This document shows, in pieces, positions 1 through 64,000 of a stretch of 64,000 nucleotides of DNA. The stretch is from positions 3,552,001 through 3,616,000 of the forward strand of contig OY970342.1 in the NCBI GenBank assembly GCA_963717505.1. The letters are read 5' to 3'. Numbering within the stretch: position 1 is the stretch's first letter; each line of letters opens with the position of its first letter. Both the position numbers and the translations under genes were made by a program. Source of the DNA: Candidatus Eiseniibacteriota bacterium. GTDB taxonomy: Bacteria > Eisenbacteria > RBG-16-71-46. The notes below the pieces were generated by a model. That model did not search any database and was not told the DNA's origin. It saw only the letters and a list, made by a program, of their open reading frames with translations.

Positions 1-1
1 C

Positions 2-220
2 ACGGCGCGCGTGGTCGCGGCGACCCGCGACATTCTGCTGGCCGGCGGCCTCGCCGCAGACAATGTTGCAGCGGCGCTCGATGCCTCGCGCCCCTTCGGC
101 GTCGATGCGTCTTCGCGGCTCGAGTCGGCACCGGGTATCAAAGACGAAGCGCGCGTGCGCGCGTTCGTCCAGGCAGTGCGTGAATGGGACGCAACCGCGA
201 CTCGAAAGGAACACCCATGA
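2..220 (+). CDS. trpF: Phosphoribosylanthranilate isomerase, C-terminal part (5' truncated by window edge)
   Basis: [12 protein letters not shown]...[18 protein letters not shown] is the TrpF C-terminal motif. The frame is open to the window start and the stop overlaps the trpB ATG (ATGA). Confidence 0.9.
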
Positions 221-1458
221 CGCCCACGCGCGGAAAGCCTGAAGTTTCGCCGGCCGCGGGCACGACCGCAGCCGCGCCGGGATCGAACGACACCGGCCAC
301 TTCGGCGAGTACGGTGGCCGATTCGTTCCCGAGACGCTGATCGCCGCCCTCGATCAGCTCGAAGCCGAGTATCGTTCCGCGCGCGCCGACGCCGGCTTCA
401 TGGCCGAGCTGTCGGCCACGCTGCGCGACTTCGCGGGCCGGCCGACCCCTCTGGTCGAGGCGAAGCGTCTGTCGGAGGCCGCCGGATGTCGCGTGTTCCT
501 CAAACGCGAGGACCTGCTGCACACCGGCGCCCACAAGATCAACAACACCATCGGCCAGTGTCTGCTGACGCGCCGCATGGGCAAGCCGCGCGTGATCGCC
601 GAGACCGGCGCCGGCCAGCACGGCGTGGCGACCGCCGCCGCCGCCGCGCGCTTCGGCCTCGAGTGTGCGGTGTACATGGGCAGCGAGGACGCGCGCCGCC
701 AACACCTGAACGTTCAGCGCATGAAGCTGCTCGGCGCCGAAGTCCGCGAGGTCGACGCCGGCAGCCGCACGCTCAAGGACGCGATCAACGAGGCCCTGCG
801 CGACTGGGTGACGCGGGTGCGCGACACGCACTACGTGCTCGGCTCGGTGCTCGGCCCGCACCCGTTCCCGACCCTGGTGCGCGACTTCCACAAAGTGATC
901 GGCGAGGAAGCGCGGGCGCAGTTCGATGCCCAGGTCGGTGGCCTGCCCGATGTGCTCGTTGCCTGCGTCGGTGGTGGCAGCAATGCGATAGGGCTGTTCC
1001 ACGCGTTCCTGGGTGAACGTGCCGTGCGCAAGATCGGCGTCGAGGCCGGCGGACACGGCATTGCTTCGGGCAAGCACGCCGCGCGGATTCCCGAACACAC
1101 GGTCGGGGTGCTGCACGGCACTCGTACGCTGGTGCTCCAGGACGCCCGCGGCATGATCCGCGAGACTCATTCGGTTTCGGCCGGACTCGACTATCCGGCG
1201 CTCGGACCCGAACACGCGTGGCTCGCCGACCAGGGACTCGCCGAGTACAGCTATGCGTCGGACGACGAAGCGCTCGACGCCTTCGAAACACTGGCGAAGC
1301 TCGAAGGCATCTTACCCGCGCTCGAGAGCGCCCACGCCGTCGCCTGGGTGCTGCGGGAAGGGAAAAAGCTCGGGCCCATGGCGCAGGTGATCGTGAATCT
1401 CTCCGGGCGCGGCGACAAAGATGTCGAAGAAGTCCTGCGCGTGAGGGGACGGAAGTAG
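217..1458 (+). CDS. trpB: Tryptophan synthase beta chain
   Basis: Motifs [28 protein letters not shown] (PLP lysine), [25 protein letters not shown] and NLSGRGDKD. The ATG at 217 follows an AAGGA RBS and is coupled to trpF. Confidence 0.97.
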
Positions 1459-1473
1459 CGGCGGCAGACTCCT

Positions 1474-1558
1474 GACATCCCCCGGGGCATGTCGGCGCGG
1501 CGCTAAGTGGAACTGTCCGCGCGGACAGTCCAGGCGCAACTGTCCCCGGGGACAGTTG
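1474..1558. repeat. Three tandem palindromes between trpB and the tRNA promoter
   Basis: GACATCCCCCGGGGCATGTC (1474-1493, one mismatch pair), ACTGTCCGCGCGGACAGT (1512-1529, perfect) and CAACTGTCCCCGGGGACAGTTG (1537-1558, perfect). Confidence 0.85.
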
Positions 1559-1594
1559 AAGGCGGGGCGCCGGAGGCGCGCCGCAGGCGGCATG

Positions 1595-1603
1595 TGCTAT
1601 AAA
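1595..1603 (+). promoter_or_regulatory. Putative extended -10 promoter for tRNA-Arg
   Basis: TGcTATAAA lies 10 nt upstream of the mature tRNA 5' end. Confidence 0.55.
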
Positions 1604-1613
1604 CGTTGGTCCC

Positions 1614-1690
1614 GCGCCCGTAGCTCAATTGGATAGAGCGTTAGCCTCCGGAGCTAAAGGTTACAGGTTCGATTCCTGTCGGGCGCACCA
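1614..1690 (+). tRNA. tRNA-Arg (anticodon CCG)
   Basis: Cloverleaf: acceptor stem GCGCCCG/CGGGCGC, D arm GCTC/GAGC, anticodon arm TTAGC-CTCCGGA-GCTAA, T arm ACAGG-TTCGATT-CCTGT, and an encoded 3' CCA. Confidence 0.97.
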
Positions 1691-1956
1691 CCACCGCACG
1701 TACGTCGATCCAGTACTCATGTACCGCCCCAATCGGTGACGGCCGGTTGGGGCGGTCTTGCTTGAAGCACGCCGCGGCAGCATTGGGCTGACTGGAAATT
1801 CAGGAAAGTTGCTGAAGCCGTACCAGAGCACAGAAATCCGGATAGACCGGTGGGCCGGAGCCAGTGAAATTTGGTATGGAGTGGGGCCAGGGACAGGCGT
1901 AGACTTTTCTCCACGCGGATGCGCTCCCCATGCCGCGTTTGAGAAAGGAGCGACCC

Positions 1957-4386
1957 ATGTCCCAGCTCCGCCTCGTGCTCATCGGCAGTCTGCTCGCCGC
2001 GATCGCACCCGCGGCTCGAGCTCAGAACATCCAGAGGGACCTCGCAATGGTAACGGGGAGCGTCAACGCCATGGCGATCCGCGGCAGGACGCTCTACCTC
2101 GGGGGTAACTTCACCTCGATTGGCCCAACGACCGGCGCATTCGCGATCGTCGATACGGTAGACGGCAGCTACCGTGGCGGCCCCCAGGTTCTCGGCTATG
2201 TGACGTCGATCGTGTCGGACGGATCCGGCGGTTGGTACCTGGGAGGCACGTTCTCGGCGGTCGGAGGAATGCCCCGAGCCAATCTCGCCCATGTTCTCGC
2301 CGACGGTTCGGTGTCGCCATGGAATCCCGGCACCAACGGCGATGTGCGATCGATCGCCCTGGACGGAACGGTACTCTATGTCGGCGGTGCCTACTCCACG
2401 GCGGGCGGCGCCGCCCGCGCCAATCTCGCCGCCATCGACGTGGCATCGGGAGCCGCGACGTCGTGGAACCCTGCACCCAACAGCCAGGTGAACGTGGTCA
2501 GTCCTCACGGAGGAGTGGTGTACGCGGGTGGTTTCTTCACGCAGATCGGTGGTCAGCCTCGGAATCGAGTCGCTGCGCTGAGTCCCGCGACCGGGTCCGC
2601 GACCGGCTGGAATCCGGACGCGAACAACACCATCCGAGCGATGGCCTTCAGGGATACGGTGATCTATCTGGGCGGAGACTTCGCCACGGTCGGAGGTCAG
2701 CCGCGCGGACGCTTTGCCATTGTCGGCGCGGTCGGAGGAGCGCCCACCGCGTGGGCTCCTTCCTTCACGCACACCGATTTCCATTTTGAGCCGTTCGTCT
2801 CAGCAATCACCGTGTCCGATTCCCGTCTGTATGTGGGCGGCTTCTTCAATCGCGTCGACGGAGTGACCCGCGTTGGCGCGGCGGACTTCGACGCCGGAAC
2901 CGGGGCCCTTGGGGCGTGGAATCCGGGGGTCAACACTGGCATGACCCAGATTCTGGCTTCGGGCCCCAAGCTCTATCTCGCGGGGAATCTGAACTACCTT
3001 GTCGGATCCGAGGCGAGGAATGGTCCGGCCGCAGTCGACGTCGCGACCGGAGTGATTCCGGCCTGGGACCCGAAGCCCTCCAACTATTGCTGGACGCTGG
3101 CGGAGTCCGGCGGCCGGATCGCGATGGGTGGAGGTTTCCAGAGCGTCAACTTCAAGACCCGATACAACCTCGCGGCCATCAATCTGGACACCGGACAGCC
3201 CACCGATTGGAACCCGGGAACGAATGATGTGGTCTATGCGCTGGCCGCAGGGGACTCGGTAATTTTCGCGGGCGGCCAATTCTCGGAGATCGGCGGGCAG
3301 ACCCGATACAACCTCGCCGCTCTCGACCCGGTCACTGGAGTTCCCACCGCGTGGGACCCTGCCGTGAACGGCAACGGCGGTGGCGCGTATCTACTCGCGC
3401 TGGCGACATCGGGGCCGACGGTCTATGTCGGCGGGATCTTCACCAGTATCGGCGGACAGAACCGCAATTTCATTGCCGCGCTGAACGGCGCCGGTTCGGC
3501 GACGCCTTGGGACCCGTCGCCAGACGGGCCGGTCTGGTCTCTTGCCGCGACCCCGACGGCCGTGTACGCGGGGGGAGAGTTCACCCAGATCGGATCCGCC
3601 ACGCGCAATCATCTCGCCGCCATCAGCCCGGCGACCGGTGCCGCCACCGCCTGGAATCCCTCGGTGACGGGCTCGAACGTGAATGCGATCGTGCCCCATG
3701 GGAATGTCGTCTACGTCGGCGGGAGCTTCACCCAGATCGGCTCTTCGAATCGAAACGGTCTCGCGGCGATTCGGGTCAGCAACGGAAATGCGACCACCTG
3801 GAACCCCGGCGCTACGAATGCCGACCCGGCAACCGTGAACGCAATCGCCGTCGATCGGACGCGCGTTATTGCAGCCGGTGCTTTCTCGAATCTCGGTGGC
3901 GGCGCGTCCGCGAACGTGGCGGCCATCGATTCGACTTCAGGCTCGGCCCTGAGCTGGAATCCCGGTGTCCCCGACTACTGCCAGTCCCTGGCGCTGGACA
4001 AGTCCAGGGTGTACGTCGGAGGTGTGTTTATGTCTGTGGGCCTGTGGCCCCGGCGCGGCATCGCGGGAATCTACGAACCGGGCGTCGTCGGCGTTGATCC
4101 CCTGCCGATCGCCGAACCTGGACTCGCCCTGAGTGTGGCTCCGAATCCGAGCGGTGGGATCCTGCGTCTCGACTTCGTGGTGCCGGAGACTGCGCCCGTG
4201 AAACTCCGGATCTATGACGTGCAGGGACGCATCGTCGAGAGCCTGGTCGACGGATGGGTCGAAGCCGGGCCTCATCACGTGGAATGGACTGGAATGTCGC
4301 GGCGGGCACCCGTTAGCGCCGGCCTCTACTTCGTCCAGCTCGAAGTCGCGGGTCGAAAGGTGAGCCGCAGGGTCGTTCGGATGTGA
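1957..4386 (+). CDS. Secreted repeat (beta-propeller-like) protein with C-terminal FlgD-Ig/T9SS-type domain
   Basis: AAGGAG RBS and signal peptide (…AAIAPAARA). About 12 repeats of VYxGGxFTxIGGxxRxxLAAxDxxTGxxTxWNPxxN. C-terminus APNPS…IYDVQGRIV…AGLYFVQLE. Confidence 0.85.
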   Translation: MSQLRLVLIGSLLAAIAPAARAQNIQRDLAMVTGSVNAMAIRGRTLYLGGNFTSIGPTTGAFAIVDTVDGSYRGGPQVLGYVTSIVSDGSGGWYLGGTFSAVGGMPRANLAHVLADGSVSPWNPGTNGDVRSIALDGTVLYVGGAYSTAGGAARANLAAIDVASGAATSWNPAPNSQVNVVSPHGGVVYAGGFFTQIGGQPRNRVAALSPATGSATGWNPDANNTIRAMAFRDTVIYLGGDFATVGGQPRGRFAIVGAVGGAPTAWAPSFTHTDFHFEPFVSAITVSDSRLYVGGFFNRVDGVTRVGAADFDAGTGALGAWNPGVNTGMTQILASGPKLYLAGNLNYLVGSEARNGPAAVDVATGVIPAWDPKPSNYCWTLAESGGRIAMGGGFQSVNFKTRYNLAAINLDTGQPTDWNPGTNDVVYALAAGDSVIFAGGQFSEIGGQTRYNLAALDPVTGVPTAWDPAVNGNGGGAYLLALATSGPTVYVGGIFTSIGGQNRNFIAALNGAGSATPWDPSPDGPVWSLAATPTAVYAGGEFTQIGSATRNHLAAISPATGAATAWNPSVTGSNVNAIVPHGNVVYVGGSFTQIGSSNRNGLAAIRVSNGNATTWNPGATNADPATVNAIAVDRTRVIAAGAFSNLGGGASANVAAIDSTSGSALSWNPGVPDYCQSLALDKSRVYVGGVFMSVGLWPRRGIAGIYEPGVVGVDPLPIAEPGLALSVAPNPSGGILRLDFVVPETAPVKLRIYDVQGRIVESLVDGWVEAGPHHVEWTGMSRRAPVSAGLYFVQLEVAGRKVSRRVVRM

Positions 4387-4446
4387 TCAGATCGAGCAGT
4401 CACTTCTTGCTCTCCCGGAAACCCAGCCCGAGGTAGCCTCCAGCCA

Positions 4447-4617
4447 ATGAGCGCCAAGCGAACCGTTTGGATCGGGGCCATTGTCGGCTCGACAATCGGG
4501 GGCATGATCCCCAGCTTGTGGCATGCCTCGTGGTTGTCGATGTCGAGCATTCTCCTCTCGACGATCGGCGGCATCGCCGGCATATGGCTGGGTTGGAAGA
4601 TTGGCCGCATCACCTGA
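4447..4617 (+). CDS. Small (56 aa) Gly-rich two-helix membrane protein, not in the ORF track
   Basis: Manual translation gives MSAKRTVWIGAIVGSTIGGMIPSLWHASWLSMSSILLSTIGGIAGIWLGWKIGRIT. It has a GAGG upstream and exactly fills the intergenic gap. Confidence 0.7.
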   Translation: MSAKRTVWIGAIVGSTIGGMIPSLWHASWLSMSSILLSTIGGIAGIWLGWKIGRIT

Positions 4618-4646
4618 ACTAGCCTCATCGCGAGGTTCAGACCTGC

Positions 4647-5477
4647 TTACACACCGACGCGTCGCCCAACGAGCGGCTTCGCCACCGCCGCCAGAATCAG
4701 AAGAGCGCCGAATACGCACACCACGCTCGCGCCCGGTGGGGCGCTCAGCCACACCGAGGTCATCATTCCGAGCACGCTGGCCAGCGTCGCCACCGTCCAG
4801 CCGATCGCCAGTCGAATGCCGACCGGCTCCGCGAACAACACGGCGATGACGCTCGGCACGATGAGATAACTGAACACCACCAACACGCCGCCCAGCTCTA
4901 CTGAGGCGGCGACCGTGAGGCCAAAGGTCGCGTAGAAGAGAAAGTCCCAGAGCTTGACGTTGATTCCCCGCGCCTTGGCGGCGACCGGATCCTGCGAGAT
5001 CTGGAGCAACGTCTTACGCCAGGCGACATGCAGCGCCCCGAGGACTACATAGAGGATGGCCAGGCGGAGGACATCCTTGGGGCCCACCGCCAGGAGCTGC
5101 CCGACCAGGACGTCGCGAATGTGCTCGGCCCCGTGCGGCGCGTTGTTGAGGATGAGCACAGTGGCCGCTGCGGCGACGGCGTAGACGATGCCGATGATCG
5201 CCTCCTGCGGGACACGACCCTTTTCCGAGCGAGTCAGCGAGAAGGTGGCCGCACCCAGCGTGGTGAATCCGAGCGCGAACCCGTACGTGCCAGGATCGTG
5301 CGGCTCCCATCCCCACAACGACGCCACCGCCGCACCCATCACCGCCATCTGCGCCAGGGAGAGGTCGACGAAGATGACCTCTCGTTCGACGACGTGGAGT
5401 CCCAGGTAAACGTGAATGCTCGCGATGCACAGCAGGCCGAGCAGCGGCCACAACAGGAATGGCAGCTGCTCCATCAT
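4647..5477 (-). CDS. Metal ABC transporter permease (ABC-3, ZnuB/MntB-like)
   Basis: Motifs HVYLGLHVVEREVIFVDLSLAQ, EAIIGIVY and SVELGGVLVVFSYLIVP, with about 8 TM segments. The start overlaps the SBP stop (ATGA). Confidence 0.9.
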   Translation of the reverse strand: MMEQLPFLLWPLLGLLCIASIHVYLGLHVVEREVIFVDLSLAQMAVMGAAVASLWGWEPHDPGTYGFALGFTTLGAATFSLTRSEKGRVPQEAIIGIVYAVAAAATVLILNNAPHGAEHIRDVLVGQLLAVGPKDVLRLAILYVVLGALHVAWRKTLLQISQDPVAAKARGINVKLWDFLFYATFGLTVAASVELGGVLVVFSYLIVPSVIAVLFAEPVGIRLAIGWTVATLASVLGMMTSVWLSAPPGASVVCVFGALLILAAVAKPLVGRRVGV

Positions 5478-6463
5478 GGCTTGCCACCCTTGAGCGCCTG
5501 GCCAATCAGGGCGAGCTGCCGGTCGAACAGATCGAAATAGGTCTTGATGCCGTCTTCGGCGCCGACCGAGGTCGGTAGCACCACCAACGGCACGCCGGTG
5601 TCGGTTGCGATCTTCTGCGGCAGGCGAGGGTCGAAGAAGTCCTCCATGATCAGCAGCCGGACGCCGCCCTGCTTCATCTGAGCGACCAGGTCCTGGACGT
5701 GGTTGGGCGAGGGTGGAATGCCGGGCCGGGGCTCGACGTAGTTCACGACCTCGAAGCCGAACGCCCGAGCGAAGTAGGACCACGAGCGATGGTAGGTCAC
5801 GACTTTGACGCCGGTGAGTCCAATAGTCTGGGCTTGGGCCTTGAGGCGGGTCGCGGCTTCCCCGACCCGCTTCTCGAAGTCCGCGCAGCGCTGGTTGAAT
5901 AGCGCGGCATCCGAGGGCGATATCCGCAGGAGGCCATCGCGGATGGCGCGGGCGATGCCAATGCCATTCGTGGGATCGAGCCAGTAGTGGGGATTGCCGA
6001 ACGGATGGACGTCGCCGAGCGTTCGACTCACCGAGCTCGGGATCTCGATGATCTCGACCTGACTCGAAGCGTCGACGAAACCCGATCCACCCGTCAAGAT
6101 CTTCGAGTTCCGCGAGCCGCTCAGCAGCCCGGGGACCCAACCGACCTCGAGATCGCGCCCAACCTCGATGAACAAATCCGCTTTCTTGAGCTGCACCATG
6201 TACGAGGGCTTGGCATCCACGAAGTGCGGATCCTGATATCCACGGCAGATCGCGGACACCGCCACCCGATCGCCACCCACCTCGCGCGCGATCGCCGCCA
6301 GGTCTTCGGTGGTCGCCACGACCTGGAGCGGCTTGCTGGCAGCGTCGGCCGTGGCAATGAATGGGATCTGGGCGCCAACGGCCAGCATCGATGCCCAGGC
6401 GAGTGGGAAGGCAAGGCTGCGCACCTGCTGCATCCACGCGCGAGCCGAAGGGATCGAGTTCAT
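5474..6463 (-). CDS. Zn/Mn-type ABC solute-binding protein (ZnuA/MntA/TroA family)
   Basis: Motifs VVATTEDLAAIAREVGG, QDPHFVDAKPS, GDVHPFGNPHYWLDP, VVTYHRSWSYF and EPRPGIPPSP, plus a signal peptide. Confidence 0.92.
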   Translation of the reverse strand: MNSIPSARAWMQQVRSLAFPLAWASMLAVGAQIPFIATADAASKPLQVVATTEDLAAIAREVGGDRVAVSAICRGYQDPHFVDAKPSYMVQLKKADLFIEVGRDLEVGWVPGLLSGSRNSKILTGGSGFVDASSQVEIIEIPSSVSRTLGDVHPFGNPHYWLDPTNGIGIARAIRDGLLRISPSDAALFNQRCADFEKRVGEAATRLKAQAQTIGLTGVKVVTYHRSWSYFARAFGFEVVNYVEPRPGIPPSPNHVQDLVAQMKQGGVRLLIMEDFFDPRLPQKIATDTGVPLVVLPTSVGAEDGIKTYFDLFDRQLALIGQALKGGKP

Positions 6464-6473
6464 GGCAGCTCCG

Positions 6474-7598
6474 TCAGTAGGGGTGTGCGCCGTGCGGGCC
6501 GATGTTGAACGTCCACTTGAAGAACATGGCGTCGTGTTCGCTGTCGTCGAGGGCGTCGCGCACGCGCCGGCCCTGCAGGCTGAGCACCGAGAACTCGCTC
6601 GGCTGGTATTGAAGGAGCGCGAGCGCGCCGCTCACGTGGTCCGGCGCGTCGGGTCGTTCGGTCCAGTCGTATCGCCCACCCACCTTCCACTGGCGCGCAA
6701 ACTGATAGAGCACGTAGCCAAACCAGCCACCCCGACGCTCGGAGTCCTCGCCCGAGCCCTGTTCGCCGAGGAACTCGGCCTGGAGGATCAGGGACCGGTA
6801 GATGCTGCGCCGTGGGTTCTTCCAGCGCAGGATGATGTCGGCACCGCCGAGCTGCGCCCGATTCCCCTCGGGGAGCAGGTCCTCATGGGCGGAAGCATTG
6901 GCGTAGGACATCCCGAGGTTGAGATCGGTGCTCTCGCTGATCGGGACGAATACGCTCGAGCGTCCCACCCACAAGACGTCCGATCGTGAGCGCGACTCGA
7001 ACAGCGGCTGCTCGTCGGGCTCCGGAACCGTGCCGACATTGGCGACCAGGTCCCAATAGAGGTCGAGCGGGTTGGGGATCAGCAGGGACGCCGTGGCGCC
7101 ACTGGTGACCAGACCCTCTTCGCCGAGAAACGCCACGGTCGCGAGGGGACGATCGGCGAAGGGCGTCTCCGGCGGATGCGTGCGATTGAACTTGCCGAGA
7201 TCGGCCCGATACTTCCCGACCTTCGCCTGGCCGCCGCCAGGCAGCGCCAGCCAGGTCAGGTAGCCTTCTTCGACCTCCAGCCCCTCGGGGCCGGCCGACA
7301 GGAAGAAGTCCGCGCGCGTGAACGGGTCCACCGCTGCCTGGAACCCGAGTTCCGCTTCGGGCAGCTCGAAGGGATTCTCCTGGACGGTCGGGTCGTTGCC
7401 TGAGACCGCTTGAAACCAGCCGATCACGCTGATCGCGGGATTGGCGAGCGAGGCGCCGGCGGCGGAGCCGCCGGTCGTCGCGGCGACGTTGGGGTACGAC
7501 GCCGACGGTGCGGCCACAGTGGTGTCAGCAACTTGTCCCTGGGCGACACGCGCCCAGGCCAGCGCAAGCATTACGGCAACCCATGCGAACCGGAGCAT
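6474..7598 (-). CDS. Outer-membrane beta-barrel (porin-like) protein associated with metal uptake
   Basis: Signal peptide, NPAISVIG, EAELGFQAAVDPF, VEEGYLTW, FGKxNxxH-like LGKFNRTH, alternating beta-strands, and His-containing C-terminus FNIGPHGAHPY. RBS AAGGGG. Confidence 0.8.
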   Translation of the reverse strand: MLRFAWVAVMLALAWARVAQGQVADTTVAAPSASYPNVAATTGGSAAGASLANPAISVIGWFQAVSGNDPTVQENPFELPEAELGFQAAVDPFTRADFFLSAGPEGLEVEEGYLTWLALPGGGQAKVGKYRADLGKFNRTHPPETPFADRPLATVAFLGEEGLVTSGATASLLIPNPLDLYWDLVANVGTVPEPDEQPLFESRSRSDVLWVGRSSVFVPISESTDLNLGMSYANASAHEDLLPEGNRAQLGGADIILRWKNPRRSIYRSLILQAEFLGEQGSGEDSERRGGWFGYVLYQFARQWKVGGRYDWTERPDAPDHVSGALALLQYQPSEFSVLSLQGRRVRDALDDSEHDAMFFKWTFNIGPHGAHPY

Positions 7599-7718
7599 CC
7601 GATCGGTCCCCTTTCATGCCCGACGCAAACGGAGCCAATGCGGGCAAGGCGCAGGTCGGCGGGCAGAGTGTCTAGGATTGGCGCCGTTCGGCGCGCCAAG
7701 GCGGGGAAGCGAAGAGTC

Positions 7719-8012
7719 TCAGGCCAGCGGGGGTGCGCGACCTCGGGGAACGGCGGCGGCGATGGAGCGCGGGGTGGTGGGGATTGGGGCGGCCAGGCGT
7801 CTGCTCAGGGACGGGGGAACACCGAGCACGGGGAGAGGTCCGGTTTCCATGGACGTCGAATAAGCCGCCGTGCACACCGCGCAGATGTGGGAGGTGGAGT
7901 CCCCGTGATGCTGGTGTATCCCGATGGCGAGCAGGCCGATGGTCAGCACCAGCCCGACCAAAGGCGAGAGCCACCGAGTGCAGCGCCTGAACGACATGAT
8001 GGATAGGGACAT
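7719..8012 (-). CDS. DUF2946/CruR-like leader protein (TM/signal, HQHH, CxxC, C-terminal RAPP)
   Basis: MSLSIMSFRRCTRWLSPLVGLVLTIGLLAIGIHQHHGDSTSHICAVC…PRGRAPPLA. GAGGT lies 8 nt before the ATG at 8012 (alternative start 7997). Confidence 0.8.
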   Translation of the reverse strand: MSLSIMSFRRCTRWLSPLVGLVLTIGLLAIGIHQHHGDSTSHICAVCTAAYSTSMETGPLPVLGVPPSLSRRLAAPIPTTPRSIAAAVPRGRAPPLA

Positions 8013-8052
8013 GTCTGAATACCTCACGGCTCGGCCCCACCGAGCTTTCGAG

Positions 8053-8081
8053 AGCGTGGCCATTGAGGGAGGGCGTGTCAA
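8053..8081 (-). promoter_or_regulatory. Possible sigma70 promoter for the leader/metal-uptake operon
   Basis: Perfect TTGACA (8081-8076), a 17-nt spacer, and a weak -10 CACGCT. Confidence 0.35.
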
Positions 8082-8129
8082 GACGTGCGATCGATTGTCC
8101 CGATAGGCCCACCTCGTTAGTCTGCGCTC

Positions 8130-9953
8130 GTGCTCCACCCGAGCCGCCTCCTCGTCCGCCTCCTGCTCCTGGCACTGGTCACCGCCGGCAGCATCGTCGC
8201 CTGGCGCGAGCACATCCGGGCCTGGAACCCGGGCTTCCGCTTGCCGCTCCTGAGCTACGACGCCGCGCAGTACGCGGTCGCCGCGCGCGAGCTGGCGGAC
8301 TACGGGCAGCTGGCAACCATGTATGCGTTGCCGATCGAGCTGTCGAAGCACCCAACACCACCGTGGCCGCTCGCGGTGGTCCAGCCGGGACTGGTGCTGG
8401 CCGAGGCGGCGCTCTTCCGGCTCGCGAAACCGGCGCCCGTGGGGGACGAGCCCGCAGCACCCTTCCGTCTGACTTGGGATCGAGAGTGGCTGGCCCTGGT
8501 CATCCCGTTCTTGAGCTTCGTCGCGCTTGCCCTGCTGATCGCCCTGACCACGGTTCATTTGATCGCAGGTTCGGGAGGGGTCGCGTACCCACTCGGCGCC
8601 ACGGCGGCCGTGGTCGCGGCGTTCGCGTTCCTGCTCGATCCCGAAGCCCAGCACTTCGCCACCGGGGGCTTCACCGAGATGCCGTTCACCCTGGGCTGGC
8701 TCGCCGCGCTCAGCGGGTTCGCGATGCGCAGTGTTCGCCTGCAGAGCCCGTCGGCGCCAGCGGTGCGCACGGGCATTTGGGATCGCGCGCCGCACCTGCC
8801 GTCGCCAACAGCGTTCGCGATCATCACCGGACTCACACTGGGAGTTGCCGGATTGTTCCGCGGCAGCATGCTCTGGATGGCGCCGATCGTGGCGTTCGGG
8901 CTTGCGATCGCGAACCCCGGACTGCGTGCGCGCATGTTCCTGCTGACCCTCTCCGCGTACGCGCTGCCGCTGCTGCCGTGGTGGATCTACAAGTGGCAGG
9001 CGTTCGGCTCACCCGGCTGGGATCTCTCGGCGTTCTCGGTCTGGGATCGTGTCGGCGGCCACTCCTGGTTCTCGCTGTTCCATCTCCCGGAGCTGCCCGA
9101 CCTTCCGCGTGGGGCAGGGGCGTTGGCGGCGATCGCCGGCAAGGTCGCAGGCAATCTGGGCGCCGTGCTGGTCGCGCTGCTTTCGGGATTGCGTGGCCTG
9201 TGGCTGGCTGCACTCGTGGTCTGGGTGTTCCTCGAGCGCCACCGCCCCGGACTCCGCGCGGTCGGCCTGGTCGTGCTGCTCGCGATCGCCGCGAACGTCC
9301 TGGTGGTCGCGGCGAGCGTGCCGGTGCTTCGCTACCTCTTTCCATCGCGAGTCGCGCTCGAATTCGCGGGCCTGCTCGCGACCTGGGATCTGCTCGGCCG
9401 TCTCTTCCGCTTCGGCGCCACGCCGACCGGGATCATCGCGTTGCGGACCGGTGTCGCGGCACTGGTCCTGGCCTGGGGCGTTACGCAGATGTCGCGTGGA
9501 CTGGTCGAGGCGCGAGCGACCGCCGGCGAGCGCGGACTGCCGATTCGCATGTCGCTGGTCGATCTGGCCGGCATGGTGCGTCGCGAGGTCGGCGAGGACG
9601 AGGCGGTGATGAGCAATCTCGGGCCGACGCTCGCCTGGCAGACCGGCCGCCCCGTGGTTCACCTCGCGCTGACTCCGGCCGACGTCGACGCTTGCCGGCG
9701 ACTGCTCGACACGCGGCACGTGATCCTGGCTTTCCGCGGAGCCGAGCGCGCGTGGCCCGGTTGGAACGAATTGATGGCCGATCCCGGCGCCGCACCCTCG
9801 CGCCCGGAATGGAACGTAGCGCGCGTGCGCGCGTTTCAGAGCGCTGATGGCTTCTCGATCGTCTGGCTCGAGATGGGCCCGCTCGACGGAGGGCCCAGAG
9901 ACTCGCCAGGCGCCGCGATCGATGAGCCATCAGGAGCCGGTGGCGACCGATGA
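8130..9953 (+). CDS. Polytopic membrane protein, GT-C (ArnT/PMT-like) glycosyltransferase
   Basis: An N-terminal TM is followed by YDAAQYAVAARELA, then FTEMPF, about 11 TM helices, RYLFP, and a periplasmic C-terminal domain (VMSN). Confidence 0.7.
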   Translation: MLHPSRLLVRLLLLALVTAGSIVAWREHIRAWNPGFRLPLLSYDAAQYAVAARELADYGQLATMYALPIELSKHPTPPWPLAVVQPGLVLAEAALFRLAKPAPVGDEPAAPFRLTWDREWLALVIPFLSFVALALLIALTTVHLIAGSGGVAYPLGATAAVVAAFAFLLDPEAQHFATGGFTEMPFTLGWLAALSGFAMRSVRLQSPSAPAVRTGIWDRAPHLPSPTAFAIITGLTLGVAGLFRGSMLWMAPIVAFGLAIANPGLRARMFLLTLSAYALPLLPWWIYKWQAFGSPGWDLSAFSVWDRVGGHSWFSLFHLPELPDLPRGAGALAAIAGKVAGNLGAVLVALLSGLRGLWLAALVVWVFLERHRPGLRAVGLVVLLAIAANVLVVAASVPVLRYLFPSRVALEFAGLLATWDLLGRLFRFGATPTGIIALRTGVAALVLAWGVTQMSRGLVEARATAGERGLPIRMSLVDLAGMVRREVGEDEAVMSNLGPTLAWQTGRPVVHLALTPADVDACRRLLDTRHVILAFRGAERAWPGWNELMADPGAAPSRPEWNVARVRAFQSADGFSIVWLEMGPLDGGPRDSPGAAIDEPSGAGGDR

Positions 9954-10954
9954 GCCCGCCGGCCTCTCCCGAACCCGAACGTTTCGCTCCGCACGCCACC
10001 CGCGAGATGGCCCGGATGTTCGACAGCGTGACCGCGCGCTATGCGTTGCTCAACCGCATCATGACGCTGGGTCAGGATGCGAGCTGGCGCCGTGCGATGT
10101 GGTCGTCGGTGCCGGAACCCGCGCGGATCGTGCTCGACCTGTGCACCGGCGACGGCTCGTCGCTTCCCGGCCTGCGCCGGCCCGGCCGCCTGGTGATCGG
10201 GCTCGACGTGAGTCTCGGCATGCTGCACGCAGCAGCCGCCGAAGAACGGCGCACCGGATGGGCGCCGCGTCTGGTCGGCGGCGATGCCTTCCGATTGCCC
10301 TTTCGCGACGCGAGCATCGACGCGATCACGATCGCGTTCGGCATGCGCAACCTGCGCCCGCGATCGGGGGCGGTTTCCGAGATCGCGCGCGTGCTGCGGC
10401 CGGGGGGCATCCTGGTGGTGCTCGAGGCTACAGGCCCCGACCCGGGGCCGATGGCCCCGCTCCATCGCTTCTGGGTTTCGAACGTCATCCCGCTGCTGGG
10501 TCGAATGTCGCCGGATCCGTCGGCCTATCGGTATCTCGCCGACTCGGTGCTCGAGTTCGGCACCGGGTCGACGTTCCTCGGCCCGCTCGCGTCCGAATTC
10601 GAGCCGCCAAGGGAGCGTCGCTTCCTCCTGGGGGCGACGCGGCTGTGGGTGGTGCGCCGGAGCGGGGGGGAAGGTGTGCAGGATGCACGGCTCACCGTCC
10701 CGACTCGGCGCCCGACTCCGGTTCCGCAAGGCGAGCAAAGAGCGTGGTCGGCCCTTCAGGGGCTGCTTTCGGTGGCGCTGGCGGTCAGCCTCATCTGGGC
10801 TGCCATGATTCTGGTCGACATTCGGCATCACTTGCCACTCGACCGCTCTCGGCGCTGGATCCTGGGTGCGCTAGCCGCCGGGACGGCAGCGTTCTTTTTG
10901 GTCCGGTCCGTCTTGTCCCTCCAGCGACTGTTTCGACCGGGCCCCCGCGCGTAG
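9950..10954 (+). CDS. ubiE: UbiE/MenG-family methyltransferase with C-terminal two-TM extension
   Basis: Motifs MFDSVTARYALLNRIMTLGQDASWRR, VLDLCTGDG, ITIAFGMRN, RVLRPGG and AYRYLADSV. Confidence 0.8.
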   Translation: MSPPASPEPERFAPHATREMARMFDSVTARYALLNRIMTLGQDASWRRAMWSSVPEPARIVLDLCTGDGSSLPGLRRPGRLVIGLDVSLGMLHAAAAEERRTGWAPRLVGGDAFRLPFRDASIDAITIAFGMRNLRPRSGAVSEIARVLRPGGILVVLEATGPDPGPMAPLHRFWVSNVIPLLGRMSPDPSAYRYLADSVLEFGTGSTFLGPLASEFEPPRERRFLLGATRLWVVRRSGGEGVQDARLTVPTRRPTPVPQGEQRAWSALQGLLSVALAVSLIWAAMILVDIRHHLPLDRSRRWILGALAAGTAAFFLVRSVLSLQRLFRPGPRA

Positions 10955-11043
10955 CGATTTCCCCCAAATGGTCGGGCGCTGGTTGCCGATAACGGTCTAG
11001 CCAGTCACGTATCTCGTTCGACCGCGACCACTTGGGGACACGG

Positions 11044-12048
11044 ATGCTCCGCGAGAACCCAACGGAACAGCTCCTGGGACTATTCGCCCAGCCACCGGCG
11101 TCGCGCGCCGACCTGATCGAGCGGGTGCTCTCTCTTGCCCTCGAACTGATCGCCGCCGATGGGGTCAGCCTGATCGCAAGCGACACGCGTGCCTTCGAAC
11201 GCTGGACGTTGCGCCGCGGCGAGGGACCGCCGACCTCGGATCGGATTCCGCGTGGCAGCGCCCGTCTCGCGCGTTCGATCATGACCGGACCGCTGCCCCT
11301 GTCGCTGCCTGACTTCTCGGCGAGCGGACGGGTGGGAGTCGAAGGAGTGTGCGCAGGGATCGACGCCGGGCCGGCGCTATTCGTGCCGATGAGTTCGCGC
11401 GGCGTGGTTCACGGCAGCCTCGCGACTTTCCGTGCCCGCGGCGCGGCGCCGTTCACGCCGGAGGAGACTCGCAATCTGCTGATGCTCGGCGGTTGGATCA
11501 GCGTGGCGCTCGACAATCTCAAGCTGCGCGAGAGCGTCGAACGGCTGGCGGTGACCGACGACCTGACCCAGGTCTACAACTATCGCTTCCTCAAGACTGC
11601 GCTGCGCCGCGAGACCCGGCGCGCCGCGCGCTACAACCAGGAGCTGGCGCTGGTGATGATCGACGTCGACAATCTCAAGACCTACAACGACCGTAACGGT
11701 CATATGCGTGGCAGTCTGCTGCTGCGCGAGATCGCCCGATTGTTCACCACGCAAACGAGATCGTGGGATCTGGTCGCCAAGTACGGCGGCGACGAGTTCA
11801 CGCTGATCCTGCCGCAAACCGGCATGGAAGGCGCCTGCATCGTGGCCGAGCGCATGCGCGCCGCGGTCGAGAATCACACGTTCGCGCTCGCCCCGCGCGG
11901 CAGCATCACCATCAGCCTGGGAGTCGCGGTCTTCCCGCACCACGGCAGCGACTCGATTTCGCTGATCCGCGCCGCCGATCGCGTCCTCTACCAGGCCAAA
12001 CGCAGTGGTCGCAATCGAGTTGCGACCTGCGAAGCCAAAGCAGCGTGA
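11044..12048 (+). CDS. GAF + GGDEF diguanylate cyclase
   Basis: Motifs AVTDDLTQVYNYR, MIDVDNLKTYNDRNGH, RSWD (RxxD I-site) and KYGGDEF, preceded by an N-terminal GAF-like region. Confidence 0.92.
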   Translation: MLRENPTEQLLGLFAQPPASRADLIERVLSLALELIAADGVSLIASDTRAFERWTLRRGEGPPTSDRIPRGSARLARSIMTGPLPLSLPDFSASGRVGVEGVCAGIDAGPALFVPMSSRGVVHGSLATFRARGAAPFTPEETRNLLMLGGWISVALDNLKLRESVERLAVTDDLTQVYNYRFLKTALRRETRRAARYNQELALVMIDVDNLKTYNDRNGHMRGSLLLREIARLFTTQTRSWDLVAKYGGDEFTLILPQTGMEGACIVAERMRAAVENHTFALAPRGSITISLGVAVFPHHGSDSISLIRAADRVLYQAKRSGRNRVATCEAKAA

Positions 12049-12062
12049 GGGGCCGATGCGCG

Positions 12063-12090
12063 TTGACCGATGTTCCAAAGCTGATAGGAT
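12063..12090 (+). promoter_or_regulatory. Putative sigma70 promoter for the nucleotide-sugar operon
   Basis: TTGACC-N16-TAGGAT, with TG just upstream of the -10 box. Confidence 0.5.
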
Positions 12091-12150
12091 CATTCGCCCC
12101 GGATGCGGCGACGCGTATCCGGGTTGTTTGTTCGGCGCGGTGGTGAAGGA

Positions 12151-13191
12151 GTGAAGGTGGAATCGATCGGCATCGGAGTGGTCGGGACCGGCGACTGGGG
12201 CGCCAACCTGGTCCGTAACTTCGCCGGCCTGCCTGGAGCCCGGCTCGTAGCCGTCTGCGACGCCGATCCCAAGCGTTTGAGCACGACCACCGCGCGCTAC
12301 CCCGACGCCCAGGGCTTCGAGCACATGGACGGCGTCGCCAACCACGCCGACGTGCGCGGTGTCGTGGTCGCGGCTTCGGCGGTCCACCACTACCCGATTG
12401 CACGGCGGATGCTCGAGGCCGGCAAAGACGTGTTCGTCGAGAAGCCGCTGGCGCTCGAAGTCGCTCACGCCGAGGAGTTGGTCCAACTCGCGGCGCGCCA
12501 GCAGCGCATCCTGATGGTCGGCCACCTGCTGCTCTACCACCCGGCGGTCCGCTACCTCAAGGGCCTGGTCGAGCGGGGCGAACTGGGCGAGCTGCGCTAC
12601 CTCTATTCCCAGCGCGTCAACCTCGGCAAGGTGCGCAAGGACGAGAACGCGCTCTGGAGCTTCGCACCCCACGACCTGTCGGTGATCCTGCACCTGCTCG
12701 ACGCCGAGCCGGTCGACGTCGTGGCGCGCGGGTCGGCCTTCCTACAACGCGGCGTCGAAGACGTGGTGTTCGTCGATCTCCGATTCCCCGACGGCCGCCT
12801 GGCGCACGTCCACGTGTCGTGGCTCGATCCGCACAAGCTGCGCAAGTTCACGGTGGTCGGCAGCCAGAAGATGGCGGTGTTCGACGACATGGAGGCGAGC
12901 GAGAAGCTCCGGATCTACGACAAGGGCGTCGATCGCGCCGGCGAGATCGTTTCCTACGGCGATTCGCTCACGGTGCGTAGCGGCGACATCCTGATTCCCA
13001 AGATCTCGCTGCAGGAGCCCCTGCGCCTCGAGTGCCAGCACTTCGTCGACTGCATCCGCGACCGGAAGACGCCGGTCACCGACGGCCGCGACGGCCTCCG
13101 GGTGGTCAAGGTCCTCGCGGCGGCGCAGGCGTCGCTCGACGCCGGCGGCGCGCCGATGCCGGTCGCGGGGGAGAAGGCGGTGCACTCGTGA
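12151..13191 (+). CDS. Gfo/Idh/MocA oxidoreductase (WlbA/WbpB-like nucleotide-sugar dehydrogenase)
   Basis: Motifs GVVGTGDWG, VFVEKPLA, MVGHLLLYHPA, NALWSFAPHD and VSWLDPHK. The GTG start is approximate. Confidence 0.88.
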   Translation: MKVESIGIGVVGTGDWGANLVRNFAGLPGARLVAVCDADPKRLSTTTARYPDAQGFEHMDGVANHADVRGVVVAASAVHHYPIARRMLEAGKDVFVEKPLALEVAHAEELVQLAARQQRILMVGHLLLYHPAVRYLKGLVERGELGELRYLYSQRVNLGKVRKDENALWSFAPHDLSVILHLLDAEPVDVVARGSAFLQRGVEDVVFVDLRFPDGRLAHVHVSWLDPHKLRKFTVVGSQKMAVFDDMEASEKLRIYDKGVDRAGEIVSYGDSLTVRSGDILIPKISLQEPLRLECQHFVDCIRDRKTPVTDGRDGLRVVKVLAAAQASLDAGGAPMPVAGEKAVHS

Positions 13192-13955
13192 ACTCGACCA
13201 CCACCACCGTCCACCCGACCGCCACGCTGGGCGAGGGCACGGTGCTCGGCGAACACAGCGTGGTCGGCGCGCACGTGCGCCTGGGTCCCGGATGCGTGGT
13301 CGGCAACTTCGTCGTCCTGCACGCCGACACGACCGTCGGGCGCGAGGTCCGCATCGACGACCACGCGGTGCTCGGCAAGTTGCCGATGCGGGCGGCCAAC
13401 TCGGCGACCACTAAGGAGCAGGCCCTGCCGCCTCTGACCCTGGGCGACGGCTGCATCGTCGGCACCGGGGTCGTGCTCTACCGCGGGGCCACGATCGACG
13501 CCAAGGTCCTGATCGCCGACCTGGCGACGGTGCGCGAAAACGTCTCGGTCGGCCGCGGAACCATCGTCGGCCGCGGGGTGACCGTCGAAAACGTGTGCAC
13601 GATCGGGCGCTACTGCAAGCTCGAGAGCGAGTGCTACATTACCGCCTACTCGACGCTAGAGGACCGGGTATTCGTGGCGCCGGGCGTGGTCACGTCCAAC
13701 GACAACTTCGTCGGGCGTACGGCCGAGCGCTTCAAGCACTTCAAGGGCGTCACCGTCCGCCGCGGCGGGCGGATCGGCGCGGGCGCGGTGTTGTTGCCCG
13801 GGATCACGGTCGGCGAGGACGCGCTGGTTGCGGCCGGGTCGCTGGTCACCCGCGATGTCCCGGCGCGGACCATCGTGCGCGGTAGTCCGGCCCGGACCTG
13901 GCGCGAAGTCCCGGTCGAGCAGCTGCTCGAAAACCAAGGGTGGAGCGACTCGTGA
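13188..13955 (+). CDS. Hexapeptide-repeat N-acetyltransferase (WlbB/WbpD-like)
   Basis: Left-handed beta-helix repeats, VFVAPGVVTSND, IGAGAVLLPGITVG and VRGSPAR. GTGA overlap with the upstream gene. Confidence 0.88.
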   Translation: MNSTTTTVHPTATLGEGTVLGEHSVVGAHVRLGPGCVVGNFVVLHADTTVGREVRIDDHAVLGKLPMRAANSATTKEQALPPLTLGDGCIVGTGVVLYRGATIDAKVLIADLATVRENVSVGRGTIVGRGVTVENVCTIGRYCKLESECYITAYSTLEDRVFVAPGVVTSNDNFVGRTAERFKHFKGVTVRRGGRIGAGAVLLPGITVGEDALVAAGSLVTRDVPARTIVRGSPARTWREVPVEQLLENQGWSDS

Positions 13956-13974
13956 ATCGGAAGGAGCGTGGTCG

Positions 13975-15099
13975 ATGAGCACCAAGACCCTGATGACGGT
14001 CCCGCTGCTCGATCTCAAGGCGCAGTACGAAACCATCCGCGCCGAGATCGACGATGCGGTGCGACGGGTCATGGAGAGCACCCGTTTCATCGGCGGCCCC
14101 GAGGTTTCGAGCCTCGAGGAGGAAGTGGCGCGTTACTCGAAGTGCACGCACGGCATCGCGTGCGCATCCGGCACCGACGCCCTGATCCTGGCCATGCGCG
14201 CGCTCGACATTGGTCCGGGCGACGAGGTCGTGACCAGCGCCTACTCGTTCTTCGCCAGCGCCGGCACGGTCGCCAACGTCGGCGCGACCCCGGTGTTCGT
14301 CGACATCGATCCCCGCACCTACAACCTCGATCCGCACGCCCTCGAGGCCGCGATCACGCCGCGCACCAAGGCGGTGATCGCCGTCCACCTTTACGGGCAG
14401 TGCTGCGATCTCGGTGCGGTGCGCGCGGTGTGCGACAAGCGCCAGGTCTGGCTGATCGAGGATGCGGCGCAAGCAATCGGCTCGGAGTGGGAGGGCCAGC
14501 GCGCGGGGTCGGTCGGCGACTTCGGGTGCTTCTCGTTCTTCCCGTCCAAGAACCTGGGCGGCGCCGGCGACGGCGGCATGATGGTGTCGAACCACGCCGA
14601 GTTCGCAGACCGTGCCCGGCTCCTGCGCGAGCACGGCGCCAAGCCGAAGTACTACCACACGATCATCGGAACCAACTCACGGCTCGACGCCCTTCAGGCG
14701 GCGATCCTGCGCGTCAAACTCAAGCACCTCGACCGTTGGAGCGAGATGCGGGCCAAGAACGCCGCCCTCTACGACCAGCTGCTCGAGGGCGCCCCGGTCG
14801 GTCGCCCGTGGAAGGATCCGCGCACCCGGCACATCTACAACCAGTATGTGATCCGATCCGCCAAGCGTGGCGCGCTCAAGCAGCATCTGTCGGATCGTGG
14901 GATCGGCACCGAGATCTACTACCCGGTGCCGCTCCATCTTCAGGAGTGCTTTGCCGCCCTCGGCCACCGGCGTGGCGACATGCCGCAGTCCGAGGCCGCG
15001 GCCGACGAAACCCTTGCCCTGCCCATCTATCCCGAGCTGGGCGAGGAGCGCATTCGTTACGTGGCCCACGCCATCAAGGAGTTCACCGAACAGAGCTGA
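13975..15099 (+). CDS. DegT/DnrJ/EryC1/StrS aminotransferase (WlbC/WbpE-like)
   Basis: Motifs VPLLDLKAQY, ASGTDAL, IEDAAQAIG, FSFFPSKNLGGAGDGG and NSRLDALQAA. AAGGAG RBS. Confidence 0.93.
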   Translation: MSTKTLMTVPLLDLKAQYETIRAEIDDAVRRVMESTRFIGGPEVSSLEEEVARYSKCTHGIACASGTDALILAMRALDIGPGDEVVTSAYSFFASAGTVANVGATPVFVDIDPRTYNLDPHALEAAITPRTKAVIAVHLYGQCCDLGAVRAVCDKRQVWLIEDAAQAIGSEWEGQRAGSVGDFGCFSFFPSKNLGGAGDGGMMVSNHAEFADRARLLREHGAKPKYYHTIIGTNSRLDALQAAILRVKLKHLDRWSEMRAKNAALYDQLLEGAPVGRPWKDPRTRHIYNQYVIRSAKRGALKQHLSDRGIGTEIYYPVPLHLQECFAALGHRRGDMPQSEAAADETLALPIYPELGEERIRYVAHAIKEFTEQS

Positions 15100-15211
15100 C
15101 TTCGAACCCCCCGGCGCGCGACCTTCCCCGCCCTGAAGCCGCGCACCGGTTCGCAACCGCTCGGTCACGTTCCTGGCGCCAGCCCCGGCGCCGGAGCGGA
15201 CGGATCGTTCC

Positions 15212-17197
15212 ATGCAGTGGAGTGCCACCCAGAGGGCGTCGCTCGACCAGCTGCTGCGTCGAGCCGAGGAAGTGCGCGGCCTGGCGTCGGAAGCCGAGAC
15301 CTCGCCGACCGCGTCGTCCGACGAAGCCGGATCGCTGCTGCACCTGATCGACGAGCTGGTCGAAGAGCTCGAGCGCAGTCACCGCCGTCTGATCGAGACC
15401 AACGTCCAGCTGGTGTCGCTGCGCGAGGTCGCGAGCCGTCTGCTCGGTACGCTCGACGCGTTCGAGACCACGAGTCTGGTCACCCGCTATTTGTGCCAGG
15501 TGCACGGATTCCCGGAGTGCTTCCTGCTGCTGGTCCAGCGCGACACCGGCCGGCTGCAGGGTACCTGGACGCACTTCTCGGATCAGCGCGAGTGCAGCGT
15601 GCGCCTCGACCTGCCCCTGACGGGCGACGGTGGCACCATCACCCGGTCGCTGTGGTTCAACCGCACCGTGGTCCACCATCGTCCGCGACGCCACGCGCCG
15701 GTCGTGCTCCCGGACGGGCACTCGCTCGGTGACGTGCTCGAAGGGCTGGGCTCGACGCTGTGCGTACCACTGTTTCGCAGCCACGGCATCCTGCCGCCTT
15801 CCGACGCCCACGAGCTGTGCGGCGCACGTTGCATCCTGGGCGATCCCGAGCTGCTGGCGCCGCCGCCGTCGGGCGTCGCCTCGACCTGGAGCGCGGAACG
15901 CGAGGAGCGGCAGCTCCACTGCCTGCGTTGCGACGTCTTCCCGCTGCTCGGGGTGATCGGTATGGCGCGGCGCCACGACCAGCCGCCGATCGGCCCCGGG
16001 GACGTCCAGATGCTGGAGTCGATCGCCCAGTCGGTGGCGCCGATGGTCGAAAACGCGCACCTGATCCAGGATCTGCGCCGCAGCGAGAGATTCCGCAATC
16101 ACGTCCTCGACAGCATGGCCAGCGCCCTGGTCGCGGTGAACATGCGGGGCGAGATCCTGAGTGTGAACCGCGCGGCCGAATCGACGCTCGGCGTGCCCCA
16201 GGCCGAGGCGCACGGCCAGCCTTTCGGAATGTTGTTCGGCACCGACGGCGAGTCGGCGCTGCGCGCCACCCTGGAGCGCGGGCAGGAGGTACAGGGGCTC
16301 GAAACCGTGCTGCCGGCGCGCGACGGCTCCATGGTTCCGATCCGGCTTTCGACCTCGCTGCTCCGCGACGAGCGCCGTGTCGTGTATGGCGCGATCGTGA
16401 CCTTCGCCGACCTGACTCCGATCCGGCAGGCCGAAGAGCGGGCGCGCCAGCTCGACCGGCTCGCGACCCTCGGCCGGTTCACCTCGAGCGTGGCTCACGA
16501 GATTCGCAACCCACTGACCGGCATCGGCACCGGCGTCCAATACCTGGCGGCCGGGGTTCCCGACAACGATCCGCGGCAGGAGAGCGTCCGGTTCATTCAC
16601 CACGAGATCCAGCGTCTGGACCGGATCGTCCAGGACCTGTTCGACGCCACGCATCCGCGCGGCCTTCAGCTCCAGGTGGCCCCGATCGAGCAGACGGTGG
16701 CGCGCGCCGCCCGCTGCGTCGCCGCACTCTACGAGCGCGGCGGCGTCACGCTCGAGATTCGGACCGACCCCGGCACGCCGCCGGTCGCCCACGACGCCGA
16801 CCAGTTGGAGCAGGCGTTCATCAACCTGCTCAAGAACGCCGCTGAAGCCTCGGCGGCCGGCACCAAGGTCACCGTGGCGATCGCACCGAGGATGGGGGAG
16901 CGCACCGCCACCGGGGGTCCGATGCGCTCCCGCGGCCGGCGCCAGGTGGCGCCGCCCACCACCACGGCGGTGATCGCGACCATCGAGGACCAGGGCGCCG
17001 GCATTCGCGCCGAAGACCTGCCCGCCCTGTTCGAGCCCTTCGTCACCACCAAACGGTCGGGAACCGGGCTCGGCCTGTACGTCACCCACGACATCATCAA
17101 ACGCCATGGCGGCCAGCTGGTCGTCGCGAGCGAACCCGGACGCGGTAGTCAATTCACGTTGGAACTGCCGGTCGAACCCCACGGAGGAACTCCATGA
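15212..17197 (+). CDS. Sensor histidine kinase (coiled coil-GAF-PAS-HisKA-HATPase)
   Basis: H-box VAHEIRNPLTGI, N-box QAFINLLKNAAEA, DQGAGI, FEPFVTTK and GTGLGL. PAS region VLDSMASALVAVN. No TM segments. Confidence 0.93.
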   Translation: MQWSATQRASLDQLLRRAEEVRGLASEAETSPTASSDEAGSLLHLIDELVEELERSHRRLIETNVQLVSLREVASRLLGTLDAFETTSLVTRYLCQVHGFPECFLLLVQRDTGRLQGTWTHFSDQRECSVRLDLPLTGDGGTITRSLWFNRTVVHHRPRRHAPVVLPDGHSLGDVLEGLGSTLCVPLFRSHGILPPSDAHELCGARCILGDPELLAPPPSGVASTWSAEREERQLHCLRCDVFPLLGVIGMARRHDQPPIGPGDVQMLESIAQSVAPMVENAHLIQDLRRSERFRNHVLDSMASALVAVNMRGEILSVNRAAESTLGVPQAEAHGQPFGMLFGTDGESALRATLERGQEVQGLETVLPARDGSMVPIRLSTSLLRDERRVVYGAIVTFADLTPIRQAEERARQLDRLATLGRFTSSVAHEIRNPLTGIGTGVQYLAAGVPDNDPRQESVRFIHHEIQRLDRIVQDLFDATHPRGLQLQVAPIEQTVARAARCVAALYERGGVTLEIRTDPGTPPVAHDADQLEQAFINLLKNAAEASAAGTKVTVAIAPRMGERTATGGPMRSRGRRQVAPPTTTAVIATIEDQGAGIRAEDLPALFEPFVTTKRSGTGLGLYVTHDIIKRHGGQLVVASEPGRGSQFTLELPVEPHGGTP

Positions 17198-18627
17198 GCA
17201 AGGCCAACATCCTGGTGCTGGACGACCAGGACTCGATCCGACACTTCGTGGCCAAGGCGCTCGAAGAGGACGGATATACGGTGCGCTCGGCCGGCTCCGT
17301 GCGCGAAGCTCGCGCGCTGATCGAGCAGGAGCTGCCGGATGTCGCCATCTTCGATTTCAAGCTGCCCGACGGCAACGGCCTCGAGCTGCTGCGCGAGCTG
17401 AAGAGCCTGCAGTCCGAGATCCCGATCATCCTGATGACCGCGTTCGGCGAGCTGGACACCGCGGTCGAAGCGATGAGCGCGGGGGCGTTCTGGTTCGTCA
17501 AGAAGCCGTTCCAGAACGACGAGTTGCTGGCGCTGGTGGCGCGCGCCCTCGACTCGCAGAAGCTGTGGTTCGAGCTGCGCCGGCTGCGGCACCAGGTGTT
17601 CTCGGACGAGGACTATCTGCACTCGTCGGCCCCGGCGATGCAGGACACCTACTCGATCGCCGAGCAGGTCGCGCGCGGCGACACGACCAGCGTCCTGATC
17701 GAGGGCGAGAGCGGCACCGGCAAGGAGTACTTCGCGAACCTGATCCATCGCATGAGCGCCCGACACGACCGCCCGTTCATCGAGATCAACTGCGCGGCGA
17801 TTCCGAGCGAGCTGCTGGAAAGCGAGCTGTTCGGCCACGAAAAGGGCGCGTTCACCGACGCGCGTGCCCAGAAGCTGGGCCTGATGGAGCTGGCGAGCGG
17901 CGGCACCCTGTTCCTCGACGAAATCGGGGAGATGGCGCCCATGCTGCAGGTCAAGATCCTGCGCGTACTCGAGCGGCGCACCTTCCGCCGGGTCGGCGGC
18001 ACCAAGGACATCTCGGTCAACCTGCGGATCATCTCGGCCACCAACCAGGACCTCGAGCGCCGGGTCGAAGAGGGCCACTTCCGCGAGGACCTGTACTACC
18101 GGCTGAAGGTGGTGCCGATCCACGTCCCGGCCCTGCGCGACCGGCGCGAGGACATCATCCCGCTGTCACGCATGTTCATGGACCGGTTCACGCGCCAGTT
18201 CAAGAAGAACTTCAGGGACATTTCGCCGGCCGCCGAGCGACTATTGCTCGAGTATCCGTGGCCGGGGAACATTCGCGAGTTGAAGAACCTGTTCGAGCGC
18301 ACCGTGTTGCTGGAGAACGGCGCCAGCCTCGAGGCGAATCACCTGAAGCTGGCGTCGCGTTCCCGCCCCTCGGCGGAATCCACGCTGGGGCAAAAGGTCG
18401 ACGGCTACGTGCTCGGCCCGCTGCCGCCCGCCGGGATCCCGTTCGAGGCGCTGGTCGAGGAGGTCGAGCGCGCCTTGATCATGCGGGCCTCGTATGCTAC
18501 CAAGTGGAACCAGAGTCGCACCGCGGAGATGCTCCAGCTCAAGCGAGACAAGCTCCGCTACCGGATGAAGTTGTTCGGCATCCACGCCGAAGGCGAGCCC
18601 CCGACGGCCCGAGCCGTGAACGAATGA
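17194..18627 (+). CDS. Sigma54-dependent response regulator (NtrC/AtoC family)
   Basis: Receiver domain (LDD…DFKLPDGNG), Walker A GESGTGKE, ESELFGHEKGAFTDA, LFLDEIGE, WPGNIRELKN, and a Fis-type HTH. Confidence 0.95.
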   Translation: MSKANILVLDDQDSIRHFVAKALEEDGYTVRSAGSVREARALIEQELPDVAIFDFKLPDGNGLELLRELKSLQSEIPIILMTAFGELDTAVEAMSAGAFWFVKKPFQNDELLALVARALDSQKLWFELRRLRHQVFSDEDYLHSSAPAMQDTYSIAEQVARGDTTSVLIEGESGTGKEYFANLIHRMSARHDRPFIEINCAAIPSELLESELFGHEKGAFTDARAQKLGLMELASGGTLFLDEIGEMAPMLQVKILRVLERRTFRRVGGTKDISVNLRIISATNQDLERRVEEGHFREDLYYRLKVVPIHVPALRDRREDIIPLSRMFMDRFTRQFKKNFRDISPAAERLLLEYPWPGNIRELKNLFERTVLLENGASLEANHLKLASRSRPSAESTLGQKVDGYVLGPLPPAGIPFEALVEEVERALIMRASYATKWNQSRTAEMLQLKRDKLRYRMKLFGIHAEGEPPTARAVNE

Positions 18628-18634
18628 CACGATC

Positions 18635-19153
18635 GTGAAATCCTGGCATCCGTTGGCGCGACTGCTCCCCCTGGGAGCAGTCGTCGTTTTGGGGGCCTGT
18701 GCCTACAGCACCAGCCCGGCCCTGCTGCCGTCCCACGTCAAGACCATCGCAATTCCCGAGTTCGAGAACGAGACCAGCGAGTACCTGCTCGAACGCGAGA
18801 TCACCGAGGCCGTGATCCAGCGTTTCGTCGCCGACAACCACCTGCGGATCGTCGACGAGCGGGTCGCCAACTCGGTGCTGCGCGGCACGGTCGAGGCCTA
18901 CCGCAACTCGGTATTCGGCATCGGCGCCGACACCCGCTCCAACGAATACCGCGTGACCATCGTGGTCTCGGTGGTGTACAAGGACGTGGTCAAGAATCGC
19001 GAGATCTGGAGCGAGGAAGACCTCGTACGCACCGCCAACTACTACGTGGAAACCGTCCCCGGACAAACGGCGCAAACCGAACTCGATGGACGCAAAGCCG
19101 CGATCGCGAAAATCGCCGACGAAATCATCAGCCGCTCCGTCCAGGGCTGGTAG
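18635..19153 (+). CDS. lptE: LptE-family lipoprotein (LPS assembly)
   Basis: Lipobox LGAC followed by AYS, then KTIAIPEFENET, and the C-terminal helix AIAKIADEII. Adjacent to holA and leuS. Confidence 0.8.
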   Translation: MKSWHPLARLLPLGAVVVLGACAYSTSPALLPSHVKTIAIPEFENETSEYLLEREITEAVIQRFVADNHLRIVDERVANSVLRGTVEAYRNSVFGIGADTRSNEYRVTIVVSVVYKDVVKNREIWSEEDLVRTANYYVETVPGQTAQTELDGRKAAIAKIADEIISRSVQGW

Positions 19154-20150
19154 CGACGTCGTACGGCCAGGCCGCCCGGCGGCGGCCGGACCGCGCGCGC
19201 CACGCGGCGTCGGCGCATTGCTCGAGCGCTGGGACACCGGCAGCTTCGCGCCTTCGACCTACTTCGAGGGTCCGAGCGAGGCGGTCAAGGGCGCCCTGCT
19301 GGTCGAGCTCAAGGCCGCGTGGGCCGTTCGCCACCCGGGGGCGCCGCCGCCGCGCGTGTTCCGCGGAGCCGAATCCGGCGTGGACCAGATCCTGGCGGCG
19401 TTCCAGAGCGCCTCGCTGTTCAGCGCGAGCGAGCTGGTGCTGGTGCTCGATGTCGAGGACCTGGGGCGAAGCGAGAAGCGGGTCGAGGCCCTGGCGGCCG
19501 GCATCGCCCGGGGCAGCGGCGAATCGGTCATCGTCCTGATCGAGTCGGCTGCGGAAACGCCGCGCAAGTCCCTCGAATCCGTGCGCACGGCCTGCGCCGA
19601 GCGACTGCTCGCAGCACCGCTCTCGCGCACCGAACTTTCCGCCTGGGCGCGCCACCGTTTCGCGCGCGAGGCGATCGTGGCAACCCAGCCGGCTATCGAT
19701 GCCCTGGTCGACGCCTGCGAAGGCGATCCGCTGGCATTCTTCAATGAGCTCGACAAACTGTGCGCCTGGGCCGGAAGCCAGGGGAGCCTGGATGCGCCCG
19801 AGGTGGGGGAGCTGCTGCGCCCGGTGGTGGGCGCCGACCTGCCCGAATACCTGAGTGCCGTGGCCCTGGGGGACCCCGGTGTCGCGGCCCGCCGGCTGGG
19901 CCGACTGCTGGCCGCCGGAGTCAGCGAGGGCACTGTCCTGTTCGCGCTCTCGAACCTGGTGGGTGGCGCACTCGGGGGCTGGGCGCGCTATCGCGCCCCC
20001 AGCGAGTCGCTGAAGCGGCGCGTGTCACCCGCCGGTCTCGACCGATCGCTCGATGCCGTCTACCGCGCCGAAGCGGCCTGGAAGGGCGGGCGCGCCGACA
20101 TCGTTGCGCTGCTGGAACAGACCACGCGGTCGCTGTGCGGCGCCCGCTGA
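19086..20150 (+). CDS. holA: DNA polymerase III delta subunit (start uncertain, true start probably after 19150)
   Basis: Motifs SASLFSASELVLV and GDPLAFFNELDKLCAW. Conserved lptE/holA/leuS neighbourhood. Confidence 0.72.
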   Translation: MDAKPRSRKSPTKSSAAPSRAGSDVVRPGRPAAAGPRAPRGVGALLERWDTGSFAPSTYFEGPSEAVKGALLVELKAAWAVRHPGAPPPRVFRGAESGVDQILAAFQSASLFSASELVLVLDVEDLGRSEKRVEALAAGIARGSGESVIVLIESAAETPRKSLESVRTACAERLLAAPLSRTELSAWARHRFAREAIVATQPAIDALVDACEGDPLAFFNELDKLCAWAGSQGSLDAPEVGELLRPVVGADLPEYLSAVALGDPGVAARRLGRLLAAGVSEGTVLFALSNLVGGALGGWARYRAPSESLKRRVSPAGLDRSLDAVYRAEAAWKGGRADIVALLEQTTRSLCGAR

Positions 20151-20225
20151 ACTATGCTGGCCCGCTCCTAGTCCCGTATCCGCACCATCCCAGACTCCAT
20201 GCGCGAGGAATCGAGCGCCCCCAAG

Positions 20226-22654
<2,429 letters not shown>

Positions 22655-22658
<4 letters not shown>

Positions 22659-23209
22659 GAATCGCAGCGACCAGGTTGTGGACCGTGGTGGTTCTGGCCT
22701 CGACGACTGCGGCGACGGCGCACGGCGCGACCCACGACTCGACGGCGTCGCACGGCCACGATGCGGCGCGGCCGGCACGCGTGCCTGCGGACGGGGACAC
22801 CGTGCTTCGGGTGATCGGGTCGGTGGGCCGGCCGGTCGCGCTGACCATGGCCGAGTTTCGCCGCCTGCCGCACCGAGCCCTGAACGCCGAAGGCCACGAC
22901 ACGCGCAAATCCGAGTTTCGAGGCGTGGACTTGTACGAGCTGCTCAAGCGCGCGGAAGTGCCCCAGGGCAAGGACGTGCGCGGCCCGCGCATCGCGCGCG
23001 TGGTGATGGTCGAAAGCGCCGACGGCTACCGCGCCGCGTTCGCGATGGCCGAAGCCGACACCAGTTTCTCGAATCGTGCGGTCCTGGTCGCAGACTTACG
23101 GGACGGGAAGCCGGATCCCGAAGGGCCGCTGCGCCTGGTGGTGCCGAGCGACAGCCGCTTCGGCCGTTGGGTGCGCGACGTGGTTCGCATCCGGGTGCTC
23201 GAGCCCTAG
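22655..23209 (+). CDS. Secreted molybdopterin-oxidoreductase-like (Oxidored_molyb) domain protein
   Basis: Signal peptide, His-rich linker, [20 protein letters not shown] and [10 protein letters not shown]…RWVR. ATGA overlap with leuS. Confidence 0.75.
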
Positions 23210-24153
23210 TGCGGGCGCGGGCGCCTTTCGCGGCCGCACTGATCTTCCTCGCGACTCCGGTGCACGCCGGGCCGAGCGGAGCTCAGATCTGGGTGGACAA
23301 CGACTACCTCAATTTCTGGGTGCCGCCCGACGAACGCGACGACGTCGGTTACACGAACGGCGTCGAACTGTCGCTCGTGTTCGAAGGCTCGCCGGCGTGG
23401 CTGCGCCGACTGGCCCCGAAACGACTCGAGGGCAGCGAAAGGGACTCGCCGGCGCGCACCGTCGCCAGCCTGCGCCAGGAGATCTACGTCCCGTGGACCG
23501 CCACCGGCGACCGGCCGTTCGCCGGATTGCTCGAGTTCGGGCTCGGCCTCAGGCGGGAGACGGACGATCGATTGCGCGAAGGCCGGCTGAGGATCGGGGT
23601 CACTGGACCGCCGTCGCTGGCCGAGGACGTCTACACCTGGTTCCACAAGACGTTCGGCTTCGAGCCGCGCACCTGGGTCGATCAACTGCCGGCCGAGCCG
23701 GTATTTCGTGCCGACTACGAAGAAGTCGGACGCTGGAATCCCCAATCGCTCGATCGAATGCGACTCGACATCGGCCCGCGCTGGCGAGCCCGACTGGGAA
23801 CCATGAACACCGACTTCCGCGTGGGCGTCGACGTGGTCGCCGGCTTGGACCCGCCGCCGGTCTGGGGCGGCGACCGGACGGCGGCAGGCTGGTCTTGGTA
23901 CGGCACCGGGGCGCTCCGGCTCGACACGGTGCTGCGCGACGGATTCCTCGAGGGCACGTTCTTCAAACCCAGCCAGGGCGTGGACTGGATCGTATTCGTG
24001 CCCGAGATCCAGGGCGGGCTCGGCGTCCGCTACCAGCACACTCGGCTCGAGTGGCGGGTTCAGCGTCGCGGGAGGGAGTTCCCGGAGCAGCCCGAGCCCC
24101 ATACGTACTCGACCCTGATTCTGACCTGGACCCCAGGCCCGACCCCGTTCTAG
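23209..24153 (+). CDS. Lipid A deacylase LpxR-family (DUF2219) outer-membrane protein
   Basis: Motifs DND…DxxYTNG, QEIYVP, DRPFAGLL, GVTGPPSLAE and REFPEQ…H. The GTG start overlaps the preceding TAG. Confidence 0.8.
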   Translation: MRARAPFAAALIFLATPVHAGPSGAQIWVDNDYLNFWVPPDERDDVGYTNGVELSLVFEGSPAWLRRLAPKRLEGSERDSPARTVASLRQEIYVPWTATGDRPFAGLLEFGLGLRRETDDRLREGRLRIGVTGPPSLAEDVYTWFHKTFGFEPRTWVDQLPAEPVFRADYEEVGRWNPQSLDRMRLDIGPRWRARLGTMNTDFRVGVDVVAGLDPPPVWGGDRTAAGWSWYGTGALRLDTVLRDGFLEGTFFKPSQGVDWIVFVPEIQGGLGVRYQHTRLEWRVQRRGREFPEQPEPHTYSTLILTWTPGPTPF

Positions 24154-24254
24154 GTCGACATAATGCTTCTTATGCGAAGCGCAGCACCCGTGACGACGGC
24201 TGGCCGATTTCCTGGACGCCCTGCTGAAAGTGTCCGGTAATGGTCGGACCGGCG

Positions 24255-26990
24255 TCAGTGCATCACAACCAGCCTGCGCGCCCCGATTCGCCAGCCGTCG
24301 ACCTCGAGTGTGACGAAGTAGATTCCGGAGGCGACCGGTGCACCGCCGTCTCGGCGTCCGTCCCAGACCACACGATGCTGCCCTGCTTCCCAATGGCCTT
24401 CGGCGAATCGGCGCACCACGCGCCCGGCAACATCATGGACCCTCGCCTGGACGCTCGCCCCCCGAGCCAGACGAAACTCGAGGCTGGCGGAACCGTTGGT
24501 TGGGTTCGGTCCGAGGCTTTCGATCCGTGTCGTCTGCGCAGGAACTGGTGCTTCCACGCCCAAGATGCCGTCCACGGTGAGCGTAGCGGCTGCACTCGTG
24601 TCCGCGCCGGTCGCGTTGCTGACCACCAGCGTGTAGGGACCGGCATCGGGGACCGAGACGTTCGCAATGTGCAGCGTCGGCTCGTTGGCCCCAAGGATCG
24701 AGCCCATTGCTGACGGACCGTCGGCCAGCGGGATTCCATAGTGGTGCCATTGAAGCGTCAGCCCTTCGTAGCCGCTCGCCGGCCGAGACGTGAAGGCCAC
24801 GTCGCCGCCCGAAGACGCGCTTTGCCCCACAGGGTTGTAGGCGATCCACGGCAGTCCCGTCGGCGGGTATCGTGCCCAACCCGGTGAGATCACCCCAGCG
24901 GCGCTCGGGAAAATGCCTCCGGCGTGTACTTCGTTCTGGTACGGATGCAGGGCTTTGACGTTTCCGGAGGGCCCGCCTCCCGCCGCGTACCACGCCACAC
25001 CATCCCAGTAGGCCACGTGGGCCACGTTCACCCCACCCACAGAGAAAAAGTCGCCACCGATGTACAGCCGATTGCCGACTGACGCGAGCCCTCGCACCGG
25101 CGCATCCGTGCCGCCGGTCGAGAAGGTCGAGTAGTTGAAGCCGTCGTATCGGGCGAGATTCGGAGAGGCATTGATTCCCGGGTATTGCCCCCCGATCACC
25201 AGCTGGCCCTCGTGGACCTCGAGCGCGTAGACGTTACCCAGGAAGAAGCCGCCGACCTGGCTCCACGAGACACCGTCCCAGCGCGCGAGCCCGCCGGTCG
25301 ACACCCCGCCGGCCGTGGTGAATTGGCCTCCGGCGTAGAGATAGCCACCGTAGGATTCGAGCGCGAACACCGCACCATTCATGCCCGCGCCGAGCGGTTC
25401 CCAAACGTCGGTGGCTTCGTTCCAGCGCGCGATTCGATTGACACCCATGGAAGAGAACGTGAACGTGCCGGCGGCGTAGGTTTGCCCGTTGTGGCGCTTG
25501 ATCGCGGTGACCCCATTGTTGAAGCCGGCACCCATCGGCTGCCACGCCGGGGGCGGGAACACGTCGGTCGGATCTTCATCCCAACGCGCGATGAAGTTGG
25601 CCGTGGTTCCTCCCGCCTGCGTGAAGGAACCGCCGGCGATCAGTTCGTAGTCTCCACTGAAACCGTTGTACTTGAAGGTCTCCAACGCAAAGATCGAGTT
25701 GTCCATGCCGAGGCCGAAGGTCGAAAGCTCGACCCCGTCGAATGCGGCGATGTTGTTCGCCGTCTGCCCGGTCAACGACTGCTGGAATAGCCCACCCCCC
25801 ACTTCGCGTCCGCGATAGTTGGTCAACGCAAACACGCCGGTCACCGTGCCACCGCCGAGTGGGCCACATTGAGACCCGTTCCAACGCGCCATGTGACCGA
25901 CCGGAGTGCCACAGAAGTGTCTGAACCACCCGCCAGCGATCAGGTCGTCGTCCAGGGGCGCGAGGCACCGGATCCAGTCGTCGGCTCCGGCCAGGGCGTC
26001 CCACGACGAGCCGTTCCACCGCGCCAGGAAGCAGTTGTATCCCATTACGTCCGAATACGCGTTCACGGCCGCGATGAAGTCGCCATTGTAGTGAGCGAAA
26101 GCGTCGATCGACGTCTGGCCGCCGGTGAAGATGGTGCCCATCGGCAGCCAGGTGGTGCCGTTCCAGCGCACCAGCGACACCGATGTGTTGCCCTCGAAAG
26201 TGAAGGGGCCTGCGACGAGTTCACCATTGTGAATCGCGAGCCGGAATACCTGCGCCCCCGAGGGTCCGGTGCCGCCAACCAGGGGGTGCCACGCCGAACC
26301 ATTCCAGGCCGCGACGAATTGCGCCGGAGAACCACCCGCCGAGGTGAACTGCCCCCCCGCGACCAGCTCGCCGTTGTAAAGGGCAATGCTCCAAACGGAG
26401 CCGTTGGTTCCGGAACCGAGCGGGCTCCACGATGTGCCGTCCCACCGCGCGATGTTGCTCGCCGGTTGACCGCCGGCGCCGGAAAAGACCCCACCCGCGA
26501 TCAGCTCGCCGTTGTAGACTGCAAGACACAGCGCACGACCCGTAAGTCCGCTGCCTAACGGCTGCCAGGACGAACCATCCCAGCGAGCGATGTAGTTTGC
26601 AGGCTGGCCGCCGGCATTGAGGAAGTCGCCGCCGGCGATCAGTTCGCCGTTGAAGACCGTCAGGCATTCCACGTGACTCGCATCGCCATCGACCCCGGCG
26701 CCCAATGGTTCCCAGCGACCCGAAGCGGGATTGCGCGCGGCGATGTGGTTGACGAGAACACCCTCGATACTGGTGAGGTACCCCCCGACCACCAGGCGCG
26801 GTGACTGGGGTCCGACGCCGTCCGGATCCCAGTACTCGAAGGCCTCGACGACGGAATTGGCGCCGTCTGGCGCGTTGGTCAGCGGACCGGAAATCCAGGG
26901 TCCCTCGATCCAGCTCGGGGCCTGGGCCCTTGCCGGCTTCGGTATCAGCAGAACCGCCAGGGCGAGGATTGCGATCGTTCGGGCGACCAT
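24255..26990 (-). CDS. Secreted beta-propeller repeat protein with Ig domain and FlgD-Ig/T9SS-type C-terminal domain
   Basis: Signal peptide and many LIAGGxFxxAGGxxAxxIARWDGxxWxPLGxG repeats. Ig-like segment LQW…DAGPYTLVVSN. C-terminus PNP…HDVAGRVVR…WDG…SGIYFV. Confidence 0.87.
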   Translation of the reverse strand: MVARTIAILALAVLLIPKPARAQAPSWIEGPWISGPLTNAPDGANSVVEAFEYWDPDGVGPQSPRLVVGGYLTSIEGVLVNHIAARNPASGRWEPLGAGVDGDASHVECLTVFNGELIAGGDFLNAGGQPANYIARWDGSSWQPLGSGLTGRALCLAVYNGELIAGGVFSGAGGQPASNIARWDGTSWSPLGSGTNGSVWSIALYNGELVAGGQFTSAGGSPAQFVAAWNGSAWHPLVGGTGPSGAQVFRLAIHNGELVAGPFTFEGNTSVSLVRWNGTTWLPMGTIFTGGQTSIDAFAHYNGDFIAAVNAYSDVMGYNCFLARWNGSSWDALAGADDWIRCLAPLDDDLIAGGWFRHFCGTPVGHMARWNGSQCGPLGGGTVTGVFALTNYRGREVGGGLFQQSLTGQTANNIAAFDGVELSTFGLGMDNSIFALETFKYNGFSGDYELIAGGSFTQAGGTTANFIARWDEDPTDVFPPPAWQPMGAGFNNGVTAIKRHNGQTYAAGTFTFSSMGVNRIARWNEATDVWEPLGAGMNGAVFALESYGGYLYAGGQFTTAGGVSTGGLARWDGVSWSQVGGFFLGNVYALEVHEGQLVIGGQYPGINASPNLARYDGFNYSTFSTGGTDAPVRGLASVGNRLYIGGDFFSVGGVNVAHVAYWDGVAWYAAGGGPSGNVKALHPYQNEVHAGGIFPSAAGVISPGWARYPPTGLPWIAYNPVGQSASSGGDVAFTSRPASGYEGLTLQWHHYGIPLADGPSAMGSILGANEPTLHIANVSVPDAGPYTLVVSNATGADTSAAATLTVDGILGVEAPVPAQTTRIESLGPNPTNGSASLEFRLARGASVQARVHDVAGRVVRRFAEGHWEAGQHRVVWDGRRDGGAPVASGIYFVTLEVDGWRIGARRLVVMH

Positions 26991-27196
26991 AATAAGCTCC
27001 TGGACCAGGTGGACGGCCGTCGCCGTGCGGCGGACAACCCGGGGCCTTCCCGGAGCCGCCTACCATTCCTACGTCTCGGGGTCCAGGCCCGAACAGACCT
27101 TTTGTAGGTCGGTGCGCCCTCCCCGGGGCCCTCTCCACTGGCGGGCTGCGGAGTTCGCCTAGAGGCGCCCACCCCGATCGAACTACTCTTGCTCCC

Positions 27197-28555
27197 GTGC
27201 GCTCCATAGATCCAACCACGGGCCAGATCCTTCGCGAATACCCTCCGCACGGAGAAGCGGAGATCGGCCGGCGCGTGGACCTAACGGCCAAAGCCTTCCC
27301 GCTCTGGCGCGACACGCCGGTCTCCGATCGCTCGACCGTCTTATCCGCGATCGCGGCCAGGCTGCGCTCCGAGCGCCAGAGCCTCGCCGACCTGATGACT
27401 GCGGAAATGGGCAAGCCCATCGCCCAGGCATTTTCGGAGGTCGACAAGTGCGCGACCACGTGCGAGCACTACGCAGAGCACGGGGCCCGTTACCTCGCAC
27501 CCGAGCCCGTCCAGACCGAAGCCTCACGGAGCCTGGTCCGCTGCGACCCGCTGGGCGTGATCCTCGCGATCATGCCGTGGAATTTCCCGCTTTGGCAGGT
27601 GTTTCGCGCCGCGGCACCCGCGCTCATGGCCGGGAACGTGGTCGTCCTCAAGCATGCCTCGAACGTCTCGGGCTGTGCGCTGGCGATCGAGGCCTTGTTC
27701 ACCGGCGCCGGCGCGCCGCCGGGCATCTTCGCAACGCTGCTGATCGACGCCGGCCGCGCCCAGGCGCTGATCGCGGATCTGCGAATTGCCGCTGTGACGA
27801 TCACCGGCAGTGAAGCCGCCGGGAAGTCGGTTGCCGCGAGGGCCGGACAGGCGCTCAAGAAGTGCGTGCTCGAGCTGGGCGGCTCGGACCCGTTCATCGT
27901 GCTCGCAGACGCCGACCTCGACGCGGCCGCCCGGCACGCCGCCGAGGCGCGGTTGATCAACAACGGGCAGAGCTGCATCGCCGCCAAGCGGTTCATCGTC
28001 GAATCCGGCATCGCGGACCGGTTCGAGGCCGCCTTCACGCAACACATGAAGGACACCCGAGTGGGCGATCCGCGCGAGCCAGGCACCCAGCTCGGACCTC
28101 TCGCCCGCGCCGACCTGCGCGACGACCTGCACGACCAGGTCCACCGCACTCTGGCCGCGGGCGCGCACCTCGCCACCGGGGGCCATGCCCTCGACCGACG
28201 GGGGTTCTTCTACGCCCCCACCGTGATCACCAGCGTCGAGCCGGGCATGGCGGCGTTCGACGAAGAGACCTTCGGTCCGGTCGCGGCGGTGACCCGTGCG
28301 CGCGACGCCGACCACGCCATCGCCCTGGCCAACGGATCACGCTACGGCCTGGGCGCCAGCCTGTGGACCGGCGACCTCGATCGCGCCGGTCGTTTGGCGG
28401 AGCGCCTCGAGGTTGGTTCGGTGTTCGTCAACGGCATCGTGCGTTCGGACCCTCGCCTGCCGTTCGGCGGTATCAAGCACTCGGGCCATGGGCGCGAGCT
28501 GGGGCAGGCGGGCATCCGCGAGTTCGTGAACCTCAAGACGGTCTGGATCGCCTGA
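27197..28555 (+). CDS. NAD(P)-dependent succinate-semialdehyde dehydrogenase-like aldehyde dehydrogenase
   Basis: Motifs EMGKPI, IMPWNFPLWQV, LKHASNV, TGSEAAG, LELGGSDP, NGQSCIAAKR, EETFGP and PFGGIKHSG. Confidence 0.93.
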   Translation: MRSIDPTTGQILREYPPHGEAEIGRRVDLTAKAFPLWRDTPVSDRSTVLSAIAARLRSERQSLADLMTAEMGKPIAQAFSEVDKCATTCEHYAEHGARYLAPEPVQTEASRSLVRCDPLGVILAIMPWNFPLWQVFRAAAPALMAGNVVVLKHASNVSGCALAIEALFTGAGAPPGIFATLLIDAGRAQALIADLRIAAVTITGSEAAGKSVAARAGQALKKCVLELGGSDPFIVLADADLDAAARHAAEARLINNGQSCIAAKRFIVESGIADRFEAAFTQHMKDTRVGDPREPGTQLGPLARADLRDDLHDQVHRTLAAGAHLATGGHALDRRGFFYAPTVITSVEPGMAAFDEETFGPVAAVTRARDADHAIALANGSRYGLGASLWTGDLDRAGRLAERLEVGSVFVNGIVRSDPRLPFGGIKHSGHGRELGQAGIREFVNLKTVWIA

Positions 28556-28597
28556 ACGACGGGCAGCTCACTCGCGCCCCCGACCCTCCGCCAGGCC

Positions 28598-28613
28598 TGG
28601 CCCAGCATTTGCA
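28598..28613 (+). promoter_or_regulatory. Putative sigma54 (-24/-12) promoter
   Basis: TGGC-CCAGCAT-TTGCA matches the TGGC-N7-TTGCW spacing and lies in the intergenic region upstream of the hydroxylase-like gene. Confidence 0.45.
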
Positions 28614-28788
28614 AGACCTGCTCGCTGCCCGTAAACTGAGCGGGCTTCCGTCGCAGTCCGCTGGTGTTCCTTGCCAATGGATTTGAGTTCGGGTTCAAGA
28701 TTCCGCCAGTGCCGTCGCCGGCGGATTTCTTGTGGCACATTCCGCGGAATCACTTGGAGTCGCCTATGAGGGGAACAGCTCAATAACG

Positions 28789-29619
28789 ATGACTCGCGTA
28801 CAGAAGCCGTTTTCGATCACTTGGTTCAGCATTCAGTCACTTGGGCAATACGCGCTATTGCTTATTGCCTTCAGGTTCCTACTGCCCACGGTATGGGACC
28901 GGCAGCTCGCAGCCGGCTGGGGCGCGTTCCTGCTCGCCTTCCTTGGCATGCACCTGTTCCTCTGCTTCTTCGAGTGGGCCTTTCATCGCTATGTCCTCCA
29001 TTCCATCACGGTCCCGTTGCTCACACGGTTCGCGAGAGGACACCGGAGTCACCACGGTCTGACGCCGATCCGCCTGCAGCCGGTGGTGGCGGGTTCGGAT
29101 CGGTGCGTGCTCAATCGCTACCCGATCACGGAAGACGAGCAGCACGTCGACGCCGCATTTCCTGTCTACTCGACCGCGTGCTTCTGGCTCCTCTTCAGTC
29201 CCTTGCTGATCGGAGTCCAGCTGCTTCTGCCCGGCATGCCCATCCTCCTCGGCGGGTACACGGCGATCACCTGGTCCATGGCCCTGTACGAGATCCTGCA
29301 CACCATCGAGCACCGGCCCTACGAATGGTGGAAGGTTGCGACCGAGCATCCGCGAGTCGGATTCGTGTGGCGCAAGCTGTATGGCTTTCACCACATGCAT
29401 CACGCCAATATCTCGTGCAATGAGGCGATCTCTGGATTCTTCGGCCTTCCGATCGCGGACTGGGTTTTCCGGACCTACCACCAACCCAGGGAACTCCTGC
29501 TCGAGGGACGCGTGGCAACCGCGAAAGACTTCGCGGTTCGACCTCCGCTGGGCGTGGTGCGATGGCTGGACCGCTGGGCCAGGAAGCGCGAGGCCCACAT
29601 TCGTCACGCGGAGCATTGA
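28789..29619 (+). CDS. Fatty acid hydroxylase / sterol desaturase superfamily membrane protein
   Basis: His boxes EWAFHRYVLH, HRSHH, YEILHTIEH and HHMHH, with TM segments. Confidence 0.8.
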   Translation: MTRVQKPFSITWFSIQSLGQYALLLIAFRFLLPTVWDRQLAAGWGAFLLAFLGMHLFLCFFEWAFHRYVLHSITVPLLTRFARGHRSHHGLTPIRLQPVVAGSDRCVLNRYPITEDEQHVDAAFPVYSTACFWLLFSPLLIGVQLLLPGMPILLGGYTAITWSMALYEILHTIEHRPYEWWKVATEHPRVGFVWRKLYGFHHMHHANISCNEAISGFFGLPIADWVFRTYHQPRELLLEGRVATAKDFAVRPPLGVVRWLDRWARKREAHIRHAEH

Positions 29620-29695
29620 CGGTCGGCGTTGCCTTCGCCCACCGGGCTCGACGCCGCTTCAAATCACCGGAACTCATCTCATCAAGGAGACACCC

Positions 29696-30169
29696 ATGCG
29701 CCGCATGCTGATCCTATGCGCTGTCCTGCTGTTTGGCTGTGCCAAGTCGGAGCCACCCGCTTCGCAGTCCACTCCCGTTGGCGGAGAGGGCGGAATGGCG
29801 ACCATTTCGCTCGCCGACATTGCCGGGACGTGGGATGGGACCGTGACGGCCGCTGGCAGCGATACCGTGCTCACCCTCGTAGTGCTGACCGCTACCGATG
29901 GTGCGACGGGTTGGACGATGAAGGTGGCAAACGCCCAGACCCCCACGGTGTGGTCGGAAGCTCCCATACGAAGCGTGGCTGCTGAAGGCGACAGCGTGGT
30001 CGTCGAGTCGGCACCATTCCAGAGCGTCCTGCGCCCCGGACAGGAAGTCACGACCCATGCGGTCTATCGACTGGAGAACGGAACCCTCATGGGAACGATC
30101 CAGGCGACCTATCCCGCCAGTGGCGAAACGGTGACTTTGTACAGCGTGGCGACGCGACAGGTTCAGTAG
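29696..30169 (+). CDS. Hypothetical lipoprotein (beta-rich)
   Basis: AAGGAG RBS, lipobox MRRMLILCAVLLFGC, and LADIAGTW. Confidence 0.75.
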   Translation: MRRMLILCAVLLFGCAKSEPPASQSTPVGGEGGMATISLADIAGTWDGTVTAAGSDTVLTLVVLTATDGATGWTMKVANAQTPTVWSEAPIRSVAAEGDSVVVESAPFQSVLRPGQEVTTHAVYRLENGTLMGTIQATYPASGETVTLYSVATRQVQ

Positions 30170-30173
30170 CCGC

Positions 30174-32294
30174 CTACACCGACCACATCTCGGCTTCGAA
30201 CATCGCGTCGGGCACCCGGAAGCAGATCATCTCGTCGCCGGGCAGCGTTTCTCCCGTCTGCCCGCCGGTCGAGAGCCTGAGCAACATCTCGACCTCTTCC
30301 TCCGGCGCGAGCCCGAGCGAACCGAACGGAATCGCCAGCTCGACGATCTCGGCCACCCGGCAGGCAGCTCCGACCACCGGCGCCCCTTCCCCGCTTTCCA
30401 CGCGCCGCTCCCCCGCCGCGAGTCCGCGCACCACGGCTCGCGCCGGGCGCGGGGTCAGCACGTCCACCGCCAGGTCGAACTCCTCGCCCGGCGGCCCGCC
30501 GTTCAGGTCGAGCCGAACGTAGAGTCGTTCGAGGTCGAAGCCGACGAACAGGTCGCCGGTCACCCCGGTTCCGCGGTGCATGCTGGAGCCCCGGTCGGTC
30601 AGCGGGTAACGGCCGGCGCCATGCCACTCGTAGAACGTGGTCCGACGGCCATCGACCACCGGCCGAATCAACGCCACCGGCTGGGTTTGTCGCCCGCGCA
30701 CGCCGCGCGTGATCACCGGCACCATCAGCCAGCCGGGCGGCTCCTGGCCGATCCGCTCGTAGATCATCTGCAGTCGCTCGCGAAACAACCGGTCGAACAG
30801 GTGTTTGTCTTCGGTGTGATGATCGACGCCCAGCCACCAGAAGAGATCCGAGCCTTCGGCGGCGTACAGGAGATCCCAGGCCGCAGCCGGAGCTCGATCG
30901 CCGGCCCCGACCAATGCACGGCGCGTGCGCGCGAGCAGGTCCCAAGCGCGATTCTTCTCGGTATGTCCGACCCAGATGTGGAAGTCGGCGTCGATCCACG
31001 AGCCACTGTGCAGCTTGGCCAGCACCGGTGGCTGCGGATGGTCGACCAGCACTTCGCTCGGCGTGCGTGTGCGAATGTCGCCGGCGGCTTCGAGTGCGGT
31101 GTAGAGCGCGTCGAGGAACGGTGCGCCGTCGTCGACGTAGTGCTCCCAGCAGTTCTCGCCGTCCAGGATCACCGAGGCGACCGGCACGCCCGGCCCCGCG
31201 TGCTCGCGCGCAATGCGGCGCACGCGGGCGATGAAGTCGGCGACCGCGTCCTCGGCCCGCCAGTGCTGATAGACGAATCCGATCCGATCCGAAAGCTCGA
31301 GGTCGCGAAAGAAGATCGCGAGCGGTCCGGCGGCAGTCGCAATGCTCCACGGCTGGTAGAGTTCGCCGCGCGGCCCGCCCTGCCCGAGCGAGCGCCACAG
31401 CACCCGCTCGTCGCTTGCGATCCAGCGCATCCCGGCCCGCGCCGCCAGCTCGGCGGCTTCGGGGCTCACCGATCCTTCCGGCGGCCACATTCCGGCGGGT
31501 CGCTCACCAAAGGTCTGCTCGTGACGCGCGAGGGCCCGGCGAATCTGCTCGGCGGCGTCCTCGGGTGCCGCAAACGGTTCGGCCGGCAGCGGCAGGTCGG
31601 GTCGGGCGCGTCGGGCGCTCGCGACGTCGATCACCAGCGGCAGGATCGGGTGATGGTAGGGCGAGCAGGACAGCTCGATCTGCCCGGCCCGCGCGAGGCT
31701 CCGATAGGCCGGGAGCACTTCGGCGAGCAACCGCGCGTGCAGTGCGAGCAGCGCGGTTCGGTGGCCGGCGTCCAGTTCGGCCCCGGTGGCCAGCGCCGCC
31801 GCCGCTTCGGGCTCGCCGCGAAACACGGGGTCGAGCCACGCGAGCAGGAACCGCACGCGCAGGGCCTCGAGGTCGGCGTCGCCGAAGCGCTCGGTGCGGC
31901 CGCCGGCGCTCGCAGCGCGTCGGGCACGGTCACACAGCTTCCGATAAGCCGGCCAGGTCTCGAGCGCATGCCGCGGCGCCATGGTGCAGCGCCGAATCAG
32001 CTCGAGACGTCCGGCGTCGTCGAGCTGCTCCGGCGCGGTCGACATCATTTCGAACAACGCATCCGCGCCGCCGTGTACGGCATGTTCGATCTGGTCGACC
32101 AGTGACGGAACGAAGTTGAAGGCGGCCCGCACACCGGGGTGGCGCTCGAGATGGGTCGCCATGTCGCGATAGTCCTTGGTGCCGTGCAGGCGCACCCAGG
32201 GCAGCAGCGCACGCCCGTCGCGCGCGCTGCGGTAGTCCGGCTGGTGGTGATGCCAGAGGAAGACGAGGTCGATTGGGCGAAGCGGCTCGTTCAT
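30174..32294 (-). CDS. Glycoside hydrolase family 57 (amylopullulanase-like)
   Basis: Motifs WHHHQPDY, LPWVRLHG, SPYHHPILPL, GMWPPEGSVS (nucleophile), LDGENCWEHY (acid/base), GSWI and AEGSD. Confidence 0.93.
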   Translation of the reverse strand: MNEPLRPIDLVFLWHHHQPDYRSARDGRALLPWVRLHGTKDYRDMATHLERHPGVRAAFNFVPSLVDQIEHAVHGGADALFEMMSTAPEQLDDAGRLELIRRCTMAPRHALETWPAYRKLCDRARRAASAGGRTERFGDADLEALRVRFLLAWLDPVFRGEPEAAAALATGAELDAGHRTALLALHARLLAEVLPAYRSLARAGQIELSCSPYHHPILPLVIDVASARRARPDLPLPAEPFAAPEDAAEQIRRALARHEQTFGERPAGMWPPEGSVSPEAAELAARAGMRWIASDERVLWRSLGQGGPRGELYQPWSIATAAGPLAIFFRDLELSDRIGFVYQHWRAEDAVADFIARVRRIAREHAGPGVPVASVILDGENCWEHYVDDGAPFLDALYTALEAAGDIRTRTPSEVLVDHPQPPVLAKLHSGSWIDADFHIWVGHTEKNRAWDLLARTRRALVGAGDRAPAAAWDLLYAAEGSDLFWWLGVDHHTEDKHLFDRLFRERLQMIYERIGQEPPGWLMVPVITRGVRGRQTQPVALIRPVVDGRRTTFYEWHGAGRYPLTDRGSSMHRGTGVTGDLFVGFDLERLYVRLDLNGGPPGEEFDLAVDVLTPRPARAVVRGLAAGERRVESGEGAPVVGAACRVAEIVELAIPFGSLGLAPEEEVEMLLRLSTGGQTGETLPGDEMICFRVPDAMFEAEMWSV

Positions 32295-32300
32295 GTTGGG

Positions 32301-32409
32301 AGACGCTCGGCAAGCTCGCTCATCATCGAGAAACGCTCGGCGGGCTCGCTGATCATCGAGAAACGCTCGGCAAGCTCGCTCATCATCGAGAAACGCTCGG
32401 CGGGCTCGC
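32301..32409. repeat. 30-bp tandem repeat, about 3.6 copies, two alternating variants
   Basis: Units aaacgctcggcaagctcgctcatcatcgag and aaacgctcggcgggctcgctgatcatcgag abut directly with no spacers. Confidence 0.93.
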
Positions 32410-32429
32410 GCGGTCCGACGACTCGGGGA

Positions 32430-33095
32430 CTAGCCGGCGGCTTCGAGCTCGGCGAGGCGGATGCGGGCCAGCGTCGATTGGCTGGTGTCCGCGAATTCGT
32501 CGAGGAGTCGGCGCAACCGTTGTACGGCCTGGTCGCGCTGGCCGAGCGCCAGGTAACAACGGGCGGATGCGGCGAGGAATTCAGCCGAGGATTCGCGATC
32601 GAATCGGCCGACGATCTCTTCATACTGCTTGGCGGCTTCAGCGTACTGTCCGCTGCTTTCCAGCGAGTAGGCCAAGCTGCGGCGCGCAGCGTCGGCAAGG
32701 ATGCCGCTCTTCTCGCGCTGGAGGTAGGTCCGGTACTCGGTGATCGCGTTCGCGTAGTCGCCGGTCCAGTGGGCGTTGTCGCCCATCAGTCGATGCGCGT
32801 CCGCGCCACTCTTGGTCGAACCAAACTCTTCGGCGACCTGGCGCGCCATGTCGCGGGAGCGTGCGTACTCGCCCTGCCAGAACAACGCGGTCGCTTCGGC
32901 GAGTCGCGTCGCCGCCGCCGATTCGTTGGTGGCCCGCGAACGGCTCCAGAAGATGAACAACACGCCGACGATGGCGGCTCCGGCCGCGACGCCGATGACG
33001 ATTCGCCCGTATTGGTCCCAGAGTCGACCGGCGCGGTCGATCAGGTCGGCGCCCGGATCCGAGAGCTGGCCGGTCTTGCGTGCTTCCAACGACAA
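32430..33095 (-). CDS. Membrane-anchored TPR protein (YfgM-like)
   Basis: TTG start with an AGGAGA RBS, a single N-terminal TM, and TPR helices (GDYANAITEYRTY, GQYAEAAKQY). Confidence 0.82.
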   Translation of the reverse strand: MSLEARKTGQLSDPGADLIDRAGRLWDQYGRIVIGVAAGAAIVGVLFIFWSRSRATNESAAATRLAEATALFWQGEYARSRDMARQVAEEFGSTKSGADAHRLMGDNAHWTGDYANAITEYRTYLQREKSGILADAARRSLAYSLESSGQYAEAAKQYEEIVGRFDRESSAEFLAASARCYLALGQRDQAVQRLRRLLDEFADTSQSTLARIRLAELEAAG

Positions 33096-33166
33096 GATAT
33101 GTCTCCTGTTACGGGTCTGACTTGAGACGCGGCTTCACTGCTGAGGCGAGGGTTCGGAGCCGCAGG

Positions 33167-33196
33167 ACAGTAAGCCAGCGTTCGGAGGGCCGTCAA
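33167..33196 (-). promoter_or_regulatory. Putative sigma70 promoter for TPR-GH57
   Basis: TTGACG-N18-TACTGT on the minus strand. Confidence 0.45.
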
Positions 33197-33224
33197 GCCC
33201 TGGTCTCGTCGACCTCCTGCCCTA

Positions 33225-34408
33225 TCACCGAGTCTCCGCGCAGTGCTCGCAGCCGACGCCACCCCGGGCGCGAACCAGCAGTTCGGCCCCACGCCCACAC
33301 CCGGGGCAGGGCGGCAGACTCGGACGGCCGCGAGCCACATCGACGTCGGCCGCCACTCGGACGTGTACCGCCCCCGAGCGCAGCTCCTGTTCGAGCGTGG
33401 CGATCGGCCACGACCACTCGACCACACCCCACAGCCGGACCTCGGTGCGCAGCGCCCAGCGCTGGCGAACCTCGGCCGCGCGCCGCTCCCACTCGAGCTT
33501 GAGCGAGGTGGCGTCGGCCTGCTCGTCCAGCTCGTCGCCGTTTCCCGCGCGGCGGCGCTGACGCTCTTCCTCTTCCTCGATCCGCGACGAGAAGAACGCG
33601 CCGAGCCGACTCAGCTCCTCGTCGCGCAGCATCGACACGCGCAGCTCCCACTCGTGCTCGTGCTCGGCCAGGATGCGGTCGAGCTGATCGCGCGCCCCCG
33701 CCATCCAGCGCGCGCGCTCTTCGGGGTCGGGATCGTCGGGAATCTGATAGAGCCCATCGCGCGTGCGCACGTCGGGCACGTCGAAGCCGCGGCTCCACTC
33801 CATGAAGCCGCCCGACGGACCAAGCACACCACCCACGGCTCCTGTCCCGGCAGCCGCCCCAGCGGGTCGACCACCGCGTGGATCGACACGCGACGCTCGT
33901 AGCGCACCGGTCCGAGGCGCGGCGGTCCCCAACTCAAGCCGCGAATGCGGCAGACCGCGGCGAAGCCGTTCTCGGGAGCACCGGGTACGTGGGCGAGCGC
34001 GGTGCGTCGCGCGATCGCCGGCTCGGCGGTCGCCAGCGTCGAGGATCTTGCGTCCGGCCGAGCTGGCGGGTGCGGTGAACCAGGCCCCGCGCGGCAGCGT
34101 GGCCCGCTGCGGGTCGAACACCATGCGCACGCGCTGTCGCCGCCAGCGCTTGCGCAGCGACTCGGAGAGGTCGACCTCCCAGTCGCCGCGCGCCGCCGGG
34201 CGCACCGCGCTGCTCGAGTCTTCGAGCCAGCGGCCGACGAACTCGCGCCAGCCGTCGGGCAGCGCGGCCGCCATGGGAGCCGGCACCACGGCCGTCGCCG
34301 CATCGCGGGCCGCAGCCGCCCGCGAGGAACGAACCACGCGCGGCTTTCGCACTCGCGCGGGACTCAGGACGGCCCCCTTCGGCCGGCGCTCTGCGCCTGC
34401 ACGCTCAT
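33225..34408 (-). CDS. YqhG-like hypothetical protein with coiled coil and C-terminal CxxC…CxxC Zn ribbon (frameshifted in sequence)
   Basis: ATGA-coupled to the SNF2 stop at 34405-34408. Contains RDEELSRLGAFF…EWERRAAEVRQRW and CPGC…CEHC. The reading frame switches near 33800-34050 and 34360. Confidence 0.65.
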
Positions 34409-36364
34409 GTCTCCTCCCGCTCGAGCGTCGGGAACAGCATGGTCTGGAGGTCCTTCTGCTCCTGGTAGAGCCGGCGCGCCACCATCAGGTGCTGGCGCCA
34501 GCTCGGCGAAGCGCCGGTTGCGCGTCCGCAGGTTGGCCGACTCGGTCCAGCGCCGGAAGATCTCGTCCTCGAACGAGCCGTTGGGCTGCCAGGCGCCGAG
34601 GATCTCCTCCATCTCGCCGACCACCAGTTCGAACATCTTGATCTTGCGGTCCAGGATCTCGAGCACGTACGCCTCGATCGTGCCGCGCGAGGCGAGGTTG
34701 ATCACCCGCACCGGATGCGTCCTGGCCGAGCCGGTGCACGCGGCCGATGCGCTGCTCGACCCGCATCGGGTTCCACGGCAGGTCGTAGTTGATGACGATG
34801 CGGCAGAACTGGAGGTTGCGCCCCTCCCCTCCGGCCTCGGTGCTGACCAGGACCGGCGCCGCGGTGCGGAAGTGCTCGAGCGCCTCCTCCTTCTCGCGCC
34901 AGCCCAGCTCGCCGTGGAACACGGTCGGCTCGATGCCGGTCTCGCTTGAGCGCCTCGACGATCGTCTCCTGCGTGTTGCGGAACTGGGTGAAGACGATGC
35001 ACCTTCTCGTCGCCTATCCGCTGCGAGCGTGCGCAGCAGCGATCGCACCTTGCTCGGCGTCTTGCCGACGTCGCCGGCCCGCTGCGCGAACTGGCGCAGC
35101 CGCTTGGGATCGAAGCCGTCGTGGCCGTCGCGGCCGAGCCGCTCGAGCGTGGAGCGCGCCGCCGCCCACGACGAGCCCATCTCCTTCTGCAGCACCATCA
35201 GGGTGAAGTAGTGCGGCCGTCCCGGTGCGCCGGATTCGCCGCGCACCGCGTCGACCACGAAGTCGCTGACGTTGCGATAGAGCGTGCGTTCGGCCGGGGT
35301 CTGCGGCACCCACACCGTCTCGACCGTGCGCGGCGGGAACGTGAGATTGGTGTCGTTGCGGCGCGTGCGGATCATCACGGTCTCGAGCAGCGCGCGCAGG
35401 CGCGGCGTGTTGCGCGGCGTGCGCCGGTCGTGGCCGGCCAGGAAATCGCGCCGGAACTGGGCGAAGGTGCCGACGGTGCCCGGCCGGACCAGGGTCGCCA
35501 GGTTGTACAGCTCGCGCAGGTCGTTCTGGACCGGCGTCGCGGTCAGCAGCAGCAGGTAGCGCGGATTCAGGTCGTTCAGGAACTTCCAGCCCGAGCGTCA
35601 GGTGATTGCGCAGGCGATGCGCCTCGTCGACCACCACCAGATCGTAGTTGGCGCCGCGCACCCGGCGGCGGTGGCGCTCGTGGCGCGCGGTCTCGAGCGA
35701 CGAGATCACGAGCGGATGGCGACCCCACTGGCCCGCCGGCCCGCGCGAGACCACGAAGTCGAGCTCGAACTTCTCCCACAGCTCGGCGCGCCACTGCTCG
35801 CACAGCGACGCCGGCACCAGCACCAGGATCGGTGCGCACCGCGCCGCGCAGCAGGTACTCCTTGAGCACGATTCCGGCCTCGATGGTCTTGCCGAGACCG
35901 ACCTCGTCGGCCAGGATCGCGCGCCCGTTCAGGTCGCGCATGACCTTGAGGCACGCGCGCATCTGGTGCGGGAAGCGCTCGACGCCGCGCAGCGAGTCGA
36001 GCGAGACCAGGTGATCCGTGACCGGCCCAACCGGACCAGCGTTCGGCCTCGGCGCGCAGTTCGAAAGAGCGCCGCGGGTCGCACCTCTCCCGACTGCCAC
36101 CAGTCGAGCAGGTGATCGCCCTGCGGATGCCAGGTGCGCGGCATGTCGGCGGCGCGGCCCGCTGCAGCGGCGGCGCGTCCGCGGCTGGACCACCTCCCAC
36201 TCGCGCTGCGCCGACAGCCGGCGCAGCTGGCCGTCGAACACCACCTCGAGCACCTCGCGGCCGCGGTCGGTGTGGACTTCGACCACGAGGCCCTCGCCGA
36301 ACTGCGGGTGCCGCAGTCGCTGGCCCACCTGGTAGCGGGGTGTGCTCAGTTCCACAGGTCCCAT
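34405..36364 (-). CDS. SNF2-family helicase (YqhH/RapA-like) with N-terminal Tudor-like domain (multiple frameshifts)
   Basis: Motifs spread across frames: [56 protein letters not shown] and [23 protein letters not shown]. Confidence 0.88.
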
Positions 36365-37762
36365 TGCTCTCCCAGGGCCGGAATGTGCACTTCGATCTGC
36401 AGACGCTCGACGCAGCCGCTCGGCGAGGGTCGCTGCCGGGTCCAGTTCGCCGTGAACCAGGAAGACCTTGCGCGGTCTCGGCTCGAGCGACGCCACCCAG
36501 TCGACCAGCTCGCTGCTGGTCGGCGTGGGCGCTGAATCCGTCGAGCGCCACGACCTCGGCGCGGCGCCGCACCGGCTCGCCGAAGATGCTCACGGTTTCG
36601 GCGCCGTCGCGCAGCCGGCGCCCGAGCGTGCCCTCGGCCTGGAAGCCGACGAACAGGACCGTGTTGCGCTCGTTGCCGAGGCCGTGCGCGCAGGTGGTGC
36701 AGGATGCGACCGCCTTCGCACATGCCCGAGGCGGCGATGATGATGCACGGGTCACGGCGCGTCATTGAGCGCGCTGCGACTCCTCGGCCGAGCCGACGTA
36801 GCGCAGCCGGCCGAAGCCGAAGGGCGCGCCGTTTCCGGACATGAACTGCCGTAGGTCTCCTCGTCGAAGCACTCCGGGTGCTTGCGGAAGACTTCGGTCG
36901 CCTTGCTCGCCAGCGGGCTGTCGACGAACATCGGCAATCTCGGGGATCAGTTTGCGCTCCATGAGGTCGTGCAGGGTCGCGACCAGCTCCTGCGTGCGGC
37001 CGACCGCGAACGCCGGCACCAGCACCCGACCGCCGCGCTCCAGCGTGCGCCGCACCACCTGCGCCAGCTCGTTGCTGCAGTGTCTCGGCGTGCCGGATGG
37101 AGCCGGTCGCCGTACGTGCTCTCGAGCACCAGCACGTCGGCGCCCGGAGGCGCTTCCGGATCCCGCAGGATCGGCCGCCGGGCCCGTCCCAGGTCGCCGC
37201 CCATGCACGAGCCGGCGCTTCTGGCCGCCGCGACTCGAAGTCGAAGGTGGTGATCGCCGCAGCCCAGGATGTGCCCGGCGTCGAAGTACTCGACCCGGAC
37301 GCCGTCGAACAGGTTCCAGGGCTTCCGATAGGGATGCGACTGGAACGACGCCAACGTGCGGTCGACGTCCTGCGGCGAGTAGAGCGGCTCGCGTGCGGCC
37401 GCCCGCGACCGTGGCGGTTCACGTGCTCGACGTCGCGCTCCATCAGGAACGCGCTGTCGCGCCAGCATCGGCGTGCACAGGTCGGTGGTCGCGGCGGTGG
37501 CGTGGATCGGCCCGCCGAAACCACTGCGACACCAGCGTCGGCAGATTGCCGGTGTGGTCGAGGTGCGCGTGCGACAGCACGACCGCGTCGAGTCCGGCCG
37601 GGTCGAAGCGGAACGTGCGGTTGATGCGTTCGGCTTCGTCGCGGTGACCCTGATAGAGGCCGCAGTCGAACAGCCACGTGCGCTCGCCGAACGCGAATGC
37701 GATGCCGCGACCCGGTGACCGTGCGCGCCGCGCCTTCGAACGAGATCGAGCAGTTCGCTCAT
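36346..37762 (-). CDS. MBL-fold beta-CASP ribonuclease (Ysh1/TTHA0252-like; multiple frameshifts)
   Basis: Motifs across frames: [66 protein letters not shown] and VHGE. Confidence 0.88.
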
Positions 37763-38366
37763 CAGTAGCCGCGTAGAAGATGAGGCCGACGGCGGCCTGG
37801 AAGTCGTGTTGACCTTGGCGCGTCTGGAAGATCGGCGTGGTAGCGAACACTCACGTCCCAGGCCCAGCGAGCGCCAGAAGAATTGCTCGATCCCGCCCCC
37901 GACGCGTCACGTAGAAGCCGTCCTCCGGGAAGCTCGTCTCGTTGGAGGTCAGCTCGACCGACGGGCGTGCCAGCCCGATGCCGACGCTCAGCATCTTGGT
38001 GGTCTTCTCGCGCGTGTCGAACATCTGGTAGATGTCGAATCCGGTCATGATCAGCGTCAGGGTCTTGGCCACCGTGTCGGCCACCGCGCCCTGGAGGCGC
38101 GCATCGAACGTCTGCGACTCGAACGAGATGCCGATCGCGCGCTCGAAGCGCATCCGGTAGCGCATCCGGACCGCAAAGCTCCCACCATCCGAGAACAGGT
38201 CGCCGAGATCGCCCCCCTCGAGCAGGGTCCCGTACCCGCCCTGGACGCCGATCCCGACCTGTCCGGGCCGCGGCAGAATGATCTTGGACGCCGCCTGCGC
38301 CGGCGCGACCGCGCCGGCCGCCAGCAGAAACCCCATCGCCAACCGGATGCTCCAGCCTGACCTCAT
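37762..38366 (-). CDS. Outer-membrane beta-barrel-like exported protein (frameshifted near 3' end)
   Basis: Signal peptide [25 protein letters not shown], amphipathic strands ([11 protein letters not shown]), and terminal [11 protein letters not shown]. Confidence 0.62.
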
Positions 38367-38395
38367 TCCCTTGCCTCCTGGTTCCGCCGTTCCAC

Positions 38396-39307
38396 TCACG
38401 CGCGTGGGTGAAACGAGCGATGCACCTCCCGGAGATAACCCCGGTCGAGATGGGTGTAGATCGCGGTGGTGGTGACCGATGCGTGACCCAGCAGCTCCTG
38501 CACCACGCGCAGGTCGGCGCCGCCTTCGAGCAGATGCGTGGCGAACGAATGGCGTAGCACGTGCGGGTGGACCGCGGCCGCGATGCCGGCGGCCCGCGCG
38601 TGCGCGCGCAGAATCTTCCAGAAGCCCATCCGGCCCAGCGGGCCCCCGCGGGCATTGAGGAACAGCATTCGTCGACGCGCGTGCGCCGGGCGAGCTGCGG
38701 TCGCCCGCGCTCGAGGTAGTCGGCCAGCGCCTGCGCCGCGGCGCGCCCGAACGGCACCACGCGCTCTCGGCCGCCCTTGCCCCACGGGTCACCGACTTCT
38801 CCTCGAGATCGACCCGCGTGCGCTCGAGTCCGCACAATTCGGAGACCCGAAGCCCGCTCGCGTAGGCCAGCTCGAGCAACGCGCGGTCGCGCAGCGCCGA
38901 GGGCGGTGTTGGCCGGCGGCTGGGCGAGCAGGCGCTCGACGTCGTCGGCGGGCAGCGCGTGCGGCAGCCGGCGCTCGCGGCGCGGCGGCGCCATCTGAGC
39001 CAGCGGGTCGGTGTCGCACCTCCGCTGGCGGATCAGGTAGGCGTGGAAACCGCGCAACGCCGAGCGCCGGCGGCTCACCGTGCTCGCCGCGAGACCGCGT
39101 CGTGCGAGCCCCGCGAAATAGCCGTCGACGAAGGTCGGCGACGCCTCGCTCCACGTTTGCGAGGTGATGCGACCGCGCAAACGCGGAGTAGTCCGCAAGG
39201 TCGCGCCCGTAGGCGTCGAGCGTGTTGGCACTCAGACGGCGACCGGTGCGCAGCTCGTCGAGATAGGCCTCGAGCGGAGCATCCAACGCGTGGCGCGGGC
39301 GGCTCAC
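38396..39307 (-). CDS. xerD: Tyrosine recombinase XerD (frameshifted)
   Basis: Motifs [74 protein letters not shown] and TTAIYTH. Confidence 0.88.
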
Positions 39308-41160
39308 GCGCCCCCCGCCCGTCGCTGCGCATCACCCGCTTCGGGCGCCGTGGCCAGAGCCGCCACCACCCGCTCGGCCAGGCTCATCGGAATGCGCGCG
39401 CGCACGGCGACGTCGGCGGCGGTCGCCTGGCGCAGCGCCGCGACCGAGCCGAACGCCTTGAGCAGGCGTGCGCGCCGCGCCGGTCCTACGCCCGGCACCC
39501 GATCCAGCTCGCTGCCGATCCGCGACCGGCTGCGCAGGTTCCGGTGGTAGGTGAGGCCGAAGCGGTGGGCCTCGTCGCGCAGACGCTGGAGTGCCCGCAG
39601 CGCCGGGACTGCGGCGCGACATGCGCAACGGACTCGCGGATTCGCGCACCACGGTCTCCTCGCGCTTGGCGAGGCCGATCAACGCGACCCTTCCAGTCGC
39701 GACTTCATCGAGTGCGGCGCGCGCCGCCTGCACCTGCCCGACACCGCCGTCGACCACCACCAGGTCCGGCCGCGGCAGCTCATCCGACTCGACCCGTGCC
39801 CAGTAGCGCTGCGACCGCTTCGCGGATCATCGCCGACGTCGTCGGGGCCCGGGCCGCGGATGCGCATCCGCCGATAGAGTCCGCGCCGCGCCTGGCCGTT
39901 CTCGCTGGCCACGATCGCGGCCACGGCACCCTCGGCGCCCAGGTTCGAGATGTCGAAGCACACCATGCGATAGGGCGGACTCTCGAGTCCGAGCGCGCGC
40001 TGGAGTTCGAGGATGTCGGGCGCGAATCGCGCACGCCGCCCGGCGCGACGCGCCTCGGCGTCCTCGAGGGCGTGCGCGGCGTTGCGCTCGGCGATGCGCA
40101 CCAGGCGCGCACCCCGGCCGCGATGGGCGACGCGAAGCTCGACGCGGTGACCCGAGGACTTCGACAAGGCCTCGGCGATCACCTCGGCGCCGGCCGGCAC
40201 CTCGGCCACCCAGATCCGGCGCGGAACCTCCTGACGCGCCAGATAGTGCTGGGCCAGGAACGACTCGAGGATCTCCTGCGGGCTCCGCTGCCCGGCTCCG
40301 GAGAGCACCCGGGTCTCCTTGCCGACCACCCGGCCGCCGCGGAGCAGCAGTGCGGTCACCGCTCCCCCGCTGCCGTGCCGCGCCACACCGAGCACGTCGG
40401 CGTCGCGATCGCGCCCGCGGCCGCGCACCATGTCCTGCGGGCGGCGGACACTCTCGAGCAGCGAGATCTGGTCGCGCCGGCGGGCCGCCAGCTCGTAGCG
40501 CTTCGCTTCGGCGGCCTCGGCCATCTCGGCCCGCAGACGGTCGAGCAGCTCGGTGTCGCGCCCGGTCAGGAACCACAGCAGCTGATCGACCAGCGCGCGA
40601 TACTCGGCCGGGGCGACCTGGGTCCGCGTGGTGCACGGCCCGGTGCAGCGGCGAATGTGGAAGTAGAGGCACGGCCGGTTGGTCCGGCGGTGCTCTTCGA
40701 AGTCGCGGCAGGTGCGCACCGGGAACACGCGCCGGATCTCGCGCAGGGTGCGGCGGAGCGCCTTGACGTCGGTGAAGGGGCCGAGGTAGCGCGCGCCGTC
40801 GTTCAGCACCTGGCGGGTGACCGACAACCGGGGGAACTCTTCCTGCACGCTGAGCTTGACGTAGGGGAAGCTCTTGTCGTCGGTCAGCAGGATGTTGAAG
40901 CGCGGCCGGTGCTGGCGGATCAGGGTCGATTCGAGCAGCAGGGCTTCGACCTCGGAGCCGGTCATGACCGTGTCCAGGTCCCGGGCCTGGACCTTCAGCT
41001 CCTGCCGCCAGGGGTCTTCGTCGGGGACCAGGTATTGCCGAACCCGGTTGGCCAGGCTCTTTGCCTTGCCCACATAGATCACCCGTCCGGCGTCGTCCTT
41101 GAACAGATAAACCCCTGGAACGGCGGGCAGATTCATGACCTTTTCCACCAGAAGGCTCAC
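39304..41160 (-). CDS. uvrC: Excinuclease ABC subunit C (frameshifts near 3' end)
   Basis: GIY-YIG segment PGVYLFKD…IYVGKAKSL, EALLLE, CLYFHIRRCTGPC, CFDISN, VVDGGVGQ, LAKREE, RDEAHRF, and HhH GVGPARR. Confidence 0.93.
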
Positions 41161-41281
41161 GGGACGCTCCAGCCCCCCCGCGTGGAGTGCGGGATGCAAA
41201 GACCCTACACCCGCTCCGGGAAGCCGGGCAACCGCTGAGACCCCCGAATCCTCGATCCCCCGAGGCGAAGGCCTCCAAACC

Positions 41282-41310
41282 TTGACCCCTGCCGGGTCGA
41301 AAACTATAGT
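41282..41310 (+). promoter_or_regulatory. Sigma70 promoter for rpsT
   Basis: TTGACC-N17-TATAGT about 45 nt upstream of a GAGGAGG RBS and ATG. Confidence 0.7.
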
Positions 41311-41354
41311 CACGGGTTCCAATCCGGCCACACAGCCCCACCTGAGGAGGATGC

Positions 41355-41612
41355 ATGCCGCACCACAAGTCCGCCGCCAAACGCGTACGGACCAACGAGC
41401 TTTCCCGCCAGCGCAACGTCGCGATCACCTCGCGCATGCGTACGGCTGTGCGCGCCGTCCGCGCCGCACGCACCCGCAAGGACGCCGAGGTCGCATACCG
41501 GCAGGCGGTTTCGGTGCTCGATCGCACCGTGGCCAAGGGCGTCATCAAGCGCGCTACCGCCGATCGCCATAAGTCGCGCCTCGCGCGCTTCGCCCGGGCG
41601 CTCCCGGCCTAG
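41355..41612 (+). CDS. rpsT: 30S ribosomal protein S20
   Basis: MPHHKSAAKRVRTNE…RN…SRMRTAVR…LDRTVAKGVIKRATADRHKSRL. Confidence 0.96.
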   Translation: MPHHKSAAKRVRTNELSRQRNVAITSRMRTAVRAVRAARTRKDAEVAYRQAVSVLDRTVAKGVIKRATADRHKSRLARFARALPA

Positions 41613-41616
41613 TCGC

Positions 41617-42045
41617 GTGACCCGGGCCTCGGCCGCGCTGATGGCGGCCGTCCTGGCCACCAATCTGGCCTTGCCGGCCGCTTGCGCCTTTGCGCAGGCG
41701 GCCTCGCCGTTTCCCGAGGTCGAGTTGTCTCCCCCGCCCAAGTCCTCGCACGGCTGGGCGTATGTCTCGATGATCGCCGGCGTCGGCCTGATCGCCGGCT
41801 CGTTTCCGCTCAAGGACACGGCAGATCAGGCGTACGAGGACTACCTGGTCGCGACCGAGGCTGACGACATCGAGGAGCTCTACGACCGCTCGCGACGCTA
41901 CGACGTCCTGTCGGGGGTTTCGCTGGTGAGCGGCGAGGTGCTGCTGGCGTTCGGTCTCTACCTGCGCTTCATGCGCGCTCCCTCACACTCGCGAGTCCAG
42001 CTGTCCGCTGAGGCAGGACGATGCGCTCTGTCGCTGCGCTTCTAG
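41617..42045 (+). CDS. Hypothetical exported/membrane protein
   Basis: Signal-like N-terminus and two hydrophobic segments flanking ADQAYEDY…LYD. Packed between rpsT and the next gene. Confidence 0.65.
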   Translation: MTRASAALMAAVLATNLALPAACAFAQAASPFPEVELSPPPKSSHGWAYVSMIAGVGLIAGSFPLKDTADQAYEDYLVATEADDIEELYDRSRRYDVLSGVSLVSGEVLLAFGLYLRFMRAPSHSRVQLSAEAGRCALSLRF

Positions 42046-43262
42046 CCCTCGGCGTACTGCTCGGCGGCTGCAGCGAGCGCGAGCGGGCCAATCCGTTCGA
42101 TCCGTCGAACCCGGGCACTCACGGGCGTCCGGCCGGGTTCATGGCGGTCGCGGGGTCGGGCTACGTGCAATTGCGCTGGCAGAGCCCGGTCGGCATCGAC
42201 CTCGAAGGGTTTCACCTCAAGCGCCGCGCCCAGGGCGACAGCGTCTATCGGGTGCTCGTCACACGCATCCAGCCGCTCTCGACCACGTTTCTCGACACCA
42301 ACGTCTCGAACGATCGCCGCTACGACTATCGGCTCTCGTACATCTTCGACGGGGAGATCTCGGCGGTCGCTGCCGAAGACTTCGCGACACCCGGCCGGCT
42401 GCGTCCGTGGGTGAGCGACGCCGGCGCATCGGAAGTTCTGCTGCTCTCGGCCGACGGGCGCCGCGTGGTGTTCGCCGAGCGCGGGTTTTCCTCCCCGGTG
42501 CCGCTCGCGGTCGACCCCGCCGACGGTCGCGTCTGGGTCGGCGACAACTACACCGGCGAAGTCACCCTGCTGCTGTTCGGCACGCGGGTTCGCATCACCA
42601 GCTTCCTGCGCCCGATCGCGATTGCGCTCGATCCGCGCGACGGCTCGGCGTGGGTGTGCGACGAGAATCTCGGCGAGGTCGGCCACTACACGCGTGACGG
42701 CGTCCGCGCGACTCCACCGCGGATCGGGCCGTTCTCCCTGCCGATCGCCTCGGCGATCGATCCGGTCGATGGCACGATCTGGGTGTGCGACAACGGAGCC
42801 CGACAGGTGCAGGTGTTCAACGCCGACGGCACCCGAAGGCGGACCATCGATACGCCTCGCCCCTCGCGCATCGCGATTCATCCGGTGACGCGTGACGCGT
42901 GGGTCACGTCGTTCGAGCAGGGCGTGGTCCTGCGCTTGCCGTACGACGGGCTCGGCTTCGAACAATTCGACGGTTTTCGCGGCCCGATCGGCATTGCGGT
43001 CGACGGTGCGCGCAATCGCGTCTGGGTGGCCGAGGCCGTGGCCGGCCGGGTGCTGGCGCTGGACACCGATGGGACCATCGAACGTGCAGTGACCGGCTAT
43101 CCCGAAGCCCGCGAAATCGCGGTCGATCCTCACACCGGAAACGCCTGGGTGGTGGTGGCGCGCACGCGGCGGATCGCGGTCGTGACCCCCGAGGGCGCCG
43201 AGATCGGGGCGGTCGAGGGCCTGGCCGGGCCACTCGGGATTGCGCTGGATCCGGGGCGCTAG
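42021..43262 (+). CDS. Lipoprotein with FN3-like domain and NHL/YVTN-like beta-propeller
   Basis: Lipobox LLGGC, ERANPFDP, FN3-like VQLRW…FLDTNV…YDYRL, and repeats PIAIALDPRDGSAWV. Confidence 0.8.
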   Translation: MRSVAALLALGVLLGGCSERERANPFDPSNPGTHGRPAGFMAVAGSGYVQLRWQSPVGIDLEGFHLKRRAQGDSVYRVLVTRIQPLSTTFLDTNVSNDRRYDYRLSYIFDGEISAVAAEDFATPGRLRPWVSDAGASEVLLLSADGRRVVFAERGFSSPVPLAVDPADGRVWVGDNYTGEVTLLLFGTRVRITSFLRPIAIALDPRDGSAWVCDENLGEVGHYTRDGVRATPPRIGPFSLPIASAIDPVDGTIWVCDNGARQVQVFNADGTRRRTIDTPRPSRIAIHPVTRDAWVTSFEQGVVLRLPYDGLGFEQFDGFRGPIGIAVDGARNRVWVAEAVAGRVLALDTDGTIERAVTGYPEAREIAVDPHTGNAWVVVARTRRIAVVTPEGAEIGAVEGLAGPLGIALDPGR

Positions 43263-43284
43263 CCATGCGGGCCCGAAGTCGAGG

Positions 43285-45594
43285 TCAGCGCACCAAAGCG
43301 ATCTTTTTCGCCTGTCCTCGTCCCCCCTCGACCACGCGCACCCAGTAGAGCCCCGGCGGCAATCCCGCCGCACTCACATTCACGCCGTGTCGCCCGGGCG
43401 CGAATCCGTACAACTCCTGCCGGCGCACGACCCGCCCCGCCAGATCGGCGATCTCGAGATGCGCCGGCGCGCCTCCTTGCAGCACGATGTCGGCGCGGAA
43501 CACGCTCGCGGCGGGATTTGGGATCAGCCGCTCGATGCCCGCCGTGGGAATGGGCGGCGACGGTAGCGGGCCCGCCGGCTCCAGCCTCCGGAAGAACACG
43601 TCGGGGTTGTAGTAGCGGCCATCGCCCCACGCGATCGCCACGCCGTAGTCGCCTGAGTGCAGGCCCATGTAGTCGCCCTGGTTGGGCGACAGATTCGCGC
43701 CGACGTCCGACCAGCCGGACGGCTCGTCGCTCATGGCACCGAGCGGGGTCCATGACCCGCCGCCGTCGTCGGAGCGCGAGGCGTAGACGTGCGACCAGGC
43801 GCCGCAGGTGACGTCGGTCTGGTCGCGCCAGTCGTACCACGCGGCATACACGCGTCCGTCCGGCGACACGGCGACTTCGGGGAACCAATTGTCGAACCAC
43901 GGGGGATCGTCGCTGACCCGCACCGGCTCGCGCCAGGATTCGCCGGGATCGCGCCCGGCGACGAACACGTCGCGATGGTCGCGGGCGCGTTCCGCGCCCG
44001 CCGCCAGCATTCCGGTGCGCATGCGATAGCCGCCCTCGGCGCCCCCGAAGCCCGCGAGGCGAACGAGGTAGACGGCCGATTGGGGCAACGTGAAGACCAT
44101 GACGCGGGGCCGGCCCGCCCACCCGGGAGCGCTGTACGCGAGTCGCATCGCGCCGTCGGCGCACATCAACCGCAACGACGCGTTCAGGTCCGGGCCGGTC
44201 GAGTCGGCGTAGAGGAATACGGTCTGCCCGCGCTCGCCGGCAAATCGGAACAGTTCGACGTCGTCGCGTTTGTCGACGACGCCGCGCACCGTCTCTCCCA
44301 CCACGATCGGGGTAGCGACCTCGGCGATGTCGTTGGGTTCGATCTCGTGACGCTCGCCACCGCCGCCGGGCGGGTCGTCGAAGTAGTTGACGCCCTCGTT
44401 CCAGGCGACGTACGCGCGTCCACGATGCGGCCCGTTCGAGCGGTCGACCGCGAGCGCCGGAAACATCAGGCCGTAGCCGCGGTCGAATCCGGGAGCACCG
44501 CTGCCGAAGTTCGGGTACACGGCGGCGACGTCCTGCTCGTCCGAGAAGGTCGCGCCGCCGTCGTCCGAGACCCGATGGCGGAAGTGATCCACGCCGAGCG
44601 ACGCGCGCGTGGTGTCCACCGCCATCCACACCACGTGGACTTCGCCATCGGGGCCGACGGCCGGGCGCGAACCCTGGACCAGGCCCTGATCGCGCGGCGA
44701 CGACAGGATATCCGGCAGCGACCACGACTGATTGTCGTCGGTCGAGCGCTGGAACTCGATCTGATCGCTCTGGTCGCGGACCTTGAGGAAGAACGTGGTG
44801 TAGCTCAGGTAGAGAGCCCCGGTCAGCGAGTCGGCGGCGATCCAGGGTTTGTCGGGCAGCGTGTCGCGCACCGCGCGCGTGAGGACCGGCGTGCCCCAAT
44901 GCAGAGCCCCACCCGAAAACTCGCCGCGCAACACGCCGATCGCGTTCTGCAGCTCGGTGGTGATCACCATGCCGGCGAAGTAGAACGCCCGCGTCCGTTC
45001 GTTGACCGTGACCACCGGATCGCTGACCCAGCGGGCGACGCGCCCGGCGATCGGCAGGTCGCCGCCGTCGACCCAGGTGCGGCCGCTGTCGGCCGACCAG
45101 CCGTAACCCATGCCCCCGATCCGGCTGCCGCCGTCGTTCCACGCGGCGACCAGGAAGGGGCCGGTTCCGGCGATCGAGACTTCGGACTGAGTCGAGAGCG
45201 GATTGCCGTCCGTCGCCGGGTTATTCACCAGCCGATTGAGCGCCCAGGGGCTCACGGCCGCCCGAGGCACCACGCGACCTGCCCCCTGAGGGCCCCCAGT
45301 TTCGTCGTGGTCGCGCGGCCGGCGCGCCCCCGAGCCCGGGGCGGGCAATCGGTTCCGCACCCGCCACGGCTTCGCCAGCTTGGCGCGCGCACCGTCGTGG
45401 AGCAGCTGGACCTGAAGCGTCTTCAGCTCACGGCGCAGGTCCTCGATCGCAGCCGCCGTGGTCGACGGAAGGTCCGGGGCGGGCGCGCGATTCGATGTGG
45501 GCGCTGCGTCGGATCCGGCGGCGTGGGGAACGGAAACACCCAGGGCGCCGGCAAGGAATGCCAGCGGAATCCAGCGTGCAGCCGCGGGTGGCAC
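43285..45594 (-). CDS. Secreted sialidase/BNR (Asp-box) protein with inserted PPC-like domain and C-terminal sorting-like domain
   Basis: Asp boxes SADSGRTW, STDDNQSW, SDDGGATF and SDDGGGSW; DKPWIA; EIEPND…DDVELFRF (PPC-like); C-terminus PNP…DLAGRVV…GLYWVR. Confidence 0.8.
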   Translation of the reverse strand: MPPAAARWIPLAFLAGALGVSVPHAAGSDAAPTSNRAPAPDLPSTTAAAIEDLRRELKTLQVQLLHDGARAKLAKPWRVRNRLPAPGSGARRPRDHDETGGPQGAGRVVPRAAVSPWALNRLVNNPATDGNPLSTQSEVSIAGTGPFLVAAWNDGGSRIGGMGYGWSADSGRTWVDGGDLPIAGRVARWVSDPVVTVNERTRAFYFAGMVITTELQNAIGVLRGEFSGGALHWGTPVLTRAVRDTLPDKPWIAADSLTGALYLSYTTFFLKVRDQSDQIEFQRSTDDNQSWSLPDILSSPRDQGLVQGSRPAVGPDGEVHVVWMAVDTTRASLGVDHFRHRVSDDGGATFSDEQDVAAVYPNFGSGAPGFDRGYGLMFPALAVDRSNGPHRGRAYVAWNEGVNYFDDPPGGGGERHEIEPNDIAEVATPIVVGETVRGVVDKRDDVELFRFAGERGQTVFLYADSTGPDLNASLRLMCADGAMRLAYSAPGWAGRPRVMVFTLPQSAVYLVRLAGFGGAEGGYRMRTGMLAAGAERARDHRDVFVAGRDPGESWREPVRVSDDPPWFDNWFPEVAVSPDGRVYAAWYDWRDQTDVTCGAWSHVYASRSDDGGGSWTPLGAMSDEPSGWSDVGANLSPNQGDYMGLHSGDYGVAIAWGDGRYYNPDVFFRRLEPAGPLPSPPIPTAGIERLIPNPAASVFRADIVLQGGAPAHLEIADLAGRVVRRQELYGFAPGRHGVNVSAAGLPPGLYWVRVVEGGRGQAKKIALVR

Positions 45595-45663
45595 CGAGTC
45601 CCTTCCCTGTGCGGCCAGGCGGACCCCGCTCTTCGGAGTCCGATCGGAATCGTTCCGCCCCGG

Positions 45664-48590
45664 CTAGAAGTTGAACCCGATACTGAACTGCATCACCGGA
45701 CGGCGGGAGAAGTGCTGGAAGTCGGGCGTACTCCACACCCAGTTCCAGCGGATCGCCGGATAGTAACCCCCGAGGAGGTAAACCCCGAAACCGGCGCTCC
45801 CGACCTTTGAGTGGATGGGGCCATTGCTCAGCCAGGCGGCATCGGCGAACGCCGCTCCACCGACGTAGGGCAGGGTCCACATGCCGGGCACCGCCAGGCG
45901 CAGTCGGCGCAGCAAGGGATAGCGAAGCTCCTGCTGCACCAGCATGGTTTGATACCCCGCGAACGACCTGCGGTCGTAGCCCCGCAACGAGAACGAGCCG
46001 CCCATGTAGTAGCGCTGGGCGTCGTTGCCGCCGCTGGTCTGCGCCTGAACCCGGGTCACCGACACCACGTGCGGCACCGGCATCATGTACTGCCGCGCTT
46101 CGGCTCGAAGCGAGGTGTAGTTGCCGTCGCTGCCCGCCAGGTCGCGCGTGAAACCGGCCGAGAAGTACAGCCGCTGGCCGCCGCTCGGGCCCATCCACGT
46201 CCAACGCGTGTTGTCGTGGACGATCGAAGCGTAGTTCGAGACCAGGTCGGCGGAACCGAACTGGCCGTTCTGGTAGAAGTGGTTCTTCGCGTGGCGCACC
46301 ACCAGCTGGCCTTCGACTCGCGTGAACTTGCTGAACGGATAGCTCAGCAGGCCCTGGATTCCCAGGCGCGGCTCGCGGCGGACCACGTCCAGCTCGGCGT
46401 CGTAGATCTCGGTCAGCCGGAACACGCCGACTCCCCAGTTCAGGCGGCGCGCGCGGTTGATGTAGGTCAGCCGAGCCCTGGAAGCCGTCCCAGAAGTTGC
46501 CGAAGCGGTCGGCGTCGTTGCCCACGTAGATGAAGATCTGCTCGTTGCCGAGCACGTCGCTGAGCGCGATCTGGCCGGCTGGTTCGGCGCCGCCGCCGGT
46601 CGGGTCGTATCCAATCGCGTTCTGCACCAGGTCGAACGACAACCGGCGCTGATAGCGTGACGGCGGGTCCGAGTAATGCGCGACGGGCAGCACCGGAACC
46701 CGCGCGGGCACCGGTTCGGGCTCGATCGCCAGCGAGTCGGGATCGAATTCGATCTGGAAGGTGTGGAACGTGACCTCGTGCTGGGCGGTGAACACGAGCC
46801 CGCGGCCGTCGTTGAGCCAGTCCGGATCGGTGGCGGGCCCGATCAGGCGCGTGACACGCCGCGCCTCGGCGGCCGGCTCGGCTGGCCGCACCCACAGATC
46901 GCTCGTGCCGCCGCGCGTGGAACGGAACGCGATCCACTTGCCGTCGGGTGAGTAGACGGGCTGGCGGTCGTCACCGGACGGCGGCTCGCTGACCGCTTCG
47001 GGTCGCGGAAGGCCCGTCGCCGGCACGTCCCGCGGCGCCGCCAGAGCGAACACGGCCGGCGCGGGTGCCGCCACCGTCAGGTCGTCCTCGACCGACTCTT
47101 CGATCGCCACCGGCCCTTGCGGGGCCGAATCGACGGTGAGCGCCATGCGGAACAGCGAGTAACGTCCACCGCGATCGCCGCGGTCCGAGGCGAACACCAC
47201 CCAGCGCCCGTCCGGCGAGATGCGGGCTCGACGTCGTCGAAGTCGTCGTTGGTCAGCCGCTCGAGCCGAGCGCGATTCGCCCGACCAGCGTGACGCGGTA
47301 GAGGTCGGTGCGTCCGCCGTAGTCCTGACCGGAGAACACGATCGAACGGTCGCCGGGCGCGAGCGTCGGATCGTTGAATCGCGACCAGATGCGAGAAGTC
47401 GAAGCGCTTGACGGCCCGGCCGCGATTGGGGTCCACGAGCAGCAGGGCGTCGCGACCCCCCTGCTTGGACGACAGCACGATCAGTGCCGGACGGCGAGAC
47501 GTCGGGCCGGTTCTGGAACAGGTGGAACGATTCGAACCGGGCGACGTGCCCGCCGCGCAGCAGGCGATCGTCGCGCCGCTTGCCCTTCTTGTCGACGGCT
47601 CGCTCAGCATCAGGTCGACGCCGGTCTCGCTCGCCGCGAAGTAGCAGAAGCGGACCAGCGGAATCGGGATGGCCCTTGGCCGGCAGCACGCGCGGGCCGA
47701 GATGGTAGTAGCCGCGCCCGCTCAGGCGCTTGGCGATGTCGTCGGGCTCGTGCGCGGTGGCGACCACCGGATAGTAGCGACGCCGCAGCGACTCGAACCA
47801 CTCCTCGTCGAGCCGCTGCAGCGGTTCGCCGAACGTCGAAACGGAACGCGGTCTCGAAGTCGTCGGCCTGTGCCAGTTGTCCATCACGTCGATCAGCTTG
47901 TCTTCGCCGTAGCGCTCGGCGAGCCAGAGCAGGAAGGACTGGCCCTCCTTGTACATCAGCACCGTGCCGGTGATCGCCTCGCTGTGGGTCAGCGGCATGG
48001 CCTCGGCCCGAGATCACCGCGTCGCGCAGCAGGCCCTCGGCGTCGGCGTCCCAGGTCGTGCCGCAGTACTCGGCCAGACCCTCGATGAACCAGAGCGGCG
48101 GCAGGTAGTTCTGCGTGCGCTTGTGCTCGCGCATGACCCGCGCCGAGCTTCTCGAGCATGTAGGCGTGCGCCAGCTCGTGACGCGTCACCCAGCGCGAGG
48201 CGGGCCCACGAACCGGTGTGCGGCAGCAGCACGCGGCCCTTGATCAGCTCGGTCAGTCCGCCGGTGCCCTCGGAGATGAAGCTGGGCGTGGCGTTGGTCT
48301 GCTGGAACAGGTGGTGGACCGAGTAGAGCAGGAACGGAATCTTGCGCTGGGGCGGCAGCCGGAAGCGCGCGTCGTACTCGACGCACACGCTCTCGGCGAT
48401 ACACGGCCAGATGGCGCGCGAGGCTCTCCTCTTCGGCGTAGTAGTGGAGGCGCAGGTGCGGGGTCTCGAGGACGGCCCACTCGAGCGTCTCGTACTGGAC
48501 CTTGTTCTTGCCGAACACCTGCGCACCGGCCGACGACACGCATGCCAGCGAGACGAACAGCGAGATGCCGACGGCAAGGCGGTGCCCCAT
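45664..48590 (-). CDS. Omp85/BamA-family protein with N-terminal gluzincin peptidase and PD40/TolB-like propeller (frameshifted)
   Basis: Signal peptide, FGKNKVQY, HELAH…WFIEGLAEY, PD40 repeats (SPDGRWVVFASDR, SPDGKWIAFRSTR), SDVLGN, LRGY and terminal FSIGFNF. Confidence 0.82.
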
Positions 48591-48621
48591 CACTCGACTA
48601 GGTACTCCGAGGGGGATGGTC

Positions 48622-49389
48622 CTAGATTCCGCGGCCCCGGGTCGCGAGATGTTCCAAATGATACATGCCAGCCGGCGCGCTGGCCACGAAATCGTGCGGC
48701 CGCCAGGACCCCATGGGCGAAGGCCGCCCGGTCCTGAGCGACGTGCCGCAACTCGAGCCACTCGCCCGCCCCTGCGAGCGAGGACGGTGTGGTCGCCGAC
48801 CCAGGTGCCGCCGCGCACGGCGTGAATTCCCAGTCTCGCCTGGCGGGTCGTGGCCCAACTCGGCCGGCGCGGCCGTGACGGAATCCGGACTCCGGGATCT
48901 CCCGCGTGCCGCCGACTTCACGGGCCAGCGTGAGGGCCGTCCCCGAAGGGGCGTCGACCTTGAACCGATGATGACGTTCGACGATTTCGACGTCCCACGA
49001 CTCCGGCAGGACTTCGAGGGCCGCCTCCAGGCGCGGCGAAGGGCCAGCACTCCAAGGCTGAAGTTGCTGGCAGTCAGCACTGCCACGCTCCGAGCCGGTC
49101 GCCACCACCCGGCCTTCCTCGGCCGCGTCGAGGCCGGTGGTGCCCGAGACCAGGGCCGCACCTGCCGTTACACACAGATCACATGCAGCCATCGCGCCTT
49201 CAGGCGAGCTGAAATCGACGACCACGTCGCCTGGGCGCCAATGGCTCATCCAGCTCCGGCAAACCCTTGCTTTGTGACCGGGGACGATCGATTCGACGCC
49301 TTGATCCGGAACCCGCCGGCCGCGGTCGCAGCCTCGGCGATCGCCCGTCCCATGCGCCCCGCCGCCCCGACCAGAACCAGGCCGATCAC
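48622..49389 (-). CDS. dapB: 4-hydroxy-tetrahydrodipicolinate reductase (frameshifted)
   Basis: Motifs GAAGRMG, DVVVDFSSP, VSGTTG, SNFSLGV, EIVERHHRFKVDAPSGTA and RAAFAHG. Confidence 0.9.
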
Positions 49390-49435
49390 GCCCAGCCGCC
49401 GCGGGTCACCGTGGCCCTCGATCGAGTGGTTCCGA

Positions 49436-50333
49436 TCACGCGCGGCCACCGGTGGTCGCCGCCGCTTCGAGCGCGATGCCGCTGGCGCGGGCCGCCGCCA
49501 GGATCGCCTGTTCACTCGCCGGCTCGACCGGCACCAGCGGCAGGCGCAGCTCGTTCGCCATGATCTTCATCGCCGAGAGCAGGTACTTGACCGGGCCGGG
49601 ATTGGATTCGATGAACAGCGCCTTGAACAGCGGCAGCAGCTTGCGATGTGCCGCCTCGGCCTCGCCATTCGCCCGGCGCGCGCGTGGTCGCACAGCGCGC
49701 GCATCTCGCGCGGCGCGACGTTGCCGACCACCGAGATGATGCCGCGTGGCGCCGACCGCGATCATCGGCAGCGTCAGCGAGTCGTCGCCGGAGAGCAGGG
49801 TGAGCCGGTCCGGGCCACGAGCGCGCTCGCCTGGTCGAGGCTGCCCGAGGCCTCCTTCACCGCGACGATGTTGGCAGCGTCCGACCTTCTCGAACGTCTC
49901 GGGCAGCGTGTTGGTCGCCGTCCGCCCGGGCACGTTGTAGAGGATGAGCGGCAGCTTGGTGGCCGCGCCACCGCCGGTGAAGTGCGCGACCTGCCCGCGC
50001 GGCGTCGGCTTGTTGTAGTAGGGCGTCACCAGCATCGCGCCGTCGAGCCCCAGCTCCTCGGCCATGCGCGTGAGCGCGATGCTGTCGGCGGTCGAGTTGG
50101 TGCCGGTGCCGGCGATCACCGGCACGCGCCCGCGCGCCCGCTCGCGAACGAACGCGCCACAGCGTCCGGCGCTCTTCGACCGAGCAGGTCGCGGCCTCAC
50201 CGGTCGAGCCCGAGACCACGAGCCCTTCGACGCCGCCCTCGATCAGGAACTCGACCAGACGGGCGGTGGCGTCGAGGTCCAGCTCGCCGTCCCGAAATGG
50301 CGTCACCATCGCGACGATCAGTCCTTCGAACAT
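49436..50333 (-). CDS. dapA: 4-hydroxy-tetrahydrodipicolinate synthase (frameshifted)
   Basis: Motifs AMVTPF, GSTGE, GTGTNST, VTPYYNKP, LYNVPGRT, VKEASG, LSGDD and ESNPGPVK. Confidence 0.93.
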
Positions 50334-50353
50334 TGCTTCCTCCCTCGCTCGGT

Positions 50354-51189
50354 TCACGAATGGGTGACCGGCGCGGGCTCGACCCATGCGCCCGTGAAGA
50401 CGGTTTCGACCGGCCCGCTCAGCCACACGTCATGGCCGCCGGCGACCGGACGGAACGTGACGCGCAGCTCGTCACCGCCGGCGGTCAGGATCGCGACCGG
50501 CGATGGCGCACCGTCGGCCGCGGCCGCCACGGCCGAGGCGATCGCGCCGCTGCCGCACGCCAGCGTCTCGCCCTCGACGCCGCGCTCGTAGGTGCGCATC
50601 GCGATGCGCCCGGCGCCGAGGCGCGCCACGAAGTCGACATTGGCGCCGGCCGGCTCGAAGCGCGCGTGCTGGCGCAGCGCGGGCCCCCACTCGCCCACCG
50701 GCGTCCACTCGACGCGCTCGACGCCGACCACGAAGTGCGGCACGCCGGCGCGCACGAGACGCCCCTGAAAGGTTCTGCCCGCGGCCTCGACCGCGGTCGT
50801 TCGCTCGCCGGCGGGCACGATGCCGAAGTGCAGCTCGATCCGGCCGTCGGTTGCGGCGCGCGCTTCCTGGATGCCGACCGTGGTGCGGAAACGCACGCGG
50901 CCGCTCGCGGCCGAGCCCCAGATCGAGCGCGCGCCGCGCCAGGCAGCGGGCGCCGTTGCCGCAGTAGTCGGCGGGCCGGCCGTCGGCGTTGAAGTAGCGC
51001 ATCGCGAAGTCGCACTCGGGGTCGCGCTCGATCAGCAGCACGCCGTCGGCGCCGATGCCGCGCCGGCGGTCGCAGAGCGCGCGCGACCAGCGGCTGGAGG
51101 GCATCGCCCGCCGGCAGGAACGGCGTGCGATGGTCGACCACCACGAAGTCGTTGGCGGCGCCGTGCATCTTGACGAACGGGAATTCCAT
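50354..51189 (-). CDS. dapF: Diaminopimelate epimerase (frameshifted)
   Basis: Motifs FVKMHGAANDF, GIGADG, NADG…CGNGARC, GVPH, ANVDF and RTYERGVEGETLACGSG. Confidence 0.93.
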
Positions 51190-51192
51190 CCG

Positions 51193-52260
51193 TCAGGGCC
51201 CTCCGCCCTCGCGGCCGCAACCTGAGCTCGATGTCGTCGAGCCGGCCGGCCGGCTCGATCACCACCCGGACCCGAGCCGTCGAGTTCTCGCGCTCGCGGT
51301 CGAACTGACCGTTCGCGTTCAGGTCGCGAAATGCTCCCAGCAACCAGGGACCGGGGTCGAGGCGCAGCTCGAAGTCGCCGTCTTCTTCGGCGTCCACCAT
51401 GACGCTGCGCGTGGTGTCGGACTCGAGCCGCGCGACGACCCGCAGCACGCCCGTGCTGTCGCCGAGCGAGTCTATCACAGTGCCGTGGACGCTCCCCAGG
51501 CGCGCGCGGATTGACGACGATCAGCTGCGATGCTGTCGGCTCGCGGGCGCCTCGGCGGTCAGCGCGAACGTGGTGTCGATCGGGGCAGCACGTCGGCGTT
51601 CGGCTCGAACGAGCGGTTGCCGTTCAGGTCCGCGAACGCCCACAGCCGGTAGCGTCCCGGGCACCGCGAGGCCGACGATCTCGGAAGCGACTCGTCTTCG
51701 TCGACGATGCCGAGCGCGTCGAAGTCGCGCGCCGTGCTGTCGGGCGCGTGCGCCCGGCCGTCGTAGCACCACAGGTAGCAGCCTTCGCTCGTCGAGACCC
51801 GCGCGCGTCGAGCTCGCCCGCGATCGAGCCGGGCGGGAAGGTCGCGCGGTGCTGAACACGACCGTGGCGCCGCTCGCCGTATCGGGTTGCCGTGTCGATC
51901 GCGCGCCGGTGCCCCGAACGAACAGCGTGTAGGTCTGCGCCGAGTCGAGCGGCTCGCGCCAGAACCAGCGTCAGCGTGCGTCCGCTCCACCGCCGCTGCT
52001 TGATCGGAACTCCGGGGGCGATCGCCACCGCCTCTCCGGTCGAGCGCGGCTCCATCGGCTCGCTGAACGTGATCGAGGGGTGGACGTCGATCGGCACCCC
52101 GGCCGCACCGGAGTCGGGTCGCTCTTCTCGACCCGCGGCGGGTCGAGGTCGGGCGGGCCGCCCGAGGGCGGCGCGATCTTGGCGCACGCCGGGAGCAGGA
52201 AGACTCCGACGCGAAGCACTGCCGCGGAGCTGCGCAGTCGGCGTGCGACGTCCCGCTCAC
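51193..52260 (-). CDS. Lipoprotein with bacterial Ig-like (Big_5) domain (frameshifted)
   Basis: Lipobox LPAC followed by [23 protein letters not shown], and DxNGN motifs ([15 protein letters not shown]). Confidence 0.7.
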
Positions 52261-53167
52261 GCACGCGGATGCGCGCGCTGGTAGGCCTTACGCAGTCGGC
52301 CCCGCGAGACGTGCGTGTAGACCTGCGTGCTGGCCAGCGATCGGTGGCCGAGCAGCTCCTGGATCGCGCGCAGGTCGGCGCCGCGATCGAGCAGGTGGCT
52401 GGCGAACGAGTGGCGCAGCGCGTGCGGCGTCACGCCGAGGCCGGCGCGCGACCTCGGCCAGCCGGCGTCGGACCACGCGCTGGACGTGCGACCCGAGAGC
52501 CGCGCGCCGCGCGCGTTCAGGAACAGCGGCTCCGGCGCCGCGCGCCCGCTCCGCCCCGGCGCGACGCGCGCCTGCGCGGTGCGCCGGGCGACGTCGATAG
52601 CGGTCGAGCGCCGCGAGCGCCGCGCCGCCCCGACCGGCACGATGCGCTCGCGCCGGCCCTTGCCGCGCACGCGCACCAGTCGGGCGCCGCGGTCGAGGTC
52701 GCCGCGGTCGAGCCCGACCAGCTCCGACAGCCGCAGCCCCGACGAGTACGCCAGCTCGAGCAGCGCGCGGTCGCGCAGGGTGGCGGGATCGCCGCCGGCG
52801 ATGCGGTCGAGCGCGCGACCGAGTTCCTGCGCCGGCAGCGTGCGCGGCAGACGCTTCGGCAGGCGCGGGAAGGCGAGCGCGCGCGCTGGATCGCGATCGA
52901 TCACGCCGCGCCGCACGCAGAAGCGCGAGAAGCTCCGCCAGGCGGCCAGCGCGCGCGCGGCGCTCGAGGCCGCATGCCGGGTGCGGTAGAGGTCGCGCAA
53001 CGCGCGCTCGAGGCGCTCGCGTGTCCACTCGGACGGCGCCACAGGCTTGCCCGGCCCCGGCGACGCGATCGAGCACGCGGGCGATGTCGCGGCGATACGC
53101 GGCGAGCGTGTGCGGCGAGGCCCGCCGCACCGAGTCCAGCTCGGTCAGGAACGCTCGAGCGCTTCAC
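52257..53167 (-). CDS. xerC: Tyrosine recombinase XerC (frameshifted)
   Basis: Motifs [74 protein letters not shown] and AHPRA. Directly follows topA. Confidence 0.88.
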
Positions 53168-55666
53168 GCACCGACGGCTTCCGGATCGAAGCTCGACTTG
53201 CACTTCAGGCAGCGCAGCGTGGGACCCTTCTTGGTCTCCTTCTCCACCAGGAACGGCGCACCGCAGTTCGGGCACGGCGTGATGCGCGGCCGGTCCCAGG
53301 CCGCGAACGTGCAGTCCGGATAGCGCGTGCAGCCGTAGAACGTCTTGCCGCGCTTCGTGCGCCGCTCGGCGATCTCGCCCTTGCCGCACATCGGGCAGGG
53401 GATGCCGAGCGTGAACGGCTTGCGTGAACTTGCACTCGGGTCGCCGCTCGCAGTGGATGAAGCGCCCGTAGGGACCGTTGCGCGCGACCAGACCGGCGCC
53501 GCACAGTCGGGCAGGTGCCGTCCACCGGCACCGGCAGCTCCGGCGTCGTCGACCGGACGCGTGTACTTGCACTCGGGATAGCCCGGGCAGGCCAGGAACG
53601 CGCCCGCGCCGGCCGAACTTCTTGACCAGCATCTGGCCGCAGTTCGGGCAGATCGATGTCGGTCGGCTTCTTCGACCTTCTCGCGCAGCTTCTTGACGCT
53701 GCTTCTCGGCGCGCTCGAGGTCCTTGCTCAGCGGGTTCCACAGGTCGCGCACCACCTGCTGCCACTCCTGCTTACCTTCCTCGATGTCGTCCAGCTCGTC
53801 TTCCATGCCGGCGGTGAACGCGACGTCGAACACGTCGGGGAACGTCGTTGACCAGGAGCCGGTTCACGGTGCGTCCGAGGTCGGTCGGCACCAGGCGCCC
53901 GCGGTCGCGGTTCACGTACTGCGCGGCTGGTGATGGTGGTGACGATGGTGGCGTAGGTGCTCGGCCGGCCGATGTTCTCCTCTTCGAGCGCCTTGACCAG
54001 CGACGCCTCGGTGTAGCGCGGCGGCGGCTGGGTGAAGTGCTGGAGCGGACGCACGACCTCGGGCGCCGACTCGTCGTCCTCGGCCTGCAGGACCAGCGGC
54101 GCATGCGCCAGCCTGAGCGCCTCGCCGACCGCCAGCTCCGGCAGCCGGCCGTCGCGTTCATCGTCTTCCTCGTCGACGCCGTAGAGCTTCTGGAATCCGG
54201 GGAACTTGAGCACACGGCCGCTGGCCCTGAGGCCCAAGCGTCCGGCCTCGATGTCGACCGTGGTCGCCAGGTACTCGGCCGAGGCCGCCTGCGACGCCAC
54301 GGCTCGCTTCCAGATCAGGTCGTAGAGCTTGTACTGCTCCTCGGTCAGGAACGGCCGCACCGAATCCGGTGTGCGCGCGACGTCGCTCGGACGAATCGCC
54401 TCGTGCGCTTCCTGCGCCGATTTCCGCGCCTTGAACACGCGCGGCGAGTCGGGAACGTATTCGTCGCCCAGGTTCTGGCCGAGCCAGCCGCGAATCGCCG
54501 TGATCGCCTCGTCGGCCAGGCGCGGCGAATCGGTGCGCATGTAGGTGATCAGGCCGACGCTGCCTTCGCTGCCGAGATTGACGCCTTCGTAGAGCTGCTG
54601 CGCGACCTTCATCGTGCGCTTGGCTGGCGAACCCGAGGCGGTTGAACGCGATCTGCTGGAGCGTGCTGGTGATGAACGGCGGCCGCGGATGCACCTGACG
54701 CGGCGTGGTCTCGACCTCGCGCACCCGCGGGCTGGCCGCGGCCAGCTCGGTCGCCAGCGAGCGCGCGCGCGCCTCCGCGCCCTCGCCCCGCAGCTGACCG
54801 TGCTCCAGGTCCTCGTCGCCGACCCGGACCAGCCGCGCGGTGAAACGCTCCCCCGCGCGGTTCTCGAGTCCACCTCGAGCGTCCAGTATTCCTCCGGCAC
54901 GAACGCTTCGATCTCGTCCTCGCGATCGCACAGGAGCCGGAGCGCCACGCGTCTGCACCCGCCCGGCCGACAGTCCGAAGTAGAGCGTCTTCCACAGCAA
55001 CGGGCTCACCTTGTAGCCGACCAGACGGTCGAGCACGCGCCGCGCCTGCTGGGCGTTGACCAGGTTCATGTCGAGCGCCCGCGGGTGCTCGAGCGCCTGC
55101 TGCACCGCGCGCTCGGTGATCTCGTTGAAGGTCAGCCGCTGGATCGGCTTTTTGGCCGCCTTGAGCACCGAAGCCAGGTGCCAGGCGATCGCCTCGCCCT
55201 CGCGGTCGGGATCGGGCGCGAGGTAAATGCGCTCGGCGGTCTCGGCCGCGGTCTTGAGCCGCGCGATCGCCTGATTCTTGCTCACGATCGGCACGTACTC
55301 GGGCTCGAAGTCGTTCTCGATGTCGACACCGAGCTTGCTCTTCGGCAGGTCCATGATGTGGCCGTTGGAAGCGAGCACGGTGAATTTCTTCCCGAGGAAC
55401 TTGGTCAGCGTGCGCGACTTGGTCGGCGACTCGACGATGACCAGCGATTTCCCGGCGGCACTCGCCGGCGCCTTGGCGCGCGACTTCTTCGCCTTGGCCG
55501 ACGGCTTCTCCGTCGCCTCGGGACCCTCGGTCGGGGTCGAGGCCGTCTTTGCGGACTTACTACGCGTGACCTTCGGCTTGTCTTCCGCCACTTCGGTGGC
55601 GGGCGCCGGAGCCCGACGCCGGGATCGGGCTTCGGGAGCGCGTCCGCGACGCGCCGCGGGGCTCAA
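53164..55666 (-). CDS. topA: DNA topoisomerase I (type IA) with C-terminal Zn ribbons (frameshifted)
   Basis: Motifs LVIVESPTK, DPDREGEAI, SAGRVQ, ITYMRTDS, AQEAHEAIRP, GRPSTYA, and C4 zinc-finger repeats. Confidence 0.95.
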
Positions 55667-56132
55667 TGCGCGACCTCGGCGTCCAGGGCCCCACCGTCGT
55701 CCGCGTCCACGTGCAGGGCCACCCGCACCGCGACCTCGCGGGCGGTGGCGACATCCGCCGGGTGCTCGCCGGCCGTGAGCACCTCGAGGACGCGTTCGAA
55801 CTGATCCGGGTCGAGCGAACCGCGCCGGCGCAGGTCGAGCAGGAAGCCCCAGGCCTCCGGCGTCAACGACTCGCGCTCCTCGGCGCTCGGCACGCGCAGC
55901 GCATGACGCCCGGAGCCGACGATCGGGCCGACCTCGCCCGGCTCGGCATTCGGCTCGAGCATGCTGCGCAGGACCAGCAGCGCCGCGTGCAGGTCCTCGC
56001 TCCCGGCCTGGGTCTGCTCGAGCGCCTCGCCCAGGGTCTCGAACGCGAGGTCATCCCCTTCCAGGTAGGCCTCGAGCCGCTCGGCGATGCGCTGCAGCAC
56101 GCGGAGCACGACGTCCGGTGATGGGGAGTTCT

Positions 56133-56136
<4 letters not shown>
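55663..56136 (-). CDS. DUF494/Smg-like protein
   Basis: [39 protein letters not shown], located immediately upstream of topA. Confidence 0.75.
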
Positions 56137-59141
<3,005 letters not shown>

Positions 59142-59208
59142 GCGGATCAGAATAGTGGCCGTGTCAAGCGACGGGTTGCGCACACGCGCGGCGGCCAACT
59201 GATGCACG

Positions 59209-59237
59209 ACGGCCCGGCGCCGTGGGCGCCGGGCCGT
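59209..59237 (-). terminator. Strong hairpin downstream of cold-shock gene
   Basis: Perfect 13-bp stem ACGGCCCGGCGCC-GTG-GGCGCCGGGCCGT, 25 nt after the csp stop. There is no U-tract. Confidence 0.5.
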
Positions 59238-59261
59238 GAACGCTCCGAGTGGTCGTGGTTT

Positions 59262-59465
59262 TCAGTGGACTTTGATCACGTGGGACGCCTCCGCGCCCCG
59301 ATCGCTTTGCTTGATGTCGAATTCCACTTGCTCACCTTCACTGAGTGAGCGGAAGCCTCTGCCTTCGATCGCGGAGTGGTGAACAAAGACGTCCTGCTCG
59401 CCCTCCGCGGCAATGAATCCGTACCCCTTTACATGGTTGAACCACTTCACGGTGCCACGTGCCAT
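59262..59465 (-). CDS. Cold-shock protein (CspA family)
   Basis: MARGTVKWFNHVKGYGFI…DVFVHHSAI…GFRSLSEGEQVEF, with a GGAGG RBS. Confidence 0.95.
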   Translation of the reverse strand: MARGTVKWFNHVKGYGFIAAEGEQDVFVHHSAIEGRGFRSLSEGEQVEFDIKQSDRGAEASHVIKVH

Positions 59466-59635
59466 GGACATTCCTCCATGTAGGCCGCCGGAGCACGACC
59501 TGGAGCTGTTCGCAGGGTGCGCCCCGATCGGGACCGGGTCAAGGGGATTGCTCCCACTTGATGAATCTTTGTCGCGGGCGCGACCGGTACCGGACCGAGG
59601 CCCGGCTTCTCGGGGCGCCGAAGTCCGCGAACTGC

Positions 59636-60550
59636 TCAAGCGGCGCGCGGTTGCCGCCGGCTGTGGGCCTCGACCAGGGCACGGGCGCCGGCATGGCCGG
59701 GCTCGACGTCCAGGACCCACTGAGCCTGCTCGACCGCCTCCGGAATCCGCGAGACCGCTTCGAGCGCCTGCGCGAAGCGTACGCGGGCATCGTGGAACTC
59801 GGGGTGCAGCTCGAGGGCGCGACCCAGCGAGGCCAGGGCGTCGTCCGCCAGACCCATGCGCAGCTCGGCGGATCCCATGAGGTAATGCAGGTCGGGGTAG
59901 GCGTCGTGGTGCGCAACCACTTCCTCGATCGACGCGAGTGCTCGCTCGCAGTCCCCGGCGCGCATGTGCTCGTGGTAGCGCGCGATCCGCTCCTGCAGTT
60001 CGGGATCCGGCATCTGGAAACCGCGGCGGAGGAAAGCGTCTGCTCCCTCCCAATCGGCGAACTCCAGTCGCTTGACCCCCTGCAGGAACGCGCCGCGGTC
60101 CTGAATCGGTGCGTCCTCGGCCAACGACTTGAGCGCCAGCACGGCCTCGCCCACCATGCCGTCGCGGGCGTCGAGCAACGCCAGCTCGACCCGAGCCGCC
60201 ACATAACGAGGATTGATCTGCAGCGCGCGCTCGAGCGCGCGACGCGCGTCCAGGCGCCGCCCGTGGCCGAGCAACACGCAAGCATGGCGATGCTGGAGGT
60301 CGGCGAAGCGCGGTCGCAGCTCGGTGGCGCGCGCCAGAGCGCGCTCCGCGGACTGGAGGTCGCCGGCGCGCTCCGCGTGGCGCCCCACTTCCGCGAACGC
60401 GAGTGCTGCCGGAGTCGCCAATGCCGAACGCGAGCCGGCGGCCAGCGTCTGCTCGATCCGGCGGCACGCGTCGCGGATGCGACCGGTGCGGGCCAGCTCG
60501 ACGGCGGCGCCGAACTCCGAGGGTGCTTGATCGTCGGGCCGAGGCTTCAT
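59636..60550 (-). CDS. Tetratricopeptide repeat protein
   Basis: TPR motifs RATELRPRFADL, RALQINPRYVAA, YPDLHYLMG and RALELHPEF. ATGA coupling with the upstream gene. Confidence 0.82.
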   Translation of the reverse strand: MKPRPDDQAPSEFGAAVELARTGRIRDACRRIEQTLAAGSRSALATPAALAFAEVGRHAERAGDLQSAERALARATELRPRFADLQHRHACVLLGHGRRLDARRALERALQINPRYVAARVELALLDARDGMVGEAVLALKSLAEDAPIQDRGAFLQGVKRLEFADWEGADAFLRRGFQMPDPELQERIARYHEHMRAGDCERALASIEEVVAHHDAYPDLHYLMGSAELRMGLADDALASLGRALELHPEFHDARVRFAQALEAVSRIPEAVEQAQWVLDVEPGHAGARALVEAHSRRQPRAA

Positions 60551-61161
60551 GCCATGGTCGCTGCCAGCAGTTTCATCGCGTATCCCGAGAACAAAGTCAT
60601 GCCCAGGTTGTCGTCGAAGGGTATCGGCAGGAACTCGACCAGACTTGCGACCAGCGCCCCGACGACCACGACGCGAACGTCGAGCAAGCCGGCCCCCGCG
60701 AGGTAGGCCGCCCAGGCCAGACAGGCGAGGAGTCCGGCCAGGGCGCCCTCGACCGTCTTGCCGAAGAACCGAATGCGTCCGTGCGCGCGACCGACCACCG
60801 CGGCCGACGCGTCGCCCAGCACCGTAAACCCCACCGCGGCGGCGGCGATCGGTCGCGGAAACAAGTCGACGGCGAGCAGGGTCGCGAGCAACAGGTAGGT
60901 GGAGCCCATGAGGGCCGTATGCTCGTGGCGTCGAATCATGTCTCCGAAGAATCGCCGGAAGAATCCGCGCACGTTCCGGTCGTGAATGCGAAACACGTCG
61001 ATCAGCATCGCGCCGGCCACCAGCAACGCCAGCAGCACCGTCCACTCGCCGCGCGATTGCGGCCACGGCAGCCATGGATGGACCATCGCCAGCGGCACGA
61101 TCAGGAACGACAGGTGGATCGCCTTGCGGCCGATTTCGGCGCGCAGTCCGGTGGCGGTCAT
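60547..61161 (-). CDS. Phytol/dolichol kinase-like (CTP_transf_1) membrane protein
   Basis: Motifs RKAIHL, MIRRHE, LGDASAAVVG, KTVEG and DDNL. Confidence 0.85.
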   Translation of the reverse strand: MTATGLRAEIGRKAIHLSFLIVPLAMVHPWLPWPQSRGEWTVLLALLVAGAMLIDVFRIHDRNVRGFFRRFFGDMIRRHEHTALMGSTYLLLATLLAVDLFPRPIAAAAVGFTVLGDASAAVVGRAHGRIRFFGKTVEGALAGLLACLAWAAYLAGAGLLDVRVVVVGALVASLVEFLPIPFDDNLGMTLFSGYAMKLLAATMA

Positions 61162-62033
61162 CGCCGCGCCTCGACGTAGACGTAGGCGCCGCGGCACACG
61201 CGCAGCAATACGTCGTCCCAGCGCCGGAACCAACGCGCGATCCACGGCCGCCACGCCGCCGGCATGCTCAGCTTGGGCGCCAGGTACCACCAGAACGGCA
61301 GGGTCGTGATCACGCGCGCGCCCGGAAAGCGAGCGGCCACCTGACCGACGATCGATTCCTGCGAGATGCCTTCGAACGGCGAGGCGTCGTGGAGGACGTC
61401 GCTCCCGCCGCGTTCGAGTGCGGCGCGCTTGGCCGACTCGCTGGCCAGGAACGATCCCAGCCGCCGGCGCAGACGCCACTTCTCCGGATACGGCATCGAG
61501 GTCGGCAGCACGGCGTAGAGGATTGCGGCCAGTGCCCGCGCCGGACGGGTCATGCCGATGTAGTCGATGGCCAGGAACGCGCCGCCCGGGCGCAGGACCC
61601 TTTGGATCTCGTCGAAGACGTGCGCGAGCTCGGCGATGTGGTGCAGGGAATCATGCGCGATCACGCTGTCGAACGGTCCGTCCGGAAGCCGCATGGTGTT
61701 GAGGTCACCGACCAGGAACTCGGGCTCGGGACCCGAGCTTCCGACACGCCGGCGCGCTTCCCGAATCCGCTCGGGCGAAAGATCCACGGCGGTCACCTCG
61801 AGCCCGCGGCCGGCCAGCTCGAGTGCCAGGTCGCCCTCGCCGCAGCCCAGCTCGAGCACGCGCGGACCGTTCTCGACGATGCGCGCGCGAAAGCGGCGCT
61901 CGAGATCGCCGAAGAAGATCTCCTGGAGGACAGGATCGTCCCAGATCTGGCGATTGCGCGGATCGTGCGGCGACCCGCCCCAATGGTCTGCCTCGCGGCG
62001 CGCCAGGGTCTCGTAGCGGGTCGTGCCCACCAC
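61158..62033 (-). CDS. Class I SAM-dependent methyltransferase
   Basis: Motifs VLELGCGEG, AVDLS, GPFDSV, SLHH and RVLRPGG. Confidence 0.88.
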   Translation of the reverse strand: MVGTTRYETLARREADHWGGSPHDPRNRQIWDDPVLQEIFFGDLERRFRARIVENGPRVLELGCGEGDLALELAGRGLEVTAVDLSPERIREARRRVGSSGPEPEFLVGDLNTMRLPDGPFDSVIAHDSLHHIAELAHVFDEIQRVLRPGGAFLAIDYIGMTRPARALAAILYAVLPTSMPYPEKWRLRRRLGSFLASESAKRAALERGGSDVLHDASPFEGISQESIVGQVAARFPGARVITTLPFWWYLAPKLSMPAAWRPWIARWFRRWDDVLLRVCRGAYVYVEARR

Positions 62034-62043
62034 CGATTCCCGA

Positions 62044-63999
62044 CTACTCGAAACGGGGCCGCAGCGAGCGGGCCGCCTGCCACGCGCCGAGGACGACTCT
62101 TACATAGTGGTGGGTCTGCCCGTAGGTGATGAGCTCACAGGCCAGCGCCTCTCCGCCCGGATCCGGCAGCTGGGCCCAGGGCCTCGCCCCGGTGGGTCCG
62201 GCGTTGTAGGCGGCGATCGCCATGGTCCTGCGTCCGTCGAAGTAGCCGGCGATGCGGTCGAGATAGCCGGAGCCCAACCGAACGTTGCGGCCGGGGCGGA
62301 ACAGGTCCTGCTCGTGCGGCAATGGCAGCCGCATCAGGCGAGCCTGTTCGCGAGCGGTGGCGAGCTTGAGCTGCATCAGGCCGAGCGCGTTGCTCGTAGA
62401 GCGCGCCAGCGTATCGAAGCGGCTCTCCTGCCAGGTGACCGCGTAGAGCAGCGCCGTCGAATCGGTCCATGCCCCGTGCGGGGCGAACAGGTCGGCATGC
62501 GCCGGCGGATACATCCAAGGCACCACGCTCCAGCGCGCGAGCGCGTCGCCCGGGGGGATCTCGTCGTAGGCCAGCCGCGCGTAGCGAATCCCCGCTCCCC
62601 ACGCGCCGGCGCCAAAGCTGACCGAGGCGGCGGCCAGGAGATGACGCCACCTCGGTTCCCCCCCGTCGACCGGCTGCGCCGACCACGAGGGCACCTGGAG
62701 GAGGTCGGGTGTGCCGGGAGATTCGTAGGGCGAGTGTCCGATGCCGGCGCTCGGAGCAGCGCTGCCGACGTCGAGTCGCCAGCGCTCGAGTGTGCGCAGC
62801 GCCTCGTCGGTCGCGCCGACCGCGACCAGGCGCGCCGCGTGTCGGATGGTCGGGTGCGGCCGCTCGGCCGCGGTCGCAATCACCCGCGGCCAATCCAGCG
62901 TCTGCAGCGACTCGCGCGCGGCCACGCGATAGAAGTCGAAGCCGGGGCGGCTGGCCAGCAACCGAAGCAAGGAGTCGGCTCGCCCACTGCTCGAGTCCAG
63001 GACCGAGATCCAGAAGACGCCGCCCTCGACCCCCGAGCGCGCGAACCAGTCGCGCGCCCGATCGACGTCGCCGTTTCGCAGGTGCTCGATGCCGACCCGG
63101 GCCGCGGCCGTCCCGGCGCCATCACCGCCTCGTTCGGCGAGCCGCGCCGCGGCCCGCAGCACTTCCGGCCCGAGTCCGCTGGTTTCGGCGACGCGAATCG
63201 CCTCGGCGTCCGCGGTGTCGGCGAGCAGCGGATCGGCCGCCAGCGAGGCGGCACGCTCGTACGCGCGCAACGCGCGGTCCGTCGCTCCCGCGTCGCGATG
63301 GATCCGCGCGCGTTCGAGCGAGATCGCGGCCCGACGATGATCCTCGGTCACGCCGTGTTCCGCCTCGGACGCTGCAGCCAGCGCCGAATCGAAGTTTCGC
63401 AGCTCGCGTAGCAACGCGGCCCGGCGAAGCGTCGCCGACCAGCGCGCGGCGTCGTCCAGTCGCGGCTCGACCGCGGACAGCCGTTGGATCGCGGCGCGCT
63501 TGTCCCCCGCCAAGGCTTCGGCCTCGGCCGCAGCCAGCTCGTCTCCGACCGGCGAGAGCGTCCCACGCGCGGCACGCCACGCCTCGAGATCTGCGATCGC
63601 CCGCAGGGCGACCGGTGTCTCCGGATGGTTCTGGACCACTCGGCGCGCCAGCGTTTCGGCGCCCGCCGTGTCCTGCATCGCCAGGCGCAGGCGAGCCCTG
63701 CGATAGAGCCACGCCGACACCTCGAGCGGAGTCCATCCTGAAGGAGAAGCCGACGCCAACAACGAATCGGCTGCCGCCGGCCGACCGGTGAGCAAATCGG
63801 TCCGGCCGCGCAACGCCTCCCATTGCCAGGGCCCCGGCGTGCGCGCCAGCTCGGCCCACATGGCATCGGCTTCGGCGAACTCGCCGCGCTGCTGAGCCCA
63901 GGTCGCCAGTCGGCCCAAGGCCGAGGGCCTCAGGTAGGGATCGTCGGTCAGTGCCGCCCACGCGAGAACGCTGTCGCGGTTGGTGCGCGCCGACCGGAT
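62044..63999 (-). CDS. Soluble lytic transglycosylase (Slt70-like, TPR + SLT), 5' truncated by window edge
   Basis: C-terminal QESRF, ALGLMQL, NVRLGSGYL, AAYNAG and QTHHYV, after TPR-like helices. The frame is open to the window end. Confidence 0.88.
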   Translation of the reverse strand: MRSARTNRDSVLAWAALTDDPYLRPSALGRLATWAQQRGEFAEADAMWAELARTPGPWQWEALRGRTDLLTGRPAAADSLLASASPSGWTPLEVSAWLYRRARLRLAMQDTAGAETLARRVVQNHPETPVALRAIADLEAWRAARGTLSPVGDELAAAEAEALAGDKRAAIQRLSAVEPRLDDAARWSATLRRAALLRELRNFDSALAAASEAEHGVTEDHRRAAISLERARIHRDAGATDRALRAYERAASLAADPLLADTADAEAIRVAETSGLGPEVLRAAARLAERGGDGAGTAAARVGIEHLRNGDVDRARDWFARSGVEGGVFWISVLDSSSGRADSLLRLLASRPGFDFYRVAARESLQTLDWPRVIATAAERPHPTIRHAARLVAVGATDEALRTLERWRLDVGSAAPSAGIGHSPYESPGTPDLLQVPSWSAQPVDGGEPRWRHLLAAASVSFGAGAWGAGIRYARLAYDEIPPGDALARWSVVPWMYPPAHADLFAPHGAWTDSTALLYAVTWQESRFDTLARSTSNALGLMQLKLATAREQARLMRLPLPHEQDLFRPGRNVRLGSGYLDRIAGYFDGRRTMAIAAYNAGPTGARPWAQLPDPGGEALACELITYGQTHHYVRVVLGAWQAARSLRPRFE

Positions 64000-64000
64000 T

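Follow-up and report, generated by a model that had tools for sequence, protein, structure and literature searches.

An open reading frame (ORF) encoding 97 aa, at the head of a putative metal-uptake operon, is very probably a conserved leader of the cis-acting arrest type. It is located at 7719..8012 on the minus strand of the window, the whole stretch of 64,000 nucleotides analysed here, and all other features given with coordinates below lie on the same strand. There is good reason to think that the leader senses a metal, and its genomic context makes zinc the probable one. On balance, the leader may act as a zinc-released arrest switch, likely operating via Rho, that gates the expression of a porin, a ZnuA-type substrate-binding protein (SBP) and a permease.

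Structure of the leader

The peptide of about 97 residues outlined in the original prediction, with a hydrophobic segment, HQHH, H-x-CAVC, a Pro-rich linker and a terminal RGRAPPLA, is indeed encoded from 8012 to 7719. Its ATG (8012) is preceded, at a distance of 8 nt, by the Shine-Dalgarno-like sequence GAGGT (8020..8024). A promoter-like pair, TTGACA-17-CACGCT, was found 40 nt upstream of the leader and consists of a predicted -35 box (8076..8081) and an inferred, weak -10 box (8053..8058). A promoter and terminator scanning tool called no promoter at the leader locus, this pair being under its threshold; the arrangement TTGAC, 17-18 nt, CA/TA-x-x-CT also occurs upstream of several related leaders.

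The hydrophobic segment W14-I32 (7917..7973) follows basic residues and is predicted to be an N-in/C-out export signal, as judged by hydropathy alone (Kyte-Doolittle 15-residue maximum of 2.7). It is followed by a predicted metal site, H33-Q-H35-H36 ... H42-x-C44-x-x-C47 (7872..7916), recognised from the sequence and the alignment, in which H42-I precedes the pair C44-A-V-C47. A Pro/Ala/Thr-rich linker of 44 residues leads to the putative arrest motif R92-A93-P94-P95 (7728..7739), after which the peptide ends with two residues and the stop codon (RGRAPPLA-stop). A six-frame search of the 4.16-Mb genome found two instances of the strict pattern CxxC-x41-46-R[AGS]PP-x1-6-stop, each preceding metal-uptake genes, as compared to 0, 0 and 1 occurrences in three hexamer shuffles; thus, the motif is not a product of chance. 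The second leader of this type heads the gene of a receptor, for which ZnuD is the best solved relative.

Conservation and distribution

The porin is present in 49 of 60 relatives, and the leader was found before it in 48 of these (43 by profile search, one HGPP variant with the same spacing and four on inspection), the 49th locus ending at a contig edge. In 28 aligned leaders C44, C47, R92, P94 and P95 are invariant and H35 is retained in 90% or more, while the linker varies freely. The RAPP codons differ synonymously in the 33 leader loci used (of the 36 found, three had an unclear start or a spacer longer than 600 nt and were dropped; in five of the 33 the leader precedes a TonB receptor), and therefore selection acts on the peptide.

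A search of 1.84 billion proteins with the leader profile gave 2722 matches at E<=0.001. Its top match was an unrelated repeat protein. In 149 short representatives the spacing from CxxC to the motif is 43 (29 cases), 44 (114), 45 (5) or 46 (1), and the tail after RAPP has two residues in 135, a uniformity that partly mirrors the query, since a profile with that layout selected them. A single-sequence homologue search returned the leader itself only, the members of the family having diverged too far for word seeding to work.

A wider scan was performed with the SBP alignment and covered the best 80 of at least 599 loci, at least four of which repeat loci of the first set of relatives. The closest of these 80 belong to Candidatus Eisenbacteria, followed by Acidobacteriota and Elusimicrobiota. 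The porin is encoded in 78 of them, with the upstream end truncated in four. A strict leader was found in 46, an RPPP variant in six and a disrupted or long-tailed form in three, and 19 have none adjacent; several of the latter follow or face a TonB receptor gene, with the upstream region beyond the locus. Altogether, 52 of the 74 assessable loci among these best 80, mostly of other phyla, carry the leader. Where leaders of the same type have annotated neighbours, these encode metal porins or TonB receptors, with the exception of one TolC-like gene. The original prediction depended on conservation of the ORF and its RAPP motif upstream of homologous porin-SBP-permease loci, and this is seen in most loci of both sets.

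The downstream operon

The ATG of the porin gene (7598) is separated from the leader by 120 nt, and gene positions and Pfam matches agree with the proposed arrangement of leader, porin, SBP and permease on one strand. The leader is the first gene and the other three follow in the same orientation, so that it occupies the position that CruR has in its own operon.

The first downstream gene (6474..7598) encodes an outer membrane protein of 374 aa, assigned by homology and predicted structure. The model (pLDDT 91) has 16 predicted strands forming a barrel without a plug, and its fold matches porin-like proteins; assignment as a TonB-dependent receptor, which would have a 22-stranded barrel with a plug, was rejected. 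The porin keeps an invariant His and a C-terminal GxHxxH. Its homologues are named only "hypothetical".

The second gene (5474..6463) encodes a cluster A-I SBP similar to ZnuA-II/VPA1307 (PF01297, E 8e-53), with four invariant histidines, H80, H153, H159 and H225. Zinc-type SBPs of cluster A-I have three His ligands and do not have the Glu/Asp pair of the PsaA/MntC type. H80, H159 and H225 align with three ligand positions (with His at ligand 3), and the fourth position is occupied by Thr/Ser, with no Asp. The protein thus conforms to the zinc-type ligand rule and lacks ligands of the Mn/Fe type, from which selectivity for zinc is predicted.

The third gene (4647..5477) overlaps the stop codon of the SBP gene and encodes a permease of the ABC-3 (ZnuB) type (PF00950, E 1e-31). 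No ATPase gene follows it in the cluster, a feature that the original prediction did not mention, and no co-oriented ABC ATPase gene was found after the permease gene in the available DNA of the best 80 of at least 599 loci; one more distant relative has an ATPase within the operon. The genome contains no ZnuC orthologue (the best match scored 102 bits against a cut-off of 306), and this operon is its sole ZnuA/ABC-3 system.

The spacer and the probable output

Two hairpins had been proposed for the spacer RNA. The 7-bp one (7678..7699; stem 7678-7684/7693-7699) was recovered with a pair probability of 0.83. The other stem, 7617-7622/7641-7646, is complementary but has a probability of about 0; instead, 7617-7622 pairs with 7660-7665 (0.85), forming a longer predicted hairpin (7615..7667) beside the ribosome binding site (RBS) of the porin gene. 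A competing 11/12-bp helix, 7677-7688/7628-7639, has a stability lower by 3.4 kcal/mol. The RBS, GGGGA (7607..7611), is predicted to be paired in both conformers, and the UUCCCC segment that had been noted as complementary to it is present and paired in the predicted folds. The 191-nt stretch as a whole folds no better than its shuffles (z +1.12).

The leader 3' end and the spacer form a C>G bubble, a candidate Rho-utilisation region (7620..7860), with 41-56% C and 21-29% G per 78 nt, and a Rho gene is present in the genome. Within the first 60 nt past the leader stop codon C exceeds G in all 33 loci, the mean excess being +10 versus +1.5 in 393 control spacers, and +13 in the window. The skew of the leader coding part is partly driven by amino acid composition, since G at four-fold degenerate third positions is only slightly avoided (0.38, as compared to 0.42 for gene bodies, with a lower value in only 21 of the 33 loci). 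A C>G bubble was described for cruR at the same position, covering the end of the leader and continuing into the spacer (PMC9426467). The scanning tool found no intrinsic terminator at the leader locus. The occurrence of the bubble in all 33 loci favours termination by Rho, as in CruR, and fits it better than RBS sequestration; Rho termination would therefore be the somewhat more probable main output.

Identity of the metal

The SBP, permease and porin match the products of a three-gene operon of Vibrio campbellii (E 1e-40, 4e-21 and 4e-21, respectively), whose SBP has the same motifs and matches that of the window far better than do solved structures, of which the best scores 82 bits. This operon has no leader and carries upstream two palindromes of the Zur-box type, by the consensus given in PMC9817125. 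Its genes are probably orthologous to omr-znuAII-znuBII (VP_RS21430-21420, VPA1307) of V. parahaemolyticus, judging by gene order, names and motifs. The latter operon is likewise a three-gene porin-SBP-permease unit listed without an ATPase (PMC9817125, PMC3794297); it belongs to the Zur regulon and is reported to be upregulated 283-1033-fold under zinc limitation (PMC9817125), and its ZnuA-like protein VPA1307 is described as supporting, or needed for, growth in TPEN (PMC3794297). The Vibrio operon differs from that of the window in being controlled by Zur, in having no leader (V. campbellii) and in its permease, which lacks a cytoplasmic coupling-helix stretch that the window permease keeps.

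Two leaderless loci of Holophagaceae, one of them from the cultured Geothrix limicola, carry boxes resembling the mycobacterial Zur box (as given in PMC4298942), with the reservation that the two loci are kin and that boxes of the Fur family are not assignable to Zur by sequence alone. Elsewhere in the genome there is a pair of genes which, from their sequence, we take to be MntR-MntH. Homology to a Zur-type operon, the SBP ligands, the separate MntR-MntH pair and the absence of any other ZnuA/ABC-3 system together make zinc the most likely cargo and signal. From the list of Zn, Ni, Co and Mn given in the original prediction, zinc thus comes to the fore, and manganese is unlikely in view of the SBP ligands and the dedicated MntR-MntH pair.

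Relationship to known leaders

CruR (Bp2923, DUF2946/PF11162) of Bordetella pertussis is, as described in PMC9426467, also the first gene of an importer operon and has an export signal, CxxC and RAPP 2-3 residues before the stop codon. The distance between CxxC and RAPP is 45 in CruR, where it is conserved within 1-2 residues (PMC9426467), and 44 in the leader; the spacers have 162 and 120 nt, respectively, and in both cases there is a C>G bubble and Rho is present. CruR arrests in vitro at RAPP, its two prolines occupying the P and A sites (PMC12992588), and copper releases the ribosome, upon which Rho terminates transcription before the transporter gene (PMC9426467). The leader differs from CruR in its length (97 versus 145 aa), in the His cluster beside CxxC, in its phylum (Eisenbacteria) and in its predicted metal, zinc; it heads genes of a plug-less porin, a ZnuA-type SBP and a permease, whereas CruR heads that of a copper TonB receptor. 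Membership in DUF2946, for which a profile search had been proposed, did not hold, as the leader scored 14.7 bits (E 0.055) against a gathering cut-off of 23.7. Matches at E<=1 were obtained for 18 of 28 related leaders, the best being 3.3e-5. The leader is thus related to DUF2946 without being a formal member, because it scores below the cut-off and heads a different operon.

CutF of Rhodobacter capsulatus shares with the leader an exported nascent peptide, Cys ligands, a C-terminal proline motif and, in the proposed reading, cis control of the next gene (bioRxiv 10.1101/2022.11.11.516240, 10.1101/2025.02.05.636593). It differs in being stalled rather than released by copper, opening an RBS stem-loop and turning on a detoxifying oxidase, as well as in its CxxxC copper motif, which is absent from the leader; the latter has CxxC and heads an importer operon.

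RAPP leaders of approximately 95-130 aa, with a membrane segment, His/CxxC and RAPP near the end, have been published as preceding zinc-uptake genes (ZrgA/DUF2796) by about 100 nt. Published source data list, without interpretation, RAPP leaders before ZrgA and before the present porin annotation, at least nine rows having a receptor annotation; in the DUF2796 context there are 137 RAPP and 2 AAPP leaders. The portion of these data considered here contains no Eisenbacteria string, and the porin/ZnuA context may stand in the remainder. Neither "zinc" nor "DUF2796" appears in the main text of PMC12992588. DUF2607/ZrgD is not among the 13 Pfam families matched by any of the 28 leaders at E<=1. 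RAPP leaders have already been reported across many phyla, including those outside Proteobacteria (PMC12992588). The original view of a CruR- or CutF-like arrest leader gating a metal importer is supported by the conserved membrane segment, His cluster, CxxC, spacing of 44 and RAPP, and its location outside Proteobacteria is no longer new.

Fur-family regulators

No gene of the Fur family was found in the genome (one contig), which is rated 87% complete, so Zur may lie in the missing part. Such a gene was not found in 32 of 36 genomes of the same family and was found in 19 of 24 genomes outside it. Of 18 Fur-family proteins retrieved, ten were scanned and proved PerR-, Fur- or Irr-like or unassigned; Zur was the best match for none of these ten, and none reached a cut-off. 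A supposed Zur gene beside the operon of one relative was rejected, the Fur-family gene there being PerR-like. The idea that the leader and the Fur family are mutually exclusive was also rejected, as four apparently leaderless relatives all have leaders. The leader does not simply replace Zur, since it is present in Fur-bearing relatives and ZrgD-type RAPP leaders of Vibrio occur in a Zur-regulated operon; since it occurs whether or not Fur-family genes are there, it is a constant feature of the class and not a substitution. No conserved operator was found upstream of the Eisenbacteria leaders, and no Zur-like box at <=2 mismatches in the window or the genome. The leader is the only zinc-linked control element found in the Eisenbacteria family examined.

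Proposed mechanism and alternative explanations

By analogy with CruR, the ribosome translating the leader would stall at RAPP when zinc is scarce, with P94 and P95 in the P and A sites, and the porin, ZnuA and permease genes would stay expressed. Binding of zinc to the His/CxxC site would fold the nascent chain, and the pull so exerted would release the ribosome; Rho would then probably end transcription in the C-rich spacer, so that the operon would be off when zinc is replete, a direction also taken from CruR. In the arrested state, the P-site proline is 47-50 residues away from C47 and C44 and 52-61 away from the His cluster. A growing chain comes into the translocon environment at a length of about 45 residues, and 25-30 are enough for small domains to fold in the cytoplasm (PMC7886326), so these distances speak for a sensor that works at the translocon or past it, like that of CutF. 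CruR, however, has a like spacing and no need of its signal peptide (PMC9426467), and so both the periplasm or translocon mouth and the cytoplasm stand as candidate sensing compartments.

The same switch might respond to copper, nickel or cobalt, the operon importing that metal or several, which we consider rather unlikely. A CxxC at such a spacing is the proven copper site of CruR, which responds to copper and only moderately to zinc (PMC9426467), and His-rich leaders of the CutF type, for which Ni/Co sensing was suggested, precede HupE/UreJ genes of the Ni/Co type (bioRxiv 2022.11.11.516240); the window SBP has an extra invariant His, and a NikR gene is situated near one related locus. Copper chaperone, oxidase and OprC-type genes, however, are absent from the operon, which is homologous to one induced by zinc limitation, and another leader of this genome, located before an efflux pump, uses a different, Cys-pair-rich ligand pattern. 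It is also unlikely, and slightly more so, that zinc-dependent arrest acts on translation, the stalled ribosome opening a helix over the porin RBS as in SecM-secA and CutF-cutO. In the predicted folds this RBS is paired with C/U-rich sequence just after the leader stop codon, and with the footprint of a stalled ribosome in place, opening the RBS costs over 1 kcal/mol less in 14 of 33 loci, as compared to 19% of the 120 controls. The gain is nevertheless small (median 0.7 kcal/mol, 1.2 in the window), the RBS remains paired when the footprint is removed from the fold, the spacers are mostly 90-200 nt long, beyond the ribosome footprint, and occlusion is about that of controls (12.5 versus 11.8 kcal/mol, p 0.12; p-values over loci overstate, because the loci are related). 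Melting of a sequestered RBS as the output is therefore weakly supported by these models.

Two further explanations dispense with metal-dependent release. ApdA, ApdP, ApcA and SecM are arrest peptides that monitor Sec or YidC. They combine a C-terminal RAPP/RAGP motif with an N-terminal export signal, as the leader does (PMC12992588), but are found upstream of sec/yidC genes and lack a metal site. A monitor of this kind, in which Sec pulling or oxidation of CxxC frees the arrest and ties the synthesis of three exported proteins to the capacity for export, metal not being sensed directly, is improbable here. In its favour, monitoring of Sec/YidC is an established role of RAPP peptides that have export signals, DsbA/thioredoxin genes are among those preceded by RAPP leaders (PMC12992588), and C47 is at translocon distance from the arrest point. 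The genes downstream, however, are those of metal importers and not sec or dsb, the His residues are conserved along with the cysteines, and the annotated neighbours of same-type leaders point the same way. More improbable still is a small membrane protein acting in trans, as a metal chaperone or importer subunit, perhaps offsetting the missing ATPase, with an incidental RAPP. The membrane segment, the metal ligands and co-transcription with an importer lacking an ATPase gene would suit such a role, but the linker is kept in length and not in sequence, RAPP has a nearly constant place close to the stop codon, proteomes avoid this motif elsewhere than at positions of that kind (PMC12992588), and ATPase-less operons without a leader exist. 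A zinc-released arrest leader, probably acting via Rho, is thus the explanation that we retain.

Implications

Leaders of this mechanism and their occurrence in many phyla have been published before, which limits the surprise. According to Roy et al., Cu and Zn have no known riboswitch, and protein-based leaders may fill this gap (PMC9426467). Metal-sensing arrest leaders tested so far are copper cases only, and no tested zinc-sensing one was found in the literature searched, which takes in only a minority of subscription papers. We tentatively propose, as a possibility on the doubtful side, a wider picture, in which the arrest peptide senses zinc at the Sec translocon mouth, serves as the sole dedicated zinc-uptake regulator of a lineage largely without Fur/Zur and controls a His-gated porin and an ATPase-less importer, the same class heading, unrecognised, zinc operons in Acidobacteriota, Elusimicrobiota and Vibrio (ZrgD). 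If the proposed switch is correct, a zinc-released arrest peptide would be an added post-transcriptional zinc sensor, and His versus Cys ligands would tune one nascent-chain scaffold to different metals. It would also explain how zinc uptake could be controlled in bacteria without a detectable Zur.

Further leader-like ORFs and regulators in the host genome

The genome of this Candidatus Eiseniibacteriota bacterium encodes several further leader-like ORFs. A second leader of the same type as the 97-aa leader of the porin-SBP-permease operon (G000:C1:3671385-3671810, minus strand, locus L001) carries a His-His pair, an extra Cys and the CxxC-44-RAPP arrangement, and heads two genes of TonB-dependent receptors. 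The best solved relative of the first receptor is ZnuD (E 5e-22), and this receptor scored under every NCBIfam cut-off. A Cys-pair-rich leader ending in RAPPRS was seen in the sequence at about G000:C1:1784100-1784600 (minus strand), where it precedes TolC-like and membrane-fusion genes.

A His-rich, membrane-targeted ORF ending in APKHSPPTA (G000:C1:1296877-1297368, plus strand; L032:6878-7369 in its locus record) is located behind a heme oxygenase gene and is followed only by a 17-codon ORF. It resembles a leader that has lost the gene it once controlled. A palindrome upstream of the heme oxygenase gene may be a DtxR-type site. Two DtxR-family regulators are encoded in the host genome, and a Fur-family gene was not found in 33 of the 37 genomes of its family (f1), the host included.

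Importer genes and their surroundings

The operon that carries the ZnuA-type SBP and the ABC-3 permease contains no ATPase gene, either in the window (4647-6463) or in the related loci, no ZnuC orthologue was found in the host genome, and the permease of the Vibrio campbellii homologue lacks the coupling-helix stretch. Taken together, these observations hint that the SBP-permease importer may share an ATPase or be ATPase-independent. The gap separating the permease gene from a convergent beta-propeller gene (window 4387-4646) contains two imperfect direct repeats of 27 nt each, 69 nt apart (4479-4505 and 4548-4574). If translated within a minus-strand ORF that is itself doubtful, the repeats give MPPIVE twice.

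Leaders in other genomes

In two relatives (L023 and L030) the leader and the porin gene are separated by about 620-640 nt, instead of about 110 nt. A leader of the main type in an Acidoferrum locus (L079:634-957) heads a TolC-like gene, located 2 kb upstream of the porin gene. The same type of porin-SBP-permease operon is preceded in a cultured organism, Sulfurovum mangrovi, by a variant of the leader that has CxxC but ends its longer linker with HAPP (plasmid record L133:2297-2653).

In Vibrio, ZrgD (DUF2607), a protein whose function is described as unknown, is a His-rich, RAPP-ending ORF heading the Zur-regulated zrg zinc operon (PMC12992588 supplement; PMC9817125, Table 1). ZrgD likely represents a second family of zinc-linked arrest leaders, present in cultured bacteria.
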